Positions 1 to 64,000 of a stretch of DNA of 64,000 bases are shown here, piece by piece; within the stretch, counting starts at the first letter, position 1; every line of letters begins with the position of its first letter. A program made the translations under genes and the position numbers. The notes under the pieces were generated by a model, which did not search any database, had not been told where the DNA came from, and saw only the letters and a list, made by a program, of their open reading frames with translations. Source of the DNA: a virus; the IMG/VR virus record IMGVR_UViG_3300030503_000573, positions 1 through 64,000 of that record. One strand, given 5' to 3'.

Positions 1-213
1 CCCCTGGAGGTTCGTCTGCTGGGCGACCGTCGGCAGCCCTATGCCCCACAGCTGGACCCAGGCGTTGCCTATCGGCGTCGCCTGCTGGTACACGCTCGCG
101 TCGACCCTCAGCTGGAGGGCCCGGGGGTTCCAGGTGCCGTCGTCGTTGTACGAAGAGTAGACGGTGGGCGAGCCCCCGGCGGCCGGCGTCACCTCCAGCC
201 GGTAGTACCTCAC
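1..213 (-). CDS. Baseplate hub-like protein, N-terminal part (truncated by window edge)
   Basis: GTG at 213 overlaps the stop of the upstream gene; frame open to position 1 (MRYYRLEVTPAAGG...NAWVQLWGIGL); position downstream of tape measure. Confidence 0.6.
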   Translation of the reverse strand, partial: MRYYRLEVTPAAGGSPTVYSSYNDDGTWNPRALQLRVDASVYQQATPIGNAWVQLWGIGLPTVAQQTNLQG

Positions 214-482
214 GTGACCTCGAAGTTCTGGGTGGACGCCCGGAAGACCATCGTGCTGGTCTTAAAGTAGCCAAACAGCAGGTTGATGTCGACGTTAGGT
301 GGCGAGGCGGTCAGCGCCTTCATGAAGATCAGCTGGCCGCTGAGCGTCGTGACGCTGAGGTACCAGCGCCGGCCGAACAGGCTCCAGCTCACCGTGGCCT
401 GGTACACCTGCCCGTCGAGGGTCGGCTTGAACGAGAAGGGCGCGTAGGGGCTCGGCGTGAAGGCCGTGTAGGTGGTGGTCAT
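210..482 (-). CDS. Small baseplate protein
   Basis: 90 aa ORF coupled by ATGA overlaps; FSFKPTLDGQVY...GRRWYL pattern typical of small baseplate genes in Bcep781-like myophages; synteny. Confidence 0.6.
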   Translation of the reverse strand: MTTTYTAFTPSPYAPFSFKPTLDGQVYQATVSWSLFGRRWYLSVTTLSGQLIFMKALTASPPNVDINLLFGYFKTSTMVFRASTQNFEVT

Positions 483-1300
483 GAGCCAACGCCCAGGCCC
501 AGCTCAGAGGCCACGCTCGTCGCCCCGGAGAGGCCGAAGGCCGTGAGGCCAGACGAGACCGCAGGGGCGAGCGGCGAGGCCCCGCCGAGGGCCGAGAGCA
601 CGCCGCCCACGTTGGAGGCGTCTGGAGTTATGGAGCCGGCGACGGTCGAGGGCGGAACCCCGGGGGTGTTGCCCAGGCCACTCCAGGTCGGCGGGTCGCC
701 AGCCACCTGGGTGCCAGAGCTGATCTTGCTCATCAGGTTGTTCTGCGCGGCAGTGGCCGCCGCCTGGGTGATGAGAGGCTGGATGAAGTCCCACTGCCAC
801 TCGGTCTGGACCTGGAGCTGCTCGCCGCCCCCGCCGCCCGAGACGTCGCGCAGGGCCGTGAGCAGGCAGTCGGTGTAGGTGTACGCCGGGGTAGCCACCG
901 TGAAGGTGCCCCCGGCCGCTACGTGCTGCTGCAGCGTCTGCTGCAGCTGGGAGAACACGGAACTCTTGAGCTCGTAGGCCCCGTTGATGCTCGGGGCCGG
1001 GGCCGTCATGTGGAGCGAGACCTTCAGCGGCTCCATGATGATCGCGTTGGCCGCGACGACCCGGTTGGCCAGCGGGTAGGTCGCCACCGCCGCGTCGAAC
1101 AGCGTGGACCCCGGCAGCGGGCGGAAGGCTGCCACGTAGGCGTCTGGGCCGTTGTCCTCAGAGTCGCCGCCCGAGCCGAAGGCCCCGGGCTGGAGCAGGT
1201 TCAGCACCGGCATCATGCCGCCCGGCATGTTGGCCGCGACGCCCCCGGTCAGTATGATCGGGCAGACCTCATAGGTCAGCTGGAAGTCAGCCATCGCCAT
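479..1300 (-). CDS. Tail/baseplate protein (Dit-like tube initiator)
   Basis: Directly after tape measure; YPLAN..VAANA motif; GGAGGAGG RBS. Confidence 0.6.
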   Translation of the reverse strand: MAMADFQLTYEVCPIILTGGVAANMPGGMMPVLNLLQPGAFGSGGDSEDNGPDAYVAAFRPLPGSTLFDAAVATYPLANRVVAANAIIMEPLKVSLHMTAPAPSINGAYELKSSVFSQLQQTLQQHVAAGGTFTVATPAYTYTDCLLTALRDVSGGGGGEQLQVQTEWQWDFIQPLITQAAATAAQNNLMSKISSGTQVAGDPPTWSGLGNTPGVPPSTVAGSITPDASNVGGVLSALGGASPLAPAVSSGLTAFGLSGATSVASELGLGVGS

Positions 1301-1315
1301 GGGGCGGCCTCCTCC

Positions 1316-3094
1316 CTAGTTGGTCAGCGTGCCAGCCGGCACCTGGACCTGGGCACCGGTGTTGTTGTTGATGTTGACCTGGACCTGCTTCTGGGCCCAG
1401 AGCGCGTCGGCGTAGCCCTTGCGGTAGGCCGCCGTCGCATCGAGGCCCTTGCCGCCGCCGGCCGCGACCTCGTAGCGCCGCGAGAAGAAGTCGGCGGCCT
1501 CACCGGGGGTCTTGGTGGTCTGGAAGTCGGAGAACAGGCTCTCGCGGCCCTTGAAGTCATGCGCGAGGAAGAGCAGCTGCTCCTGCATCGCCTGCTTGTA
1601 GTCCTTGACGCTCGTCATGGTGTGGTGGAACATATCCATGTATTCCTTGGACCAGACCTGGTTGGTCTGGTCCCACTGGCCGAGCCCGAAGTGGAGCCGG
1701 CCGTGCTGGTCTACTACATGGTTGAAGGGATTGAGGGAGCTCTCGCGGTCGAGGTTGGCCGCGATGCCGAGCCCCTGCTGATTTGTGATGCCGAGGTTCT
1801 GCGAGAGCCACGCGGCGATCTTCGCATCCTTGATGCCGATCTTGCCGGGGGCGGTGATGGCCGCTGCGGCTCCGGCGTCCATGGTCGGGGTCGGCCCGGG
1901 TATCAGACCCAGCACCTGGAGCAGCTTCTCCAGCCCCGAGGCCACCTTGACGACGTTGTCGATGAAGGCCGGGGCCTTGGAGGCGAAGTCGTCGACGAAC
2001 TTCAGCAGGTGATCCTTGAAGTCCAGGAAGCCCTGGCGGAACCCCGGGCTCTCCAGCTGGTCGGCGAGCCAGTGGACGCCGTGGGCGAGGTCGTCAATCC
2101 ACTTCCCCAGCACCTTGTCCTTGAACAGCTTGTCGAGGAAGTAGGTGAGGGCCTCGCTCAGCTTGCCCAGCGGGCCAGCAAGCGGGGTGATCCAGCGGAT
2201 GAAGTCATTCTTCAGCGTCAGCCCGGCGCGCTCCAGCTGGGTGACGAACTCCTGCCAGGCCCGGTTCTCCTTGTCGGTCAGCCCGAGCTTGGTGTCCGCC
2301 CGGTAGTGGCCGAGCTGGGCATTGAGCTCCTCCTTGGACATGTTGCCCAGGCGGCGCAGGTCGTCCATGGAGATGCCCATGACCGCGAGCGCCTGGACAA
2401 CGGGGTCCTGGGCGGCGCGGTGGCCCTGCTTGTACAGGTCCTGGGCCTTGGAGAGCGTCTCGGCGAACAGCTCAGCCGGGTTCTTCTGCTGAAAGTCCTT
2501 GATGCCCAGAGCCTGGAAGGCCCACATCTGGCCAAAGTCCTGGCGGGCGTTGGCGATGCTCTCCAGGGCCGAGTTGACGTTGGCGAACCGGCCAAGGTTG
2601 ATGTTGGCGCTCTGCTGCTCGCCAGACGAGATGCCGAGCCCGAGCGCCGAGCGCCGGCTCTCGGCGACCCCTCCAATCATGTGCTCCAGGCCGAACAGGC
2701 CACCGAGGCCCAGCAGCCCGGCGAGGCCGCCTCCGATGGAAGTCCACTTCAGGAACTCAGAGGTGATCGAGGCCGCCTGCTTGGCCATGCCGGCCATGTC
2801 GGTCCACATCTTGTGCGTGGCCTTGGAGGCGTCTCGCACGCCCTGCCCCAGGTTCTTCCACAGCTTGACCTGCTTGGCGCTCTCGTCGGTGACGCGCTCG
2901 GCGGCGTCAGCCGCGTCCTCCATAGCGCCCATGGCATCCTGGAGCGGCTTGAGCATCTCGTCGACCGCCTCGGTGACGTAGCCCCACTCGCCCGGCAGCT
3001 CCTTGACGTCGGCCTTGTACTTCTCGAAGTCGGCCTGGAAGCGCTTGAATGCGTCGTCCCTGACGTCGACCTCAATGATGCTCTTGGCTACCAT
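1316..3094 (-). CDS. Tape measure protein with C-terminal phage tail lysozyme domain
   Basis: 592 aa helical Ala-rich protein after the tail chaperone; GIAANLDRESSLNP...GLGQW lysozyme-like motif. Confidence 0.85.
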   Translation of the reverse strand: MVAKSIIEVDVRDDAFKRFQADFEKYKADVKELPGEWGYVTEAVDEMLKPLQDAMGAMEDAADAAERVTDESAKQVKLWKNLGQGVRDASKATHKMWTDMAGMAKQAASITSEFLKWTSIGGGLAGLLGLGGLFGLEHMIGGVAESRRSALGLGISSGEQQSANINLGRFANVNSALESIANARQDFGQMWAFQALGIKDFQQKNPAELFAETLSKAQDLYKQGHRAAQDPVVQALAVMGISMDDLRRLGNMSKEELNAQLGHYRADTKLGLTDKENRAWQEFVTQLERAGLTLKNDFIRWITPLAGPLGKLSEALTYFLDKLFKDKVLGKWIDDLAHGVHWLADQLESPGFRQGFLDFKDHLLKFVDDFASKAPAFIDNVVKVASGLEKLLQVLGLIPGPTPTMDAGAAAAITAPGKIGIKDAKIAAWLSQNLGITNQQGLGIAANLDRESSLNPFNHVVDQHGRLHFGLGQWDQTNQVWSKEYMDMFHHTMTSVKDYKQAMQEQLLFLAHDFKGRESLFSDFQTTKTPGEAADFFSRRYEVAAGGGKGLDATAAYRKGYADALWAQKQVQVNINNNTGAQVQVPAGTLTN

Positions 3095-3095
3095 G

Positions 3096-3419
3096 TCACC
3101 TCGTCGCCTTGGTTGTCATGGCCCGGAAGAGCCCCATCGAGTAGCGCTGGCGCCAGGTGCCGGCGTCCACAAAGACCTTGTCGAACTCCAGCCGGCGCGC
3201 GACCGCGCCGAACCCGGGGCCCGAGGCCCAGTCTAGGTAGGTATGGTAGAGGGTGTTGCCCTCCGCGAGGTAGCGGCGGCCGGCGTCAAGGTCGGCAAGC
3301 CATCCCTCCACGCCGAAAAGGGCGACGAGGTAACTTCCCAGCCCCACATCCCAGCCGCGCTCGTCAGTATCGGCATCAGGACCGACCGCTTGTGCATGGC
3401 TGAGTTGACCATAAAAAAA
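3096..3419 (-). CDS. -1 frameshift extension of tail assembly chaperone (GT-type product)
   Basis: T TTT TTT slippery run at 3413-3419; the -1 frame is open from there to 3096, abutting the tape measure start. Confidence 0.7.
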   Translation of the reverse strand, partial: FFYGQLSHAQAVGPDADTDERGWDVGLGSYLVALFGVEGWLADLDAGRRYLAEGNTLYHTYLDWASGPGFGAVARRLEFDKVFVDAGTWRQRYSMGLFRAMTTKATR

Positions 3420-3829
3420 GCCACGGCGGCCTCCACCTCCGCCGCCTCGTCAGCGCTGATGAGCCCCTGGTTCTTGGCGGCTTCCAGCGGCTGCTGGTCC
3501 CAGGTGCCGTCGACCTTGGGTGCCAGCACGGTGGTGCGGCGGCGGAACTCGCCCACCAGCCCCAGCTCGACCCCGTCGGGGCCCTCCCACCAGTTGCGGT
3601 CGCCGTCGCGCGCCGTCGAGGTGGCGACGTCCTTCAGCACCATGGGCATCACCTTGGGGCCCGCGAAGACGTGGAGCCGCTCGGCGTACAGCTTGGAGAA
3701 GGCCTTCGAGATGACCAGGTAGTAGAACTCAAAGGTCTCGCGCCTGATCGGCGTCGAGTAGCAGTACAGCTTAGCCTCGCCCCGGTCGATGGGTATGACG
3801 AGGTTAAGCTCGCGGTCCACGGTCGTCAT
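3233..3829 (-). CDS. Tail assembly chaperone
   Basis: Between tube and tape measure; contains slippery AFF codons GCT TTT TTT. Confidence 0.75.
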   Translation of the reverse strand: MTTVDRELNLVIPIDRGEAKLYCYSTPIRRETFEFYYLVISKAFSKLYAERLHVFAGPKVMPMVLKDVATSTARDGDRNWWEGPDGVELGLVGEFRRRTTVLAPKVDGTWDQQPLEAAKNQGLISADEAAEVEAAVAFFMVNSAMHKRSVLMPILTSAAGMWGWEVTSSPFSAWRDGLPTLTPAAATSRRATPSTIPT

Positions 3830-3859
3830 GTAGCGCCTCCCTCAAGGCGCGGGCTCAGG

Positions 3860-4324
3860 CTAGATCGCCGACGCGGCGGCCTGCTCCCACAGCTGGCTGT
3901 TGATGTAGTAGGTGCCTTGCAGCACCACGGTGAAGTCGACCGAGCCGCCGCTCATGGCCAGCTCGCTCGGGCCGCTCTTGATGGTGCAGTTCGACAGGTA
4001 GTAGGTGTCCCCCACCGGTGAGTCGGTCGTCAGCGTGACGTCGCCGATGAGGGCGCTCTGCTCCATCTGGCCCTTCCAGCTCCAGGCAAGCCCCTGCGCC
4101 CGGTTTAGGTGGATGGCAAGCGTGGCGATCTGATACGGGTTCGGCGACGGCACCGCCCCCGTCAGCGTCGGCAGGTAGGCGCTCGCCTCGCCCTCCAGCG
4201 TCAGCATCACGCCCTCGGGCGCCAGGAAGCTCGACGACACATTCAGGTCAGGGTTGTCGACGACCGAGACGTTGACGAGAAGCTTGTTGAGTGTGCCTTG
4301 GGGGATCAGCGGGTTCGAGGCCAT
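3860..4324 (-). CDS. Tail tube protein
   Basis: 154 aa beta-rich protein immediately after sheath. Confidence 0.75.
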   Translation of the reverse strand: MASNPLIPQGTLNKLLVNVSVVDNPDLNVSSSFLAPEGVMLTLEGEASAYLPTLTGAVPSPNPYQIATLAIHLNRAQGLAWSWKGQMEQSALIGDVTLTTDSPVGDTYYLSNCTIKSGPSELAMSGGSVDFTVVLQGTYYINSQLWEQAAASAI

Positions 4325-4362
4325 CGCGGCGCGGCTCCTGGGCTAGGGGTTCTGACCGGGGC

Positions 4363-5760
4363 CTAGCCTGCCACCAGGTCGGTGACGGTCAGGTCGAAGA
4401 GAATCTGGATGAAGCCGAGCTGCGGGATGAAGATGCAGCTGATGCCCGAGTACAGGCCCTGGCCGTAGTCGTTGGGGTTCTCGGCCGTGTAGGCGTTGAA
4501 CGGCTCGGCGTTGATGACGATCTGCCCGGCGTACAGGCCCGCGTTGTAGTTGGCGACGAACTGGGCGATGGGCAGCGAGGTCGCGATGACCTGGCCGTTG
4601 CCCAGCCCGTAGCTCACCGCCGACTTCATCGTCTGGACGGCCTTGGCCTGGAGGCGGTTGATGCCGTCCTGGTTGTAGTACAGCGGGTTGATGTTTGAGT
4701 TCGACCCGTTGATGACCAGGTTGGACAGGTTCAGGTTGATGTTGATCTGGGCCCAGTCGGCGGCGTACCAGAAGTTCCACATGTTCCCGTCGGACATCTT
4801 GCCGATGAAGACACAGGTGTTGGAGATGCCGCCCTCGTACCCGGTCCAGATCCAGTTGACGTTGTTGGTCCGCAGGGTCGAGAGGGTGGTGAGGTTGCCG
4901 GGTATAGGCCACGGCGTGACGCCGTAGACGAAGGCGTACTGGGCCGGGGGCACCTTGTTGGTGCTGGAGGGGTTCTGGCCGAGGGCCCAGGCGAACGGCG
5001 CGGCGCACGTGAACTCGGTCGAGGCGTTGCCCGGGGCGACGCCCGGGGCCTCGGCGAGGGCGTACACGCACTTGTGCGCCGCGTACCCAGAGTAGGTGCC
5101 AACGGTCGTGGTGACGTAGAAGTACGTCAGCATGTCCGGGTTGTCGTAGTCGGCCAGAATCTCGGTGAACGCCGACAGGGCGTCCCAGTCGCGAGGGACC
5201 AGCCAGTCGTACACGACCTTGGGGTTGGCGGTGATCCAGGCCTGGAGCTCCGGGGGCCCGAGGGCCACGTCCTGTTCGCCCAGCTCCAGCACGTAAATCT
5301 GCTGGTAGAAGCTCGTCTGCGCCCAGACGGTGTTGTTCATCTGCTGCAGCTCGATGGCCGACCACAGCGTGGCGGTGCCGGGGGTCGTCTCGGTGCCCGG
5401 GTTGGACGCCAGCGGGTAGGTGAAGGTCGAGGCCCCGGTGACAGTGGCCTGGAACTTGCCGTTGTAGCCGGCGGGCACCGCCCCCGCGATCAGCACCGGG
5501 ATGACGTCGCCGTTCGTCCACCCGTGCGGGTTGACAGTGGTGACCGTCGCGACCGAGGAGGCCCAGGTGATCGAGGTGATCGCCAGGGTCGGCGCCAGCA
5601 TGGTGGCGAGGTTCTGCGGGCCCGTCAGGGGCGTGAGCGAACCGACCTCGTTGGTGGTGCCACCCTGCGAGATGAGGGCCCCCGTGCGCTGCAGCGTCGA
5701 GGGCAGCGGCGCGAGCTGGACCTGGGTGTTGACTAGGACGATTGCCGTGGGGTCGGTCAT
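4363..5760 (-). CDS. Tail sheath protein (DUF3383-like) with inserted beta domain
   Basis: 465 aa; C-terminal WYAADW...PLYYNQDGINRL motif of sheath proteins. Confidence 0.85.
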   Translation of the reverse strand: MTDPTAIVLVNTQVQLAPLPSTLQRTGALISQGGTTNEVGSLTPLTGPQNLATMLAPTLAITSITWASSVATVTTVNPHGWTNGDVIPVLIAGAVPAGYNGKFQATVTGASTFTYPLASNPGTETTPGTATLWSAIELQQMNNTVWAQTSFYQQIYVLELGEQDVALGPPELQAWITANPKVVYDWLVPRDWDALSAFTEILADYDNPDMLTYFYVTTTVGTYSGYAAHKCVYALAEAPGVAPGNASTEFTCAAPFAWALGQNPSSTNKVPPAQYAFVYGVTPWPIPGNLTTLSTLRTNNVNWIWTGYEGGISNTCVFIGKMSDGNMWNFWYAADWAQININLNLSNLVINGSNSNINPLYYNQDGINRLQAKAVQTMKSAVSYGLGNGQVIATSLPIAQFVANYNAGLYAGQIVINAEPFNAYTAENPNDYGQGLYSGISCIFIPQLGFIQILFDLTVTDLVAG

Positions 5761-6021
5761 CTAGGCGTCTCCGGTCGGGTGCGGCTGTTCGTCGGTGATG
5801 GTCTGGGGCTCGGGGGCGGCTTCGGCCTCCGCAGGGGCTTCGGCCTCCTCCGGCTTCTCCGCTGGCGGAGTAGGTGCCTCGGCGACCTCGGTTGGCCGCT
5901 CGGGCACAGGGACCGGCTGCGGGGCCTCCTCCGGCACCTCCTCCGGCACCGAGACGCGGCCGAAGGCCCGTCGCCGGGCCTGCAGGTTCGCGATCTGGGC
6001 GAGCGGCCCCACGGCGGTCAT
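5761..6021 (-). CDS. Hypothetical Pro/Glu-rich protein
   Basis: ATG at 6021 with GGAG RBS; fills the gap between neighbouring genes. Confidence 0.5.
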   Translation of the reverse strand: MTAVGPLAQIANLQARRRAFGRVSVPEEVPEEAPQPVPVPERPTEVAEAPTPPAEKPEEAEAPAEAEAAPEPQTITDEQPHPTGDA

Positions 6022-6031
6022 GAGCAGGCTC

Positions 6032-6358
6032 CTACGCGGCGACCGCGAGGGTGAACGGCGCCAGCGAGGCCGTGTCGCCCGTCGCGTCCTGGGCCGTGAT
6101 AACGATGCCCGGGAAGCTGCCGTTGACCGTGGGGGTGCCGGCGACGGCCCCGGTGGTGCCATTGAGCGTGATGCCCGCCGGCAGGGCCCCGGCCGTCACC
6201 GAGTAGGTGTACGGCGAGTGGCCGTTGGCGGCTGTGACCGAGAACCCGGTGTACGCGGTCCCCTGCGTCGCCGAGGTCACCGGCGTGCCGCTGATGGTCA
6301 AGGCCGCAGCGGCGGCCGGCCCCACGGCGGCCACCTGCGTCAGGTGAGCGGGCTGCAT
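6032..6358 (-). CDS. Putative Ig (He_PIG) domain virion protein
   Basis: PYTYSVTAGALPAGITLNGTTGAVAGTPT signature. Confidence 0.75.
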   Translation of the reverse strand: MQPAHLTQVAAVGPAAAAALTISGTPVTSATQGTAYTGFSVTAANGHSPYTYSVTAGALPAGITLNGTTGAVAGTPTVNGSFPGIVITAQDATGDTASLAPFTLAVAA

Positions 6359-6365
6359 GGCCGGC

Positions 6366-6692
6366 CTAGAAAGAGAAGTTGCCGAAGGCGTAGACCTTCA
6401 CGTTCGCCCCGGTGACGACGGAGTAGCCGCCGTTGACCGAGGGCGCGTTCCACGGGATGAAGAACGGCACCAGGGAGGCGACCGAGCTTGCGCCCCCGGC
6501 GAAGACCTCCTCGTTGGTGCCCCCGTCGGAAATCTGGACCTCGCCGGGCGAGGTGGTCAGCGGCACGACGAGCAGGCCGATGAGCAGGTTGCCCGCGACC
6601 CCCGCGCTGCCCAGGGGCGTCGTCTCAGACGCCGGGCAGACCACGTAGGGGGCCGGGAGGTTTTGGGTAGCGATGGGGTTCTGCTGGCCCAT
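6366..6692 (-). CDS. Hypothetical virion protein
   Basis: ATG at 6692 with AGGAG RBS; beta-rich. Confidence 0.55.
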   Translation of the reverse strand: MGQQNPIATQNLPAPYVVCPASETTPLGSAGVAGNLLIGLLVVPLTTSPGEVQISDGGTNEEVFAGGASSVASLVPFFIPWNAPSVNGGYSVVTGANVKVYAFGNFSF

Positions 6693-6706
6693 GTGGGCGC
6701 ACTCCT

Positions 6707-7786
6707 CTAGATGACGACCTCGAAGGTCGGGATGCATGTCAGGATCAGCTGGCGGGCGACGTCCCTCACCCGGCTCTGCTGGTAGCTCACCTCAAAGTCG
6801 ACCGTCTTCTTCTGGGCCAGCACCGAGACCTCGGCCTGGGTTCGCTTGTCGTCTCGTATCACCGGGCCGCTCATCAGCCCGATGTCCGAGTACCGCCAGG
6901 AATGCCCGATGACCGCGTCCACCCAGTCGTACGCCGCGTTGGCGCGCACCCCGTACAGCGTGACCCGCACCCGGTCAGCCATCAGCTGGTAGCGCGAGCC
7001 GGTGGCGTCGTAGTACGGCACGGGCTGGAGCGCCCGGGTGGCGTCTGGGCTGATGTGGATGACCCCGTAGGGCGGCCTGATGTTGTCAGGCACCGCGAAC
7101 GAGGGGTACAGCGGGAAGTACGTAGTGAGGCCAAGCCAGATCGGCAGCGAGTTAGAGACCACGAGCGAGCGGCCGTCGAACCCCGTGAGGTCGTCGACCA
7201 GCTGCGGCTCCATCACCGGGTACAGGGCGTCGCCCTCGTAGTGGTGGAGGCCGGCCTGCTTGTAGTACTGGTGCGAGACCGTGAACGCGTACCGGTAGTC
7301 GCCCAGGCAGGCCACCCACATCTCGGTCGGGGCGATCTGGTTGAGCTCCTGGACCTCCTGGGTGGAGGTCAAGTGGATGCGGTTGACAGAGAAGCTCTCG
7401 GCCTCATCCTGGTTGTTCGTCGTGGTGACGTGCAGCGACGCCAGCACAGTCAGCTCGCACGCTGGGGTGACGACCTCGGGCGGCGCGTTGAAGGGGGCCG
7501 TGTTGAACGGCGAGGTGCCGAACTGGGCGCTCGGGCCCAGCAGGTCGGCACGAACCCAGAACACGAACCCGTCGAGCGGCAGCACCACGCGCACGTAGCG
7601 CCTGAAGGTGACCTGCTGCTGTTGGGAGATGACCCCGAGCCCGGCGCGCAGCGCTGAGGCCAGAGGGTTGGTGTCGGGGCCGCTCTCACCTGGAGAGGAA
7701 CCGTACGGGGCGGTCTGGGCCCAGGTGAGCGAGCCAGAGACCGCCGCCGCGCCCTGGATGGTGCCTGCGGCGTAGACGTCGCTCAC
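6707..7786 (-). CDS. Head closure / tail completion protein
   Basis: 359 aa in neck region; FRRYVRVVLPLDGFVFW motif seen in Bcep781-like neck proteins. Confidence 0.6.
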   Translation of the reverse strand: MSDVYAAGTIQGAAAVSGSLTWAQTAPYGSSPGESGPDTNPLASALRAGLGVISQQQQVTFRRYVRVVLPLDGFVFWVRADLLGPSAQFGTSPFNTAPFNAPPEVVTPACELTVLASLHVTTTNNQDEAESFSVNRIHLTSTQEVQELNQIAPTEMWVACLGDYRYAFTVSHQYYKQAGLHHYEGDALYPVMEPQLVDDLTGFDGRSLVVSNSLPIWLGLTTYFPLYPSFAVPDNIRPPYGVIHISPDATRALQPVPYYDATGSRYQLMADRVRVTLYGVRANAAYDWVDAVIGHSWRYSDIGLMSGPVIRDDKRTQAEVSVLAQKKTVDFEVSYQQSRVRDVARQLILTCIPTFEVVI

Positions 7787-7795
7787 GCCGGGGGC

Positions 7796-8239
7796 CTAGT
7801 TCTCGCCGATGCTTGTCGACGTCGTGAGGATGGGGGTGAGGCCCACACCGATGGTGATCAGCGGCGAGATGGGCCCGGAGTACAGCAGCACCCCGCCCCC
7901 GGTCGACAGCGTGCCGATGCCCATGAAGGCAGCCGTTGCCGCCGCGCCCGAGGTCACGGTGGGGAAGGAGATGTTGGATGTGGGGTACAGGATGCCGGCT
8001 GACGAGACCGTGAAGCCGCCCGTCAGGCGGGCGACGGCGACCCGGGCGTACGGCGTGTAGCTCAGCTCAGCGGTCGCCTGGTTGCCACCCGGCCCGGGGT
8101 CGGTCGTGTGCAGCGAGATGTAGAGGTCGGCGAACTCCGCGCCCGAGGTGTCAGGCAGGAACAGCCCCGTGATGCCGCCGGTGCCGTTGAACAGGGCGTT
8201 CAGGAAGGCGTTGGCGAGGTATGTGGACTTGCCGCTCAT
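7796..8239 (-). CDS. Virion structural protein (fiber-associated family)
   Basis: LYISLHTTDPG...ELSYTPYARVAV motif common in phage structural proteins. Confidence 0.6.
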   Translation of the reverse strand: MSGKSTYLANAFLNALFNGTGGITGLFLPDTSGAEFADLYISLHTTDPGPGGNQATAELSYTPYARVAVARLTGGFTVSSAGILYPTSNISFPTVTSGAAATAAFMGIGTLSTGGGVLLYSGPISPLITIGVGLTPILTTSTSIGEN

Positions 8240-8248
8240 CGCCGCTCC

Positions 8249-8767
8249 CTAGTTCCCTGTGACCCAGGCCTTCATCGAGGCCTGGTACAGACCCGAATAG
8301 CGGAAGGAGGCGCGGCGCGCGCCCTTCCCAGACTTCTTCCTCGGCGTGGTGCCCTGCCGGGCAGCCTTGGTAGGCACTCCCGGCACCCCGTAGCCTGCGA
8401 AGGCCTCCTCAGAGATGGCCGCCTTGAAGCCCTCTTCGATGAAGCCCATCGCGGGGGCGAGCAGGTCGGGCTTCGGGGGTGCCCCCGTCATCATGTCTTC
8501 TAGCTCACCTGCCATCGCGTCAGCGAAGGCGTCGGCCACGGCAAGCTCGTTGTTCTCGTACCAGACCTCCATGAGGTGGTACTTGTCCTCCAGCAGGGTC
8601 GCGACGTCACCCGTGGTCTCGTTCGGCGTCTTGGAGCCGCCGCCCTTCTTGGTGGCCCGCGCCTTCTTCGGATGCTGGGCCGGCCGCGCCTTGGCGACCG
8701 AGCGCACCGTGGGGGCGTCTGGGCCGTAGGGGACGTCGAGAACGCCCAGGTGGAGGGTGAGGGTCAC
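8249..8767 (-). CDS. Neck / head-tail joining protein
   Basis: LHLGVLDVPY...TTGDVATLLEDKYHLM, C-terminal SGLYQASMKAWV; position. Confidence 0.6.
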   Translation of the reverse strand: MTLTLHLGVLDVPYGPDAPTVRSVAKARPAQHPKKARATKKGGGSKTPNETTGDVATLLEDKYHLMEVWYENNELAVADAFADAMAGELEDMMTGAPPKPDLLAPAMGFIEEGFKAAISEEAFAGYGVPGVPTKAARQGTTPRKKSGKGARRASFRYSGLYQASMKAWVTGN

Positions 8768-9102
8768 ACGCCACCTCCTACGATCTCGCCGTTGGTGATG
8801 AAGCCGTGCCAGTTGCCGCCCGGGCTGCCGTCGATGGACGGCCTAACCGTCAGGTTCTCGAACTCACCTTCTATGGACCAGTGCGTGCCCTCTCTGGAGC
8901 CTTGCACGTCGTGACGACCGAACTCACGGTCCTCATCGTCGCCCTTCAGCGCCTCGGCAAACAGCGCCCACTGCTCACGGTGCGGCGGAGAAGCGAGAAA
9001 GCAAGACTGCCAGCACTGACGCCGCGTCGGGCAACGAAAGATGAAGCCGACGCGGCGGCCATCCTTGACCAGCCACCTAGGCTCCAGCTCTGTGAGCCTC
9101 AC
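8764..9102 (-). CDS. Hypothetical protein, DUF6527-like
   Basis: FIFRCP..C...LTVRPSI....WHGFITNGE pattern; GTGA overlap with upstream gene. Confidence 0.5.
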   Translation of the reverse strand: MRLTELEPRWLVKDGRRVGFIFRCPTRRQCWQSCFLASPPHREQWALFAEALKGDDEDREFGRHDVQGSREGTHWSIEGEFENLTVRPSIDGSPGGNWHGFITNGEIVGGGV

Positions 9103-9440
9103 GGTGCCAGCAGCTCGACCATGGTCACGACGTCTCCAGCCGTTCCCGACAGCCAAATCTCGCCCTGCCAGACAGGCGCGGCCCCACCAGTGAACTGCCC
9201 GTACGAAAAGCCCATCTCAGTGATGGGAATGCCGGGCATACCGGAATTGTTGACCGTGCTGTCGTACCAGAACCAGTCCGACCCCGAGCCGCTGACCACG
9301 AAGGCTGTCCAACCCACCCTGGCCGGGTTCGCTGGCAGGGCGCGCTGGGCTACTGTGTCCTGAGCGACCGTGACATTCGTGTTCTTGGTCGATGAGGCCG
9401 TCGTATTCGATGGCCAGACTGGTATTGGCCCCTGCGGCAT
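9099..9440 (-). CDS. Hypothetical virion protein
   Basis: 113 aa ORF in structural operon. Confidence 0.55.
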   Translation of the reverse strand: MPQGPIPVWPSNTTASSTKNTNVTVAQDTVAQRALPANPARVGWTAFVVSGSGSDWFWYDSTVNNSGMPGIPITEMGFSYGQFTGGAAPVWQGEIWLSGTAGDVVTMVELLAP

Positions 9441-9464
9441 CGTCTACCCCCCTGGTGGAGGGGG

Positions 9465-9980
9465 CTACGGCGTCAGCCCCCACAGCGTGCCGACCTTCTG
9501 CGCCTCGCCCAGGTAGAAGCGCCCGTAAGGCGTCTGCAGCAGCTGGAGGTCGTCGATGGTCAGGTTCTCAAACGCCTTCGACACCGTCATGCTCTGCGAG
9601 GTGCCATCGTCGCCAGTCGAGTTGATGACCCCGGCGACGAACCCGTTGAGGTTCCACAGCGCCCGCCAGTAGGCGAAGTACGGCAGGGAATCTTCGCAGT
9701 TGGGCGGGTTCTTGTACGGCAGGGCGTTGGGCACGTCCGGACACCACTGGAACAGCCGGGCCGCCGCGAGGTTGTACACGCACAGCATGTACACCGGCCC
9801 AGGCACCTGCTGGAGCTGGGCGTTGACCTGGCCAAGGGCCCAGTTGTAGGTCCAGCCGATCCACTCCGACGTCGCCGGCAGCGAGACCGGCGGGATGCCG
9901 ATGGTGTCGTACAGGAAGGTGCTGTAGCCGGCCAGCGTGGGGCACGGCGTGAACACCATCTGCGGAGGGCAGGAGCCCAT
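9465..9980 (-). CDS. Head-to-tail adaptor (DUF4054-like)
   Basis: YNLAAARL...LLQTPYGRFYL motif; position after capsid. Confidence 0.75.
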   Translation of the reverse strand: MGSCPPQMVFTPCPTLAGYSTFLYDTIGIPPVSLPATSEWIGWTYNWALGQVNAQLQQVPGPVYMLCVYNLAAARLFQWCPDVPNALPYKNPPNCEDSLPYFAYWRALWNLNGFVAGVINSTGDDGTSQSMTVSKAFENLTIDDLQLLQTPYGRFYLGEAQKVGTLWGLTP

Positions 9981-10004
9981 GCGCCGGCCCTCCTGGGCTT
10001 CGTG

Positions 10005-10595
10005 CTACGCCGCGCGCCTCGCCGGGGCCTTGCCGCCCCGCTTGGGGCCGCCCTTCGGCGGAGCCTCACGGCGAACGCGGATGCCCTCCTCCAGGCGGGG
10101 GCCGTCGTCGTTGTCGCTCGGGCCCTCGACCTGCTCAAACTCGACGTCGACCTTGTCGGGCACCGCGATGTCGGTGTTCATCGCGGCGTTCATCTCCTCG
10201 ACCTGGTGCACGATGGCGTCAGACGAGACGATGGCCGCGTTGCGGCGGCGCACCTGGCCCTCGTGGGCCTTGAGGCCCTTGTTCATGCGGAAGATGTCGT
10301 TGATCTGGTTGGCCGTCATCTGGCGGCCCTCCTGGTAGATCAGCGTCACCACCGCGCGGCTCCGCTTGGCCTCCTCGGGCGTCTTGGCCCCGTAGGTCTT
10401 GAGCTGCTCGATGATCTCCGAGACCTGGGGCGGGGCGAGGTCGCCGTGGATGGGCTGCTGCTCGCCCGGGCGCAGGGGGGTGTGCTTGTTCCCCTGGAGG
10501 CGCGGGTTGAGCGGCATGCCGTCGGCGGCGAAGTCCAGGCGGTAGTAGAACCGCTGGTGCTGCCGGGTCGGGTTGGCGAGGAAAATCTTGGTCAT
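10005..10595 (-). CDS. Hypothetical protein (post-capsid conserved gene)
   Basis: KIFLANPTRQ N-terminus; GAGGGAG RBS. Confidence 0.6.
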   Translation of the reverse strand: MTKIFLANPTRQHQRFYYRLDFAADGMPLNPRLQGNKHTPLRPGEQQPIHGDLAPPQVSEIIEQLKTYGAKTPEEAKRSRAVVTLIYQEGRQMTANQINDIFRMNKGLKAHEGQVRRRNAAIVSSDAIVHQVEEMNAAMNTDIAVPDKVDVEFEQVEGPSDNDDGPRLEEGIRVRREAPPKGGPKRGGKAPARRAA

Positions 10596-10633
10596 GTCCG
10601 GGGCTCCCTCAAGCTGGACGGTGGGTGGGGGTC

Positions 10634-10656
10634 GGGCGCGGCGGCGAGCCGCGCCC
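10634..10656 (-). terminator. GC hairpin after major capsid gene (terminator or mRNA stabiliser; no U tract)
   Basis: GGGCGCGGC-N5-GCCGCGCCC inverted repeat just downstream of the stop. Confidence 0.4.
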
Positions 10657-10658
10657 GC

Positions 10659-11678
10659 CTAGCTGTACGGAACGGAGATGATGGTGGTCGCCTGGGGTCG
10701 CACCGGCCACCCCGAGGAGATGCGCCACTCGGTGAGGTAGTCGGTCGCCCCGCCGGCCAGGGGCGAGATGATCTCGCGCGGCGCGGCCATGTCCGAGTAC
10801 TGTGCGTTGCACGTCTTGTTGCCGCTCAGCAACTTGGCAAACTCGTTGGTGCTGGGCTTGCGGGCCGCCGGCTTGGTGAGCTCCGGCATGGTCAGGATCA
10901 AGGCGTCGGTGCCGCCAGCCCCGGCCCCGATGAGGGTGTCATCGTAGGTCCAGGTCAGCTTGTCGCCGTTCTTGAGCAGCACCTCCTTGAAGACACCGGC
11001 GGTCGAGTCAGTGCCCGCGCCCTGGCGCTGGTACTGGGTCAGCTGGACCACGTTGTACTCGAACAGCCCGAGCACCCGCTGCGGGCCGATGAGGGTGAAT
11101 TCCTTGCCGATGCCCAGCTGGAGGGTCCGGGTCTTGATGCCCGCGACCTCCTGCATGAGGAAGAAGGCGAACTCGCCGTTGTCGTAGCTCTGGGCCGTTG
11201 TGTGGCCCCACTGGTCGGGCGGCAGCGTGACGGCGAGCGCGCCGTTGGCGTTGATGATACCCTCGCCGTTCTGCGGGTTCATGCCGTGGATGCACGCATC
11301 GCGGGCAAGCTGGTAGTGGGCCTGGCGGGAGCCCAGCTGGTAGCCGTCGGGCACCGCGATGTTCCAACGGCCGCCGGCCGAGACGTCGTGGTGGTCCCAG
11401 TTTGACCGCACGCGGGTCAGGTAGGTCGCGGTCGAGAAGTACGAGGCGACCAGGTCCACGCCCGGCAGCTCATTGTAGCTCGACTGGCCGACCGCGATCT
11501 TCGTGCGGAGGTTGAGCTGGCGCATGTACACGGCCAGGTCGTCCTCGCCGAGGCGGGCCCTGATCTCCCCCTCAGAGAGGAGCTCGATGAAGCCCGAGGG
11601 CTGGGAGTACTGCAGCAGAATCTCGGGCTCGGAGAAGCTCGGGTCCACCGTGATGTATGCGGGGGCCTGCAGGGCCAT
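10659..11678 (-). CDS. Major capsid protein (DUF2184-like)
   Basis: 339 aa after scaffold and decoration genes; GIINANGA and C-terminal RISSGWPVRP motifs. Confidence 0.85.
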   Translation of the reverse strand: MALQAPAYITVDPSFSEPEILLQYSQPSGFIELLSEGEIRARLGEDDLAVYMRQLNLRTKIAVGQSSYNELPGVDLVASYFSTATYLTRVRSNWDHHDVSAGGRWNIAVPDGYQLGSRQAHYQLARDACIHGMNPQNGEGIINANGALAVTLPPDQWGHTTAQSYDNGEFAFFLMQEVAGIKTRTLQLGIGKEFTLIGPQRVLGLFEYNVVQLTQYQRQGAGTDSTAGVFKEVLLKNGDKLTWTYDDTLIGAGAGGTDALILTMPELTKPAARKPSTNEFAKLLSGNKTCNAQYSDMAAPREIISPLAGGATDYLTEWRISSGWPVRPQATTIISVPYS

Positions 11679-11744
11679 TGATGTCTTCCTCTGATGGAGG
11701 GGTGGGGACTAGGGCCTCGCGACCCCGGCGGAGGTGAGGCGGCT

Positions 11745-12608
11745 CTAGATTTGGATGACCGCGCAGGAGCCGTTGAAGTTGTAGTTCGCGGTGTTGGTCT
11801 CAGAGTCGTACTCGACGGTGAGGCACCCGGTCGGCTGGACGTCGAGCACCTGGACGTTGATGGCCACCCCGGTGGTCAGCGAGCCGCCGGTGATGGTCAG
11901 CGTCAGGCCGGTCGCGATGGTGTACGTCACGGTCGACCCGGTGGTGCCGGGGCCGGTGGTGAACGTGCCGTTGATGTCGGCGAACGAGCCGGTGCCGGTG
12001 GCAGACGAGACCGTGACGCTGTCGCCCGGCGAGAGGTTCGCCGCGCTGGCCAGCGTGAGGGTGACCTCGCCGGTGGTGGAGTTGTAGGTGCCGGACGAGA
12101 CGGTGATGGCGCCGGTCGCCGGGATCAACAGCTGGTTGACATAGTCCCAGGCCACTGCCGCCGCGAGCGGGCCGCCCCGCAGGTCGACGAGCGCCGGGTC
12201 ACAGGCCACCGCGATGCGGGCGAACGACCCGAACGGGTAGTAGTTGACCTGCATGCCGGAGCCCGACATCGGCACGTTGCTGTCCGGCTGAATGATGGCC
12301 GAGTAGTTCTGGTCAGAGACCGAGAACCCGGCCAGCGGGTAGGAGCCGCCGGTGTAGCTGGTGGCGCGGCCGATGATCGGCCCCATGCCCACGAACGGGC
12401 CGCCGGAGCCGCCCGGCACCGAGGCGTAGACCCCGCACCCACCCCACATGGGAATCGTCTCGCTGTTGGCGAGGTAGCCGCCCCTCAGCCGGAACCGGCT
12501 CGACGGGTCGGGGTAGGCCGTGCCTTGGACCAGGCCTGCGGCGCTGGCGTCGGCGAAGAGGCCCTGGCCCACACCGGTGGACAGGGGGAACGGGACGTTG
12601 GCGGTCAT
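11745..12608 (-). CDS. Head decoration/cement protein with inserted beta domain
   Basis: GLVQGTAYPDP...PMWGG...GSFARIAV motifs; between scaffold and capsid. Confidence 0.7.
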   Translation of the reverse strand: MTANVPFPLSTGVGQGLFADASAAGLVQGTAYPDPSSRFRLRGGYLANSETIPMWGGCGVYASVPGGSGGPFVGMGPIIGRATSYTGGSYPLAGFSVSDQNYSAIIQPDSNVPMSGSGMQVNYYPFGSFARIAVACDPALVDLRGGPLAAAVAWDYVNQLLIPATGAITVSSGTYNSTTGEVTLTLASAANLSPGDSVTVSSATGTGSFADINGTFTTGPGTTGSTVTYTIATGLTLTITGGSLTTGVAINVQVLDVQPTGCLTVEYDSETNTANYNFNGSCAVIQI

Positions 12609-12674
12609 GGGAGAGCTGCCTCTGCTGAGAGTGGGTTGTGGTTGGGCGGGGCGGCCCCCCGGCCGCGCCCGGGC

Positions 12675-13565
12675 TTAGGCGCGGTCGGCGACCGAGACGA
12701 CCGACTGGCGCGCCCCGTCCGCGAAGTCGTCCATCCAGGAGCGGGTGCGCCCGTAGTAGGTGCGCACCGTGTGGCCGCCGGGGGTGCGGTGCTCGTCGCA
12801 CCTCAGCACGCCCTCGGGCACCGAGATGGGGGCCTTGGCCACCTTGGCGGCGTCGGCGAAGACCTCGCGCTCGATGTTGTCGAAGGCGACGCCGTCAGAG
12901 ACGGCGTGGAGGTTGGCCTTCTCCCACGCCGGGGAGTGAACCTTGAGCTTGCCGACGATGCGGCGGCGGTAGGCCGGCAGGTCCTCGCCCAGAAGCGGAC
13001 GCGGCGCGTGGTCGCCAAAGGCGGCGAAGGCGGCGTCGGCCCGGCCCTGGTACTCCAGCATGTCGTTGTGGTCGCCGTCCGAGATGTTCTTGGGCACCAG
13101 ACGCTCGACGTCGGAGATGCGGCGGCCGAGCTTGTCGAGCTTGCCGAGCACCGCAGAGAAGGCGTCGGCCATCTCCTTGGGCATCTCGCCGTCCTTCATG
13201 GCGCCGTCCTTCTTCTTGTCGGCCACGACCTCCTTGGGCTCGTCTTCGCCCCGGTCTTCGCCCTCGTCCTTCTTGGCGTCCTTCTTGCCGTCTTCCTTGG
13301 CCTCCGGCTCTTCCTCGCCGTCGGCCTTCTTCTCGTCCGGCTCGTCCTCGCCGTCCTTCTTGTCTTCCTTGGCCTCGCCCTCCGGCTCGTGCTCACCGTC
13401 CTCGCGCTCCTCCAGGGCGTCGAGGCGCGAGCCGAAGTCGTCGAGCCGCGCGTCCAGCTTGGACAGGAACTTGTCCAGCATGGTGCCGCCGTCGGCATCC
13501 TTCTTGTCTTCTTCGCCTTCTTCGGCGTCGTGGCGGAACTCAGGCGCGAGGCGCTGGGTCATCAT
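12675..13565 (-). CDS. Capsid scaffolding protein
   Basis: Highly charged D/E/K low-complexity N-half; APRPLLGE..AYRRR C-half; follows protease. Confidence 0.75.
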   Translation of the reverse strand: MMTQRLAPEFRHDAEEGEEDKKDADGGTMLDKFLSKLDARLDDFGSRLDALEEREDGEHEPEGEAKEDKKDGEDEPDEKKADGEEEPEAKEDGKKDAKKDEGEDRGEDEPKEVVADKKKDGAMKDGEMPKEMADAFSAVLGKLDKLGRRISDVERLVPKNISDGDHNDMLEYQGRADAAFAAFGDHAPRPLLGEDLPAYRRRIVGKLKVHSPAWEKANLHAVSDGVAFDNIEREVFADAAKVAKAPISVPEGVLRCDEHRTPGGHTVRTYYGRTRSWMDDFADGARQSVVSVADRA

Positions 13566-14815
13566 GATCTCCTGCTGTTCTGTCTGCGTCGCCGGGCGGC
13601 CATGGACCCCAGCTGAGCATCAATGAGGGCTGCCTTGGCCGTCAGCAGCCGAAGTGTTGAGCTGTAGTCGCGGCGCGGGGCCGGCTCGGCGTCGGCCCGC
13701 ACAAGCTCGCGCTCGGCGGCGTCCGCAATCGAGATGCCCTCGCTCACGCCCTGCTTGTCCCAGACCCCAGCGGGCACCACCGCCAGGTGGTCCAGCAGCG
13801 AGGGGTGGCCCTCCAGCAGGAACGGCGTGCCGTCCTCCATCTGGAGGCGAGAGTTGACCCCGGGCTCGCGGAAGACGACCGCCGGGCTGGTGCTGAGGCC
13901 CTGCTCCACGATGGCGCGGGCTGCCGACTCGTCGTAGACCCGGGCGATGGCCCAGACCTCGCCGTCCTGCGGCCGCGCGCCGAAGCGCAGGTAGGCAAAC
14001 ATCAGCGCCCCGATGATGCGGTCGAGGAACTCCTTGGTGTCGAGCGTCGCCTTGTCCTTCGGGTGTGCCATGATCACCGGCAGGCCGGCACAGCGCGCGC
14101 AGAACTCGGCGTTCATGTAGAGCGCCGGGTCTCGCCACACGTACTCGGTGACCGCCGTGCGGTAGCTCAGCCCGGTGCCGGTGACCCGCATGGCGAAGAG
14201 CCAGCAGTTCTCATAGCGCTGGGGGCTCGTGAGCCGCCCGGCCATGATGGCGCGGGCCACGCCCAGCTCGTCCATTCCTCCCCGGTCGAGGGCCACCCGC
14301 GCCCCGGGGTGAAGCGGCTCGGGCGGCGCGCTCACGTCGGCCCAGCACCACGCCGTGTGCTCGTCTGAGAGCACCGGCAGGAACTCGCGCTCCACCTGGG
14401 CACGGAAGGTCGTGTAGTCAACGTCGTCAGACGGGGGCGGCGGAGCTGCCGTGGGGTCCGAAGCTGGTCGAGGGCCCAGAGGCGGCCCCACGGCGGCCCC
14501 CGCCTCGACGGCTTGCGCCGCCGCTGCAGCTACGGGGTCTTGTGTGCCGGCCGGGTCGGCGGTGTTGGCCTCGACCTCGGCCGGTGTCTCTCGCGGCGCG
14601 ATGGTTCGCACCCAGTCAGCCAGCTGGTCGACCGGCACCTTGAGGCCGCACTCCTCTGCGGTCTCGCGCACGGCGGCCTCGGCCGGGCCCTCGCCTTCCT
14701 CCAGCTGGCCGCCGGGGAACGCCCACTGGCCGGGATGGTCAGACCCCGGGCCACGGCGCAGGAACAGCGCGCGGCCGGCCGGCGTGGTCAGAAGGATGCC
14801 GGCGCCCTTAAGCAT
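13562..14815 (-). CDS. NUDIX hydrolase fused to DUF2213-like prohead protease
   Basis: Perfect NUDIX box GQLEEGEGPAEAAVRETAEECGL; C-terminal GLPVIMAHP...LSTSP...LDHLAVVPAGVWDK. Confidence 0.85.
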   Translation of the reverse strand: MLKGAGILLTTPAGRALFLRRGPGSDHPGQWAFPGGQLEEGEGPAEAAVRETAEECGLKVPVDQLADWVRTIAPRETPAEVEANTADPAGTQDPVAAAAAQAVEAGAAVGPPLGPRPASDPTAAPPPPSDDVDYTTFRAQVEREFLPVLSDEHTAWCWADVSAPPEPLHPGARVALDRGGMDELGVARAIMAGRLTSPQRYENCWLFAMRVTGTGLSYRTAVTEYVWRDPALYMNAEFCARCAGLPVIMAHPKDKATLDTKEFLDRIIGALMFAYLRFGARPQDGEVWAIARVYDESAARAIVEQGLSTSPAVVFREPGVNSRLQMEDGTPFLLEGHPSLLDHLAVVPAGVWDKQGVSEGISIADAAERELVRADAEPAPRRDYSSTLRLLTAKAALIDAQLGSMAARRRRQNSRRS

Positions 14816-14824
14816 GTGGTACTC

Positions 14825-15175
14825 CTAGCGGCCGGGGCCGCCGGAGCCCCTGATGGTGCCTGCCGCACGGCCGTTGGGCTGGGCGGCGGGGTCGGCAAGC
14901 GGTGCCTTGAGCGCGTGGGCGAACTGCTGGCGCTGGACCTCGCTCAGGTCTGCCAGCGCCAGCGTAAGCGTCATCATCGGCAGGGTCGAGGCCGTCGGGT
15001 CGGTGCCCAGCGAGGGCACGTCCCACCGAGAACCGGCCGCGATGTACGGCTTGCCCTCGACGACGACCATCTGGCCCAGGGGCGGGGTGTCAGGCCCGGC
15101 GCAGTACCCGAGCTGCTCCTCCTTCGCGCCCGGGCCGAGGCCAGACAGTGCGGTGATGCGGTACTTGATTGCCAT
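14825..15175 (-). CDS. Hypothetical protein
   Basis: 116 aa, GAGGGAG RBS. Confidence 0.55.
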   Translation of the reverse strand: MAIKYRITALSGLGPGAKEEQLGYCAGPDTPPLGQMVVVEGKPYIAAGSRWDVPSLGTDPTASTLPMMTLTLALADLSEVQRQQFAHALKAPLADPAAQPNGRAAGTIRGSGGPGR

Positions 15176-15211
15176 GTGGTGTGCGGCTCCCTCAAGCCGG
15201 TGGTGCGAAGT

Positions 15212-15379
15212 CTAGGTGCCTGTGTGGGCTCCGCCAAGCTGGGTGATCGCCCAGATGATCGAGGCTGCGAACCACAGGCCAAAGGCGATGAGCCGGGCCT
15301 TGGGCCAGGCCCCGGCCGCGTCGAGCAGCATGAACAGGAAGCCGACGACGACCAGAATGACGAACAGGATGGTGACCAT
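15212..15379 (-). CDS. Small two-TM membrane protein (55 aa, not in ORF track)
   Basis: AAGGAGG RBS; MVTILFVILVVVGFLFMLLD...IAFGLWFAASIIWAI. Confidence 0.65.
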   Translation of the reverse strand: MVTILFVILVVVGFLFMLLDAAGAWPKARLIAFGLWFAASIIWAITQLGGAHTGT

Positions 15380-15432
15380 GGGGTGGTCCTCCTTGCAGTG
15401 AGCCGCCCCCGGCTGTTGTGGTGTGAACGCGC

Positions 15433-16032
15433 CTAGCCGGCGTCGGCTCCCTCGGCGCGGCGGCGTTCCTGCTTGTTCTCGCGGCCCTCACGGTGGTGGC
15501 CGTGGGAGTCGTCCTTCCCGATGGGCCCGGCGCGCTTGTCGCCGAGGTTCTCCAGGCCGGCGTCCATCGCCGCACAGTCCCGCACCCGGCGCTCGGCCCG
15601 CCGCGTCGCCACCGCGTCACACCGGCGGGCGAGGCCGTCCAGCTTGGCGCACGCAGCGTCGAGGCGCTCGGCGGCGTCGGCGAGGTACTCGGGCTTCATG
15701 AGCGAGGCGGCCTCCCTGATGGCAAGCGCGACGGTGGAGGGGTCCTTGTTGATGTCCAAGTCCGCGTCCTTGCGCATCGGTGCCCTCCCGGCCAGCAGTC
15801 GGTTGATGGCGCTCACCTCACGACCGGAGAGCTTCTTGCCACCCGTCACGCCCGGAGTGTGTCCAGCCTTGACAGGCGTGTACTCGAAGCGGCCCTTGGG
15901 GGTGTCAGCGTCCATCTGCCCGTCCTTTCCCACAAACTCCTTGCCCACGGCCTGCGGCACCCCGCCGTAGCCACCCTTGGTGTGTGCGGCTGCCTCCATG
16001 AGGCGGTGCTGGGCCGGGCTCTTGGTGGGCAT
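15433..16032 (-). CDS. Putative internal head protein
   Basis: MPTKSPAQHRLMEAAAH...VPQAVGKEF N-terminus typical of head-associated proteins; repeated xxDA motifs. Confidence 0.6.
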   Translation of the reverse strand: MPTKSPAQHRLMEAAAHTKGGYGGVPQAVGKEFVGKDGQMDADTPKGRFEYTPVKAGHTPGVTGGKKLSGREVSAINRLLAGRAPMRKDADLDINKDPSTVALAIREAASLMKPEYLADAAERLDAACAKLDGLARRCDAVATRRAERRVRDCAAMDAGLENLGDKRAGPIGKDDSHGHHREGRENKQERRRAEGADAG

Positions 16033-16043
16033 CAGCAGACCCC

Positions 16044-16838
16044 TCAGTACTTCAAGGCTTTGGCCATATTGCGCTCGGCAGCCTCGGCGGCCTGCTTTGC
16101 CGCCTCCATCTTGCCCTCGCGCGCCAGCCCAGAGGCCATCTTAAAGCCCTCCTCTGCCATGCCGAAGTTTACGGATCGGCTCTGGAGGTTCTTCGCATAC
16201 TCACTGCTGAGGTCGATGCCCCTCAGCCGGCGAGCTATGTCAGCCATGTTTGAGTAGGCCTGCTTTGACTTCTGCAGCCAAACCTTGGCCTGCGGATCAA
16301 CCGCATCCCGCTTCCCCCGCCGGTTCAGCACCCGCTCGATAGCCTCGCGCTCCTTGGGGCCGAGGTAGTCGGAGGGCTTCTCGCCGTCGAGCCGCACGCT
16401 GCCTTGCTTCACCACCTCGAGCCGGCGCTCGGCGATGTGGACCGCCTCGCGCTTGGCCTCCTCGGCAGAGAAGGCCCGCACCTCGACCTTGATGGTGTGC
16501 TCGGTGCCGCCCTTGTCCATGCCGGTGACGTGGACGGTGAAGGGGGTGGCGGTGGTCTTGTCGCGCCGCCCGCTCCCGGTCACCTGGCTCTTCTGATACT
16601 CCACGAACACCTGGACCCGCTTGCCGTTGGGCATCTGGACCTGGCAGTGGCGGCCCTCGACCGGGTCCGAGAACAGCTCCCAGCGGCCCTCTCGCGCGCC
16701 GGCCTCCAGCTGGGCCTTGGTGCGACGCGTGTCGGCATCCCGCCGCGCCCGCCGCCGGGTGATCGCATCCGCTCGGGCGCTCAGCCCGTCGAGCTTGCCG
16801 ATGACGCGGTCGAAGCGGTCTTCGGTGGCTGCGTCCAT
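16044..16838 (-). CDS. Putative internal head protein
   Basis: 264 aa basic protein; KLDGLSARADA motif shared with neighbour and scaffold. Confidence 0.55.
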   Translation of the reverse strand: MDAATEDRFDRVIGKLDGLSARADAITRRRARRDADTRRTKAQLEAGAREGRWELFSDPVEGRHCQVQMPNGKRVQVFVEYQKSQVTGSGRRDKTTATPFTVHVTGMDKGGTEHTIKVEVRAFSAEEAKREAVHIAERRLEVVKQGSVRLDGEKPSDYLGPKEREAIERVLNRRGKRDAVDPQAKVWLQKSKQAYSNMADIARRLRGIDLSSEYAKNLQSRSVNFGMAEEGFKMASGLAREGKMEAAKQAAEAAERNMAKALKY

Positions 16839-17149
16839 CAGACTACCACCAGCTCAGGCAGCATGCGAACCGTCCAGATCAGCACCCGCGCCCGGTTGTG
16901 CCAGCTGAGGGTCGGCAGCTCGGTGAGCAGCATGCGCGCGACGGCCCGGCGCGCAGCCGAAGCCCAGAGCCGGCGCTGATAGCGACCCCAGGCCCTCACA
17001 TCGGCGTCGCTGAGGTCAAGTTCCTCTGCAGTCAGCATGCGGGGCGGCACGCCATAGGCGCGGCTCACCATGTCAATCAGGCGGTCAAAGACCTTGTCCC
17101 GGCTGCTGGGCGAGGCCGGGTCGTAGGCCACCGGGCCGTTCTCCACCAT
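16838..17149 (-). CDS. Hypothetical protein
   Basis: 103 aa with GGAGGG RBS, coupled to next gene. Confidence 0.5.
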   Translation of the reverse strand: MVENGPVAYDPASPSSRDKVFDRLIDMVSRAYGVPPRMLTAEELDLSDADVRAWGRYQRRLWASAARRAVARMLLTELPTLSWHNRARVLIWTVRMLPELVVV

Positions 17150-17159
17150 CAGGCCCTCC

Positions 17160-18011
17160 TCACTGACCAGCCGCCACCATAGCCTGGGCGCGCTCCAGCG
17201 CAGCTGCGCCTTTCTTTGTAAGACACTCCTTCGGCAGGTGCCTCAGGTTGTAGATGTACCGGTACCGGCAGCGGCAGAAGGGCTCCTCGGCTGGCCGGGT
17301 GACCTCGTCTGTGTAAAGGTGGCCCGCCTTGGCCACGAACCCCTGCTTCTCAGCCCAGGAGCCGCGCACCAGGTAGACCACCCCGTCACGCCGCTTGTGG
17401 TCAGGCCGGTAGTCATACCCCACCTCCCGCCAGTTCGAGTGCCACTCGGCCGCGATGGCCCCGCCGTCGGTCGCCACCACCTCGTTGACGCTGCTGACGA
17501 GCTTGTGACCCTGGTCGATGAGCACCCGGCGGTGCTCGTACGGCAGCTGGCGCAGCGGCTTGGTGATCTCCGCCTTCTGCTTGCGCTTCTTGGTCGTGTC
17601 CTCGGCCCCGCCGCGCGGCAGGCTCGTCCCCCACCCCGAGAAGCGGCGCAGGGTCTCCTCGACCCTCTGGGCCTTGTTGAGGCGGATGAGGTCCGCCGCC
17701 GCCAGTATGCGCCGGTCCAGCTCACTGCGAAGGTGCGGCTTGATGCGCTCCAGCGTGAAGCGGTCGAGCCCAAAGTGAAACCGGGAGATCGCCCCCCGGT
17801 CGACGTAGCGGCGGTAGACGGCCCCGAGCCCGGCGCGAAGCCAGCCCAGCACGGTCTCGTCTGAGGCAGTGGACGCCTCGGCAGCCTCGCGCAGCCGACG
17901 CTGCCAGTACAGCAGCCGCTCGGGGGTGTCGAAGCCGTGCTCGACCATGTCGCCGACGGCGGCCGTGACCACCTCGAAGTAGCTCGCGCCCGGGGGTGGC
18001 GGGGCGGGCAC
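17160..18011 (-). CDS. Head morphogenesis (MuF/gp7-like minor head) protein
   Basis: After portal; IDQGHKL...YRPDH...PAEEPFCRC motif. Confidence 0.8.
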   Translation of the reverse strand: MPAPPPPGASYFEVVTAAVGDMVEHGFDTPERLLYWQRRLREAAEASTASDETVLGWLRAGLGAVYRRYVDRGAISRFHFGLDRFTLERIKPHLRSELDRRILAAADLIRLNKAQRVEETLRRFSGWGTSLPRGGAEDTTKKRKQKAEITKPLRQLPYEHRRVLIDQGHKLVSSVNEVVATDGGAIAAEWHSNWREVGYDYRPDHKRRDGVVYLVRGSWAEKQGFVAKAGHLYTDEVTRPAEEPFCRCRYRYIYNLRHLPKECLTKKGAAALERAQAMVAAGQ

Positions 18012-18248
18012 CTACCCACCCCTGTCGTTCAGCTGCCGGTACGCCCGGGCGAACGCGTCAAAGCTCGCCTCGACCATCATGAGCGCCTCTTCCCTCGCGT
18101 CGTCGGCCTCGGCGTAGCGGGCCTGCCCGCTCAGCTGGTGGAAGATGGCGCTCAGGTCGTTGAACTTCATGAAGGCGATGCGGCCCTCGGCGATGTGGCT
18201 CATCGGCTCGGGGCGCTCTTCCCTCACCCACGGCTTGTTCTTGCTCAC
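18012..18248 (-). CDS. Hypothetical protein
   Basis: 78 aa, overlaps portal stop. Confidence 0.5.
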   Translation of the reverse strand: MSKNKPWVREERPEPMSHIAEGRIAFMKFNDLSAIFHQLSGQARYAEADDAREEALMMVEASFDAFARAYRQLNDRGG

Positions 18249-19852
18249 CGCCCGACCATCTCAGCGTGCGCGGCGTCTCGGCCACCCTTCAGCACCTTGA
18301 GCTTGCTCACCGAGTCTGTCAGCCCGCCGAGCGCCCGCTGGACGCGGGCCTCATGCGCAGCACGGTCGCTGTCTGCGGCAGCAAAGGGCTTGGGTACCGG
18401 CGGTGGCTTGGCGCCGGAACCGGGGCCGCCTTCCTCGCCGCCGGCCGCGCCAGCCTCGGCGAGCGCCTTGGCCTGGTCTGCCTGGTCACCGAGGTGCTCC
18501 TTGAGCGCGTCGATGTCCAGGTTGAGCGGGCTCGGGAACAGCAGCTCCAGCTCGTTGAAGTTGTCCTGCGCCCAGGCAATCAGGTCACCGGTGTTCTCCG
18601 GGTCGAGGGTGGGCGCCAGCACCTCGACTAAGGCGATGATCGCCTTGAGGCGGACGTCGTCAACCTTGACCTTCTCGCTGTCCGGTTCCTCCAGCAGGTT
18701 CGGCCAGGTGGCCGAGAAGGCGTTGCGCCACTCGTTGAAGGCCGCCTCGTACTTGACGCCCTTGAACTGGTCGGGGAAGCGCTTCTGCAGCGTCTTGTAG
18801 AACTCGGGGTTCCACGCCCGGCGCTGGACGATGCGGTCCATGAACTCGTACGCCGGGTCCATCCACACCCGGATGGTATTGACGAACTGGGCAACGTGCT
18901 TGGCGTCCTCGGTGCCCTCGCCGAAGCCCTCGGCGAAGGTCTCTGAGTTGAGCAGCTTGGCCGGCATGTCGCAGGCCACCGCGATGTTCTCCAGTATGTT
19001 GGACCTCGCGAGCTTGTACGCCCCGTCGAGGTTCTGCATGTTGAGGGTCTCGATGTTCTCATCTGTGGAGATCGAGAGCACCGAGGCGATCTGCGCCTCC
19101 TTGATCATCGACCGCTTCTGGCCGGCCACCGCTGCCATGATGTTGTCGATGATGGACCCGGGCTGGGCCATCTTGGCGATCAGCACCCCGGACTTCAGCG
19201 TGACCAGGTCGTCGGTCAGCAGCGTCTGGAGGAAGCTCTTGAGCGGGTACAGCGGACGCTGAAACACCGAGCGGCCCACGAACCCGAAGGCCGAGGTGGT
19301 GTACTCGATGTAGAGCGGCTCCTCGTTGAGCAGCGTCACCGTCCTGCTGCGGGCGTAGGGTACGCCCCCGACCGCGATGTGCTGGACCTTCTGAAACTCA
19401 GGCTTGTTGGGGTCCTGGCTCAGCACAAGCGAGCCGGCCGTGTTGAGCGGGTCCAGCACGTTGAACGCGATGGCCTGATCCCACAGACGGTCCCACTCGA
19501 CCTCGTCGGCTGGGTCGATGTCCTTGCCGACCAGCGCAATCGACGAGATGCCGTACGTGCGGGCCTGGCGCCCGAGGTTGAACAGGTGAGTGTCGGCCTT
19601 GACCGCGCGCCACTCGGCCTCGAAGGCCGTGATCAGCTCCTTCTCCAGGGCCACCGGGCAGGTGACGACGCGCCGCTGGCTCTGGGCCAGCGTGATCGGC
19701 GTGTCAGTCAGCTTCTTGCCGAGCGGGTGGTAGGCCTGGATGGTCTTGCACAGCTGGTAGCTCGGGGCTGACCCGGGCACGATGTCGTCTGCGCTCAGCA
19801 GCGAGACGAGCACCGACCCCGAGGCTGACGAGCTGAGCATCAGCTGGCTCAT
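18245..19852 (-). CDS. Portal protein (DUF1073-like)
   Basis: 535 aa after terminase; PSYQLCKTI..YHPLG, NIAVACDMPAKLL, GFGEGTED motifs. Confidence 0.88.
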   Translation of the reverse strand: MSQLMLSSSASGSVLVSLLSADDIVPGSAPSYQLCKTIQAYHPLGKKLTDTPITLAQSQRRVVTCPVALEKELITAFEAEWRAVKADTHLFNLGRQARTYGISSIALVGKDIDPADEVEWDRLWDQAIAFNVLDPLNTAGSLVLSQDPNKPEFQKVQHIAVGGVPYARSRTVTLLNEEPLYIEYTTSAFGFVGRSVFQRPLYPLKSFLQTLLTDDLVTLKSGVLIAKMAQPGSIIDNIMAAVAGQKRSMIKEAQIASVLSISTDENIETLNMQNLDGAYKLARSNILENIAVACDMPAKLLNSETFAEGFGEGTEDAKHVAQFVNTIRVWMDPAYEFMDRIVQRRAWNPEFYKTLQKRFPDQFKGVKYEAAFNEWRNAFSATWPNLLEEPDSEKVKVDDVRLKAIIALVEVLAPTLDPENTGDLIAWAQDNFNELELLFPSPLNLDIDALKEHLGDQADQAKALAEAGAAGGEEGGPGSGAKPPPVPKPFAAADSDRAAHEARVQRALGGLTDSVSKLKVLKGGRDAAHAEMVGR

Positions 19853-19983
19853 GAGGCGAACCCGTGGGCGGTGTCAACGAACAGGTAGGCGAGCACAGCC
19901 CCGATGAGCGCCAGATAGAAGATCGCCCACCCCATGATGATCACGTCTCGGCGGCGGCGCTCGGCGCGGTCGGGGTCGCTCAT
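19849..19983 (-). CDS. Small single-TM protein (44 aa, not in ORF track)
   Basis: MSDPDRAERRRRDVIIMGWAIFYLALIGAVLAYLFVDTAHGFAS; abuts terL stop and overlaps portal start. Confidence 0.6.
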   Translation of the reverse strand: MSDPDRAERRRRDVIIMGWAIFYLALIGAVLAYLFVDTAHGFAS

Positions 19984-21474
19984 CTAGAAGCCCCCCTTGT
20001 TGCCCAGGGCGAGTGCCACACCGTAGCAGAATGTGTCGAACACATCGTCAGCCCGCTTGGCCTCCTCGGGGTCGGCGATGGAGTAGTTCTCGACCTGGGA
20101 GATCAGGTGGTTCTTGGCCTCGCCCTTGAACACCACCACCCGGTCGTAGGCCCGGCGCGTCAGCTTGACCTTGCCGGTGCTCACGTAGCCCGACACGCTC
20201 AGCGCCCGGCCGTCCTTGCCGAGCGAGGTCAGCTTGGAGTTGATGGCGTGGGCCTTGGAGCCCTTGATGTTCTTCTGCTGCTGGAGCAGTATGATGCCCG
20301 ACGAGGCGTCCTCGATCCACACCCCCAGGTAGCCCTGGCGCGCGCCGAGGTCGCGGGCCATCTGCTCGCCGACCGTCTGCACGCTAGGCAGCCAAGCCTC
20401 CAGCGAGGCCCCCTCCAGCTGCCGGTAGTCGTAGTCGATGACCGCCAGCGGGTAGCCGCAGCCGCCGAACTTGGTGACCGCGAAGTACGTGGTGGCCACG
20501 CCGTCGTGGTTCTTGCCCGTCTTGGCCGCCGTGTCCATGACCGCGAAGACCGCGTCGCAGACCTTGGGCACCTCGATTGGCGCCCCGTTGACCAGCATGT
20601 TCTGCAGGTCAAAGAACTTCTGGCCGCTCCACCTGATCTTCCAGTTGCCCCTCAGCAGCCGCTCGCGCTCGACGAGGGGCAGGGCAAGCAGGTTGGCCAT
20701 GTAGCGCGGGTCGGCCCGCAGCAGCGCCTTGTTGTCGCTGAGCAGCGACGGTATGAAGGTCAGGCTCTTGGGCGGGATCGGCCTGTTCTCAACCGGGTCG
20801 ACGTAGTTGACGAGGTCGAGGGGGTCGTCTGCCCAGACCAGGTCGTCGCCAACACGAACGAACCACCGCACCGCGCCGGCCCGCTCTGGTATGGCGAGCC
20901 CCGTGTTCTGGTCAATCCACCACTCAATGAGCTTGGCGACCCAGCTGTCGCAGTCGGGGTTGCACGTCGCCCTGATGTAGGGCTCGACCCCGCACGTAGA
21001 GCGGTTGCGGCTCACCATGTACCAGAACTGGTAGGCCGAGAAGTGGGTCAGCTCGTCGAAGCAGATCAGCGGTATCTGCGAGCCCTGGTAGTCGAGCACA
21101 TTCTTGTCGTGCTCCAGGTGGGCGAACGTGACGCTCGCCCCGCTCGGCCACCGCCACCACAGGTCGTACTCGCGCGGCTTCGGCGGGTTCGGCAGCTGGG
21201 TGTACAGCTTGAGGCTCTCGTCCCACAGCGCACCCTCGTTCCTAATCTGGACCGAGGTGCGCCGGAAGAAGACCGCGCCGAAGTCGCGCCGGTGGGTGTG
21301 GCGCAGTGGCTCCATGAGGAGGGCCCAGGTCTTGCCGCCGCCGGCCGCCCCGCCATAGATGGCGATGTCGGCCGGGGTGCTCAGAAAGGCCGTCTGCGGC
21401 CCCGGCTGCGGGCCGAGGGTGCCAGGCGGCTGAGCGTCGAGTACGTCGAGGCCGCCGGCCCGTGCCCTGCCCAA
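19984..21474 (-). CDS. terL: Terminase large subunit (start uncertain)
   Basis: PQPGPQTAFL, Walker A YGGAAGGGKT, Walker B ICFDELTHF, RATCNP, nuclease DTAAKT...DDVFD. Confidence 0.95.
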   Translation of the reverse strand: MGRARAGGLDVLDAQPPGTLGPQPGPQTAFLSTPADIAIYGGAAGGGKTWALLMEPLRHTHRRDFGAVFFRRTSVQIRNEGALWDESLKLYTQLPNPPKPREYDLWWRWPSGASVTFAHLEHDKNVLDYQGSQIPLICFDELTHFSAYQFWYMVSRNRSTCGVEPYIRATCNPDCDSWVAKLIEWWIDQNTGLAIPERAGAVRWFVRVGDDLVWADDPLDLVNYVDPVENRPIPPKSLTFIPSLLSDNKALLRADPRYMANLLALPLVERERLLRGNWKIRWSGQKFFDLQNMLVNGAPIEVPKVCDAVFAVMDTAAKTGKNHDGVATTYFAVTKFGGCGYPLAVIDYDYRQLEGASLEAWLPSVQTVGEQMARDLGARQGYLGVWIEDASSGIILLQQQKNIKGSKAHAINSKLTSLGKDGRALSVSGYVSTGKVKLTRRAYDRVVVFKGEAKNHLISQVENYSIADPEEAKRADDVFDTFCYGVALALGNKGGF

Positions 21475-21475
21475 G

Positions 21476-22249
21476 CTAGGCCCCGGCCGCGATGGCCTCT
21501 GGCGTCACCACCTCGCCCGTCAGCTGGGGCAGGCCGTTGATGACTTCCGAGTCGTTGCGCCCGTTGTCAGGCAGCGCGAAGATCGCCACACCGTGGTTGA
21601 CCTGGATGGGCGCGCCGTCGGGGCCCGAGACCTCGTGGCGCTGGACGTCCTTCTCGAACAGGCCCAGGTGCCGCATCAGCTTCTCCAGGGCCTCCAGCTT
21701 CGGGTGCATGCGCACCTCGACCTGGCCATCCTTGGTGATCTTGACCGAGGCCACGGCAGCGGCGGTCGCGGCCGGTATCTCGGCGCTAGACTTCGGCTTG
21801 GCCCAAGGCATCTCGACGTACCGCACCATCGCGGCCTCCGAGAGCTGGTCAAAGGGCAGCTTCTTCCCATCCGCGTCGTACGGGATGGCGACCTCCTGCA
21901 TGCCCCACTCGATCACGTCGGTGATCTTGGCCCGGGCGACGTCGGCGAGGATGCTCAGAATCTCGGCCTGGCTCATGGCCAGGTAGTCGGCCACCAGCTT
22001 GCGGTGGGCCGCGATGGCTTCCTGGACCAGCGGGTTCTCCAAGAAGCCCGCCGCCGTCACCTGGGCCATGCTCGGCTTGGCGCCGCACCGCAGGGCCGCC
22101 TGGGTGGGGTTGAGGTCCTCGAAGTACTCGCGCACGAAGCGGTGCTGCTGGGGCGTGAGGTCACGCTTGGCGGGCACCGGGTCCTGCTTGCGGGTGTTGT
22201 GGCGTGTGGCCAAGGGCCTCGGCTCCTTGGGTTCGCGGGTGCTTCGCAC
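21476..22249 (-). CDS. terS: Terminase small subunit
   Basis: LTPQQHRFVREYFEDLNPTQAALRCG HTH, KLEALEKLMRHLGLF; upstream of terL. Confidence 0.88.
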   Translation of the reverse strand: MRSTREPKEPRPLATRHNTRKQDPVPAKRDLTPQQHRFVREYFEDLNPTQAALRCGAKPSMAQVTAAGFLENPLVQEAIAAHRKLVADYLAMSQAEILSILADVARAKITDVIEWGMQEVAIPYDADGKKLPFDQLSEAAMVRYVEMPWAKPKSSAEIPAATAAAVASVKITKDGQVEVRMHPKLEALEKLMRHLGLFEKDVQRHEVSGPDGAPIQVNHGVAIFALPDNGRNDSEVINGLPQLTGEVVTPEAIAAGA

Positions 22250-22292
22250 ACCACATTCGGCCCGGGGCCGTGATGTGCTCGGGCGACCCCCT

Positions 22293-22304
22293 CAGGTCAC
22301 CGCC
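22293..22304 (-). promoter_or_regulatory. ops-like element (GGCGGTGACCTG) in late-operon leader
   Basis: Matches RfaH ops consensus GGCGGTAGnnTG at 8 of 10 defined positions; between NusG paralog and terS. Confidence 0.35.
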
Positions 22305-22327
22305 TAGCTGGTCGCCTGGGGCCTGTC

Positions 22328-22933
22328 TTAGACCGTATGGCGGGCTAGGACGGGAGCAGCGCGGTCTGCCTGCTCCGGAGATGAAGTCTTGCCAACTACC
22401 TTGCCGAGCAGCTTGAAGTCAAGGGACACGTCCACCTTGCCCCCCAGCATTTCAAGCCAAACCTTCACTTGGCCACTGCGGTCCAGATCGGCGACCGAGC
22501 TGATCTGCGCCGTCAGCCCGGCAAAGGGGCCCGCCGACCCCGAGAGCTTGACCGCGTCGCCGACCCTGAGGCGCAGGGTGGTAGACAGCTTGGTGGAGTC
22601 CCACGACCGTATGCGCCCATCCTCACCCGCGACCGCGCGCAGGGCGTCTATGACGGGGTCAGGCACGGCGAGGGGTACACGGTCTACCCCGCTGCGCAGC
22701 ACGTCCACGATGCCCCGTGCACAGAGTAACGGCGTGGGGTTGGGGGCGTCTGCGAACAGGTAGCGCGGGAAGATCGGCTCGTCACGGTCGACGAGGCGGA
22801 ACTGGTGGCGGCGGAACCGCTGCCGGCGCTTCACGCGCTCGTGTGGGAGAAAGACGGCCGCCCCGAGCCGCTCCAGCTCGTCACGGGCCAGGAACTCACG
22901 GCGCGGCTCGCACCACATTGCCCACCAGGTCAT
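22328..22933 (-). CDS. NusG/RfaH-family transcription antiterminator
   Basis: NGN motifs WWAMWCEPRRE, PIFPRYLF, VPDPVIDAL; KOW motif VGDAVKL..GPFAGL and LEMLGG. Confidence 0.88.
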   Translation of the reverse strand: MTWWAMWCEPRREFLARDELERLGAAVFLPHERVKRRQRFRRHQFRLVDRDEPIFPRYLFADAPNPTPLLCARGIVDVLRSGVDRVPLAVPDPVIDALRAVAGEDGRIRSWDSTKLSTTLRLRVGDAVKLSGSAGPFAGLTAQISSVADLDRSGQVKVWLEMLGGKVDVSLDFKLLGKVVGKTSSPEQADRAAPVLARHTV

Positions 22934-23041
22934 GGGAAAGAGATAGCGCGGGGCCGGGCTGAAAGTCTAGGCTAAGAGTCACGAATGATGCTGGATTACC
23001 AGCTCGGCCTTGTGTTGGCTACGCCAACAGGAGAATGTAGT

Positions 23042-23770
23042 ATGAAGTCAGCTCTTTGGAGAGAGGTCGTCGTCAAGAAGCGCCTGCCCGGGCACGGCAA
23101 CAAGTACGCGCTCGCGCGCCCCTGCCTCCAGACCCTCGCGCAGCTCAGACAGGTGGGCCACGAGGTGATGTGGCGGGGAAAGGCGGTGCGCCTCTCGACC
23201 ATCCAGGCCCACGTGCTGGACTACCTCATCTGCCGGTCGCCAGACTGGAGCGACTGGCGCTCGATCTACCGCAACTGCTGGCCTAACCCCACCTTCAAGC
23301 CCGGCCTCGCTGCCCTCGTCGCTGACGTCATGTCCAAGCTGAGGCAGCGATTGCCCGACCTGCTGGAGAGCGGACGCGAGGTGAACAAGACCAACGGCCA
23401 GGGCTGGCGCATCAAGTCTGAGCACCTCGCCGGCCGCCGCCTGCTGGACCCGGCCCCGGCCCAGGAGAACACCGCAGGACCCATCTACTGGAGGCGTGGC
23501 ACCCGGGTGCGGTGGAGGGGTCAGACCGCAGACCTCACCACGGCCGAGGCCGAGCTGCTGACCGACCTCTCTGCTCAGCGCACCTGGACCCACTGGAGGC
23601 TCAGCTTCTGCCGCCTGTGGCCCGAGAGGGCCCAGGAGCTGACCGAGCGGGGCCGACACTCCGCCTACTGCGCAATCGAGCGCCGGCTGCAGGAGAAGCT
23701 GCCTGGGCTGGTCGAGCGCAATCCCGCCAACCCTGCCCAGAGGCGCATGAACCCTGCGGCCCTAGACTAG
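23042..23770 (+). CDS. Transcriptional regulator with two tandem OmpR/PhoB-type winged-helix domains
   Basis: WRGKAVRLS...VMSKLRQRL...GQGWRI and WRGQTADLTTAEAELL...RRLQEKL; AGGAG RBS 8 nt before ATG 23042. Confidence 0.7.
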   Translation: MKSALWREVVVKKRLPGHGNKYALARPCLQTLAQLRQVGHEVMWRGKAVRLSTIQAHVLDYLICRSPDWSDWRSIYRNCWPNPTFKPGLAALVADVMSKLRQRLPDLLESGREVNKTNGQGWRIKSEHLAGRRLLDPAPAQENTAGPIYWRRGTRVRWRGQTADLTTAEAELLTDLSAQRTWTHWRLSFCRLWPERAQELTERGRHSAYCAIERRLQEKLPGLVERNPANPAQRRMNPAALD

Positions 23771-23779
23771 GGGCCCCGG

Positions 23780-24220
23780 CCGCCCTAAGCTGTTGCCTCC
23801 AGCCGACAACAGATGAGCACCGCTCCGAACCTATCTTAAGATACCGACTTAGGTCATTGATCTTACCACCAGCGGAAAACCTCTTCTAAATCAGAGGCCC
23901 GCTCGGTTTATTAGGTCATCTTAGGTAGTTTCAATCGGCTAGGACTTTCCAACGCACCCTGCGTCTCGCCGGCTCCTTGCCCAGGCTAGGAGTACGCACT
24001 AAGTCCGTTCTGCGGAGCGCCTCCTTATTTATCTTAAGTTAATATAATAAAGGGGGGTAAGTAATAATGGGCCTCAGTAAACCCAGGACTTTCGTCAACC
24101 ACCACACGCTTACCTTCTCGCCCTCTAGGCTGCTCCGACTTAAGTTAGTCCTCAGAGGTCCCATCACCACCGCCCCCTTGCCCCAGCCCCACGCCCCGGG
24201 CTAGCCTACCTAAGTCCAGA
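23780..24220. repeat. Non-coding region with repeated CTTA(G/A)G motifs, palindrome and AT-rich core; candidate replication origin or regulatory hub
   Basis: TATCTTAAGATA palindrome 23832-23843; GACTTAGGT at 23846 with exact inverted copy 24208-24216; TTAGGT direct repeats 23911/23921; AT-rich 24025-24068; no ORF. Confidence 0.55.
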
Positions 24221-24323
24221 CCGGGCGGCCCCACTGTCGCTCGGTTGCCGGCCTCAGGCCGGTGCCTGCCGGGGGGAGTGGTTGCCCGGCGGGATGGCCC
24301 ATCATAAGGAGCCACACGACCCC

Positions 24324-24686
24324 ATGCCCACAGACGAAGTCCTAGCCCGGGGGCTCGCCCACCTCACCCGCTACGCCTAGCTGGTAGACCGCGAAGACCT
24401 CATGGTCATCAACGGTGCGCGCTACCGCGAAGACGCCCAGGCCATACGCCGCGTGATCGCCGCAGCCCGGCCCTGGGAACCTGTAGGGCCTGACACCCCG
24501 GTCAACACCTGGCTCTACACGGCCCGCGAGGGCGAGCGCGGGGTCAACCTGTGCATGCTGCTGAGGATTGACGGCTTAGACGAGTGGGTTGAGGCCGGCT
24601 CGGGCGCCACCACCGTCACCCACCACAGCTTCGCCGCCCCGACGCACTACATGGTGCCCCTGGCGCTGCCGTGGGAGGTGGGGTGA
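24324..24686 (+). pseudogene. Hypothetical gene interrupted by in-frame TAG (24378-24380)
   Basis: Strong CATAAGGAG RBS before ATG 24324; frame continues after TAG into ORF 24402-24686. Confidence 0.5.
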
Positions 24687-25312
24687 TGACCGATCACGCG
24701 GAAGCGCTGGCGGAGGCGTTGCAAGCCATCGTCGCTCCCCACGGCAATTGGAGGGCGACCGACCTGTCTGGCCCGCGCGGCATGAATGCGGAGATCGCCA
24801 GAGACGTGCTCCGCGCCTACACCGCCGCCAAGGCCCAACCTGCGGACTCCGATGTTTGCCCGCACGACAGGAAGTCGTGCTTTGTAGGGCGCGATACAGA
24901 CGACGCCCACTTCCGCTGCGGGACCGTCGCTTGTCCCAATCCGCTAAACCCGAACGCGCTTCCTGCCCAACCTGCGGGCGGGGAGGGGGAATGGGTGATG
25001 GTGCCGAGGGAGGCGACAGCGGACATGGTTAAGTCCGGACGGTCAGCCCGAGCAGAGGTCGGACGCGATACCGGCTCAAACTTGGTGAGGGCTTGTTATG
25101 CCGCCATGCTCGTGGCCGCTCCCGCCGCCCCTCCAGCCATAGAGGCACAGTGGAGGCCAATTACAGATGAAGCCGTCCAGGCCGCATGGAGCGCGTGGTG
25201 CGCGACTCCGGAGGTCAAGCACGCGCAAACCGGCGAACCCGTCTCTGACTCGTTGGTTGCTATGAGAGCGGCTCTCGAAGCTGCTCGCACCCACCGGAGC
25301 CAGCAGCAATGA
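24686..25312 (+). CDS. Hypothetical protein
   Basis: TGATG coupling; WVMVPREATADM...CYAAMLVAAP motif common in phage accessory proteins. Confidence 0.55.
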   Translation: MTDHAEALAEALQAIVAPHGNWRATDLSGPRGMNAEIARDVLRAYTAAKAQPADSDVCPHDRKSCFVGRDTDDAHFRCGTVACPNPLNPNALPAQPAGGEGEWVMVPREATADMVKSGRSARAEVGRDTGSNLVRACYAAMLVAAPAAPPAIEAQWRPITDEAVQAAWSAWCATPEVKHAQTGEPVSDSLVAMRAALEAARTHRSQQQ

Positions 25313-25530
25313 CCTCCAGGGCAAAGTGGGCCGGCACGGCACTCCAGATCGCGGGCGTGTTCGCGATGTCCTCCCGCCTCGCACCCCCGTGGGCTGCCTT
25401 CATGATCATGTTCGCCGGCTCGCTGGTCTGGTCGAGCGCCGCCGTGCTCACCCGCGACTGGCCAGCAGCCACACTCAACCTCGCCTTCGTCGGCTCCAAC
25501 CTGCTCGGCATCTGGAGGTGGACACAGTGA
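25309..25530 (+). CDS. Small membrane protein
   Basis: 73 aa, three hydrophobic segments. Confidence 0.6.
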   Translation: MTSRAKWAGTALQIAGVFAMSSRLAPPWAAFMIMFAGSLVWSSAAVLTRDWPAATLNLAFVGSNLLGIWRWTQ

Positions 25531-27245
25531 CCGACGAGCCCCCCGTCAAGCTCTGCCTCGGTGGCTCGCTGCCCCCCTTCCTCGCCCGGGCGCTCGCCGA
25601 GGGGGCCGGCCGCCTGCTCACCCCGGCGCCAGAGCCCGAGCCAGAGGCAGCGCCGAAGACGCGCTCTGGGCAGGTGATGTCGTCGCTGCCGGAGGAGGCC
25701 TACCTCGTGCGGGTCGCCGCTCCCTACTGGAGCCAGCACGGGCACCCGGCTGGGTTCACCCCACCCCCCACCGCCACCCCCTACCAGGCCGAGCACGCAG
25801 CCCTTCACGCCCTCGACAAGGCCTGGGGCCTGCTGTGGGAGCAGGGCACCGGCAAGACCTTCGCCATCATCCACGACGCCGCCGCGCTCTTCGCTGCCGG
25901 CCACATACGGGTGATGATCGTCGTCGCCCCGGCGGGCGTGCACCTCAACTGGACGCGCGAGGAGCTGCCGAAGCACTGGCCGCCCTCGGCCCCGCCGGTC
26001 GACGCCTTCGAGTGGGACCCCCAGCGGACGGAGCAGAAGGGCTACGTGGCCGTGTTCCGGTCCTGGCTCGACCGGCTGGCCTCCAAGCCCGGGCGTGCCT
26101 ACGTGCTCGCCCTCGCCTACGACGGGGCTGCGACCGAGGCCGGCAACATCGCCATCCGCAGGGCGCTCAAGGCAGCAGGCGGCCTCGCGCTGTACGTGGC
26201 CGACGAGTCGCAGCGCATCAAGACGCCGGGTGCGACCCGCACCAAGCGCATCATTGCCCAGGGGCACCTGGCCTCGCACCGCCGCATCGCCAGCGGCACG
26301 CCGGCCGAGACGCCGTACGACTTCTACACCCAGCTTCGGTTCCTCGACCCGCTGTTCTGGATACGGGAACTCGATGTGGACACGTTCACCGCCTTCCGCT
26401 CCTACTTCTCCGAGTACGAAGACGCCTACGGGGCGGGCGGCCGGCGCTACCCGAGCTTCAAGAACTACCGCCGGCTCGATGAGCTTCAGGCCCTTCTGGG
26501 CAAGGCCACGAGCCGGGTGCTGAAGCCCGAGGGGCTGCCGGCCCAGACCTACGGCCGGGTGGTCCACCCGATGACCAACTCGCAGCGGCGGGCGTACGAG
26601 GAGCTTCACACCGAGGCGATGACCCTGCTGGACTCCAACGAGCTGGTCACGGCGGAGCTCGCGCTCACCCTCGCGCTGCGGCTCAACCAGATATGCGCCG
26701 GCCACGTGAGGGCGGTGGCCGGGGGCGAGCCGTTCCTCTTCCCGGGCAACCCGCGCGGCGCGGCGCTTGGCGACTACCTGGAGGACCACGCAAGGCAGCC
26801 CCACCTGGTCTGGTACGCATTTCAGCCCGACGAGGCCCAGGTGGAGGAGGCCTGCGCGCGGGCCGCGCTGAGCATGGCCTTCTACCGGGGCGACGACGAT
26901 GGCCGCGCGATCAGGAGCTTCAAGGATGGCTCGGTCGACGTGCTGGCGGGCAACCTGAGCTCAGGCATGGCCGAGGGCCACACGCTCGTGCGGGCCGCCT
27001 CGGGGCTGTACTTTAGCCGCACGTGGCGCACAATCCAGCGGCGGCAGAGCGAGGACCGCATCCACCGCATCGGCCAGACCGAGCCGGTCCACTACGTCGA
27101 CTTCGTGGCCGACCGCTCGCCTGCCGACGAGCGGCAGCTGGACTGCCTCAGGGGCAAGCGGGCGACGGTCGACCTGGTCATGGGTGACCCGCCGGAGAAG
27201 GCGCGGGCCTGGCTGCGTAGTGCTATATCTGGAGAGGGTAGATGA
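25527..27245 (+). CDS. SNF2-family helicase
   Basis: EQGTGKT, VADESQRIK, ASGTP, QSEDRIHRIGQ; GTG start overlapping previous stop. Confidence 0.9.
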   Translation: MTDEPPVKLCLGGSLPPFLARALAEGAGRLLTPAPEPEPEAAPKTRSGQVMSSLPEEAYLVRVAAPYWSQHGHPAGFTPPPTATPYQAEHAALHALDKAWGLLWEQGTGKTFAIIHDAAALFAAGHIRVMIVVAPAGVHLNWTREELPKHWPPSAPPVDAFEWDPQRTEQKGYVAVFRSWLDRLASKPGRAYVLALAYDGAATEAGNIAIRRALKAAGGLALYVADESQRIKTPGATRTKRIIAQGHLASHRRIASGTPAETPYDFYTQLRFLDPLFWIRELDVDTFTAFRSYFSEYEDAYGAGGRRYPSFKNYRRLDELQALLGKATSRVLKPEGLPAQTYGRVVHPMTNSQRRAYEELHTEAMTLLDSNELVTAELALTLALRLNQICAGHVRAVAGGEPFLFPGNPRGAALGDYLEDHARQPHLVWYAFQPDEAQVEEACARAALSMAFYRGDDDGRAIRSFKDGSVDVLAGNLSSGMAEGHTLVRAASGLYFSRTWRTIQRRQSEDRIHRIGQTEPVHYVDFVADRSPADERQLDCLRGKRATVDLVMGDPPEKARAWLRSAISGEGR

Positions 27246-27361
27246 GGACTGTCATCATCGCCCTCACCGCCATGCTGCTGTCCGGGTGCGCCCTGCTGGA
27301 GCCGATGCACTGCGGGCCGAAGGGCAACGACGGTGGCGAGTGTGAACTAGGGAGACTCTGA
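27242..27361 (+). CDS. Small lipoprotein (39 aa, not in ORF track)
   Basis: MRTVIIALTAMLLSG-C lipobox; ATGA overlap; GGAGAGG RBS. Confidence 0.6.
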   Translation: MRTVIIALTAMLLSGCALLEPMHCGPKGNDGGECELGRL

Positions 27362-27364
27362 CAG

Positions 27365-27616
27365 ATGATCAGCCGATACAAGCGCTACCGCAAGGGCAGC
27401 CTCGCCGACCAGGTGTACCTCCACGGGCCACCGCACGTGTGGCAGCCGTCCAGGGTCATCAAGGCTGCCCCGCTGATTGTGCCGTCGCGCCAGGTCAGCC
27501 GGGCCCGGGAGCGCGCTAGCCTCAAGCGAGGGACGCACGCTATGTCCTCTCAAATCCAGCTCCGGGCGCTGCGCGAGGCCCGGGCTATCAGGGACGGAAG
27601 GAGCGAGTTCGAATGA
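27365..27616 (+). CDS. Hypothetical basic protein
   Basis: ORF with GGAG RBS, coupled to next gene. Confidence 0.5.
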   Translation: MISRYKRYRKGSLADQVYLHGPPHVWQPSRVIKAAPLIVPSRQVSRARERASLKRGTHAMSSQIQLRALREARAIRDGRSEFE

Positions 27617-27930
27617 CCATGCCCGCGCGCCTCAGCGCCAAGCGGTTCCACCGCCGCACCCTGCCCGACGGCTTCGTGCCGGCGTACAGGTACCCCGTCA
27701 CGCGCCGGCACCGCCGGGCCGCCCTCGCCTGGGCGATCAAGGACGCGAAGCGCGACCCCGACGCGGTGCTCAAGTTCCAGCTCGCGCTTGAGGAGCTGCG
27801 GGCCACCTTTCACGCCTCGGTTGAGGCCGGGCTCGACCCCAAGTACCTCAACTCGCAGGCCCGTCAGATGCGCCAGCTCAAGCGCGCGGCGGCGGTGGCC
27901 AAGCGGTTCGCGAGGAAGCCAGCGCAATGA
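27613..27930 (+). CDS. Hypothetical basic protein
   Basis: ATGA-coupled ORF. Confidence 0.55.
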   Translation: MTMPARLSAKRFHRRTLPDGFVPAYRYPVTRRHRRAALAWAIKDAKRDPDAVLKFQLALEELRATFHASVEAGLDPKYLNSQARQMRQLKRAAAVAKRFARKPAQ

Positions 27931-28142
27931 TGAGCCGCTTTGAGTTCCTCGTCTTTCTGGCCATGGCCCTGGACCTGACTGTGTTCGCGGTCGACGGAGT
28001 TGTAGAAGGCTACTTCATGCACAGGCCACCAGGCGTCATAGCCATAGGCGCGGTGGCCTTCATGGGCCTGCTAGCATTCATCATACTGTGGGTCTTTATT
28101 GTCGAAGCCATCCGGTGCACGAGGTGGCATCGTGACTACTGA
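27927..28142 (+). CDS. Small two-TM membrane protein
   Basis: Two hydrophobic stretches; ATGA-coupled. Confidence 0.55.
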   Translation: MMSRFEFLVFLAMALDLTVFAVDGVVEGYFMHRPPGVIAIGAVAFMGLLAFIILWVFIVEAIRCTRWHRDY

Positions 28143-28707
28143 ACGCGACGGCGACCGAGCCACGGAGCAGGAAGAGGCTCCGCTTGACCCGAAGGAAGCA
28201 CCGGCGGTCGCCGCCGACAGGGAGGGGGCGGCGGGGGCCCGTAAGCCCCGGGTGACGACCAGCGCCGCCCCCTCCCGACCCCTCATCTTCGCCCCGCACC
28301 TGCCGATGCGCCGCGACCCCGAGACCCGGGCCTTCGTGCCCTCCATGGACCTGCGGCCGGTCTCGGCCCACGGCCAGCTGCGGTTCCTCATCCCAGGCGA
28401 CCACTGGGAGGTCGAGCGCATCCAGTCTTGCCCCGACGAGGCCCTAGCTACGATGACCCTGGGCCTCGCGCCGTACGACCACGCCCGGGGCGACGCCCTG
28501 CTGCTGGTAGGCTCGCCCCTGCTGATGGCCCTCATGGGGGCTGCGGCCGCCCCCCTGGGCCGCCCCCTCCGCTTCTTGCTGTGGCAGCGGCAGGAGCGGG
28601 TCTACGAGGCCTTCGAGGCCCACCCGGCCAGCTGCGCCGAAGCGTTGATAGCTCAAGCGAATGAGATAGCGCGCGGCCCCGGCCGGGCCGATAGTCACGC
28701 CTCATAA
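28132..28707 (+). CDS. Hypothetical protein of phage helicase/SSB gene clusters
   Basis: GDALLLVGSP...LLWQRQERVY motif. Confidence 0.55.
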   Translation: MTTERDGDRATEQEEAPLDPKEAPAVAADREGAAGARKPRVTTSAAPSRPLIFAPHLPMRRDPETRAFVPSMDLRPVSAHGQLRFLIPGDHWEVERIQSCPDEALATMTLGLAPYDHARGDALLLVGSPLLMALMGAAAAPLGRPLRFLLWQRQERVYEAFEAHPASCAEALIAQANEIARGPGRADSHAS

Positions 28708-28729
28708 GGCAAGAGGGGAACTCACCGAA

Positions 28730-29533
28730 ATGTCGCTCAAGGCTCGCCAGGGCGGATGCGAGGAAGCATCGCCATTCTCGCGGGAAGGCTACATCCCGTG
28801 CAACGCTCCCGCCGTGCGCATGATCAGCTGGCCTGATCGTGGTGAGGGCCCCTACCGCATGTGTGGGGCGTGCGCCGACCACAGCGTGAGGAACCGGGGC
28901 GCCACTGACATTGGCCCGTACGAGGGGCCGCCACTCACGGCTGTTCCACTGAGGGCCGACACGCTCACGGCCGACGCCGCCGCATACGAGGCCGACGCCG
29001 CAGACCCCACCGCGCAGGACGAGAACCTGCTGAGCCGCATCACCCGCCTCGCCCGCGAGGCCCGCGAGGCGGAGGCCGACGTGGAGCGCGCGAACGCCGC
29101 ACTCAAGGCTGCGCAGGACCGGGTGCGCGGGCTGGTCGAGAACATGCTGCCCAACGCCATGGACGAGGCCCAGCAGAAGAAGCTCACCACCACCGACGGG
29201 TGGGAGCTGTCGCGCGGCGAGATACTGCGGGCGTCGATACCGCCCGCGCTGCTCGACCGGGCGATCATGTGGCTCAACGCCAACGGGGCCGGCTCCATCG
29301 TCAAGCGCGAATTCAAGCTGGAGTTCGGCAAGGGCGAGGACCAGAAGGCCGCCGAGGCGCACGACCTGCTGCTGTCCAGGGGCTTCGCCCACGGCGACAA
29401 GCAGAGCGTCCACCCCCAGACCCTCCAGGCCACGCTCAAGGAGAAGATGGCCGCCGGGCAGGAGGTGCCCATGGACCTGTTCGGGGTGTACATACAGCCC
29501 ATCGTGCGCATGAAAGGTCCAAAGGGCGCGTGA
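28730..29533 (+). CDS. Conserved phage replication-cluster protein with Cys-rich N-terminal extension
   Basis: LPNAMDEA...WLNANGAGSIVKR...VHPQTLQA motif; precedes SSB. Confidence 0.6.
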   Translation: MSLKARQGGCEEASPFSREGYIPCNAPAVRMISWPDRGEGPYRMCGACADHSVRNRGATDIGPYEGPPLTAVPLRADTLTADAAAYEADAADPTAQDENLLSRITRLAREAREAEADVERANAALKAAQDRVRGLVENMLPNAMDEAQQKKLTTTDGWELSRGEILRASIPPALLDRAIMWLNANGAGSIVKREFKLEFGKGEDQKAAEAHDLLLSRGFAHGDKQSVHPQTLQATLKEKMAAGQEVPMDLFGVYIQPIVRMKGPKGA

Positions 29534-29649
29534 TGGGCTTCCTCGTCAACCTCGGCCTCGCCGTGCTGTTCACCCTTGCCACAGGTGCGCTGGGTGCTGG
29601 CCTGTTCGAGCTTGGCTGGGCGATGATGCACACGCCGGTGTGTCGCTAG
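29533..29649 (+). CDS. Small membrane protein (38 aa)
   Basis: TGATG coupling; hydrophobic. Confidence 0.45.
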   Translation: MGFLVNLGLAVLFTLATGALGAGLFELGWAMMHTPVCR

Positions 29650-29871
29650 ATGGGCAGCGCCATTCAGAAGGCCACTGCTGTCGCTGGGCTGATCGCCTCG
29701 ATGACTGCCGCCTACTGGATAGGTTTCCAGACGAGCAACGACCAGTTTGAACACCCCGCGTCATGCGGGGCGCAGGTGCCTGCGCCGGGGCACCCTAAAG
29801 AGCCCGCCGCATCTAGCACAGGAGGCCCGAGTGGCCACAGCAACGAAGGAGAAGCCGCCCGTCGGCGGTGA
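29650..29871 (+). CDS. Hypothetical membrane-anchored protein
   Basis: Abuts previous stop; N-terminal hydrophobic helix. Confidence 0.4.
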   Translation: MGSAIQKATAVAGLIASMTAAYWIGFQTSNDQFEHPASCGAQVPAPGHPKEPAASSTGGPSGHSNEGEAARRR

Positions 29872-30742
29872 GCAGGACCACGTCGACCCCAAGACGGGCG
29901 AGCTGGTCTCAGCAGAAGACCAGGCCCGGGCGCTCGCCCTGGCCGACGCAGAGGCCTACGACGAGGACGCCGGGGCCGGCTTTGAGAACCAGACGGCGGC
30001 CGACGTCGCGGTCCCGTTCCTCGCCGTGCTGCAGCCGACCTCGCCCCAGGTCCAGAGCGACCACCCCGACGCCCCCCGCCCCGGCGGCATCATCAACACC
30101 ACCACCGGTGCTGTGGTGCTGGGCTCGGTAGGCATGCTGTTCGTGCCGGCCCTCACGCGCCACGTCTTCGTGGAGTGGGTGGACCGCGACAAGGGCGGTG
30201 GCTACATCGGGGAGCACGAGGTCGACTCAGACCTCATCAAGCGGGTGCGCACCACCCAGCCGCTCGGCGACTACAAGCACCCCGAGACCGGCAACGACCT
30301 GGTCGAGACCTTCTACGTCTACGGCCTCCAGGTTGGCGACGACGGCATCGGGTGGCCGGCGATCTTCCCGTTCTCCTCGACGTTCATCCGCCCCTACCGC
30401 GACTGGATGTTCAAGGCGAAGTCCATCTCCATCAAGCTGCCCGACAGGGTGCTGACGAACCTGCCGCTCTTCGCCCACACCTGGCGCATCAAGACCGTGC
30501 GCAACGAGAAGAACGGCAACACCTGGTTCACCCCGGTGGTCGGCTTCGCGGGCAACGACGCCGAGGACAGCCGGAACCCGCCGACTTCGCAGCTGTACGA
30601 GGGCGCCAAGCAGGTGCGGGCGGCGATCTCCTCCGGGGCCCTGCGCGCCGCGACCGAGACTCTGGCCGGCGGTGGCAAGCCGGAGGACGGAGCCGGCCGC
30701 GAGGGTCGCGAGACCAAGAAGGCGGCGAACGCGCCGTTCTAG
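29831..30742 (+). CDS. Putative single-stranded DNA-binding protein
   Basis: AGGAGG RBS before GTG; GFEN..AADVAVPFLAVLQPTSPQV motif; flexible tail ending in PF. Confidence 0.7.
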   Translation: MATATKEKPPVGGEQDHVDPKTGELVSAEDQARALALADAEAYDEDAGAGFENQTAADVAVPFLAVLQPTSPQVQSDHPDAPRPGGIINTTTGAVVLGSVGMLFVPALTRHVFVEWVDRDKGGGYIGEHEVDSDLIKRVRTTQPLGDYKHPETGNDLVETFYVYGLQVGDDGIGWPAIFPFSSTFIRPYRDWMFKAKSISIKLPDRVLTNLPLFAHTWRIKTVRNEKNGNTWFTPVVGFAGNDAEDSRNPPTSQLYEGAKQVRAAISSGALRAATETLAGGGKPEDGAGREGRETKKAANAPF

Positions 30743-30748
30743 CCGAAC

Positions 30749-30810
30749 GGCCGGGGGAAGCGAAGACCCCGGCCCAGGCCCCGCCGAGAAGTTCCCCTCC
30801 CGGCGGGGCC
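30749..30810 (+). terminator. Twin GC hairpins after SSB gene (attenuator or mRNA stabiliser)
   Basis: GGCCGGGG/CCCCGGCC (30749-30774) and GGCCCCGCCG/CGGCGGGGCC (30777-30810); no U tract. Confidence 0.4.
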
Positions 30811-30832
30811 GCCCCCTTGATGGAGCACACCC

Positions 30833-32080
30833 GTGGACGGCTCTGGACTCTCATGGAACCCCCAGCAGCAGGGGGCCCTCGACCGGGCCCGGCGCTGGCT
30901 GGACGCGCCCGTGCGGGCCGAGAGCCAGGTCTTCCGCATGTTCGGGTACGCAGGCGTCGGCAAGACGACACTGGCCCGCACGCTGGCGCAGCACGCCGGC
31001 CCGGGGGTGCTGGCCGCCGCCTACACCGGCAAGGCGGCCCACGTGCTGACGCAGAAGGGGCTGCCGGCCCAGACCATCCACAGCCTCATCTACGACCCCG
31101 CCGGCATGGACAACCGGAAGGAAGCCGCGCTCCGGTTGGAGCTGTCACAGCTGGAGCAGGTGCAGGAGGCCGAGCCGAACCCGCTGACCGAGCAGCGCAT
31201 CGAAGCGCTCCAGCACGCCATCGAGAAGGCCCGCGCGAGCGCCCAGATGCGGTGGACGCTCAAGGAGTACTCGGACCTCGCCGACGCCTCGCTGCTGATA
31301 CTCGACGAGGTCTCCATGGTCGACGAGGAGGTGGCCCGCGACCTGCTGAGCTTCGGGGTGCGGGTGCTGTGTCTGGGCGACCCGGCCCAGCTGCCACCGG
31401 TGCGGGGCGCGGGGTTCTTCATGGACGCCGAGCCGGACGTGCTGCTCACCGAGGTGGTGCGGCAGGCGGCTGACAACCCCATCCTCGCGCTGGCCACGGC
31501 CGCCCGCGAAGGCCGGAGCATACCGTACGGTGAGTGGGAGACCGCCGCCGGCTCGGCGCGCGTGGTGCGCCGCGTAGGAGCCGAGAGCGCCCAGACAGCT
31601 GACCAGATCATCTGCGGCACCAACCGCAAGCGCCAGTCCATCAACGCCCGCATGCGGCAGCTGAAGGGCATGCTGGGCTACGACATGCCGCAGCCCGGCG
31701 AGCGCCTCATCTGCCTGCGCAACGACCGCGAGCGCGGGCTGCTCAACGGGCAGATGTGGGGTGTGCTGGACCGCGACGGGCCGGTTTGGAGCCCGGGGGA
31801 CGAGGCGGTTGACCTGTGGCTCCAGGAGGAAGGCTCCGACCGTGTGGAGCACCTGCTGGTCGAGGCCCCTGGGTTGCTCGACGAGGCCCAGCTGTCCAAG
31901 TGGCCGCTCGCGGCCCAGATGACGTGGGGCTACGCAGTGACCGTGCACAAGGCTCAGGGAAGCGAGTGGGGCCGGGTGCTGATGTTCGACGACTGGCCTG
32001 GCTCGGGCGAGGAGCGGCAGCGCTGGCTGTACACGGGGCTGACCCGGGCAGCGCGCGAGCTGGTGCTGGTGAGGGAGTGA
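30833..32080 (+). CDS. Dda/RecD-like SF1B helicase
   Basis: GYAGVGKTT, LDEVSMV, LGDPAQLPPV, TVHKAQGSEW, YTGLTRA. Confidence 0.92.
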   Translation: MDGSGLSWNPQQQGALDRARRWLDAPVRAESQVFRMFGYAGVGKTTLARTLAQHAGPGVLAAAYTGKAAHVLTQKGLPAQTIHSLIYDPAGMDNRKEAALRLELSQLEQVQEAEPNPLTEQRIEALQHAIEKARASAQMRWTLKEYSDLADASLLILDEVSMVDEEVARDLLSFGVRVLCLGDPAQLPPVRGAGFFMDAEPDVLLTEVVRQAADNPILALATAAREGRSIPYGEWETAAGSARVVRRVGAESAQTADQIICGTNRKRQSINARMRQLKGMLGYDMPQPGERLICLRNDRERGLLNGQMWGVLDRDGPVWSPGDEAVDLWLQEEGSDRVEHLLVEAPGLLDEAQLSKWPLAAQMTWGYAVTVHKAQGSEWGRVLMFDDWPGSGEERQRWLYTGLTRAARELVLVRE

Positions 32081-32316
32081 TGAGGAAAGAACGCAGCACC
32101 GAGCTGGGGCTGACCTTCATCATGGTCAGGCAGGTCAGGGACCAGCATGGGGTCACCGTCGTGCTGCGGGCAGTCGACTCTGCGGTGGATGAGGCCACAA
32201 TGCTGCCCGGGGGCACCCGCGTGACTGGTGAGCTCAGCTTTACCTTCACAGACATGGTATCCTTTGATCAGATGAGCTGGGACTTCCGCCGGCCAGTCAA
32301 GGGGAGTGTGGGGTGA
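32080..32316 (+). CDS. Hypothetical protein
   Basis: TGATG-coupled ORF. Confidence 0.5.
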   Translation: MRKERSTELGLTFIMVRQVRDQHGVTVVLRAVDSAVDEATMLPGGTRVTGELSFTFTDMVSFDQMSWDFRRPVKGSVG

Positions 32317-32819
32317 GGCCAGTCCTGGTGGGCATAGCGCCGAGCCGTCCAGGGTCGGAAGGGCAGCCACTCTCGGCGCTCGGCGGCCGCAGTACGGGGG
32401 CAACGCTGGCCGAGCTGGCTGGGCTCTCGGCGTCCCAGTACATGATGCGCTTCGACCGGGTGAACCTCTGCGCCACTACCCAGGCCAGCACGATCAGGAC
32501 GTCAGTCGGGCGGCCCTACGCCGAGATGCTGGCAGGTTCGCTGCTGCGGGGCCGGCGCGTCGTCCTTCTGGGCATGAACGTGGTCGAGTGCTTTGGGCTG
32601 GAGGAGTTCCGGTGTGACCTGGCCGAGTGGTTCGATACCAGGGAGATCAGGCCACAGGCGGGCTGGGCCGGCTACCGTGCTGGCATGGTCCCGCCATTCA
32701 ACTACGCCATCCTGCCGCACCCCAGCGGGCGCAACCGCTGGTACAACGAACCCGCCAACCGCGAGCGCGCCCGGGCCTTCATGACCGAGCTGGCCGAGGG
32801 CTGGGAAGGAGCCGACTGA
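32313..32819 (+). CDS. Uracil-DNA glycosylase-like superfamily protein
   Basis: VLVGIAPS, VNL, VVLLG, LPHPSGRNRWYN motifs. Confidence 0.7.
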   Translation: MRPVLVGIAPSRPGSEGQPLSALGGRSTGATLAELAGLSASQYMMRFDRVNLCATTQASTIRTSVGRPYAEMLAGSLLRGRRVVLLGMNVVECFGLEEFRCDLAEWFDTREIRPQAGWAGYRAGMVPPFNYAILPHPSGRNRWYNEPANRERARAFMTELAEGWEGAD

Positions 32820-33100
32820 TGCCACACCTCACCCGCGCCCTGCGCGTCATCTCCAACACCGGCGTCGTTGCCTTCATCGGCCTGTCGGTCTACTACTCGT
32901 ACACCGGCGACCACCACGCCTCGACCTACTCGATGCTGTGGGCGATCTTCTTCCGCCTGCTGATCACCGAGCAGAACTTCCAGCGCCGGGCCGAGGAGCG
33001 CTCGGCCGAGCGAACCCGAATAGACACCGTCAGAGACGGCGCGGCGGCCCTTGCGAGGGCTGGGACCGCCGCGCCAACCCAGCCCCAGGAGGACAGATGA
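32819..33100 (+). CDS. Membrane protein
   Basis: TGATG-coupled; two hydrophobic segments. Confidence 0.5.
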   Translation: MPHLTRALRVISNTGVVAFIGLSVYYSYTGDHHASTYSMLWAIFFRLLITEQNFQRRAEERSAERTRIDTVRDGAAALARAGTAAPTQPQEDR

Positions 33101-33681
33101 ACTACGGGCGTGTGTACCGCGAGTTCATCGCCGACCGACTGGGGAAGCAGGCCCAGCTGGAGGTGTATGAGACGCATCACATCAGACCGCGCTGCCTCAA
33201 GGGAGGCGACGAGCCCAGCAACCTGATTAGGTTGAGCGCTCCAGATCACCTCTTCGCTCATCTGCTGCTCGCCCGCATACACGGAGGCGCGCTCGCGTTC
33301 TCATTCATCTGGATGCTGGGCATGCAGAAGTATGCTGGGAGGCGTTCGCGCAGGACCTATGAGCAGCTGAGGGCGCAGCACCGAGCCCATGTGAGCAGCC
33401 TCAGAAGCGGGGCCTCAGCATCTGAGGTCACCCGCCAGAGGCAGAGCGAGGCTGCCGTCAGACGCTTCAAGGACTCTGAGCAACTAAGACGCCACATCGA
33501 GGCGCGGCGCGGGAGGCCACAGCCGCCGCGCTCAGATGCCCACAGGGAGAGCCTGAGGCGCTCAGCGGCGCTCTGGCAGTCGAAGCCGGAGGCGAAGGCC
33601 GCAGCGAGTGAGCGCGCCCGCAAGCAGTGGCAGCCTGGAGGCTGTCTGTACGAGAAGTTCAAGGGGAATAGCAACGCATGA
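33097..33681 (+). CDS. HNH homing endonuclease
   Basis: MNYGRVY...YETHHIRPRCLKGGDEPSNLIRLS..DHLFAH; basic NUMOD-like tail; free-standing before RNR. Confidence 0.85.
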   Translation: MNYGRVYREFIADRLGKQAQLEVYETHHIRPRCLKGGDEPSNLIRLSAPDHLFAHLLLARIHGGALAFSFIWMLGMQKYAGRRSRRTYEQLRAQHRAHVSSLRSGASASEVTRQRQSEAAVRRFKDSEQLRRHIEARRGRPQPPRSDAHRESLRRSAALWQSKPEAKAAASERARKQWQPGGCLYEKFKGNSNA

Positions 33682-35663
33682 CCGAGATGTCCGCCAGGGC
33701 GAAGGCGATATTCATACGCACCTACAGCCGGCCGAAGGAGGGCGGCGGGTACGAGACCTATGAAGAAGTCATGGAGCGCGTCACCGGCCACCAGCGCTGG
33801 CTCTGGGAGCGCTCTCTGGGCCGGGCGCTCGACCCCCGAGAGGAGGCTGAGCTGGGTGCCCTAAAGGCCCTCTTCCTGGCGCGCAAATGCATGCCAGCCG
33901 GACGCACCCTGTGGCTCGGCGGCACTGAGATAGCCCGCAGCCGGGAGATCAGCCAGTTCAACTGCTCCGGGCTCGTCGTCAAGACTATCCATGATGTCGT
34001 GGACGTCGCGTGGCTCTTGTTAAATGGCGCGGGGGTGGGGGCCAAGCCCACGCAGGGCGTGCTGAACGGCTTCGCCAGACCCATCGACGACGTGAGGGTG
34101 ATACGGTCCGAGCGCACCGAGAAGGGCGGCGAGGAGCACAACACCGAGACCTTCGACCGCGAGACCGGGGTGTGGACCATCCGGGTCGGCGACAGCGGTG
34201 AGGCCTGGGCCAAGGCTGTGGGCAAGCTGCTGGGAGGCAAGTGGGCGGCGAGGTCTCTGGTGCTGGACTTCTCCCAGATCAGGCCAGAGGGCTCGCTGCT
34301 GGCGAGGTATGGGTGGCGCTCCTCGGGCGACTCGGTCATCTCGGTTGAGATGGTCAAGATGGCTTCCCTGCTTAGCCGCCGGGCCGGCCAGCTGCTCTCC
34401 AAGCTGGACATCGCTGACATCGTCAACCACCTCGGGGTCATCCAGACGGGCCGTCGTGGGGCCGAGATACTGCTGATGGACAGCGATGACCCCGAGGCCG
34501 ACGCCTTCGCTGCCTTCAAGGCCCGCTACTGGGAGCGGCCGGAGACGCACCACAGGGCTCAGAGCAACAACTCCCTGGTGTTCTCAGACCGGCCGAGCAG
34601 GACACGGCTGCGGGAGATATTCGACGAGATGATGTCTAACGGCGGCAATGAGCCGGGCTTCATCAACGGCGAGGCCGCCCGAGCACGCGCCCCCTGGTTC
34701 TACACCGTCAATCCTTGTGCTGAGATACTGCTGGCCGACCGGGGCCTGTGCAACCTAACCGAGACCTCGGTGGCCGCCTTCGACCGCATGGACGACCTGC
34801 TTGAGGCTCTGAGGCTGATCGCCCGGGCGAACTACAGGCAGACGCTGGTGGAACTCGACGACGGTATTCTGCAGCGCTCCTGGCACGAGAACCAGGCATT
34901 CCTGAGGCTGTGCGGGGTCTCCCTCACCGGGGTGGCCCAGCGGCCGGACCTCACGGCCCACGACCTGCGCATGATGAGAAACGCGGCTGTGAGCGGGGCC
35001 TGGGCGATGGCCGATGAGCTGGGTACCCCGCGCCCCAAGAATGTCACCTGCGTGAAGCCGTCCGGCACGCTGGGCAAGGTGATGGACGCCGCCGAGGGGG
35101 CCCACGTGCCGCCCGGCCGCCACATCATCAACTCTGTGGTCTACGCCCGCACCGACCCGCTGGTGGGCCGGCTACGCGAGGCTGGGTATCGGGTCAGGCC
35201 ACATCCGACGGCCGAGACGCAGGTGCTGGTTGCCTTCCCGGTTGAGTTCAGCGGTGGTCACTTTACGCCGGAGCCGGGACCGACCGGCGGCACCATGTGG
35301 GTGAATCGAGAGACGGCGCTCGCCCAGCTCAGGCGGTATCGGCTGCTGCAGGAGAACTTCTCGGACCAGAATGTATCGCTCACGGTCAGCTACACGCCCG
35401 ACGAGGTCGACGGCGTGTGCGACTGGCTGTACGCAAACTGGGGCGGCTACGTGGGTGTAGCCTGGATGCTGCGGATGGACCCAGCCACGACGCCCGAGAG
35501 CGTAGGGGCCCCATACCTGCCCCAGCAGGTGGTGACGCAGGAGGCCTACGCCGAGTACATCGCCGAGCTGCGCGAAGTCGACTGGGAAGACGCGGGCGGT
35601 GCGGTCGAGGAGAATGACGCCCTCGACCCGGATTGCGAGGGCGGGGTATGCCCGGTGAGGTGA
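33678..35663 (+). CDS. nrdJ: Class II (adenosylcobalamin-dependent) ribonucleotide reductase
   Basis: FNCS, NPCAEI, CNL, TCVKPSGT, C-terminal CEGGVCPVR; no beta subunit nearby. Confidence 0.92.
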   Translation: MTEMSARAKAIFIRTYSRPKEGGGYETYEEVMERVTGHQRWLWERSLGRALDPREEAELGALKALFLARKCMPAGRTLWLGGTEIARSREISQFNCSGLVVKTIHDVVDVAWLLLNGAGVGAKPTQGVLNGFARPIDDVRVIRSERTEKGGEEHNTETFDRETGVWTIRVGDSGEAWAKAVGKLLGGKWAARSLVLDFSQIRPEGSLLARYGWRSSGDSVISVEMVKMASLLSRRAGQLLSKLDIADIVNHLGVIQTGRRGAEILLMDSDDPEADAFAAFKARYWERPETHHRAQSNNSLVFSDRPSRTRLREIFDEMMSNGGNEPGFINGEAARARAPWFYTVNPCAEILLADRGLCNLTETSVAAFDRMDDLLEALRLIARANYRQTLVELDDGILQRSWHENQAFLRLCGVSLTGVAQRPDLTAHDLRMMRNAAVSGAWAMADELGTPRPKNVTCVKPSGTLGKVMDAAEGAHVPPGRHIINSVVYARTDPLVGRLREAGYRVRPHPTAETQVLVAFPVEFSGGHFTPEPGPTGGTMWVNRETALAQLRRYRLLQENFSDQNVSLTVSYTPDEVDGVCDWLYANWGGYVGVAWMLRMDPATTPESVGAPYLPQQVVTQEAYAEYIAELREVDWEDAGGAVEENDALDPDCEGGVCPVR

Positions 35664-35673
35664 GGAGAACAAG

Positions 35674-36234
35674 ATGACGCGCCATGCAATGATAGACTTA
35701 GAGACCCTCGGGGTAGGCCCCCGCGCGGTCATCGTCCAGGTAGGGATATGCTTCTTTGACCCGTGGGCTCCCAAGCACGTGGCCGACCTGGAGGGCCACT
35801 CCTGGAATGTGGACCCGGAGTCGTGCGCCTCCCTGGGCGGCCAGTATGATGGCAGCACCATCATGTGGTGGCTAGCTCAAAGCGCAGTGACGCGCGAAGG
35901 GATTGCGCCGGGAGCATCTCGCTGGGTCATGCGGTCGGTGCTGAACGTTCTCACAGCCGTCATGCAGAGGGGCGCGGCGGTCGAGGGTGTCTGGGCGCAG
36001 GGCGCGGCCTTCGACATCCCCATCCTGGAGCACTACTTCTCGACGGCCGGGTTAGAAGTTCCCTGGGGCTATGGCCGGGTTCGCGACACCCGCACGGTGT
36101 ACTGGGCTGCCGAGTCCCTTGGCTGGCAGCGCGACAGGAGCACCACGGCCCACTCGGCGCTCGCCGACTGCCGGGCCCAGGTCGCCCAGCTGCAGTCGGC
36201 GCTCGCCGTCATCGGCAGCAGCAGGCAGCCATGA
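35674..36234 (+). CDS. DEDDh 3'-5' exonuclease
   Basis: MIDLETLG, FDIPIL, RDTRT, HSALADC. Confidence 0.88.
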   Translation: MTRHAMIDLETLGVGPRAVIVQVGICFFDPWAPKHVADLEGHSWNVDPESCASLGGQYDGSTIMWWLAQSAVTREGIAPGASRWVMRSVLNVLTAVMQRGAAVEGVWAQGAAFDIPILEHYFSTAGLEVPWGYGRVRDTRTVYWAAESLGWQRDRSTTAHSALADCRAQVAQLQSALAVIGSSRQP

Positions 36235-36440
36235 GCAAGTTCGGCGACGAGAGCGATACCTACGACCTGGAGTACCTCGGCCTCACCCGTGCAGGCAACG
36301 CCTACATGGTTGACGACGGCGACGGCAACACCGTCTTCCTGCCGACGAGCCGGGTTGAGCCGGTGGGCGCGCTCGTCGTCAACAAGACGTGCAAGTTCGA
36401 CATCCCCAACTGGCTCGCCGAGCGCGAGGGCCTATGTTAG
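36231..36440 (+). CDS. Hypothetical protein
   Basis: ATGA-coupled; VFLPTS...IPNWLAEREGL small conserved phage motif. Confidence 0.6.
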   Translation: MSKFGDESDTYDLEYLGLTRAGNAYMVDDGDGNTVFLPTSRVEPVGALVVNKTCKFDIPNWLAEREGLC

Positions 36441-36452
36441 CCAAAATACCAC

Positions 36453-36518
36453 TTGACTTACCCACCGGTGGTCACTAAGGGAGGGGGTGGGCGCGAGGCG
36501 TGCCCGCATCATAAGGAG
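36453..36518 (+). promoter_or_regulatory. Conserved sigma70-type promoter P1 + leader hairpin + RBS
   Basis: TTGACT-17-TAAGGG, hairpin 36487-36507, CATAAGGAG; repeated at 55190 and 58650. Confidence 0.8.
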
Positions 36519-36528
36519 GCCAGACCAG

Positions 36529-36858
36529 ATGACGAAGAGCCAGCCCCAGTTCGCCTTCACGGTGCGCCGGACCACCTATGAGTTCGAGGGTCGCTACGTC
36601 TCGACCAGCACTCAGGTCGTCTCCCGCGAATACTTCTGCTCGGCGGCTGGGGCCGCGTTCGCCTGCCGCCGCGCCGGTGACCCCGGCGACACGACCGACG
36701 GTGGCGTCTGTGGCGCGATTGAGAAGCTCCAGCCCGGCATGGTCTATGACTTCCAGCTCAATCAATGGGTTCCCGGCATGGAGTGGAAGCCCTGGTACGG
36801 AGAGGCGTGGGCGGCTCGCGAGCCGGTCGCCGATCCCTTTGACGACATGCCGTTCTGA
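36529..36858 (+). CDS. Hypothetical early protein
   Basis: First ORF after P1 with TAAGGAGG RBS. Confidence 0.65.
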   Translation: MTKSQPQFAFTVRRTTYEFEGRYVSTSTQVVSREYFCSAAGAAFACRRAGDPGDTTDGGVCGAIEKLQPGMVYDFQLNQWVPGMEWKPWYGEAWAAREPVADPFDDMPF

Positions 36859-36886
36859 AGCATCAATCAGCATAAGGAGACATCAG

Positions 36887-37450
36887 ATGACCCGCACCCG
36901 CCGCCCCGCTGGCTCCCGTGCCCACCCTGTCACCACCACCCTCGGCTCGGCCTTTGAAGATGGCCGCTCCGATGTCGAGGGCCTCTACGAGGAGATGAAC
37001 GACTGGGCCTCCAACATGGAGGGCAACAGCATGGAGCACCTGCCCAAGTACGACGAGGTCACCGAGGCCCGCGACGCGCTGGAGACAGCCAACGACACCC
37101 TCGGCGGCATCGAGCCGCCAGACGCCATCGCTGACCTGGAGGTCCACTTCACGACTGACACGCGCCAGAACGCCCAGAGCCGCTCGGGCCGTATGGGGAA
37201 TGTCCTGCAGGCCCTGGGCGCGGCCAAGGACGCCGCCGAGGCCTGGATGGAGGAAAACCCTGAGCTGGAGGTCAGCGAACCAGACGAGGAATTCATCGAC
37301 GGCAACGAACCCCTGGAGGAAGAAGAGAAGGTCACCCAGGAGCAGGTCGAAGAGCGCGAGGCTGCCCGCACCGAGGTCGAAGAATTCCTCAACGAGCTGG
37401 ACAGCGCCATCAGCGAGGCCGAGGGGGTCAGCTTCCCCGGCATGTACTAG
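36887..37450 (+). CDS. Highly acidic early protein
   Basis: CATAAGGAG RBS; D/E-rich helical sequence. Confidence 0.7.
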   Translation: MTRTRRPAGSRAHPVTTTLGSAFEDGRSDVEGLYEEMNDWASNMEGNSMEHLPKYDEVTEARDALETANDTLGGIEPPDAIADLEVHFTTDTRQNAQSRSGRMGNVLQALGAAKDAAEAWMEENPELEVSEPDEEFIDGNEPLEEEEKVTQEQVEEREAARTEVEEFLNELDSAISEAEGVSFPGMY

Positions 37451-37484
37451 CCTATCCCACCCACCAGCATAAGGAGACCACCTC

Positions 37485-38174
37485 ATGACCAACACCACCT
37501 ACACCACCAAGCGGGCGGCCATAGCCGGCGCGCGCCGCGCCCTCGCCAAGGCGGGCGTCGAGAACGCCCTGAGCCAGGTCCACTTCAACGTCCACCTGCG
37601 GGAGGACAGCGACGAGTGGTACTGGGCGGCGGTGGACCTGACGCCGGCTGAGCGGAAGGCCCAGGTGACCAAGCCCTCAGGCAAGTCCTTTCCCGACGCT
37701 GACCCTGGTTCGACCAGGGAGCTGGCCGATCAGAAGGCCGCCCGCCAGTCTCGCGCGGCCAAGCAGGCCATCGCCGAGACCACGGCCAGGACGCCGCCCA
37801 CCCCGCCGCCCACCCCGCCGGTCGCTCCGGCCGAGCGCTGGCGCAAGCCCAAGCGCGCCGAGCCGTCGAAGATCGCCTACCGGCCGCGCTCGGGCTCGCA
37901 GCAGCGGGCGGCCTACGAGCTGCTCACCAGCCCGGACTACCCCGAGGGCATCGAGGCCCAGACCTTCTGCGACCTCATGAACCCGTGGGTCAAGCCTGGC
38001 GCGACGCCGTGGACCCCCGCCAACACCTGGGGCTTTCTCAACTACCTGCTCGTCAGCCAGAAGGGCTACGGCCTGAGCTTCGACGGCACCCGGTTCCGCC
38101 TGCTGGTGCCGAAGGACGAGCGCGACCCGGTCGCGCGCAAGGCCGACCCGCTGCCGCCGATGAAGGCGAAGTGA
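37485..38174 (+). CDS. Hypothetical early protein
   Basis: CATAAGGAG RBS; 229 aa. Confidence 0.7.
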   Translation: MTNTTYTTKRAAIAGARRALAKAGVENALSQVHFNVHLREDSDEWYWAAVDLTPAERKAQVTKPSGKSFPDADPGSTRELADQKAARQSRAAKQAIAETTARTPPTPPPTPPVAPAERWRKPKRAEPSKIAYRPRSGSQQRAAYELLTSPDYPEGIEAQTFCDLMNPWVKPGATPWTPANTWGFLNYLLVSQKGYGLSFDGTRFRLLVPKDERDPVARKADPLPPMKAK

Positions 38175-38383
38175 TGCGCAAGCCCACCACCCACCAGAGC
38201 TCCGTCATCGAGCTGCTCCGGCTCGGGCATGTCACGCCCGAGCCGCACGCCCCCCGCGCGGCGGTGGCCCACTACGAGGCCAACCCGGCGGCGGCCGTGT
38301 GGGTGGTCGCCCGTACCCTCAGCGGTGCCAACCTCACCGAGATGTGGCGCGTCCACCCCGACGGCCGCGCGGAGCAGTTCTGA
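38174..38383 (+). CDS. Hypothetical protein
   Basis: TGATG-coupled at both ends. Confidence 0.55.
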   Translation: MRKPTTHQSSVIELLRLGHVTPEPHAPRAAVAHYEANPAAAVWVVARTLSGANLTEMWRVHPDGRAEQF

Positions 38384-39348
38384 TGAGCATCAGCATGAGA
38401 GGCTGGACCTACGGGGCCGAGCACGAGTTCGTGGACTGGCCACGGTCGAGGCCGCTCCCTGCGGGGTGCACCGCCCTGACGAATGAGTACACCATCGTCA
38501 ACTCGACCGGGGTGGCGACCGACCCGCACCACGACCCGGCCCGGCGCACCTACGCCTGGGGCCACGAGGTCAACACCCCGCCGACCGACGACATCGGGGG
38601 CCAGGTCGGCATCATGATGGAGCTGCTGGAGGCGCTGCCCGAGGCCCGCGTCAACTACCGCTCTGAGCTCAACATCCACATCCGGGTGCCAGGCCTGCGA
38701 GACGACCTCGCGGCGCTGAAGCGCCTCGCCGACTACAACGGCCGCCACCTGAGGACCGCCGTCGAGCTGGTCGACCCCATGAGCCCCCCGGTGCGCTCCC
38801 TGGGCATGACCGACGACGAGTGGGAGGGCGCCAAGCGCAACTACGTGGTGCGCCGCAACTTCCAGCACCGGGTGCTGCCGCCCGACCGCACGGCCCGCCA
38901 GCTGGCGGCTGCCACCACCACTGAGTTCTTCGAGGCCGAGGTGCCGAAGGCGAGGGGCAACGGCCGCCCGATGTGGCACGCCCAGCCCCGGTGCGCGGTA
39001 AACCTGCGGCAGCTGCTGCAGACCGACACGGTGGAGTTCCGCCACTGGGCGGGGACGCTGAACGCCGGCTTGTTCCAGAACGCTGGGCTCTGGTGCATGT
39101 TGTACCTGCGAGGAGCCCTCTTCGATCCTGATACTGCGCCAACAGCTCTGTGGAATGGAATGGCGAGCAGCTTGTTAGAATTCCCACCCCAGCACCCCTA
39201 CGAGCACTGGAAGGAGCGTCGTTTCCGCGCCACCACCCACGACGGCTCCAACCGCCGTGACGAGATTCTACGCAACATCGCGGCCATCGAGAGCGGCGAG
39301 TTCGACGACCTGCCCGAGTCGGTCGCACCTAGGAGGCTGCCGCTGTGA
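38383..39348 (+). CDS. Putative amidoligase (COOH-NH2 ligase, glutamine synthetase-like fold)
   Basis: TYGAEHE, HEVNTPP, LNIHIR, RCAVNL, TVEFRH motifs in canonical order. Confidence 0.75.
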   Translation: MSISMRGWTYGAEHEFVDWPRSRPLPAGCTALTNEYTIVNSTGVATDPHHDPARRTYAWGHEVNTPPTDDIGGQVGIMMELLEALPEARVNYRSELNIHIRVPGLRDDLAALKRLADYNGRHLRTAVELVDPMSPPVRSLGMTDDEWEGAKRNYVVRRNFQHRVLPPDRTARQLAAATTTEFFEAEVPKARGNGRPMWHAQPRCAVNLRQLLQTDTVEFRHWAGTLNAGLFQNAGLWCMLYLRGALFDPDTAPTALWNGMASSLLEFPPQHPYEHWKERRFRATTHDGSNRRDEILRNIAAIESGEFDDLPESVAPRRLPL

Positions 39349-40193
39349 CGCGCATCGACGTAGCCGTCATCGGCGGGGGCCTGTTCGGGCGCACCATCGC
39401 GGCCGAGATGTGGGCCCAGGGACGGGAGTGTCAGGTACTCGACGACGCGCGGCCCTGGAGGGGCTCGGCCCCGGCCGCCTGCCTGATGCGGCCAAGCTGG
39501 TTCTCCAAGATGGAGAGGGGCGAGTACGTCGCCTCGATGGACCGGCTGGACCGGCTGTTCGGGGTCAAGAAGGTCAGGTTCGAGACGCCCGCAGGGCCGG
39601 CCGACCTGGACTGGGTGGACCCAGCCGTGGTGATGCGGCCGGACGCCTGTGTCATACCGGCGACGGTCACCGACATCTGGCGCGGCGAGGGCTACTGGGC
39701 GCTCAGCGTCAACACAGGACAGCCGGTCCACGCCCGCTCGGTCGTCGTGGCCACCGGCGTTTGGGTGCCGGAGCTTGTCAGGACGCCCCACAACATCACC
39801 GCCCTCGGCGGGTGGGCCGTGACCTGGGCATGGCCCTACGAGCGCCAGCAGGGCCCGAGCCGCCTGGAGCCGTGGGCTCCCTACAAGCAGCTCATCGGCT
39901 TCCAGCGGGGGGCTTGGGAGTGGTGGGCCGGCGACGGCACGGCGCTCCTCCCGGGATCGCTCACGCCAGAACGGCGCGACGCCTCCGAGAACCGCCTCCT
40001 GGCCTTCGGCAAGCGCCTTGGCCTAGCGGGTGTCGCCAGCATCACGGGCGGCCTCCGGCCGAAGGTTCCCGGGCTGCGCGCGCCGGCCCTCGTCGAGGAG
40101 GTCGCGCCCGGCCTGTGGATCGCGACCGGCGGCGCAAAGAACGGAACCCTTGGCGCGGCCTGGGCCTCGCTCCAGCTGAAGGACAGGCTCTAG
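39345..40193 (+). CDS. FAD-dependent oxidoreductase (DAO/glycine oxidase-like)
   Basis: VAVIGGGLFG dinucleotide fold, VVVATGVW, GLRP, ATGGAKNG. Confidence 0.85.
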   Translation: MTRIDVAVIGGGLFGRTIAAEMWAQGRECQVLDDARPWRGSAPAACLMRPSWFSKMERGEYVASMDRLDRLFGVKKVRFETPAGPADLDWVDPAVVMRPDACVIPATVTDIWRGEGYWALSVNTGQPVHARSVVVATGVWVPELVRTPHNITALGGWAVTWAWPYERQQGPSRLEPWAPYKQLIGFQRGAWEWWAGDGTALLPGSLTPERRDASENRLLAFGKRLGLAGVASITGGLRPKVPGLRAPALVEEVAPGLWIATGGAKNGTLGAAWASLQLKDRL

Positions 40194-40559
40194 ATGCGCT
40201 TCGTGCTCCGCTCCAAGCTCCACAACGCCACGGTCACCGAGGCGAACCTGCTGTACGTGGGCTCGATCACCATCGACGAGCACCTCATGGAGGTCGTCGG
40301 CCTGTGGCCCGGCGAGCGCGTGCTGGTGGTCTCCAACACGAGCGGGGCCCGCCTGGAGACCTACGTCATCACCGGCGACCGCTACTCCGGGGCGATCTGC
40401 ATGAACGGGGCCGCCGCCCACCTCATCTCGGCCGGCGAGCAGGTCATCATCATGGGCTTCGAGCTGGCCGAGCGGCCCATCACACCGGCCGTGGCCCTGT
40501 GCACGCCTAATAACCAGGTAGCACGCATGCTAAGCGAAATCTCAGGAGAGTTCCTATGA
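40194..40559 (+). CDS. panD: Aspartate 1-decarboxylase (pyruvoyl-dependent)
   Basis: SKLH, YVG-SITID autocleavage site, GARLETYVI, NGAAAH all intact. Confidence 0.95.
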   Translation: MRFVLRSKLHNATVTEANLLYVGSITIDEHLMEVVGLWPGERVLVVSNTSGARLETYVITGDRYSGAICMNGAAAHLISAGEQVIIMGFELAERPITPAVALCTPNNQVARMLSEISGEFL

Positions 40560-40729
40560 TCCAAGCCCTCGTCATGGCAGTGATGCTGTGCGCGCTAGTG
40601 GTGGTCACCGCCAAGGTGCTGACCCTGCTGCTGCGCCTCGTGCTGGTGCTCGCCGGCATGGCGGTGCTGGCCGTGCTCGGGGCAGCCACATTCCTCATCA
40701 CGCTCGCCGCGTCTGTTGCGAGCGCCTAG
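40556..40729 (+). CDS. Small hydrophobic membrane protein (57 aa, not in ORF track)
   Basis: AGGAG RBS, ATGA overlap with panD; almost entirely hydrophobic. Confidence 0.6.
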   Translation: MIQALVMAVMLCALVVVTAKVLTLLLRLVLVLAGMAVLAVLGAATFLITLAASVASA

Positions 40730-40779
40730 AGACCCGCGCGCGGCGGCTTCCGCGCACAGCAAGAAGGAGGACTACGACT

Positions 40780-40938
40780 ATGGACAAGATCATGAGCTAC
40801 CTGGGCGACGAAGGCGGTGCCAGCGCCGCTGAGTACGCCTTGATCCTGGCGCTGATCGCCCTGGTGATCATCGTCAGCGTCACGACCCTCGGCACCAACA
40901 TCAACGGTGTCTTCTCGCACGCTGCCAAGTCTATCTGA
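40780..40938 (+). CDS. flp: Flp/Fap (Tad) type IV prepilin
   Basis: AAGGAGG RBS; 52 aa MDKIMSYLGDEGG-ASAAEYALILALIALVIIVSVTTLGTNINGVF with G-1, E+5, Y+6. Confidence 0.9.
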   Translation: MDKIMSYLGDEGGASAAEYALILALIALVIIVSVTTLGTNINGVFSHAAKSI

Positions 40939-40982
40939 CGCGGCGCGGCGGCCCGGGGTGGTGAGCCCCGGGCGACTACCTT

Positions 40983-41543
40983 GTGAATCATATGGAGTTC
41001 TCAGACGTGGCCAGGGCGATGTTCTACGACAGCTATCAGGACGAAGTGAGGGACTGGATGCTCCAGACCTTCCCGCCCGAGGTCTGCCAGGACCGGGTCG
41101 AACGCGCCGACCGCCTGCTGGAGGAGGTCTTCGAGCTGCTCCAGAGCGGAGGCTACGACCCGGCGCGGGTCGCAATGATCCGCGACTACGTCTGGGGCCG
41201 ACCGGTCGGCGAGCCGGCGCAGGAGGTGGGTGGTGTCGCTGTGACCCTCGCGGCCTACTGCTGGGTGCACGGCCTTGACTACGAGGCTGCTGCCAGGGCC
41301 GAGGTGGCCCGGGTGTGGACCATGATTGATGTCATCCGCAGGAAGCAGGCGGCCAAGCCCAAGGGGAGCCCGCTGCCGGTCGCGGTGGACCACCCGGCGG
41401 AGGCTCCTGTATCCAGAACAGCTGTCATGATATTTGGACAGCCTAAGCTGTACTATGAGGTCTACGAATGCGATCCTCGTGATGGCGCGATGTGGACTGA
41501 TGAGCGCGTCACGTCATGGTTTAGAGGCGAGCCGCTGCCGTGA
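40983..41543 (+). CDS. MazG-like NTP pyrophosphohydrolase
   Basis: RLLEEVFEL...QEVGGV all-alpha NTP-PPase-like pattern. Confidence 0.6.
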   Translation: MNHMEFSDVARAMFYDSYQDEVRDWMLQTFPPEVCQDRVERADRLLEEVFELLQSGGYDPARVAMIRDYVWGRPVGEPAQEVGGVAVTLAAYCWVHGLDYEAAARAEVARVWTMIDVIRRKQAAKPKGSPLPVAVDHPAEAPVSRTAVMIFGQPKLYYEVYECDPRDGAMWTDERVTSWFRGEPLP

Positions 41544-41935
41544 CCAGAACCGTCCCCCGCACCTCGCCCCCGCTCGACCTGGAGCTGGTCGCGCGCACCC
41601 TGCGCACCGCCACCTACCGGGCCTGGATGCTGAGCCTGACCAACAACCGCATGGCCGTGCGCTCCTACGAGGAGATGAAGGCCCCGGAGGTCGGGCAGAT
41701 GGTCGTCGAGCTGACGACCATCTGGGCGCGTGCGTTCGACCTCAAGGGCGTCGGGGAGCTGGTGCTCGTAGCCCAGGAGAGGATCGACCTCGGCGGTGAG
41801 CCCTGGGACGAGGTCTTCCAAGGCACCCCGTGCCCGACCGAGCCAGTCTACTACGTCAAGAACCTAGACGGCACCGTGACCCGCTGGACGAACTGCCAGC
41901 TGCTAGCCTGCCCAGCAGACCTGGGGCTAGTCTAG
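41540..41935 (+). CDS. Hypothetical protein
   Basis: GTGA-coupled 131 aa ORF. Confidence 0.6.
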   Translation: MTRTVPRTSPPLDLELVARTLRTATYRAWMLSLTNNRMAVRSYEEMKAPEVGQMVVELTTIWARAFDLKGVGELVLVAQERIDLGGEPWDEVFQGTPCPTEPVYYVKNLDGTVTRWTNCQLLACPADLGLV

Positions 41936-41940
41936 CACCC

Positions 41941-42261
41941 ATGACCCGCCCCATCCACTTCACCCCGGCCGACGTCGAGCGCTTCCTGAGCTTCGTCGTG
42001 CCCGCGCTTGACGGCTGCCACCACTGGGCAGGTGGCACGAGCTGCGGTGGCCACAACACGAGCGAATACGGCTCGTTCTGGGTGGACGGGCGCGGGGTGC
42101 GTGCCCACATCTTCGCCGCCGTCGCGCTGGGCGACGGGCACGCGCCGGGCAACCACGTCGACCACCTGTGCGTGACGTCGCTGTGCGTCAACCCAGCCCA
42201 CCTGGAGGACGTGCCCCCGCCGGTGAACCAGGCGCGGAAGCTGGAGCGGCGGAGGCGTTGA
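41941..42261 (+). CDS. HNH endonuclease
   Basis: GCHHWAG, YGSF, RAH, VDHLC...CVNPAHLE. Confidence 0.85.
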   Translation: MTRPIHFTPADVERFLSFVVPALDGCHHWAGGTSCGGHNTSEYGSFWVDGRGVRAHIFAAVALGDGHAPGNHVDHLCVTSLCVNPAHLEDVPPPVNQARKLERRRR

Positions 42262-42578
42262 TGGCCCACCCCTCCACCCTCATGGCCATCGCGGCTGGCG
42301 ACTACCGCCTGTTCTGGGTGCGGGTTGGCCCGACCTCGGCGCACACCGCGTGCTGCTGCCCGGCCCACGCCCTCGACAAGCTGGTGATGATCGGCGTGCT
42401 GCGCAGCGACGGCCGCCACCCGGCCGAGGGCGGCGAGATTGACGGCCGGTTCGTGCACTGGTTCTTGGCCCACCCAGAAGACCTCGACCGGCCGATGGGG
42501 CAGGGCGAGGTCGACTTCATCCAGGCCGCGTGCGAGAGCGCGGGGCTGAGCAGCATCGTGAGCGAGGCGAGGAACTAG
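42261..42578 (+). CDS. Hypothetical protein
   Basis: TGATG-coupled with GGAGG RBS. Confidence 0.55.
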   Translation: MAHPSTLMAIAAGDYRLFWVRVGPTSAHTACCCPAHALDKLVMIGVLRSDGRHPAEGGEIDGRFVHWFLAHPEDLDRPMGQGEVDFIQAACESAGLSSIVSEARN

Positions 42579-42580
42579 CA

Positions 42581-43477
42581 ATGATGGAAGTCGAAGACTT
42601 TGGCCGCCTGCTGATCGAGACCGGCGACCTCGACCCGGTGTACGTGGCGCTGAACCGCATGCGTTGGCCGGGCGGGTTCGCCCAGAGGGACCGCTGGCTG
42701 CAGGCGTACTGGTGCTGCTACCACGTGGGGGCCAGCTGCTGGCTCGCCGAGGTTCCGGACTTCTGGGGCTTCATGCGGCTGGCCGCCGTCAACGAGCGGC
42801 CGTCTCCCCTGGGCGGCCGGTGGCCCAGGGCGGCCGAGCGCCGCCACTGGCGGGGTCAGGCAGCCATAGACAGCGTCAACGACCTGGAGCGCCGCTACGG
42901 CAACCCGAACGCCCCTGACAAGAGCTGGTCCATGGTGCGGTACTGCGGCTTCGACGTCGAGCGGGAGGACATCCACCAGCCCAAGGTCCCCCTCGCGCTG
43001 ATTGAGGCCCGCGTCAAGGAGCACACCGGCTTCGGGCCCTGGATCGCCTTCAAGGTCGCCGACATGCTGGAGCGGTGCTGCGGGGTGCCGGTCGAGTTCG
43101 GCAACGCGCCGATGTTCTACGACAGCCCGAAGAAGGCCGCGCTGGCGCTGTTCAAGATGAGGGCCGGCCTGCCAGCCGCTGCCAAGGTCAAGGACGAGCT
43201 GGGGGCCATCTCCCAGGTCTCAGCCCACCTGCTGCGCACCATAGGCGACCTGGAGGCCCCCGGCGGGGGCCGGGCGTGCGGGCTGCCCGAGGTCGAGACC
43301 GTGCTGTGCAAGTGGGGCTCCCACCTCAGCGGCCACTATCCGCCGGGGAAGGACATCGCCGAGATTTATGAGGGGCTGTCCGAGTGGGAGACAGTCAGCC
43401 CGCTGGCCAGGAAGTTCCTCGCGGCGATGCCTGTTGACCAAGCAAAGCTGCTAGGTGCGGCCCCGGCTGCGGCCTAG
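42581..43477 (+). CDS. Amino acid:DNA transferase (aGPT-Pplase clade 2-like)
   Basis: TGDLDPVY, AYWCCYH, ERRHWRG, FGPWIAFKVADM, EVETVLCKW, YPPGKD motifs; beside kinases and TS homolog. Confidence 0.8.
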   Translation: MMEVEDFGRLLIETGDLDPVYVALNRMRWPGGFAQRDRWLQAYWCCYHVGASCWLAEVPDFWGFMRLAAVNERPSPLGGRWPRAAERRHWRGQAAIDSVNDLERRYGNPNAPDKSWSMVRYCGFDVEREDIHQPKVPLALIEARVKEHTGFGPWIAFKVADMLERCCGVPVEFGNAPMFYDSPKKAALALFKMRAGLPAAAKVKDELGAISQVSAHLLRTIGDLEAPGGGRACGLPEVETVLCKWGSHLSGHYPPGKDIAEIYEGLSEWETVSPLARKFLAAMPVDQAKLLGAAPAAA

Positions 43478-43503
43478 GTTAACCACTGACATAAGGAGCT
43501 CAC

Positions 43504-44142
43504 ATGGGCTGGGTACTCAACATACGCGGGACCAACGGGTCAGGGAAGAGCCACCTCGTGCGCTCGATGCTGCCGACGCCTGAGTATAGGCCAAATGTTA
43601 ACCTAGCCCGCTACGACTCACCGACGAAGCGCTACCCTGACCGCAAGAATGTAGTACCAGGGTATGTACTCAGTGAGCGAGACCTCGGACTGTTTGGTGT
43701 TGTTGGCTCCTACGAGACCCCGACAGGCGGCCTCGACGGAGTGCCAACATTTGCGGCTCAGATCGCGAGCTGTGCTCAGCTGCTCAACGACAACGAGTGC
43801 TGTACAGTCCTCGCCGAGGGCGTGCTGGCCTCCACGGTCTTCGGAGCCTGGGGCGCGTTCGCCGATGACCTCTCGCGGTTATCTCGACACCGTATGGCGT
43901 TCCTCTACATGAGCACGCCGGTTGACGTATGCCTGATGCGCATCACCGAGCGCCAGATTAAGGCCGGTCGCATCAGGGATATCAACGAGCAGCTGGTGCG
44001 CGACAAGGTGCGGGCCGTCGCCGCGACCCGCGAGCGGGCGCTGGCCGCCGGCCACGCGGTGTTCGACCTGCCGTTCGGGCTGGAGCGCGTGGCGCTGACT
44101 GGCATCATGCGCGGCGACATGGAGAGCTACCGTGGGAACTAG
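43504..44142 (+). CDS. 5-hmdU DNA kinase-like P-loop kinase 1
   Basis: NIRGTNGSGKS, VGSY...GGLD, LAEG. Confidence 0.8.
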   Translation: MGWVLNIRGTNGSGKSHLVRSMLPTPEYRPNVNLARYDSPTKRYPDRKNVVPGYVLSERDLGLFGVVGSYETPTGGLDGVPTFAAQIASCAQLLNDNECCTVLAEGVLASTVFGAWGAFADDLSRLSRHRMAFLYMSTPVDVCLMRITERQIKAGRIRDINEQLVRDKVRAVAATRERALAAGHAVFDLPFGLERVALTGIMRGDMESYRGN

Positions 44143-44761
44143 GCTGATAATCAACCTGCGTGGGCCCAACGGGGCCGGCAAGACGACGGTGGCCCGGGGG
44201 TTCCTGGAGCACAAGACTATCGACCTGGAGCCATACAGATACATCAACTCTGAGGGTCGAAGCAGAAGCTGGCCTATAGCCCAATGCAAGGCGCCAGGCC
44301 TCCAGCTGCCTATCTACGTGCTTGGACGCTATGATGTCCAGCAGGGCGGCTGTGACACGGAGAAGGACATGGACGCCATAGAGCGCTGCGTCCAGTGGGC
44401 CGTGGACAACCTCACCGATGGTCACATCTTCTTCGAGGGCTTCGTGGTCTCCAAGAGCGGCGGCCGGTGGCTGGAGTTCGCCGGGCGCAACGAGCGGGCT
44501 GGGAAGGGTCGCTACGTCTGGGCCTTCCTGAGGCCCAACCTCAACGAGCTGGAGGCACGCATCAAGGGCCGCAATGGCGGCAAGGAGGTCAAGCTTCCAC
44601 TCCTTGACAACACGATGCGCACAGTTGACCTCATTCGCAACAAGGCAAAGGCCCTCGTCACCGACCGCCGGTTCCTGGTGGACCTGGACTGGCAGCTCAG
44701 CGCGCCCATGGTTACCGAGCAGCTGATCCTACGCTTACAGCAGCTGGAGGCCGTCCGATGA
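44132..44761 (+). CDS. 5-hmdU DNA kinase-like P-loop kinase 2
   Basis: NLRGPNGAGKT, LGRY...GGCD, FFEG. Confidence 0.8.
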   Translation: MGTRLIINLRGPNGAGKTTVARGFLEHKTIDLEPYRYINSEGRSRSWPIAQCKAPGLQLPIYVLGRYDVQQGGCDTEKDMDAIERCVQWAVDNLTDGHIFFEGFVVSKSGGRWLEFAGRNERAGKGRYVWAFLRPNLNELEARIKGRNGGKEVKLPLLDNTMRTVDLIRNKAKALVTDRRFLVDLDWQLSAPMVTEQLILRLQQLEAVR

Positions 44762-45384
44762 CTACCCGAGTCATCGTCAACATCAGGGGTGCCAACGCCA
44801 GCGGCAAGACGACGCTGATGCGCCGCGTGATTGGGTCTGCGCCATACGTAGACCTAGGCCAGTTTCCAGACGCCCAGGGGAAGATGGGCTTCGTCCAAGG
44901 CCACCAGTTCTCGCTGGAGGGGTTCGAGCTGCCCTTCCTGGTCATCGGCCGGTACGATGCGTCCAAGTACTCGGGGTGCGACAAGATCAAGAGCGCTGAC
45001 CAGATCGAGGGGGTGTTGCGCTGGGCCATAGACGGCGGCTTCGCCGGCCACGTCCTCTTCGAGGGCTTCCGGGTCTCCAAGAGCTGGGCCCGCTTCGCCG
45101 CCGTGCGCAACTGGTGCGTGAGCAACCATCATGCCAGCTGGGTGTGGGCCTTCCTGCGCGCCGAGCCCGAGCTGATCTTTGAGCGCTCGGCCGCCCGGCG
45201 CGAGGCCGACGCGAGGCCCATTGACAAGGAGGAGCTCGCGGCAGTGTGCCGGGTGATGGCCTCCACCTGGCGCAAGGCCAAGGTGGCGATGCCACGAGAC
45301 TGCCTGGACCTGGACGCCTCGCAGCCGACCGAGGTGCTGTACGCGCAGCTGCTCGGGCGCATCAAGATGCTGGAGTCGGCGTGA
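44758..45384 (+). CDS. 5-hmdU DNA kinase-like P-loop kinase 3
   Basis: NIRGANASGKT, IGRY...SGCD, LFEG. Confidence 0.8.
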   Translation: MTTRVIVNIRGANASGKTTLMRRVIGSAPYVDLGQFPDAQGKMGFVQGHQFSLEGFELPFLVIGRYDASKYSGCDKIKSADQIEGVLRWAIDGGFAGHVLFEGFRVSKSWARFAAVRNWCVSNHHASWVWAFLRAEPELIFERSAARREADARPIDKEELAAVCRVMASTWRKAKVAMPRDCLDLDASQPTEVLYAQLLGRIKMLESA

Positions 45385-46373
45385 TGGACGTCGGCCCGCT
45401 GGTCGCCTGGGTGAATGAGCGCGAGGCGGTGCGGCTTAGGAAGGCTATCATTGCTGCTGGCGTTGACAGCTGGGGCCTAGAAGCCGGCTCCCTCACTCGT
45501 GATGTCTGGGGCGAGCATCCCAGAGACTACTGGCAGCTGGGTCACCTCACCGACGACCCCATCCTTCAGCAGTTCAAGTTCTGCAACGTCCGCCGCGAAG
45601 ACGACCGGGTGACTGTCTGGGTTCGCGAGCACATCAGGGAGCCGTATGCCGACCAGCAGCACCTGTGGCTCATGCTGGCCATCGCGAGGACGATCAACTG
45701 GCCCCCGGCGCTGCTGGAGCTGATCAGGGGCGGAGCCGAGGGCGTGTCCTCGTTCCCCAACATGCAGGACTTCGATCCGCGCTGCATGGCCCAGGTGCTG
45801 GAGGCGCGGCGGGCGCGTGGCGAGAAGGTCGAGACCGGCGCGTACATGATCAGGGCGGAGAGCCGGAAGGACAAGCCCTGGTACAGCTGGTCGAAGCAGC
45901 GGTATATCGCAGAGATCGTGATTGGCCATCTCTGGTACATGCGGGCCAGCTGGAAGCATGACTTTGAAAAGAAGAAGCTGACTACGCTGGAGCGCACCTG
46001 GGAAATTTTCCAGGAATATGACGGCTGGGGCCCATTCATGGCCTTCCAGGTCATCGTCGACCTCGCACACACCCGCTACCTGCGAGACGCGCCCGACCGC
46101 TCTAGCTGGGCCGCGCTCGGGCCCGGCTCGCGCCGGGGGCTGAACCGGCTGTACGGCCGGCCGGTGACAACTGGGCTGACGCAGGCCCAGGGTCTGGAGG
46201 AGATGCGAGAGGTCCAGGCGGCGGTGAACGCGCCGGGCGTGCTGGCGCCGTGGGTCGAGAAGATCGCGCTGAGCGACATACAGAACTGCTTGTGCGAGAC
46301 GGATAAATACCTCAGGGTAAGGAACGGCGAGGGTCGGCCGAGGGCCCTCTACAAGCCATGGAGTGGGTGGTGA
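45384..46373 (+). CDS. aGPT-Pplase clade 1-like DNA modification protein
   Basis: ERE, TDDPILQQFKFCNVRREDDRVT, GPFMAFQ...D, GPGSRRGL, IQNCLCETDKY. Confidence 0.85.
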   Translation: MDVGPLVAWVNEREAVRLRKAIIAAGVDSWGLEAGSLTRDVWGEHPRDYWQLGHLTDDPILQQFKFCNVRREDDRVTVWVREHIREPYADQQHLWLMLAIARTINWPPALLELIRGGAEGVSSFPNMQDFDPRCMAQVLEARRARGEKVETGAYMIRAESRKDKPWYSWSKQRYIAEIVIGHLWYMRASWKHDFEKKKLTTLERTWEIFQEYDGWGPFMAFQVIVDLAHTRYLRDAPDRSSWAALGPGSRRGLNRLYGRPVTTGLTQAQGLEEMREVQAAVNAPGVLAPWVEKIALSDIQNCLCETDKYLRVRNGEGRPRALYKPWSGW

Positions 46374-46597
46374 GCATGATCAATCGGATCAACCAGCTTA
46401 TGGTGCGAACCCGATGCTTTGCTGGCCTCCACCCTCGGGTAATCTCTGGTCGAGGGATGTGGGGCGACGCTGGCACCTGCCTGGTATGCGGAGCCGACGG
46501 CTATGGCCTCAAGGGCCTTCACAACACAGACCTCGCCGATGCAAGCGAAGATGACCGAGAGCGCCTGAGGGTGCTGGACGAGCAGAGGACGGCCTGA
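46370..46597 (+). CDS. Hypothetical Cys/His small protein
   Basis: CFAGLH...CLVCG; coupled to neighbours. Confidence 0.5.
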   Translation: MSMINRINQLMVRTRCFAGLHPRVISGRGMWGDAGTCLVCGADGYGLKGLHNTDLADASEDDRERLRVLDEQRTA

Positions 46598-47685
46598 TGC
46601 ACACCATCCACGCCCGCAACGTCAACGACGCCCTACACGCCGGCCTGATGCTGGTCCACAGCCACGGCATCCCGGAGACGAGCCGCAATGGTCCGGTCCT
46701 CCGCGTGCCCGAGCCGGTGGCCACCGTGTACGCCCGGCCGTGCGAGCGCGTGCTGATCCAGCCGTGGCGCGACGCCAACCCGTTCTTCCACCTCGTCGAG
46801 GCCTTCTGGATGCTCGCCGGGCGCGACGACCTGCGGCAGCTGACGCCCTACGTGTCCCGCATGAGGGAGTTCTCCGACGACGGCGGGGTGACGCAGCCCG
46901 GGGCGTACGGGAAGCGGTGGCGCGATCACGTCAAGAGCCCTTTCCTGGGCGGCATCGACCAGCTCAGCTGGGTAGCCGGGAGGCTTAGAGAGGACCCCAG
47001 CGACCGGCGCTGCGTCATTCAGATGTGGGACGCCAGCGTGGACATCCACAAAGCGTCCATCGGTGGCAACGACGCCCCGTGCAACCTCACGGCCACGCCC
47101 TACGTCGCGGCCGGCGCGCTCCACCTCGCGGTGTTCTGCCGCTCCAATGACATCATCTGGGGCGCATACGGCGCCAACGCGGTGCACTTCTCGGTGCTGC
47201 TGGAGTACCTGGCGGCGCGGGTTGGGGTGCCGGTCGGGACATACACGCAGGTGAGCATCAACTACCATGCCTACCTCAGCACCTTCCCCAAGGTCATGCC
47301 GGTCGAGGCGGCGCAGCCGTACAGCGTGAGCGGATTTGACGCCCTTCAACCCATACCTATGTTTTCAGAATGGTTGGTCGGCGGCGAAGATCGGGAATGC
47401 GAGCGCATCTTCCAGGAGGACCTCAGGGTCTTCTTCGAGGAGGGCCCCTTCGCCTACGCCACCGCCGGGCGCATTCCCTTCATGCGCCGGGTGCTGGTGC
47501 CTATGTGCCTGGCCCACCAGCACTGGCGCACGAAGAAGGGCGAGGACCGCTACCTCGGCGCGCTGGAGATTCTGCGCAGCTGCGCCGCGCCGGACTGGCG
47601 CCGGGCCGCCGAGGAGTGGGTTGGCCGCCGGTACGACAGGTGGAAGCTCGCCGCAGACGACGGAGCCCACGATGCTGAGGGATAG
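46597..47685 (+). CDS. Thymidylate synthase homolog, probable dUMP hydroxymethylase
   Basis: SRNG, RDANPFFH, PCN catalytic Cys, RSNDIIWG...NAVHFS (Asn = dUMP specificity), NYHAY, C-terminal DWRRAAEEW; context. Confidence 0.85.
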   Translation: MHTIHARNVNDALHAGLMLVHSHGIPETSRNGPVLRVPEPVATVYARPCERVLIQPWRDANPFFHLVEAFWMLAGRDDLRQLTPYVSRMREFSDDGGVTQPGAYGKRWRDHVKSPFLGGIDQLSWVAGRLREDPSDRRCVIQMWDASVDIHKASIGGNDAPCNLTATPYVAAGALHLAVFCRSNDIIWGAYGANAVHFSVLLEYLAARVGVPVGTYTQVSINYHAYLSTFPKVMPVEAAQPYSVSGFDALQPIPMFSEWLVGGEDRECERIFQEDLRVFFEEGPFAYATAGRIPFMRRVLVPMCLAHQHWRTKKGEDRYLGALEILRSCAAPDWRRAAEEWVGRRYDRWKLAADDGAHDAEG

Positions 47686-47842
47686 CGAAGCCCACCAGGA
47701 GTTCGTGCGTCGCCACGCCATCTTCATGGAGCAGATCAAGCGCGCCGAGCGCCGGCGCTACCTGAGCCGGATGTTCTTTGGCGGGCTGATCTGGGGCCTG
47801 GGCTTCGCCCTCGGCCTCGCTGCGGCCCGCATTCTTCACTAG
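47672..47842 (+). CDS. Small membrane protein
   Basis: C-terminal TM helix; GGAG RBS. Confidence 0.45.
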   Translation: MLRDSEAHQEFVRRHAIFMEQIKRAERRRYLSRMFFGGLIWGLGFALGLAAARILH

Positions 47843-47854
47843 GGACCATAGGAA

Positions 47855-48454
47855 ATGCCCAAGCTCTTTGACCGCGTCAGGCTCGCCCGCGAGGGGGCGG
47901 CCGTCGAGCGCGCCCACCAGCACCCCCACCTGCAGCGCTACTCGGTCGGGCACCACTCGCTCGATGTGGTCACGCTGGTGGTGCTGTGCTGGAAGCACGA
48001 CCACGGCGGCGAGCTCCCCCGGGCCGAGCTGCTCGTGGCAGCGGCCTTTCACGACGTTGCCGAGCGCGTCACCGGCGACCTGCCAAGTCCCATCAAGGAC
48101 CGCTGCCGCGATGCCCTGGGCGAGATCGAGAAGGAGGTGGACCGCTACCTCGGGGTGGACGTCGGGCTGCGGGAGGACGAGCAGTGGTACCTCAAGAGCT
48201 GCGACAAGCTGGAGCTGTACCTGTGGGCCCACGAGGAGGCCAGCCGGGGCAATTGCCGCTTCCTGGGCTGGTGCCGGGTGTACGAGCAGAACTGGCAGTA
48301 TGAGCCGCCGCCTGAGTCCGTCAAGCGCATCGTCGAGGCTGTCGACCACGCGGGCCACATACCTGTTCTGCCGGGCGACCCGACCGACATGATCAGGCTC
48401 GGGCTCGCCAACATGGCCGCCGAGCAGCGCTCGGGAGTGCGCACCGATGGATGA
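47855..48454 (+). CDS. HD-domain 5'-deoxynucleotidase (YfbR-like)
   Basis: YSVGHHS, FHDVAE..TGDLPSPIK, CDKLE. Confidence 0.85.
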   Translation: MPKLFDRVRLAREGAAVERAHQHPHLQRYSVGHHSLDVVTLVVLCWKHDHGGELPRAELLVAAAFHDVAERVTGDLPSPIKDRCRDALGEIEKEVDRYLGVDVGLREDEQWYLKSCDKLELYLWAHEEASRGNCRFLGWCRVYEQNWQYEPPPESVKRIVEAVDHAGHIPVLPGDPTDMIRLGLANMAAEQRSGVRTDG

Positions 48455-48842
48455 GCGCATCGAGGCGCGGCAGTACGGGGGCGACCACTACCGAGGCACG
48501 ATCAAGCACTGGGACATCTGCGAGAGGTGGGACGTGCCCTACCTGGAGGGCAACGCCACCAAGTACATCGAACGCTACGACCGCAAGGGCTCGCCCGTTG
48601 CCGACCTCACGAAGGCCGGCTCCTACCTGGCCAAGGCCATCGAGACGCGCGGCCGGCCCAGGCGCATAGTGCCGGAGGCCGAGGTGCTGCGCTGGGCGAT
48701 AGGCGCACAGCTGGATGGCTGGAAGCTCCACATGATGCGCCTGATCCTGTGTGAGGGCCGAGACGAGAGCCTGAGTGTGGCGCTCGACTTTCTCCACGGT
48801 CGGCTGGCCATGCTGGAGCGAGAGCGGCCAGCCGAAGCATGA
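48447..48842 (+). CDS. DUF3310 / T7 gp1.7-like nucleotide kinase family protein
   Basis: QYGGDHY, YLEGNATKY..R..RKG...DL.KA..YL. Confidence 0.75.
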   Translation: MDERIEARQYGGDHYRGTIKHWDICERWDVPYLEGNATKYIERYDRKGSPVADLTKAGSYLAKAIETRGRPRRIVPEAEVLRWAIGAQLDGWKLHMMRLILCEGRDESLSVALDFLHGRLAMLERERPAEA

Positions 48843-49174
48843 GCCCCCACTCCCCCCAGCAGTGCGCCCTTGACGTCATCGCGGCCTTCGGCGGCGCGAC
48901 GCTGGCCCAGGTCATGGGCCGCACCCGGGGGCCCGCCCCGGTGTGCCTGCGGCGGTGGCTCGCGCAGTGGGTGTGGTGGCGCATCAGGGGCGGCGACGGC
49001 GTGAACCTGCTGAGCGGCCCGAGCTACGCCGCGACCGGCCGGGCCTGGGGCCGGCACCACGTCACCATCATGGGGGCGAGGGCGAAGACCCGCGACTACC
49101 TCGCGGGGCACCCCGAGGTGGCCGCTGAGGTCGAGCGCATAATCAGCTGGAAGACGGGGCAGCGCCCTGCATGA
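48839..49174 (+). CDS. Stand-alone DnaA domain IV-like HTH protein
   Basis: VMGRTR...RRW...SYAATGRAWGRHHVTIM resembles SLPEIG..FGRDHTTV. Confidence 0.6.
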   Translation: MSPHSPQQCALDVIAAFGGATLAQVMGRTRGPAPVCLRRWLAQWVWWRIRGGDGVNLLSGPSYAATGRAWGRHHVTIMGARAKTRDYLAGHPEVAAEVERIISWKTGQRPA

Positions 49175-51120
49175 GCCAGCTCCAGGCCACGCTGTTCCCC
49201 CCGGAGAGCGCCTGGAGGCCGCCCCGCCTGGGCCACCTGCCCCAGGACTGGTCGATGTTCCCCCGCATCGGCCTCGACACCGAGACCGAGGACCGCTACC
49301 TCAAGACCCTCGGGCCCGGGGTGAGGCGCGGCGGCCGCATCGTCGGGGTCTCACTGTGCTTCCCGGGACTCCGCAGCTGGTACCTACCCATCGGCCACGC
49401 GGGCGGCGACAACATGGAGGACGCGGACCGGGTGCTGGAGTACCTCCGCGCCTGCGCGAAGGGCTACACCGGCGAGGTCGTCGGGGCGAACCTCAGCTAC
49501 GATGTCGACTACCTCGCCGAGGCCGGCGTGGACCTGACCCACGCCCAGCTGCTGGACATCCAGGTGGCCGAACCCCTCATCGACGAGCTGCAGTGGAGCT
49601 ACTCGCTGGAGAGCATCGCGCAGCGACACGGGCTGGGTGGCAAGGAAGAGGGGCTGCTGAGGGAGGCTGCCGAAGCATACCGCGTCGACCCCAAGGCTGG
49701 CCTCCACCTGCTGCCGGCCCGCTACGTCGGTCCCTACGCTGAGGAGGATGCGGCCCTCCCGCTCCGCATACTTGAGCGGCAGGAGGCCATCATCGAGGAG
49801 CGCGGCCTGGGCCCCATCTGGGCCCTGGAGAAGCGGGTCACCCCGGCCCTCATCGCCATGCGCCGCCGGGGCGTCGCCATCGACCACGACGCGCTGTCCA
49901 AGGTCGAGCGGTACTCACTGGCCGAGGAGAGCAAGGCCTGGGCCACGCTGCAGCGCGAGACCGGCGTAGCCGTGAAGGTCGGTGACGCCATGAAGGCCGA
50001 CGTGGTAGCAGCGGCCATAAGGCCGGCCGGGCTGATCCCGCCGAAGACCGCGACCGGCAAGCCGTCCATCACCAAGCAGTGGCTCGACGCCCTCAAGCAC
50101 CCGGTCGCCGAGGCCGTGCGCCGGGCCCGCAAGATGAGCCAGCTGCGCACCACCTTCGTCGCCTCGGTGCGCGAGCACGAGGTGCGGGGCCGCGTTCACT
50201 GCACGTTCAACCAGGTCGTCACCTCAGACGAGGAGGACAAGACCGTCGGTGGGCGCTATGGCCGCCTGAGCTGCTGCGACCCAAACCTCCAGCAGCAGCC
50301 GGCGCGAGACCCGGAGATCGGCCCGATGTGGCGCTCCGTGTACGTGCCGGACCACGGGTGCGAGTGGGGCTCGCTCGACTACTCCCAGCAGGAGCCGGGC
50401 CTCGCCATCCACTTCGCGGTCGCGGCCGGCCCGGACCTCATAGGCGAGCGGGGCTACGAGAGCGCCGTGGCGGCCATGGAGGCCAAGTGGCGCGACCCGA
50501 GCCTGGACTACCACACCAACTTCACCGCCATGGTGCACGGCGAGTACGTCTTCGGCCTGGACAAGAAGGCCCTCAAGCTGCTGCGCGATCCGTGCAAGAA
50601 CATCTTCCTCGGCATCTGCTACGGCGAGGGCGGCCCCAAGCTGTGCCGCGACCTGGGCTACCCCACGCAGATCATCGAGGACCACCACGGCCGCAAGCGC
50701 GAGGTCGCGGGCCCAGAGGGGCAGGCGCTGCTCGACCTCGTGGATGCCCGCGTGCCGTACGTGCGGAAGATTTCAGCGGCGGTCGAGCGGGTGGCCAAGG
50801 AGCGCGGCTTCATCGTCACCGGCGGGGGCCGCCAACTCCACTTCCCGACCGACCAGTGGGGCAACTACGACTGGACCTGGAAGGCGTTCAACCGCCTCAT
50901 CCAGGGCACAGCTGCCGACCAGATGAAGACAGCGACCGCCGTGCTGCACGAGGCCGGCGTGCCCCTGCAGCTCCAGGTCCACGACGAGCTGGACCTGAGC
51001 CTGGCCGGGGGCCGGCCCGAGGGCGAGCGCTACGCCCGGGAGATGGTTGAGTGCTTCCCGCTCCGGGTGCCGGTGCGGGTCGACGTCGAGGTGGGCCCGA
51101 GCTGGGGGAAGATCGCTTGA
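49171..51120 (+). CDS. polA: DNA polymerase family A with 3'-5' exonuclease domain
   Basis: LDTET, NLSYD, YAEED; GRLSCCDPNLQQ, LDYSQQE, K...LG..YG, IQGTAAD, VHDE. Confidence 0.95.
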   Translation: MSQLQATLFPPESAWRPPRLGHLPQDWSMFPRIGLDTETEDRYLKTLGPGVRRGGRIVGVSLCFPGLRSWYLPIGHAGGDNMEDADRVLEYLRACAKGYTGEVVGANLSYDVDYLAEAGVDLTHAQLLDIQVAEPLIDELQWSYSLESIAQRHGLGGKEEGLLREAAEAYRVDPKAGLHLLPARYVGPYAEEDAALPLRILERQEAIIEERGLGPIWALEKRVTPALIAMRRRGVAIDHDALSKVERYSLAEESKAWATLQRETGVAVKVGDAMKADVVAAAIRPAGLIPPKTATGKPSITKQWLDALKHPVAEAVRRARKMSQLRTTFVASVREHEVRGRVHCTFNQVVTSDEEDKTVGGRYGRLSCCDPNLQQQPARDPEIGPMWRSVYVPDHGCEWGSLDYSQQEPGLAIHFAVAAGPDLIGERGYESAVAAMEAKWRDPSLDYHTNFTAMVHGEYVFGLDKKALKLLRDPCKNIFLGICYGEGGPKLCRDLGYPTQIIEDHHGRKREVAGPEGQALLDLVDARVPYVRKISAAVERVAKERGFIVTGGGRQLHFPTDQWGNYDWTWKAFNRLIQGTAADQMKTATAVLHEAGVPLQLQVHDELDLSLAGGRPEGERYAREMVECFPLRVPVRVDVEVGPSWGKIA

Positions 51121-51175
51121 TGCATCAGAAGCACCCACTAGCGCTGCGCCGCGCGGGCCCGCTAAGGTGGCACTC

Positions 51176-51454
51176 ATGACCTCCGTCAAGAGCTGGGCCA
51201 ACGGGGCTGAACCGGGCGAACGCATCGTCTACCGCCAGAGCTGGATTGGCGAAGAACACAACCCCATCACGATGGAGGAGCGCCAGGCCATGGCTGATGC
51301 GATGGCGGCCCACACAGCCGCCCTCGTCTTCCTCGCGCAGCGCCGGCTGCCGAACAAGACGCTGTACGAGGCCACCCGAATCTCGCTGCGCACCGCGCAG
51401 GCGCTCGGCCTCGCGCCGAAGCCGGAGCGCCGCCACGCGGCGATGCGCGCATGA
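51176..51454 (+). CDS. Hypothetical protein
   Basis: AEPGERIVY...LVFLAQRR...YEATR small conserved phage protein; coupled to dcd. Confidence 0.55.
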   Translation: MTSVKSWANGAEPGERIVYRQSWIGEEHNPITMEERQAMADAMAAHTAALVFLAQRRLPNKTLYEATRISLRTAQALGLAPKPERRHAAMRA

Positions 51455-51939
51455 TACTCGGGGCCTGGGAGATCAGCAGCCGGGCCCTCCTGTGGCCCTG
51501 CCAGCCCCGCTGCGAGGTCGAGCACACCGAGGGCCGCCGGGTGAGCCACGGCCTCGGGCCGGCCGGGTACGACCTCCAGCTGGACCTGACGTCGCACCCT
51601 GACGCTCAGGACGGCGGCACACGCCACCTGTTCATCTCGCCGGGCTCATTCCTGCTCGCGTCGACCGTCGAGTGCTTCAACATGCCGGCCGATGTCATAG
51701 GCATCGTCCACGACAAGTCGAGCTGGGCGCGCCAGGGCCTGTGCGTCCAGAACACAGTCATCGAGCCGGGCTGGCGCGGCTACCTGACCCTGGAGCTGAC
51801 GAACCACTCGCGCCACGTCATCCGCCTGGAGCACGGCCTCGGCATCGCCCAGGTGGTGTTCCACGAGGTGCTCAACCCTGGCGAGGCATACAGCGGCAAG
51901 TACCAGGACCAGGAACCCGGCCCACAGGCGGCGCGGTGA
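51451..51939 (+). CDS. dcd: dCTP deaminase
   Basis: GYDL, KSSWARQGL, IEPGWRGYLTLEL, YSGKYQDQ. Confidence 0.9.
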   Translation: MILGAWEISSRALLWPCQPRCEVEHTEGRRVSHGLGPAGYDLQLDLTSHPDAQDGGTRHLFISPGSFLLASTVECFNMPADVIGIVHDKSSWARQGLCVQNTVIEPGWRGYLTLELTNHSRHVIRLEHGLGIAQVVFHEVLNPGEAYSGKYQDQEPGPQAAR

Positions 51940-52535
51940 TGGAGCGGCGCGAGGCGGCCTTCTGGGAGCGCGTCAGGCCGAGGCTGCTGAGCCTGGACCC
52001 CATCAGGGTGGAGAACGTGCTGGGCAACAGCTTCCCTGACGTCGACTACTCCCACGGCCTCATTGAGCTGAAGTACGTCGAGGACTGGGGCAAGCGCCGG
52101 CAGGCGGCCCACGTCGACTACGAGTTTGGCCAGGCGGCCGTGCTGGTGCGCCGGTGGCGGGCCGGGGGCCTGAGCTGGGTGCTGGTGGGCATCGGAGAGG
52201 AGGTCTTCCTCGTCTCGGGGTTCGACGCCGCAACCGTCGGAGCCCCGCTCCTGCGGGAGGAGTGGCTCGACCTGGCCTGCTGGCACACCGTGTGGCCGCC
52301 GACCGCCGCCGACCACGAGCGGCTGCTCGCGTGGCTGCGAGGGCGCTTCGGGCGGCTCTCGCTCGCCGACCAGGCCCTGCTGACGCGGCTGCGGTGCCTG
52401 ACGCGCCGTGAGGCGGCGGCCTGCTCCATAGCAAATGCGAGCGGCGAGCGCTGGAGCGTAGAGCGCGTCACAGCGGCAGAGAAGGGCCGCAGCGACACCG
52501 ACGCGGCCAAGCTGCTGGACTACTTCAACACCTGA
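51939..52535 (+). CDS. PD-(D/E)XK nuclease (VRR-NUC/resolvase-like) with C-terminal HTH
   Basis: E..FW, RVEN...FPDV...IELK, Q...R..AGG. Confidence 0.7.
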   Translation: MERREAAFWERVRPRLLSLDPIRVENVLGNSFPDVDYSHGLIELKYVEDWGKRRQAAHVDYEFGQAAVLVRRWRAGGLSWVLVGIGEEVFLVSGFDAATVGAPLLREEWLDLACWHTVWPPTAADHERLLAWLRGRFGRLSLADQALLTRLRCLTRREAAACSIANASGERWSVERVTAAEKGRSDTDAAKLLDYFNT

Positions 52536-52550
52536 GGGGGACCGCCGGGG

Positions 52551-54926
52551 GTGCCCCAGACCGACACCGCAGCCTCTGTTGCCTTCCTGCTCTGGGCGGC
52601 CCCCGAGGGGCCGTGGAACCTCACGGCCATCAGCCCAGAGACGCGGGACACCGAGACCCGCACATTCACGTCCACGGAGGACGCTGCGGCCTGGGTGTCG
52701 CAGGTCCAGTCGCGCGAGACGAAGTGTGGCAAGGGTTGGAACGTGTACTTCATGGTCAACCCGGCGCGGGCCCCGCTGCGCAAGAAGGCCTCCAAGGAGG
52801 ATGTCGAGGCGCTGGCGTTCCTCCATGTCGACGTGGACCCGCCCAAGGGACAGCCCCTCGGGCCGGCGCGGGCGGCGATACTGGAGCGTCTGGAGGCGTT
52901 CGAGCCGCGCCCGAGCGCGGTCATAGACTCAGGCGGGGGCTACCAGGCCTTCTGGAGGCTGGATGACGCCCTCTACATAGGCGGGTCAGAGGTGCGCTGG
53001 GCCGAGGCCGAGGCGTACAACCAGCAGCTGGAGCTGGTGCTAGGCGGTGACCACTGCTGGAACATCGACCGCATCATGCGGCTGCCCGGCACCGTCAACG
53101 TGCCCGACGCCAAGAAGGCGGCGGCCGGTCGCGAGCCGGCCCTTGCCGCGGTCATCTGGGCCGAGGACACCGTCTACCCGCTCCACACGTTCATGCCGGC
53201 CCCGCGCGTCGCCGCCCAGGAGGGCGGCTCGGCCCCGGTCGGCACCGTCAAGCTGAGTGGCAACCTCAAGCCCGTTACCTTGGAGGAGCTGCCCGAGGGG
53301 GTCACCCCCCGCATGCGGGCGCTGATCCAGCACGGGTACGATCCCGACGACATAACCAAGTACGCCTCACGGTCGGAGGCCACCTGGGCCATCTCGTGCT
53401 CGCTCGTGCGGGCCGGGTGCACAGACGACACCATCGCCTCGGTGCTGCTCGACCGCGAGTTCGGCATCTCGGCCCACTGCTTAGCCCAGAGGCGCTCGGT
53501 CGAGTACGCGGCCCGCCAGATCGCCCGGGCGCGGGAAGAGGTCGAGGAGCCCTGGCTGCGCAAGCTCAACGAGCGCCACGCGGTCATCGCCGACCTCGGC
53601 GGCAAGTGCCGCATCATTTCTGAGGTGAGCGACCCGGTGATGAGGCGGTCGCGGCTGTCCAAGCAGAGCTTCGAGGACTTCCGCAACCGCTACCTGAACC
53701 ACTTCGTCCAGGTTGGGTCTGACGCCAAGGGCAAGCCCATCTTCAAGAGCGCCGGCACCTGGTGGCTAGCCCACCCGCTGAGGCGGCAGTTCGAGAGCCT
53801 CGTGTTCGCCCCCGGCACCGAGGTGGACGGCGCGTACAACCTGTGGCGCGGGTTCGCGTGCGAGGCCGTGCCCGGCCAGCACCACGAGCCCTACCTGGAG
53901 CACCTGCACTCCAACATCTGCGGCGGCCGGGACGACCACTACGAGTACCTGCTGAGCTGGATGGCGCGGGTGGTGCAGAACCCGGCCGAGGCCGGCGAGA
54001 TTTCGATTGTGCTGCGGGGCGGTATGGGGGCCGGCAAGGGCACGGCGGTTCAGGGCTTCGGCCGGCTCTTCGGCCGCCACTTCCTCCACATCAACTCGGC
54101 CCGCCACCTCGTCGGGCAGTTCAACGCCCACCTGAGGGACTGCGTGCTGCTGTTCGCTGACGAGGCCTTCTTCGCCGGCGACAAGCAGCACGAGAGCGTG
54201 CTCAAGACGATGATCACCGAGGACACCCTCGTGGTCGAGGGCAAGGGGGTGGACGCCGAGGTGGGCCCCAACTACATCCACCTGATGATGGCCTCCAACA
54301 AGGAGTGGGTGGTGCCGGCCGGGGCCGACGAGCGCCGCTTCTTCGTGGTCGACGTCGGCGAGGCCCAGAAGCAGAACGCCACCTACTTCGGGAAGATCGC
54401 CCGGGCGATGTCCAACGGCGGGGCCGAGAGCCTGCTCCACTTCCTGATGACCCGAGACCTATCGGGGTACGAGGTGCGGGCCGTGCCACAGACTGAGGCG
54501 CTGCGCGACCAGAAGCTGTACTCCCTCGGGCCGGAGGAGAGCTGGTGGCTTGAGCGTCTGATGGACGGCCGCATCACGGCCGCCTCGCGTGAGTGGCTGA
54601 CGAGCGTCACCAAGGAGCGCCTACAGGGCGACTACGTGCGCCACTGCGAGCAGCTGAGGTCATTCCGCCGGGCGGCACCGACCGCCCTGGGCCGCTTCCT
54701 GAGCCGGGTGATGGGCGAGGGGTGGCCCAGGTCAGTGCAGCGGCTCACCGACGTCGAGAAGACGGGGCCTGACGGCCGCATCGAGGTGGTGCGGGAGCGC
54801 GTGTACTTTTACGACCTGCCGGACCTCGCCGCGTGCCGGGCGAGCTGGGAACGGCTGTACGGGCGGTTCGACTGGCCGGGGGAGGACGACCGGCCGGCGA
54901 GGGCCAATGAAGGAGCACCATTCTGA
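52551..54926 (+). CDS. Primase-helicase (RepB-like primase + SF3/DUF5906 helicase)
   Basis: HVDVD, DSGGGYQAFW, RIMRLPGTVN; GGMGAGKG, FADE, ASN, ERRF. Confidence 0.9.
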   Translation: MPQTDTAASVAFLLWAAPEGPWNLTAISPETRDTETRTFTSTEDAAAWVSQVQSRETKCGKGWNVYFMVNPARAPLRKKASKEDVEALAFLHVDVDPPKGQPLGPARAAILERLEAFEPRPSAVIDSGGGYQAFWRLDDALYIGGSEVRWAEAEAYNQQLELVLGGDHCWNIDRIMRLPGTVNVPDAKKAAAGREPALAAVIWAEDTVYPLHTFMPAPRVAAQEGGSAPVGTVKLSGNLKPVTLEELPEGVTPRMRALIQHGYDPDDITKYASRSEATWAISCSLVRAGCTDDTIASVLLDREFGISAHCLAQRRSVEYAARQIARAREEVEEPWLRKLNERHAVIADLGGKCRIISEVSDPVMRRSRLSKQSFEDFRNRYLNHFVQVGSDAKGKPIFKSAGTWWLAHPLRRQFESLVFAPGTEVDGAYNLWRGFACEAVPGQHHEPYLEHLHSNICGGRDDHYEYLLSWMARVVQNPAEAGEISIVLRGGMGAGKGTAVQGFGRLFGRHFLHINSARHLVGQFNAHLRDCVLLFADEAFFAGDKQHESVLKTMITEDTLVVEGKGVDAEVGPNYIHLMMASNKEWVVPAGADERRFFVVDVGEAQKQNATYFGKIARAMSNGGAESLLHFLMTRDLSGYEVRAVPQTEALRDQKLYSLGPEESWWLERLMDGRITAASREWLTSVTKERLQGDYVRHCEQLRSFRRAAPTALGRFLSRVMGEGWPRSVQRLTDVEKTGPDGRIEVVRERVYFYDLPDLAACRASWERLYGRFDWPGEDDRPARANEGAPF

Positions 54927-55177
54927 TGCGCGCAAAAGATGTCTACTTGAAGATGTACGAGCCCACAAGCTCGTACATAAAGCCCCGGCTCCCGCGCCTG
55001 TTTGTGAAGGTTGAGGGACCCCCTTACTGTGAGGACATCGAGATGGAGTACGCAGCTCCTGACGGCACGACCGAAGACGACCTCGTCAAGCTCGCCCAGA
55101 TGCTTGCCCAGGGTCTCAGCGTTGGGCCACCAGAGCTGTGGCACGCGACGCACCCGCCGATCCGGCACGCAAGATGA
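54926..55177 (+). CDS. Hypothetical protein
   Basis: TGATG-coupled with AAGGAG RBS. Confidence 0.55.
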   Translation: MRAKDVYLKMYEPTSSYIKPRLPRLFVKVEGPPYCEDIEMEYAAPDGTTEDDLVKLAQMLAQGLSVGPPELWHATHPPIRHAR

Positions 55178-55189
55178 ACAAAAGAACGC

Positions 55190-55254
55190 TTGACTTACCA
55201 ACCGGCCACCACTAAGAGTGGAGTTGGGCGCGAGCTGTGCCTGATCATAAGGAG
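55190..55254 (+). promoter_or_regulatory. Conserved sigma70-type promoter P2 + leader hairpin + RBS
   Basis: TTGACT-17-TAAGAG, hairpin 55224-55244, CATAAGGAG. Confidence 0.8.
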
Positions 55255-55264
55255 ACCCGAGCAG

Positions 55265-55882
55265 ATGACCTTCACCCACGGCTTTGTTCGCCATCGTCGC
55301 CCGGCCCCGGTCCGGCGCGACCCCGCCGTGATCGCAGCTGAGAAGGCCGCCGCCGACGCCAAGGCGATGACCTGCCAAATCTGCGGCCGCCGCATCTTCG
55401 CCGAGGCCGGCGTGATCGCCCACCACGGCTACCAGCGCCCCTACGAGGGCGTCCAGACGGCGAGCTGCTACGGGGCCCGCAAGCTGCCGTTTGAGGTCAC
55501 CTGCGACGACCTCCAGAAGGACTACGACCAGGCCCACGCTCAGCGCGACAAGGTCGCCGAGCACCGGGCCAAGGTCGCCGCGAGCAAGGCCCAGGTGGTT
55601 GTCCAGTGGGAAGACTACTGGTTGCCACGGCGCGACCGCCGGACTCACAGCGCCTTCATCACCCCTGAAACCTTCGAGGCGGTTCGCGACGCGAACGCCC
55701 AGGCCTTCCGCCGCAACAGCTGGAACACCTACGAGCGCGCCCAGCAGACGCACCTGGGCAAGCTCGATGCCAGCCTGAACCGCCTCGACGACTACCTCAG
55801 GTGGCAGCGGGGCCGGCTGCTGGCCTGGAAGGCCACGCACCGCGCCGGGACCGCTGGTGAAGCAACCTGGGTGGCGCTCTAG
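55265..55882 (+). CDS. Hypothetical early protein with Zn-finger-like motif
   Basis: TCQICGR...AHHGY...CYG; ATG after conserved RBS. Confidence 0.7.
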   Translation: MTFTHGFVRHRRPAPVRRDPAVIAAEKAAADAKAMTCQICGRRIFAEAGVIAHHGYQRPYEGVQTASCYGARKLPFEVTCDDLQKDYDQAHAQRDKVAEHRAKVAASKAQVVVQWEDYWLPRRDRRTHSAFITPETFEAVRDANAQAFRRNSWNTYERAQQTHLGKLDASLNRLDDYLRWQRGRLLAWKATHRAGTAGEATWVAL

Positions 55883-55916
55883 CGCCACCCACCACAGCAT
55901 AAGGAGACCACGCCAG

Positions 55917-56165
55917 ATGACCCCCGAAGCCGCAGCCCTCTACGAGCCGAAGCTCACCGCCTGGAACACCACCTTCGCCTGCCGCACCGTCTCGGCCCTC
56001 ACCCACGGGGTGGAGGTCGCACGGCGCGCGAAGTGCTGGCTCCGCCGGGCTAACATCCTCGCCCAGGTGAGCCGCGACGGCGTCACCCGGCTGACGATGC
56101 TGGTGCCCGCCGCGATGAGCGACGACCAGGCCATCGAAGCATTCAAGAAGGCACTCGCCCAATGA
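55917..56165 (+). CDS. Hypothetical early protein
   Basis: CATAAGGAG RBS. Confidence 0.65.
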   Translation: MTPEAAALYEPKLTAWNTTFACRTVSALTHGVEVARRAKCWLRRANILAQVSRDGVTRLTMLVPAAMSDDQAIEAFKKALAQ

Positions 56166-56332
56166 CCCCCCGCCACTGGGCCTGGGCGCGACTCGCTGCC
56201 GTGGTGGCAGGTGTCGCCACCGGGTGCTGGCTAGGGGGCTCGCCCCTCGCGGCCAGCGCCGTCGTGCTGCTGGGCGTGCTCGCCCTCGTCGCCCTGGCCT
56301 GCGCGGCCTCAATCAGAAGGAACATGTACTGA
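56162..56332 (+). CDS. Small membrane protein (56 aa)
   Basis: Coupled at both ends; hydrophobic. Confidence 0.5.
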   Translation: MTPRHWAWARLAAVVAGVATGCWLGGSPLAASAVVLLGVLALVALACAASIRRNMY

Positions 56333-57492
56333 TGACCCTCACCGCCACCACCCTCACCGAGGAGCAGCGCTCCATCATCGCCAAGGTAGAGAAGCTCATG
56401 CGGCTCGCCGGCAACAACCCCAACGAGGCCGAGAGCGCCTCGGCGACCGCCCGGGCCATGGAGCTGCTGGCGGCGTACAACCTGGACCTCGGCGTGGTCG
56501 AGCGCGAGGGCGGCGACGGGGGCCGGCGCGGCGAGGAGAAGCTGCTCGGCGGCTTCTACGACTACGAGCGCGACCTGTGGCACCGGGTGGCAGACCTCAA
56601 CTTCTGCCTCTACTGGAACCAGCACACCCGCGTGTGGAAGACGGCTAAGGCCGAGCGCGAGTACGAGCTGGGCATTGCCAACTGGCTGGCCGGCCTGAAG
56701 GCTGAGGACCCCGCGCGGCACGACCGCTACGTCAAGGAGGACGGCTCACTAACCAGCCTGGGCCAGAGAGCCGTGCCCTGGCGCCTCGACGCCCTCCGCC
56801 GCAACGGCAAGAAGCGCGTTCGCCAGCACCGGCTCGTCGGCCGCCAGGTCAACGTGGCCGCGACCCGGGCGATGATGATGTACCTGTCGGGGGCCATCGA
56901 GCGCCTCACCCGCGAGCGGCTGGAGGCCCGCATCACCGGCAACATCGGCTACTGCGACAAGCAGCAGCTCAGCTACCAGCTGTTCTCCCGCTGGGCCACC
57001 TCGTACCGCGAGGGCATCGCAGCCCGCATCGGCGAGAAGCTCTGGGACCGCCGGCAGGCCCAGATCAAGGAGGAGGCGAAGGCGGCTGAGGAGGCCCGCC
57101 GCCGGGCCCAGGAAGCCGGCATGAAGGGGGCGTCCACCGAGACCGGGGTGACGCTGTTCACGCTGCGCCAGAGCGAGCGGGACGCCAACTTCGACGCGCT
57201 GTACGGCGAGGGGTGGAGCGCGAAGCGAGCCGCCGAGGCCGCCGCCCGCGCAGCCGCAGACGCGGCGGCCGAGGCCGAGTACACCGCGTGGGCCGCCGCC
57301 CACCCCGAGGAGGCCCGCAAGAAGGAGGCCGAGCGCGAGAAGGAGGCCCGCAAGCGGTCGGCCCGCTCTTTCCGGGGCGGCAGCTCGGAGAAGGAGCGCG
57401 ACTGGGGTGCCTACCGCGCCGGGTATGCGCGCGGCGAGGAGATCGGCCTCGACCAGCAGGCCGGGTCGACCAAGGTGGCGGGGGTGCTGTGA
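56332..57492 (+). CDS. DUF2786-domain protein
   Basis: IIAKVEKLMRLA..NPNEAE...A..LLAAYNL; C-terminal AYRAGY..G..I.L. Confidence 0.75.
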   Translation: MTLTATTLTEEQRSIIAKVEKLMRLAGNNPNEAESASATARAMELLAAYNLDLGVVEREGGDGGRRGEEKLLGGFYDYERDLWHRVADLNFCLYWNQHTRVWKTAKAEREYELGIANWLAGLKAEDPARHDRYVKEDGSLTSLGQRAVPWRLDALRRNGKKRVRQHRLVGRQVNVAATRAMMMYLSGAIERLTRERLEARITGNIGYCDKQQLSYQLFSRWATSYREGIAARIGEKLWDRRQAQIKEEAKAAEEARRRAQEAGMKGASTETGVTLFTLRQSERDANFDALYGEGWSAKRAAEAAARAAADAAAEAEYTAWAAAHPEEARKKEAEREKEARKRSARSFRGGSSEKERDWGAYRAGYARGEEIGLDQQAGSTKVAGVL

Positions 57493-58418
57493 TGGCCGAC
57501 CACGGCACATACCGCGCCTACGTCGAGCGCCGGTTCCGGCAGTCCACGCTCGACCTCATCGGCAAGATCAACGAGGTGATCGCCGAGTACGAGCCCCAGG
57601 GCTTCTCGCTAACGGTGCGCCAGATGCACTACCAGTTCGTGAGCCGGGGCTGGCTGCCCAACAGCGACAAGACGTACAAGAGCATCCAGGGGGCCATCTC
57701 TGATGGCCGGCTCGCGGGCCTCATCAGCTGGACGGCCATCGAGGACCGGGGCCGCAACCTGATGGGCCTCAACCACGTCTCGGGCCCAGGCGAGGCGGTC
57801 GCCCAGGCGGCCCGCAACTTCCGCCTGGACCTGTGGAGCGACCAGGAGTGGCGGCCCGAGGTGTGGGTGGAGAAGCAGGCGCTGGAGGGCGTCATCGGCT
57901 CGATCTGCAACGAGCTGCGCGTGGACTTCTACGCGTGCAAGGGCTACAACTCACAAAGCATGCAGTGGGAGGCCGGCCAGCGCTTCGCGACCCGGGTGCA
58001 CCGGGGGCAGCGCCCCATCGTGTTCCACCTGGGCGACCACGACCCGTCCGGCCTCGACATGACGCGCGACAACCGCGAGCGGCTGGCGCTGTTCGCCGGG
58101 GTGCCGGTGTACGTCCAGAGGCTGGCGCTGAACCTAGACCAGATTGACCGCTACGACCCGCCGCCGAACTACGCCAAGACGACCGACAGCCGAATCGAGG
58201 ACTACAAGGCGATGATGGACGCGGCCGGCCGGGACCACACCGAGAGCTGGGAACTCGACGCCCTCGACCCCCGCACCATCCGCAACCTGATCAAGGACGC
58301 CGTCGGCCGCCTGCGCGACGAGGCGAAGTGGGAGGCCCGGCTGGCGCAGGAGGTTGCCGACCGCGAGGCGCTGGAGGACGTGATTGACATGATGGGCGGC
58401 GGAGGTGGTGATGGCTGA
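57492..58418 (+). CDS. Topo VI-A/Spo11-like TOPRIM protein (Mini-A / JetD-like)
   Basis: LTVRQMHY, VWVEK, GDHDPSG, WELDAL. Confidence 0.75.
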   Translation: MADHGTYRAYVERRFRQSTLDLIGKINEVIAEYEPQGFSLTVRQMHYQFVSRGWLPNSDKTYKSIQGAISDGRLAGLISWTAIEDRGRNLMGLNHVSGPGEAVAQAARNFRLDLWSDQEWRPEVWVEKQALEGVIGSICNELRVDFYACKGYNSQSMQWEAGQRFATRVHRGQRPIVFHLGDHDPSGLDMTRDNRERLALFAGVPVYVQRLALNLDQIDRYDPPPNYAKTTDSRIEDYKAMMDAAGRDHTESWELDALDPRTIRNLIKDAVGRLRDEAKWEARLAQEVADREALEDVIDMMGGGGGDG

Positions 58419-58653
58419 CCGCATCCCGGTCCGCCGCGTCGGCCTCAAGTACGACCCGGCCGGGGCTCCGCACGTCCACGCCGAGGCCGAGGGCCCAGAC
58501 GGCGAGACCTACCTGTGGGAGCTGCGCGAGCCGCCCGGGGCGCATCCGGAGCTGATCAGGCGGGCGTTCCACGCCGCGTGCCAGGCCGGCTCGATAGACC
58601 CAGAGCGGTGGGTTCGGCGCGAGCGGGTGGCTTCAGGCCAAAACAGCGCTTGA
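58411..58653 (+). CDS. Hypothetical protein
   Basis: GGAGG RBS; overlaps previous stop. Confidence 0.5.
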   Translation: MADRIPVRRVGLKYDPAGAPHVHAEAEGPDGETYLWELREPPGAHPELIRRAFHAACQAGSIDPERWVRRERVASGQNSA

Positions 58654-58714
58654 CTTACCCACTGAGAGCCACTAGCTAGGGGGTGGGCGCGAGCTGTGCT
58701 CACATCATAAGGAG
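58650..58714 (+). promoter_or_regulatory. Conserved sigma70-type promoter P3 + leader hairpin + RBS
   Basis: TTGACT-17-TAGCTA, hairpin 58683-58703, CATAAGGAG. Confidence 0.8.
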
Positions 58715-58723
58715 AACCCGAGA

Positions 58724-60235
58724 ATGACCCCGACAGCCCAGCAGGCCACCTACGTCGAGGCGCTCCTGACGACCTCGAACCACACCGCCCTCATCGCCCG
58801 CGCCGGCTGCGGCAAGACCTCGACAATCCTGCTGGGCGTCCAGGCCATTCTGAAGGCCACGCCCCGCGCGGAGATCGTCGTCGCCGCCTACAACAAGGCC
58901 ATCGCCGACGAGGTCGGTGAGAAGCTCAAGGTGATGGGCCTGACCGACTGGCGCCAGGTCCAGGCGTCCACGATGCACTCGCTGGGCTTCGGCCTGCTGC
59001 GGTTCGCCTTCAAGCCTACCATCGACGACAAGAAGGTGCGCAAGCTGGTGGACCAGCGCAACGATGACATCTCGGCCCAGTACTCCACGCAGATCATCTC
59101 GCTGGTGGGCTACGCCAAGCAGGCCGGCGTCGGCTTCTTCCCGGACAGCCCCATCGGCAACGTCCAGGTCTGGCACGACCTCGCCGATCACTTCGACGTC
59201 AACGGGCTCGACGACACGAGCGAGGCCGACGCGGTGGTGGAGGCGGCCCAGGCGGTCTACCGCGCCTCGCTGGCCCAGACCGACATCATCGACTTCGACG
59301 ACATGATCCTGTTCCCGCTGATCAAGAACATGCGCGTCCGCTTCGGCAAGGACCACATCTTCCTCGACGAGGCGCAGGACGCCTCCCGCGTGCGCCAGGC
59401 GCTCGCCCGCAAGTTCCTCAAGCCCGGCGGCCGGCTCCACGTCGTCGGCGACGACCGCCAGGCGATCTACGGCTTCTCAGGAGCCGACGCCGCCGCGCTC
59501 GACAACCTGGTGCGCGAGATGGGCTGCGCGGTCTACCCGCTGAACGTCACGTGGCGCTGCCCCAAGGCCGTGGTGGCCCTGGCCCAGACCATCGTGCCGG
59601 ACATCGAGGCAGCCCCGAGCGCGCCGGAGGGAGAGGTGTCCAGCGTGAGCGGGAAGGAGGCAATTGACGCCCTCGTCGCCGGCCTCGGCCCGACCGACGC
59701 CGTGCTGTGCCGCAACACCGCGCCCCTCATCGAGCTGGCCTTCCGCCTGATCCGCCAGGGGAAGCCTTGCAAGGTCGAAGGTCGGGCCATAGGCGACGGC
59801 CTCATCAACCTGGCCCAGCGGTGGAAGGTCAAGACCATCGACGCCTTCCTGGGCCGCCTGGAGGCATACCAGGACCGCGAGATGCAGAAGGCGCTAGCGA
59901 AGGGGAGCGAGGCCAAGGCTCAGGAGGTCGAGGACCGCTGTGAGACCCTGCGCACCATTGCCCAGGCCTGTGTTTCAGCCAACAAGACTCAGGTGAGCGA
60001 CATCGTCGCCTACATCAACGAACTCTTTGCCGACGGCGCGACGGGCGTGACGGTGCTGGCCACGGCGCACCGCTCAAAGGGTCGCGAGTGGCCCCGGGTG
60101 GTGCTGTGGGGCAACAACAGGTACGCCCCGAGCCGGGCTGCCAAGCAGGCCTGGCAGCAGTCTCAGGAGCAGAATCTCATCTACGTGATGTTCACGAGGG
60201 CGCAGAGGGAGCTGGTCTTTGTTGACCTTCCCTAG
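58724..60235 (+). CDS. UvrD/REP-family SF1A helicase
   Basis: ARAGCGKT, DEAQD, VGDDRQAIYGF, TAHRSKGREW, YVMFTRA. Confidence 0.92.
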   Translation: MTPTAQQATYVEALLTTSNHTALIARAGCGKTSTILLGVQAILKATPRAEIVVAAYNKAIADEVGEKLKVMGLTDWRQVQASTMHSLGFGLLRFAFKPTIDDKKVRKLVDQRNDDISAQYSTQIISLVGYAKQAGVGFFPDSPIGNVQVWHDLADHFDVNGLDDTSEADAVVEAAQAVYRASLAQTDIIDFDDMILFPLIKNMRVRFGKDHIFLDEAQDASRVRQALARKFLKPGGRLHVVGDDRQAIYGFSGADAAALDNLVREMGCAVYPLNVTWRCPKAVVALAQTIVPDIEAAPSAPEGEVSSVSGKEAIDALVAGLGPTDAVLCRNTAPLIELAFRLIRQGKPCKVEGRAIGDGLINLAQRWKVKTIDAFLGRLEAYQDREMQKALAKGSEAKAQEVEDRCETLRTIAQACVSANKTQVSDIVAYINELFADGATGVTVLATAHRSKGREWPRVVLWGNNRYAPSRAAKQAWQQSQEQNLIYVMFTRAQRELVFVDLP

Positions 60236-60794
60236 GCCCTTTGAGGCCCTCCCTTCTGGCTGCGTCGCCTGCTTCAAGATGCTGCCGCGAGGGGAGCGCG
60301 TTGCCGAGCCGCCGGCGCTCAACTTCGAGAAGTTCGACCTCACCTACGAAGGCGAGCGCTGGCGCGCGAGTCGGCTGTCGTTCTACCTCAACAAACACCC
60401 CATTCCGCGCGCCCCGCCCCGGGGCGGGGACCAGTTCGTGCTCCACACCTGCGACAACGACTGGTGCATCAACCACGACCACCTGTACCTCGGAACGATA
60501 CAGCAGAACACCAAGGACAAGTTCGAGCGCCACCCGACCATCAGGCAGATTCTCTCCAAGAGCGCCAGCTGGAAGGGTCGCTCAGAAGAGTCCAAGGCGG
60601 CGTCTCTGAGCGGCCTGTACGGCCAGCCCGGGAAGCCTTCCTACGAGAGGTCTCAGGAGAGCCGGGCGCGCTCGGCCAACTCCAAGCGAAGAGACTGGAA
60701 CAGCCTCACCCCTGAGAAGCGAGCCGAGCGCGGCCGGAAGATCGCTGAGGGTATACGAAGGGCCCGCGCCAGATACGTCGACGAACCCACTTAA
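60219..60794 (+). CDS. HNH endonuclease
   Basis: RASRLSF, VLHTCDN..CINHDHLYLGT..QN..D. Confidence 0.82.
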   Translation: MLTFPRPFEALPSGCVACFKMLPRGERVAEPPALNFEKFDLTYEGERWRASRLSFYLNKHPIPRAPPRGGDQFVLHTCDNDWCINHDHLYLGTIQQNTKDKFERHPTIRQILSKSASWKGRSEESKAASLSGLYGQPGKPSYERSQESRARSANSKRRDWNSLTPEKRAERGRKIAEGIRRARARYVDEPT

Positions 60795-60811
60795 CAGAAG
60801 GAACCAACGCA

Positions 60812-62059
60812 ATGCCCGACGTCGTCAGCTTCGTGAACCGTGGCCTCGTACCCTGGGAGGCCATCACCACCATGGGCATCTCGGTCAAGGAGGTCGAGAA
60901 CCCCATCGGGTTCTTCGGCACCGGGCTCAAGTACGCCATCGCCTCGCTGCTGCGCACCGGCCAACAGGTGACCATCTGGCGTGGCCTAGAGCGCGCCGAC
61001 TTCTCCGTCCAGGTCGACCTGGTGCGGGGGAAGGAGTTCTCCTTTGTGTGCATGGCGGTCGACGGTGGCGACCCGTGGCGGCTCGGCTTCACGACCCTTC
61101 TGGGCCAGACCTGGGAGCCGTGGATGGTCTTCCGGGAGCTCTACTCCAACATGCTCGACGAGGGCGGTTCGATGCACTGGGGGCGGCCGGAGCCGGCCGA
61201 GGGCCACACAGTCATCACCGTCAGGGGCACCGAGTTCGCTGACGCCGCTACGCGCCGTGACGAGATTTTCCTCCAGAGCACCCCGCTGTTCGCGACCTCC
61301 ATGACGGAGATACACCCGCCCGGGAGGAGCCCCACCGCAGTGTTCTACCGGGGCGTTAAGATTCACAACCTGCAGAACCCAGGGGTGTTCACCTACAACA
61401 TCTTGACCAAGATGGAGCTGACCGAGGACCGCACCTTGAAGTGGGTCTACTATGCTGACAGCTGGATAATGAACACCCTGTCCCAGTGCGAAGACGCTGG
61501 GATACTAGAGGCCGCACTGGTCGGTCGCAACGAGAACCTGGAGGCCAAGAACAACTACACCCCCGCCTCTGTGACCGATGCCTGGGCAGACATCATCATG
61601 GACCTGACCGAGCGCCGGGGCCGGGCCAACGTCGCGGTCTGGGCCGTCGTCGCGGCCGAGTCACACCTCCACCGGGCGGCCCGCGTCAAGGCGGCGCAGC
61701 TGACCGCCCAGGAGAAGGCCATGCTCGCCGACACCCTGGGCTTCCTGCGGTCGGTGGGGGTCGACGTCACGGCCCCGGTCGTCGTCACCGAGAGCCTCGG
61801 GCGCGGGGTCACCGGGCTCGCCGTCAGGGGCACCATCTACCTGAGCCGCATCGCCCTCGTCAACGGACCCGACTACCTGGCGGGCACCATACTGGAGGAG
61901 CACCTCCACCTGACCCACGACTTCGAGGACGAGACACGCCCATTCCAAGACTTCCTGATCAACTTCGTGATCCAGCTGCTGCGCGGGCGGGCGGCCGAGG
62001 TTGCCCTGGCCCAGAAGAAGGAGGTCACGGCCCCAGCCGTCGAGCAGTTCCCCTTCTGA
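60812..62059 (+). CDS. GHKL-like ATPase domain protein
   Basis: IGFFGTGLKYA G-box, FRELYSNMLDE N-box; C-terminal EEHLH. Confidence 0.6.
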   Translation: MPDVVSFVNRGLVPWEAITTMGISVKEVENPIGFFGTGLKYAIASLLRTGQQVTIWRGLERADFSVQVDLVRGKEFSFVCMAVDGGDPWRLGFTTLLGQTWEPWMVFRELYSNMLDEGGSMHWGRPEPAEGHTVITVRGTEFADAATRRDEIFLQSTPLFATSMTEIHPPGRSPTAVFYRGVKIHNLQNPGVFTYNILTKMELTEDRTLKWVYYADSWIMNTLSQCEDAGILEAALVGRNENLEAKNNYTPASVTDAWADIIMDLTERRGRANVAVWAVVAAESHLHRAARVKAAQLTAQEKAMLADTLGFLRSVGVDVTAPVVVTESLGRGVTGLAVRGTIYLSRIALVNGPDYLAGTILEEHLHLTHDFEDETRPFQDFLINFVIQLLRGRAAEVALAQKKEVTAPAVEQFPF

Positions 62060-62136
62060 GCCCCACCGCGCAGGAGGAGGCACCGTAGGGCTGGCCCGCT
62101 GCCACGCAGCTGTAGGTCTGTATGGCGCCGGGGACG

Positions 62137-62172
62137 AAAAAGGCCCGGAGGGCTTCCCCTCCGGGCCTTCTT
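62137..62172. terminator. Bidirectional intrinsic terminator between converging arms
   Basis: 13-bp stem AAGGCCCGGAGGG/CCCTCCGGGCCTT, CTTC loop, A-tract on left and TTCTT on right. Confidence 0.85.
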
Positions 62173-62197
62173 GCCGAGCGGCGATGTAGGCGTCAGG

Positions 62198-62422
62198 CTA
62201 GGCGGGCTCGCCTCCCGCTCCAGCGCCAGCGGCCTGGAGCGCCGCGAGGGCCCCCGCCATCTGGGTGTTGAGCGCGGCCCACTGGGCGGCGGTCGGGTCG
62301 GTTCCGCCCGAGATGACGGCCTGGACCTCGGCGATGAGGGCCTTGACGGAGGCCACGTCACCGAGGATCGAGGGGATCAGCTGGAGCGCCGCGAGGACGA
62401 ACTGGAGGGCTGAGGGGCTCAA
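62198..62422 (-). CDS. Small lysis-cassette protein
   Basis: 74 aa, amphipathic N-terminus, DPTAAQWAAL; last gene before terminator. Confidence 0.55.
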   Translation of the reverse strand: MSPSALQFVLAALQLIPSILGDVASVKALIAEVQAVISGGTDPTAAQWAALNTQMAGALAALQAAGAGAGGEPA

Positions 62423-62423
62423 G

Positions 62424-62783
62424 TCACTTCACCTTCACGGTTGACGTGTCGGCCTGGAGGGCTGACACGGCGGCCTTGGCCGCTGCTACGGCCGCCGCGA
62501 TCTGCGCGGCGGTCCCCTTGGCCGTGACGACGCCCTGCGCGGTGAGCACCGCAGAGGATGCCGCCTGGGCGTCGGTGATCATCTTGGAGACGACCGCCGG
62601 GTTCGAACACAGCGAAGCCCCGGTGGAGCACGCCGGCAGGCCGGCGTAGGTCGTCGCCACCTGGATGGCGCCCGTCAACGCCGCCTCTGTGGCGTAGAGG
62701 GTCTGGGCGGGGTCCGAGCCAGTCATGCTCGCGCACCCCGCCAGCGCCAGGGCGCATGCCCCGGCGGCGAGCGCCGCCCTCAA
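62424..62783 (-). CDS. Lipoprotein (spanin-like candidate)
   Basis: TTG start overlapping upstream stop; ALALAG-C lipobox; Ala-rich helices. Confidence 0.65.
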   Translation of the reverse strand: MRAALAAGACALALAGCASMTGSDPAQTLYATEAALTGAIQVATTYAGLPACSTGASLCSNPAVVSKMITDAQAASSAVLTAQGVVTAKGTAAQIAAAVAAAKAAVSALQADTSTVKVK

Positions 62784-63079
62784 GCGGGCACGCTGATCTT
62801 GGCGGCGGTGTACTTGGAGATGGTGGCGTAGGCCGCCGCCTGCACCTCGGCCGCCTTGGCGTCGAGGAAGGCGTTCCACTCTGGCACCAGCTCGGGCGCG
62901 ATGGTCGGCGCAGCCGTGTCAACGACGGCGTCAGTGGCCTTCTGGACCAGCTTCTCGCCGTCGGTGATGGCCTCGTTGGCGATGCCCGTCTCGGTGCCCG
63001 GGGGCAGCGAGTCCAGGAAGCCGGCGAGCTTGGCCTTGATGGCGGCCCAGTCGTCAGCGAGTTCTTGTTGGAGCGGCAC
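62780..63079 (-). CDS. Hypothetical lysis-cassette protein
   Basis: GTG start with AGGAGG RBS; 99 aa helical. Confidence 0.6.
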   Translation of the reverse strand: MPLQQELADDWAAIKAKLAGFLDSLPPGTETGIANEAITDGEKLVQKATDAVVDTAAPTIAPELVPEWNAFLDAKAAEVQAAAYATISKYTAAKISVPA

Positions 63080-63123
63080 GGTGTCCTCCTGTGGGACGGG
63101 GCTGGGCTTGGTAGCAGCCGGGC

Positions 63124-63450
63124 TCAGCCCAGGGGCCGGCTGCTGGGCTGGGGGATTATAGGCCTGGAGGCGGCCTGGGCAAGGGGCCCGGTGGGGTTGT
63201 CGGCGATCTCGGCCATCTTTCCCTTGACGGCGACCGGGTCCAGGTTCTGGAGCAGCCACGCGATCACCAGCAGCCCGGCCGAGGTCGCCCAGGCGGCCTG
63301 GCTCGGGGGCACCACCTTGAGGTGGATGAGGATCGGCACGATTGTGGCCACGATGATGCGGGCGTTGGCGGCCACCCAGCTTCGGAAGAAGCCCGAGGTG
63401 ACGATGTTGAGGAACGTGGCCCAGAGCCACGCGAAGAACTTCTTGATCAC
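63124..63450 (-). CDS. Putative holin
   Basis: GTG start with GAGGG RBS; 2-3 hydrophobic segments; follows endolysin. Confidence 0.55.
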   Translation of the reverse strand: MIKKFFAWLWATFLNIVTSGFFRSWVAANARIIVATIVPILIHLKVVPPSQAAWATSAGLLVIAWLLQNLDPVAVKGKMAEIADNPTGPLAQAASRPIIPQPSSRPLG

Positions 63451-63482
63451 AGCGGCACCCTCGTGACGCGGGCCGGTTGGCC

Positions 63483-63995
63483 CTACTGGTTGTAGAAGAC
63501 GTGGGCCCACAGCGTGCAGGCCAGCTTGGCGCGGACGGCCCACACCGGAGCGGCAGGCACCCCGCTCGGGGCATAGTACAGCACGGTGGTGGGGCCGAAC
63601 CCGGTGCCGACCCCGGCGTCGCCGCGCCACGCCGGCCCGGGCTCGAAGCTCATCGGCCGCCCGGCGGCCCAGGCGCTCGCGTCGAGCGTGGCCTGGACGG
63701 CGCGCTCCCACACCCCGTCCTCGGCCTGGAACTGAGCCTGCAGCGCGACGGCGCGCGCCATCGCCGCGTCGGCGTCGAAGGCGACCTCGACGTACCGGCC
63801 GGACACCCAGTCGTCCCAGAAGCCGGAGAAGGCCCACTTGTGGAGCACGGTGCCCGCCATGGAACCGTCACTCTGGTAGTGGAGCCTCATGCGGTTGAGT
63901 ATCACGGCCGCGACGGCGGCCTGCCCCTCGGGCGGCTGGTTGGCCCCCTCGTCGGCGACCGCCGTGGCCCACAGCTCGGCGTCTGTGAGGGTCAC
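63483..63995 (-). CDS. Endolysin, SleB-like cell wall hydrolase (Hydrolase_2)
   Basis: E(GANQP)..GQAAVAAVILNR...AFS...YY...HVFY. Confidence 0.85.
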   Translation of the reverse strand: MTLTDAELWATAVADEGANQPPEGQAAVAAVILNRMRLHYQSDGSMAGTVLHKWAFSGFWDDWVSGRYVEVAFDADAAMARAVALQAQFQAEDGVWERAVQATLDASAWAAGRPMSFEPGPAWRGDAGVGTGFGPTTVLYYAPSGVPAAPVWAVRAKLACTLWAHVFYNQ

Positions 63996-64000
63996 CGGGG

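What the first reader, a model, noticed from the sequence alone, without database searches (positions are those of the whole stretch)
40780..40938. Phage-encoded Flp/Tad pilin resembling Caulobacter PilA
Seen: a 52-aa ORF with strong RBS (hidden inside a longer mis-started ORF in the track), prepilin cleavage site G|ASAAEY with Glu+5/Tyr+6, a hydrophobic helix and VTTLGTN. From memory this closely resembles Caulobacter PilA. No other tad/cpa gene is in the window, so it must use host machinery. It is preceded by a tiny hydrophobic ORF (40556-40729) and followed by a GC hairpin (40951-40973). Established: Tad pili are phage receptors (e.g. phiCbK) and signal surface contact and cell-cycle progression in Caulobacter. 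Inference: a decoy pilin that poisons or re-coats the host pilus for superinfection exclusion, or manipulates pilin-dependent signalling.
Basis: partly seen in the sequence, partly recalled or inferred. Interest (0 to 1): 0.8.

Follow-up and report, generated by a model that had tools for sequence, protein, structure and literature searches.

The report
Lytic-type phage carries host-like Flp pilin
A complete, uncultured 73-kb tailed phage from peat carries an intact gene for the tiny subunit of a bacterial Tad (Flp) adhesive pilus but none of the machinery to build one, so it most likely feeds its own variant subunit into its host's pilus system, a trick so far tested only for another pilus type.

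Summary
Observation confirmed. Window 40780-40938 (+) encodes a 52-aa Flp/Tad prepilin: Pfam PF04964 at 49.2 bits (cut-off 32.2), the motif G|ASAAEY, and an alignment to solved Caulobacter PilA (8u1k) that starts at the predicted cleavage site.

- **Carrier.** The record is a 73,083-bp virus record (CheckV 100%) with terminase, portal, sheath, baseplate, DNA polymerase, primase and ribonucleotide reductase. I found no integrase. None of 7 other Tad/Cpa families tested is present.
- **Position.** The gene lies in the plus-strand DNA-metabolism block, inside a thymidine-hypermodification cluster.
- **Not a chimera.** Independent contigs from 2 of 4 peat runs bridge panD, the pilin and the next phage gene without a difference.
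- **Origin.** The nearest relatives (75-88% identity) are metagenomic. The one close relative whose flanks I could read (locus L084) lies beside TadE-like genes. The nearest named genome is a Caulobacteraceae MAG (69%), inside a cpa locus.
- **Sequence pattern.** The assembly core matches those pilins. The phage copy differs at outward-facing C-terminal positions.

This argues against a poison subunit. It fits surface re-coating (receptor masking) or pilin-pool signalling. Function is inferred, not shown.

The scan has noted phage Flp pilins before on other DNA (156 notes, at least 143 genomes). One paper lists prophage Flp pilins, and none that I found tests one.

The parts
40780..40938 (+). 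Flp/Tad prepilin gene, 52 aa including stop codon
   Evidence: PF04964 at 49.2 bits against a cut-off of 32.2. PDB PilA 8u1k at E 2e-07. 50 of 50 candidates are homologues at E<=0.001 and all carry PF04964.
40764..40770 (+). Shine-Dalgarno AAGGAGG, 9 nt before the ATG
   Evidence: Read from the sequence. It is unpaired in the minimum-energy fold of 40727-40782.
40780..40818 (+). 13-residue leader peptide ending D10-E11-G12-G13; predicted prepilin-peptidase cut after G13
   Evidence: Mature PilA residue 1 aligns with A14. G13 is kept in 61 of 61 homologues, D10 in 58 of 61 and E11 in 55 of 61. Cleavage itself is inferred.
40819..40935 (+). Predicted mature pilin, 39 aa: E5/Y6 motif, hydrophobic core, outward-facing C-terminal tail with phage-specific residues G43, H47 and K50
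   Evidence: Alignments. AlphaFold2 model is one helix over residues 2-51, mean pLDDT 87. Orientation in the pilus is taken from PMC11067988 (passages).
40951..40973 (+). GC hairpin after the stop codon (9-bp stem, 5-nt loop, no T tract)
   Evidence: Fold of 40936-40990: -27 kcal/mol, z -1.49. Not called a terminator by the scan.
40556..40729 (+). 57-aa hydrophobic orphan ORF, translationally coupled to panD (ATGA overlap); any link to the pilin is unknown
   Evidence: GC3 0.88 and GC2 0.40. AGGAG at 40544-40548. No Pfam hit above cut-off or PHROG family, no homologue, Atlas best score 0.83.
40194..40559 (+). Upstream neighbour: PanD-type aspartate decarboxylase (context, part of the DNA-modification cluster)
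   Evidence: PF02261 at 128.5 bits.
40983..41543 (+). Downstream neighbour: phage protein of phrog_14118 (context)
   Evidence: phrog_14118 at E 3.2e-51. tblastn hits in 51 phage records, including Caulobacter phage Sansa at 55.6%.

Best explanation
This is an intact major-pilin (Flp) gene of a Tad/Cpa type IVc pilus. A virulent-looking myovirus captured it from the tad locus of an alphaproteobacterial host, probably Caulobacteraceae-like. Shown: the family membership, the phage context, the lack of any Tad machinery on the phage, and the host-type core with a phage-specific outward-facing tail. Inferred: the gene is translated from its own strong ribosome-binding site together with the plus-strand DNA-metabolism genes. 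The prepilin enters the inner membrane and the host prepilin peptidase (CpaA/TadV) cuts it after G13. The 39-residue mature subunit has an assembly core matching host-type pilins, so it joins the host pilin pool and is polymerised by the host Tad machine. Its exposed C-terminal residues differ, so the pili of an infected cell present an altered surface. The most likely pay-off is receptor masking: rival pilus-binding phages, or the phage's own progeny, no longer adsorb to cells that are already taken. This would be the same logic as the prophage pilins P-FimU and P-PilA of type IVa pili.
For: - **Family.** PF04964 above cut-off. The PilA structure 8u1k aligns from the predicted cleavage site. 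The AlphaFold2 model is a single helix.
- **Real phage.** Terminase, portal, sheath, tape measure, baseplate, tail fibre, DNA polymerase, primase, RNR and helicases are present. CheckV gives 100%. There are 0 matches to tyrosine or serine recombinases. No family of an integration category appears among the hits for 50 phage proteins scanned against PHROGs.
- **No Tad machinery.** 0 matches for 7 Tad/Cpa families in the whole record.
- **Physical linkage.** X2 record 13 (40412-41210) and X1 record 4 (40700-41139) bridge the gene with 0 differences, so 2 of 4 runs laid have a listed bridging contig.
- **Host origin.** The closest relative with readable context, L084 (87% aa, 77% nt), sits beside two TadE-like genes. 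L085 and the Caulobacteraceae MAG locus L005 (69%) carry Flp x2, RcpC/CpaB, and secretin or TadG/TadE genes.
- **Competent subunit.** Residues 13-31 match at least 34 of 61 homologues at every position, and G13, A16, A17, E18, Y19, A20, A24, I30 and G38 match 61 of 61.
- **Variant surface.** G43 occurs in 0 of 61 homologues, H47 in 0 of 61 and K50 in 5 of 61. In C. crescentus the C-terminal end points outward. Two substitutions there (prepilin N43R and T51A, which are mature residues 29 and 37) are reported to remove contacts with the phiCb5 maturation protein, and strain NA1000 does not adsorb that phage (PMC11067988, passages). Phage K50 is mature residue 37 by my mapping.
- **Precedent.** P-FimU proteins are built into the type IVa pilus and block tip-binding phages, and P-PilA genes occur in Xylella prophages (PMC12952977, abstract and passages).
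Against: - Nothing here shows expression, processing or assembly, and no RNA run was available.
- The host is unknown: no species-representative genome carries a pilin closer than 69%.
- The P-FimU and P-PilA precedents are prophage genes that protect a lysogen, whereas this phage shows no lysogeny genes, so the benefit window would be one lytic cycle.
- The two nearest capsid relatives in IMG/VR (major capsid protein 57% and 52%; 97% and 100% complete) lack any PF04964 match. The gene is therefore a lineage-specific accessory and could be a recent passenger.
- The variable tail positions also vary among the bacterial pilins themselves, so the phage-specific residues may simply copy an unsampled donor.
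- The split of substitutions rests on 52 codons and one comparison (core pN 0.072, pS 0.434; tail pN 0.328, pS 0.469 against L084). It cannot say on which lineage selection acted.
Confidence: 0.45

Rival explanations
1. Signalling mimic. The phage does not care about the filament. It floods the inner membrane with mature pilin, and the first 17 residues (the CIP segment of Caulobacter PilA) are sensed by a PleC-type kinase. This raises c-di-GMP, pushes a G1 swarmer-type cell into S phase and shuts down pili. The phage thereby gains a replication-competent host, and the cell loses its pilus receptor as a side effect.
For: [quoted passage not shown] Synthetic CIP peptide lowers phiCbK susceptibility by 77% and attachment by 71% (PMC7196804, abstract and passages). 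The phage pilin keeps a leader with the D-E pair whose deletion was used there to block cleavage. By my count from the alignment, it is identical to PilA at 12 of the first 17 mature residues, and at those 17 positions it carries the majority residue of the 61 homologues. The gene lies among DNA replication and nucleotide-metabolism genes on the same strand, not among tail or lysis genes.
Against: The pathway is shown only in C. crescentus. The host here is unknown, and a PleC partner was not looked for. Gene position is weak evidence of function. This reading does not explain why the phage copy differs precisely in the outward-facing tail.
Confidence: 0.2
2. Passenger gene. A small host gene was picked up by illegitimate recombination, is still intact because the capture is recent, and gives the phage no benefit.
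For: It is absent from the 2 nearest capsid relatives examined. There is no PHROG family for it and no tblastn match in 50,697 GenBank phage records. Its GC3 of 0.885 is close to that of the bacterial homologue, 0.865, so composition cannot date the capture.
Against: It has a consensus-strength ribosome-binding site at ideal spacing and an intact frame. It is identical in contigs of the 2 peat runs whose listed pieces cover it, and no difference is listed inside the gene in any of the 4 runs laid. Flp genes recur in other, unrelated phage contexts: L002 beside tail-fibre genes and L003 in a P22-like module, and Vibrio harveyi prophages (PMC12482185, passages). This scan holds 156 notes in at least 143 genomes (AI notes, unchecked). 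Recurrent independent capture of one tiny gene suggests selection.
Confidence: 0.2
3. Membrane-active small protein, not a pilus subunit. Together with the neighbouring 57-aa two-helix orphan, it perturbs the inner membrane (lysis timing, exclusion of injected DNA) independently of the Tad system.
For: Two adjacent very hydrophobic small ORFs on one strand. The orphan has no known family.
Against: The pilin keeps every family-specific non-hydrophobic residue (D10, E11, G13, E18, Y19, G38) that a generic membrane peptide would not need. The endolysin-like gene lies elsewhere, at record coordinates 63483-64196 on the minus strand.
Confidence: 0.08
4. Assembly artefact: a piece of host DNA wrongly joined into a viral contig.
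For: The nearest relatives are bacterial.
Against: Contigs from separate runs span panD, the orphan ORF, the pilin and the next phage gene with 0 differences, although one of these runs may be the source sample. Only the 157-nt gene aligns to the bacterial locus L084, not the flanks. GC is even across the region: 0.665 in 40001-42000 against 0.678 for the genome.
Confidence: 0.02

Closest known systems
Flp/Fap major pilins of Tad (type IVc) pili, Pfam PF04964; Caulobacter PilA (PDB 8u1k) and the Flp family pilin of 8u2b
   Same: Short leader ending in Gly, then XXXXEY, a hydrophobic helix, the VTTLGTN stretch, all-helical with no globular head. E 2e-07 to 8u1k, aligned from the mature N-terminus.
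   Different: Encoded by a phage with no tad locus. The mature part is 39 residues against 45 in PilA. By my count 21 of 37 aligned residues are identical.
Flp pilins heading tad/cpa loci of uncultured bacteria (metagenome locus L084; proteins P0003-P0006; Caulobacteraceae MAG locus L005)
   Same: Same 52-aa length class. Identity is 85-87% (P0003-P0006) and 69% (L005). Residues 10-42 are almost identical.
   Different: Those genes lie next to TadE/TadG, RcpC/CpaB and secretin genes, often as tandem pilin copies. The phage copy is single, flanked by phage genes, and carries residues G43 and H47 seen in 0 of 61 homologues.
Prophage pilins P-FimU (Pseudomonas aeruginosa F10-like phages) and P-PilA (Xylella fastidiosa prophages), Sztanko et al., Cell Rep 2026 (PMC12952977)
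   Same: A phage-encoded copy of a host pilus subunit that relies on the host machine. P-FimU is incorporated and blocks phages that bind that component (abstract and passages).
   Different: Those are type IVa pilins with globular domains, carried by prophages and acting in lysogens. The words Flp and Tad do not occur in that paper. Here the pilin is type IVc and the phage is virulent-looking.
Flp family pilins listed in Vibrio harveyi prophages phi345 and phiGANI1709 (PMC12482185)
   Same: A phage-borne Flp family gene, noted by sequence similarity (passages).
   Different: Those are in temperate prophages of a gammaproteobacterium and are interpreted as adhesion or virulence factors. The passages I read describe no functional test.
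CIP, the 17-residue signalling segment of Caulobacter PilA (PMC7196804)
   Same: The phage pilin has the equivalent segment, 12 of 17 residues identical by my count, plus a leader for membrane insertion.
   Different: CIP acts through PleC in C. crescentus. No such partner was examined here.
Phage inhibitors of type IV pili that are not pilins (Aqs1 of DMS3, PMC13436744; Zip, bioRxiv 10.1101/2024.03.05.583538)
   Same: The aim is the same: disabling a pilus receptor against competing phages (search listings and abstracts).
   Different: They bind the ATPase PilB or the chaperone PilZ. They are not subunits.

Membership tests
Flp/Fap pilin (Pfam PF04964; Tad/type IVc major pilin) | Profile match above the curated threshold | tested here: met
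   49.2 bits against a cut-off of 32.2, E 4.5e-13; 48.1 bits in the six-frame search.
Flp/Fap pilin (Pfam PF04964; Tad/type IVc major pilin) | Leader ending in Gly followed by XXXXEY (Glu at +5, Tyr at +6 of the mature protein) | tested here: met
   G13|A-S-A-A-E18-Y19. G13, E18 and Y19 are kept in 61 of 61 homologues. The PilA mature N-terminus aligns to A14.
Flp/Fap pilin (Pfam PF04964; Tad/type IVc major pilin) | Very small, purely helical subunit without a globular beta domain | tested here: met
   39-residue predicted mature protein. The AlphaFold2 model is one helix over residues 2-51, mean pLDDT 87.
Flp/Fap pilin (Pfam PF04964; Tad/type IVc major pilin) | Encoded in or beside a tad/cpa locus (peptidase, ATPase, platform, RcpC, secretin, pseudopilins) | tested here: not met
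   0 matches for PF01478, PF00437, PF00482, PF07811, PF00263, PF16976 and PF13400 in the whole 73,083-bp record. The feature is met in the bacterial relatives L005, L084 and L085.
Flp/Fap pilin (Pfam PF04964; Tad/type IVc major pilin) | Cleaved by a TadV/CpaA prepilin peptidase and polymerised into a filament | not testable with these tools
   Needs expression in a host with a Tad system.
Phage-encoded pilin acting as receptor mask (P-FimU / P-PilA type) | Phage gene homologous to a structural subunit of the host pilus | tested here: met
Phage-encoded pilin acting as receptor mask (P-FimU / P-PilA type) | Carried by a prophage and expressed in the lysogen | tested here: not met
   No tyrosine or serine recombinase. 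No integration-category PHROG among the hits for 50 proteins scanned.
Phage-encoded pilin acting as receptor mask (P-FimU / P-PilA type) | Incorporated into the pilus and protective against phages that bind that subunit | not testable with these tools
   Only an indirect hint: phage-specific residues sit at outward-facing positions.
CIP-type pilin signal (PilA to PleC to c-di-GMP) | Leader plus first 17 mature residues resembling the PilA transmembrane segment | tested here: met
   12 of 17 residues identical to PilA by my count from the alignment. The requirement is as stated in PMC7196804.
CIP-type pilin signal (PilA to PleC to c-di-GMP) | Interaction with the first transmembrane helix of PleC and a rise in c-di-GMP | not tested
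   Host unknown; no PleC candidate examined.

The most novel reading that the evidence does not exclude
A virulent phage uses a stolen pilin as a hormone-like signal rather than as a building block. By over-filling the inner-membrane pilin pool it imitates pilus retraction and trips the host's PleC/PleD-type surface-sensing circuit. This forces a non-replicating swarmer-type cell into S phase, which supplies a phage that makes and hypermodifies a great deal of DNA. At the same stroke the cell loses the pili that rival phages need.
Probability: 0.15. Interest if true: 0.8.

Novelty: new variant of a known kind. Interest (0 to 1): 0.5.

Why it matters
Tad pili are adhesion organelles, surface sensors and phage receptors in many bacteria. 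Phage-encoded subunits have been shown to work as anti-phage defence only for type IVa pili and only from prophages (PMC12952977). A Flp subunit on a virulent-looking phage, with a host-type assembly core and a changed exposed tail, extends that idea to the simplest known pilin and to the lytic cycle.

It can be tested in Caulobacter, where pilus labelling, pilus-dependent phages (phiCbK, phiCb5) and c-di-GMP reporters already exist.

The gene is also a practical host marker for an otherwise unassignable peat phage, pointing to a Caulobacteraceae-like bacterium.

Novelty is tempered. One paper already lists Flp genes in Vibrio prophages (PMC12482185). This scan has noted phage Flp pilins on many other genomes.

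Tried and rejected
**Searches that found nothing or little**
- Megablast of 38000-44000 against GenBank phages gave no match.
- tblastn of the pilin against 50,697 phage records gave no match at E<=0.01. The low-complexity filter was on, so this is a weak negative.
- No PHROG family matched the pilin.
- IMG/VR scan with the single pilin: 2 of 90 pattern stretches confirmed. With alignment A1: 4 of 77. These patterns fit only this pilin subfamily, so the counts are not a prevalence estimate.

**Closest homologues**
That several of them share a 'longest contig' length (for example 1648, 1173, 2302 and 8889) suggests tandem pilin genes, but this is only an inference.
- The listing of cluster members gave no taxonomy beyond one Caulobacteraceae name.

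**Sister phages**
- The downstream gene gave no IMG/VR match.
- PanD gave 3 distant loci, which I did not examine.
- The major capsid protein gave 2 relatives. They have no PF04964 match and no homologue of the downstream gene, so synteny could not be compared.

**Expression and RNA features**
- No RNA holder was listed.
- Terminator scan: 0 sites. Downstream hairpin z -1.49. Upstream hairpin z +0.46. Neither hairpin is evidence of a transcription unit.
- No tRNA found.

**Orphan ORF57**
- No homologue. Atlas best score 0.83, below the level of a lead.

**Substitution counts**
- rest on 52 codons and cannot date the capture or assign selection to the phage lineage.

**Literature**
- One search returned only unrelated virome papers.
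- Searches found 1 and 4 papers. Only PMC12482185 concerns a phage-borne Flp pilin.
- Supplements were not opened.

- Complex prediction: my claim that the subunit joins host pilin would pass by likeness to the solved filament.
- The search of protein representatives.
- Fold search: a single helix matches anything.

**Considered and rejected**
- Poison subunit: the core is unchanged.
- Chimeric assembly.
- Virion component: the gene lies outside the structural module.
- L167 as a phage example: its Flp lies with an A24 peptidase and a bacterial ACCA gene next to a P22-type portal, so it is probably host flank.
Full report
**What is there.** The plus strand at 40780-40938 carries an ATG-started ORF of 52 codons.
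- AAGGAGG lies at 40764-40770, nine bases before the ATG.
- The mechanical ORF list shows only a longer GTG-started frame from 40588.
- Homologues begin with the same MDKIM, so the short form is the gene.
- Pfam PF04964 (Flp/Fap pilin) matches at 49.2 bits, E 4.5e-13, against a curated cut-off of 32.2. The six-frame search of the whole record finds the same single place.
- Against the Protein Data Bank the best hits are Caulobacter PilA (8u1k, E 2e-07) and a Flp family pilin (8u2b). The first residue of the mature, solved pilin aligns with phage residue A14.
- This places the predicted prepilin-peptidase cut after G13, in the motif G|ASAAEY. I count 21 identical residues of the 37 aligned.
- An AlphaFold2 model built on 23 aligned sequences is one helix over residues 2-51, mean pLDDT 87.

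**The carrier is a phage, and the gene belongs to it.** The window is the first 64 kb of a 73,083-bp IMG/VR virus record that CheckV rates 100% complete.
- PHROG scans of 50 of its proteins give small and large terminase, portal, head morphogenesis, tail sheath, tape measure, baseplate hub and wedge, tail fibre and an endolysin-like protein on the minus strand.
- On the plus strand they give helicases, ribonucleotide reductase, exonuclease, a thymidylate-synthase homologue, DNA polymerase and primase.
- The structural genes run across the record's ends, as expected of a complete, permuted genome.
- Tyrosine and serine recombinase profiles find nothing, and no integration-category family appears among the PHROG hits. 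The phage therefore looks virulent.
- GC content is even, 0.647-0.713 in 2-kb windows and 0.665 around the gene.
- I laid Logan contigs from four peat-metagenome runs on 38500-43000. One contig of X2 (40412-41210) and one of X1 (40700-41139) cover the pilin gene together with phage sequence on both sides, without a single difference. No difference within the gene is listed in any of the four runs.
- One of these runs may be the source of the record. Even so, the Logan assemblies are separate from the IMG assembly, so a chimera is very unlikely.
- The stretch occurs in 24 listed runs, all labelled peat metagenome. 8 of them hold at least half of its sampled words.

**No pilus machinery on the phage.** Profiles gave 0 matches each in the whole record, while each rang in the Caulobacter control genome. 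The profiles were:
- prepilin peptidase (PF01478)
- the secretion ATPase (PF00437)
- the platform protein (PF00482)
- TadE pseudopilins (PF07811)
- secretin (PF00263)
- RcpC/CpaB (PF16976)
- the TadG-type domain (PF13400)

The pilin can act only through a host Tad system.

**Neighbourhood.**
- Upstream on the same strand lie an FAD-dependent oxidoreductase (39345-40193) and a PanD-type aspartate decarboxylase (40194-40559).
- Between PanD and the pilin lies a 57-codon, very hydrophobic ORF (40556-40729). Its ATG overlaps the panD stop.
- Downstream lies a phage protein of phrog_14118 (40983-41543).
- Further downstream are an amino acid:DNA transferase homologue (42530-43477), 5-hmdU DNA kinase domains (44132-44761 and 45246-46373) and a thymidylate-synthase homologue (46597-47685).
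- The pilin is thus embedded in a thymidine-hypermodification cluster within the DNA-metabolism block. It is not among tail or lysis genes.
- The hydrophobic ORF has coding-like composition (GC3 0.88) and an AGGAG at the right distance. It has no family and no homologue.
- The hairpin at 40951-40973 is real but statistically ordinary and has no T tract.

**Where the gene came from.**
- The large protein collection returns 50 homologues, all carrying PF04964. The best 22 after the self-match (P0002-P0023) are 73-88% identical, and most of them are 52 residues long.
- Among one genome per species, 196 of 600 pattern stretches encode a relative. The best is a Caulobacteraceae MAG (L005, 69% over the full length) and another Caulobacteraceae MAG follows (62%).
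- In L005 the pilin heads a locus with a second Flp gene, RcpC/CpaB, a secretin, a CpaE-like ATPase and a divergent TadG-like gene.
- Among metagenome contigs, 226 of 599 stretches are relatives.
- The closest, L084 (87% protein identity by my count; 77% DNA identity over 157 nt), aligns to the phage only across the gene itself. It sits beside two TadE-like genes.
- L085 has two Flp genes, RcpC/CpaB, TadG and two TadE genes.
- The phage gene therefore derives from a bacterial tad locus of a Caulobacteraceae-like organism that is not among the species representatives.
- In run X3, a further contig matches only the core of the gene. By my reading of its flanking letters it encodes the bacterial-type variant, so such bacteria live in the same peat (table 7).
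- Weak, independent hints of an alphaproteobacterial gene pool: half of the large terminase is 68-71% identical to Rhizobium phages, and the downstream protein has relatives in Caulobacter and Brevundimonas phages.

**What the sequence says about function.** I aligned the phage protein with 61 homologues.
- It is typical at the positions that matter for processing and packing: D10 (58 of 61), E11 (55 of 61), and G13, A16, A17, E18, Y19, A20, A24, I30 and G38 (61 of 61 each). The hydrophobic core follows the majority throughout.
- In the Caulobacter filament the N-terminal end points to the centre. Glu at mature position 5 bonds to neighbouring subunits, and the C-terminal end points outward (PMC11067988, passages).
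- The phage protein departs from its relatives in that outward part: G43 (0 of 61), H47 (0 of 61) and K50 (5 of 61). It also differs at two leader positions, S6 (1 of 61) and G12 (3 of 61).
- The same paper reports that two of four differences between PilA of a phiCb5 host strain and of the non-host NA1000 (prepilin N43R and T51A) affect bonds to the phage's maturation protein, and that NA1000 does not adsorb the phage.
- Mapped through the alignment, those are mature positions 29 and 37. Phage K50 is mature position 37 and G43 is position 30.
- Against L084, the 29 core codons show proportions of 0.072 non-synonymous and 0.434 synonymous differences. The 10 tail codons show 0.328 and 0.469.
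- These are small numbers from one pair, and the tail positions also vary among the bacteria. They show only that the core is constrained and the tail is free.
- Taken together, this looks like an assembly-competent subunit with a different outer face. It does not look like a defective 'poison'.

**Most likely mechanism and its rivals.**
- *Receptor masking (0.45).* I rate as most likely that the prepilin is made during infection and cut by the host peptidase. It then mixes with host pilin, so that pili or the pilin pool of the infected cell change in a way that denies the pilus receptor to other phages. The closest tested precedent is P-FimU, a prophage minor pilin that is built into the Pseudomonas type IVa pilus and blocks tip-binding phages. 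The same paper notes PilA-like genes in Xylella prophages (PMC12952977, abstract and passages). That paper does not mention Flp or Tad. Its cases are prophages, whereas this phage shows no lysogeny genes.
- *Signalling (0.2).* In C. crescentus the leader plus the first 17 mature residues of PilA suffice to signal through PleC, raise c-di-GMP and start the cell cycle. The synthetic peptide lowers phiCbK susceptibility by 77% (PMC7196804). The phage pilin has this segment (12 of 17 residues identical to PilA by my count), and it lies among replication genes.
- *Passenger (0.2).* The two nearest capsid relatives in IMG/VR (57% and 52% capsid identity; 97% and 100% complete) have no Flp match. The gene is therefore a recent, lineage-specific acquisition and could be a passenger without function. 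Against that stand its strong ribosome-binding site and its recurrence elsewhere (next section).
- *Generic membrane peptide (0.08) and assembly artefact (0.02).* Both are poorly supported.

**Recurrence in other phage contexts.**
- L002, a 47-kb viral contig, has two Flp genes just beyond tail and tail-fibre genes.
- L003 has an Flp gene in a P22-like module with coat, stabilisation and ejection proteins.
- A fourth IMG/VR locus, L167, is probably host flank.

**Comparison with what is known, and novelty.**
- Membership in the Flp/Fap pilin family is met on profile, motif, size and fold. The family's usual genomic association with a tad locus is not met. Processing and assembly cannot be tested here.
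- In print I found one paper that lists Flp family pilins in two Vibrio harveyi prophages as putative adhesion factors, without a test in the passages I read (PMC12482185).
- The combination 'Flp pilin' with 'phage-encoded' gave only an unrelated review.
- This scan's own notes hold 156 entries in at least 143 genomes on phage Flp pilins, including marine T4-like and giant freshwater phages. They are unchecked AI notes. They gave me the lead to the P-FimU paper, which I then read.
- The present case is therefore a new variant of a known kind. It is a type IVc major pilin on a virulent-looking myovirus of a probable Caulobacteraceae host. It sits in a DNA-hypermodification cluster and has a host-type core with a private surface.

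**Limits.**
- There are no expression data.
- The host is not identified.
- No sister phage was found for a within-lineage selection test.
- Paper supplements were not read.

Noticed in passing
window 38299-47685 (+): The pilin lies inside a thymidine-hypermodification cluster. The cluster holds an amino acid:DNA transferase homologue (PF18724, 42530-43477), 5-hmdU DNA kinase domains (PF18748 at 44132-44761; PF18723 at 45246-46373), a thymidylate-synthase homologue (46597-47685), a PanD-type decarboxylase (40194-40559) and an FAD oxidoreductase (39345-40193). The oxidoreductase is 41% identical to the enzyme of Pseudomonas phage PaMx11. Other notes of this scan cover the cluster.
   Followed up: partly
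window 40556-40729 (+): 57-aa, two-helix hydrophobic orphan ORF, translationally coupled to panD (ATGA overlap). It has coding-like composition but no family or homologue.
   Followed up: yes
window 41830-42261 (+): ORF with a weak match, below cut-off (E 4.3e-04, 20.9 bits against 27), to the zinc-binding loop of His-Me homing endonucleases. It lies just downstream of the pilin region and overlaps neighbouring ORFs.
   Followed up: no
L002 5983-6395 (IMG/VR contig of 47,135 bp): Two tandem Flp genes on the strand opposite to, and directly beyond, tail protein and tail-fibre genes of a different phage. This is an independent case of phage-borne Flp pilins.
   Followed up: partly
L003 6001-6156 (IMG/VR contig of 14,139 bp): An Flp gene among P22-like coat, stabilisation-protein, ejection-protein and GH108 lysozyme genes.
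   Followed up: partly
L167 1214-1970 (IMG/VR contig of 7,036 bp): An Flp gene followed by a type IV leader peptidase. A bacterial acetyl-CoA carboxylase subunit lies on one side and a P22-type portal on the other. This is probably a prophage border, so the pilin is host-encoded.
   Followed up: partly
window 40843-40905, run X3: A contig in the same peat run matches only the pilin core. By my reading of the flanking letters it continues as a bacterial-type variant (S at residue 12; a tail like protein P0002). A likely host-type pilin therefore co-occurs with the phage (table 7).
   Followed up: no
window 19984-21474 (-): The N-terminal half of the large terminase is 68-71% identical to Rhizobium phages RHph_TM3_3_3 and RHph_N28_2. 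The best full-length hits are Methanoculleus viruses at 45.5%. This is an odd mix, perhaps a mosaic gene.
   Followed up: no
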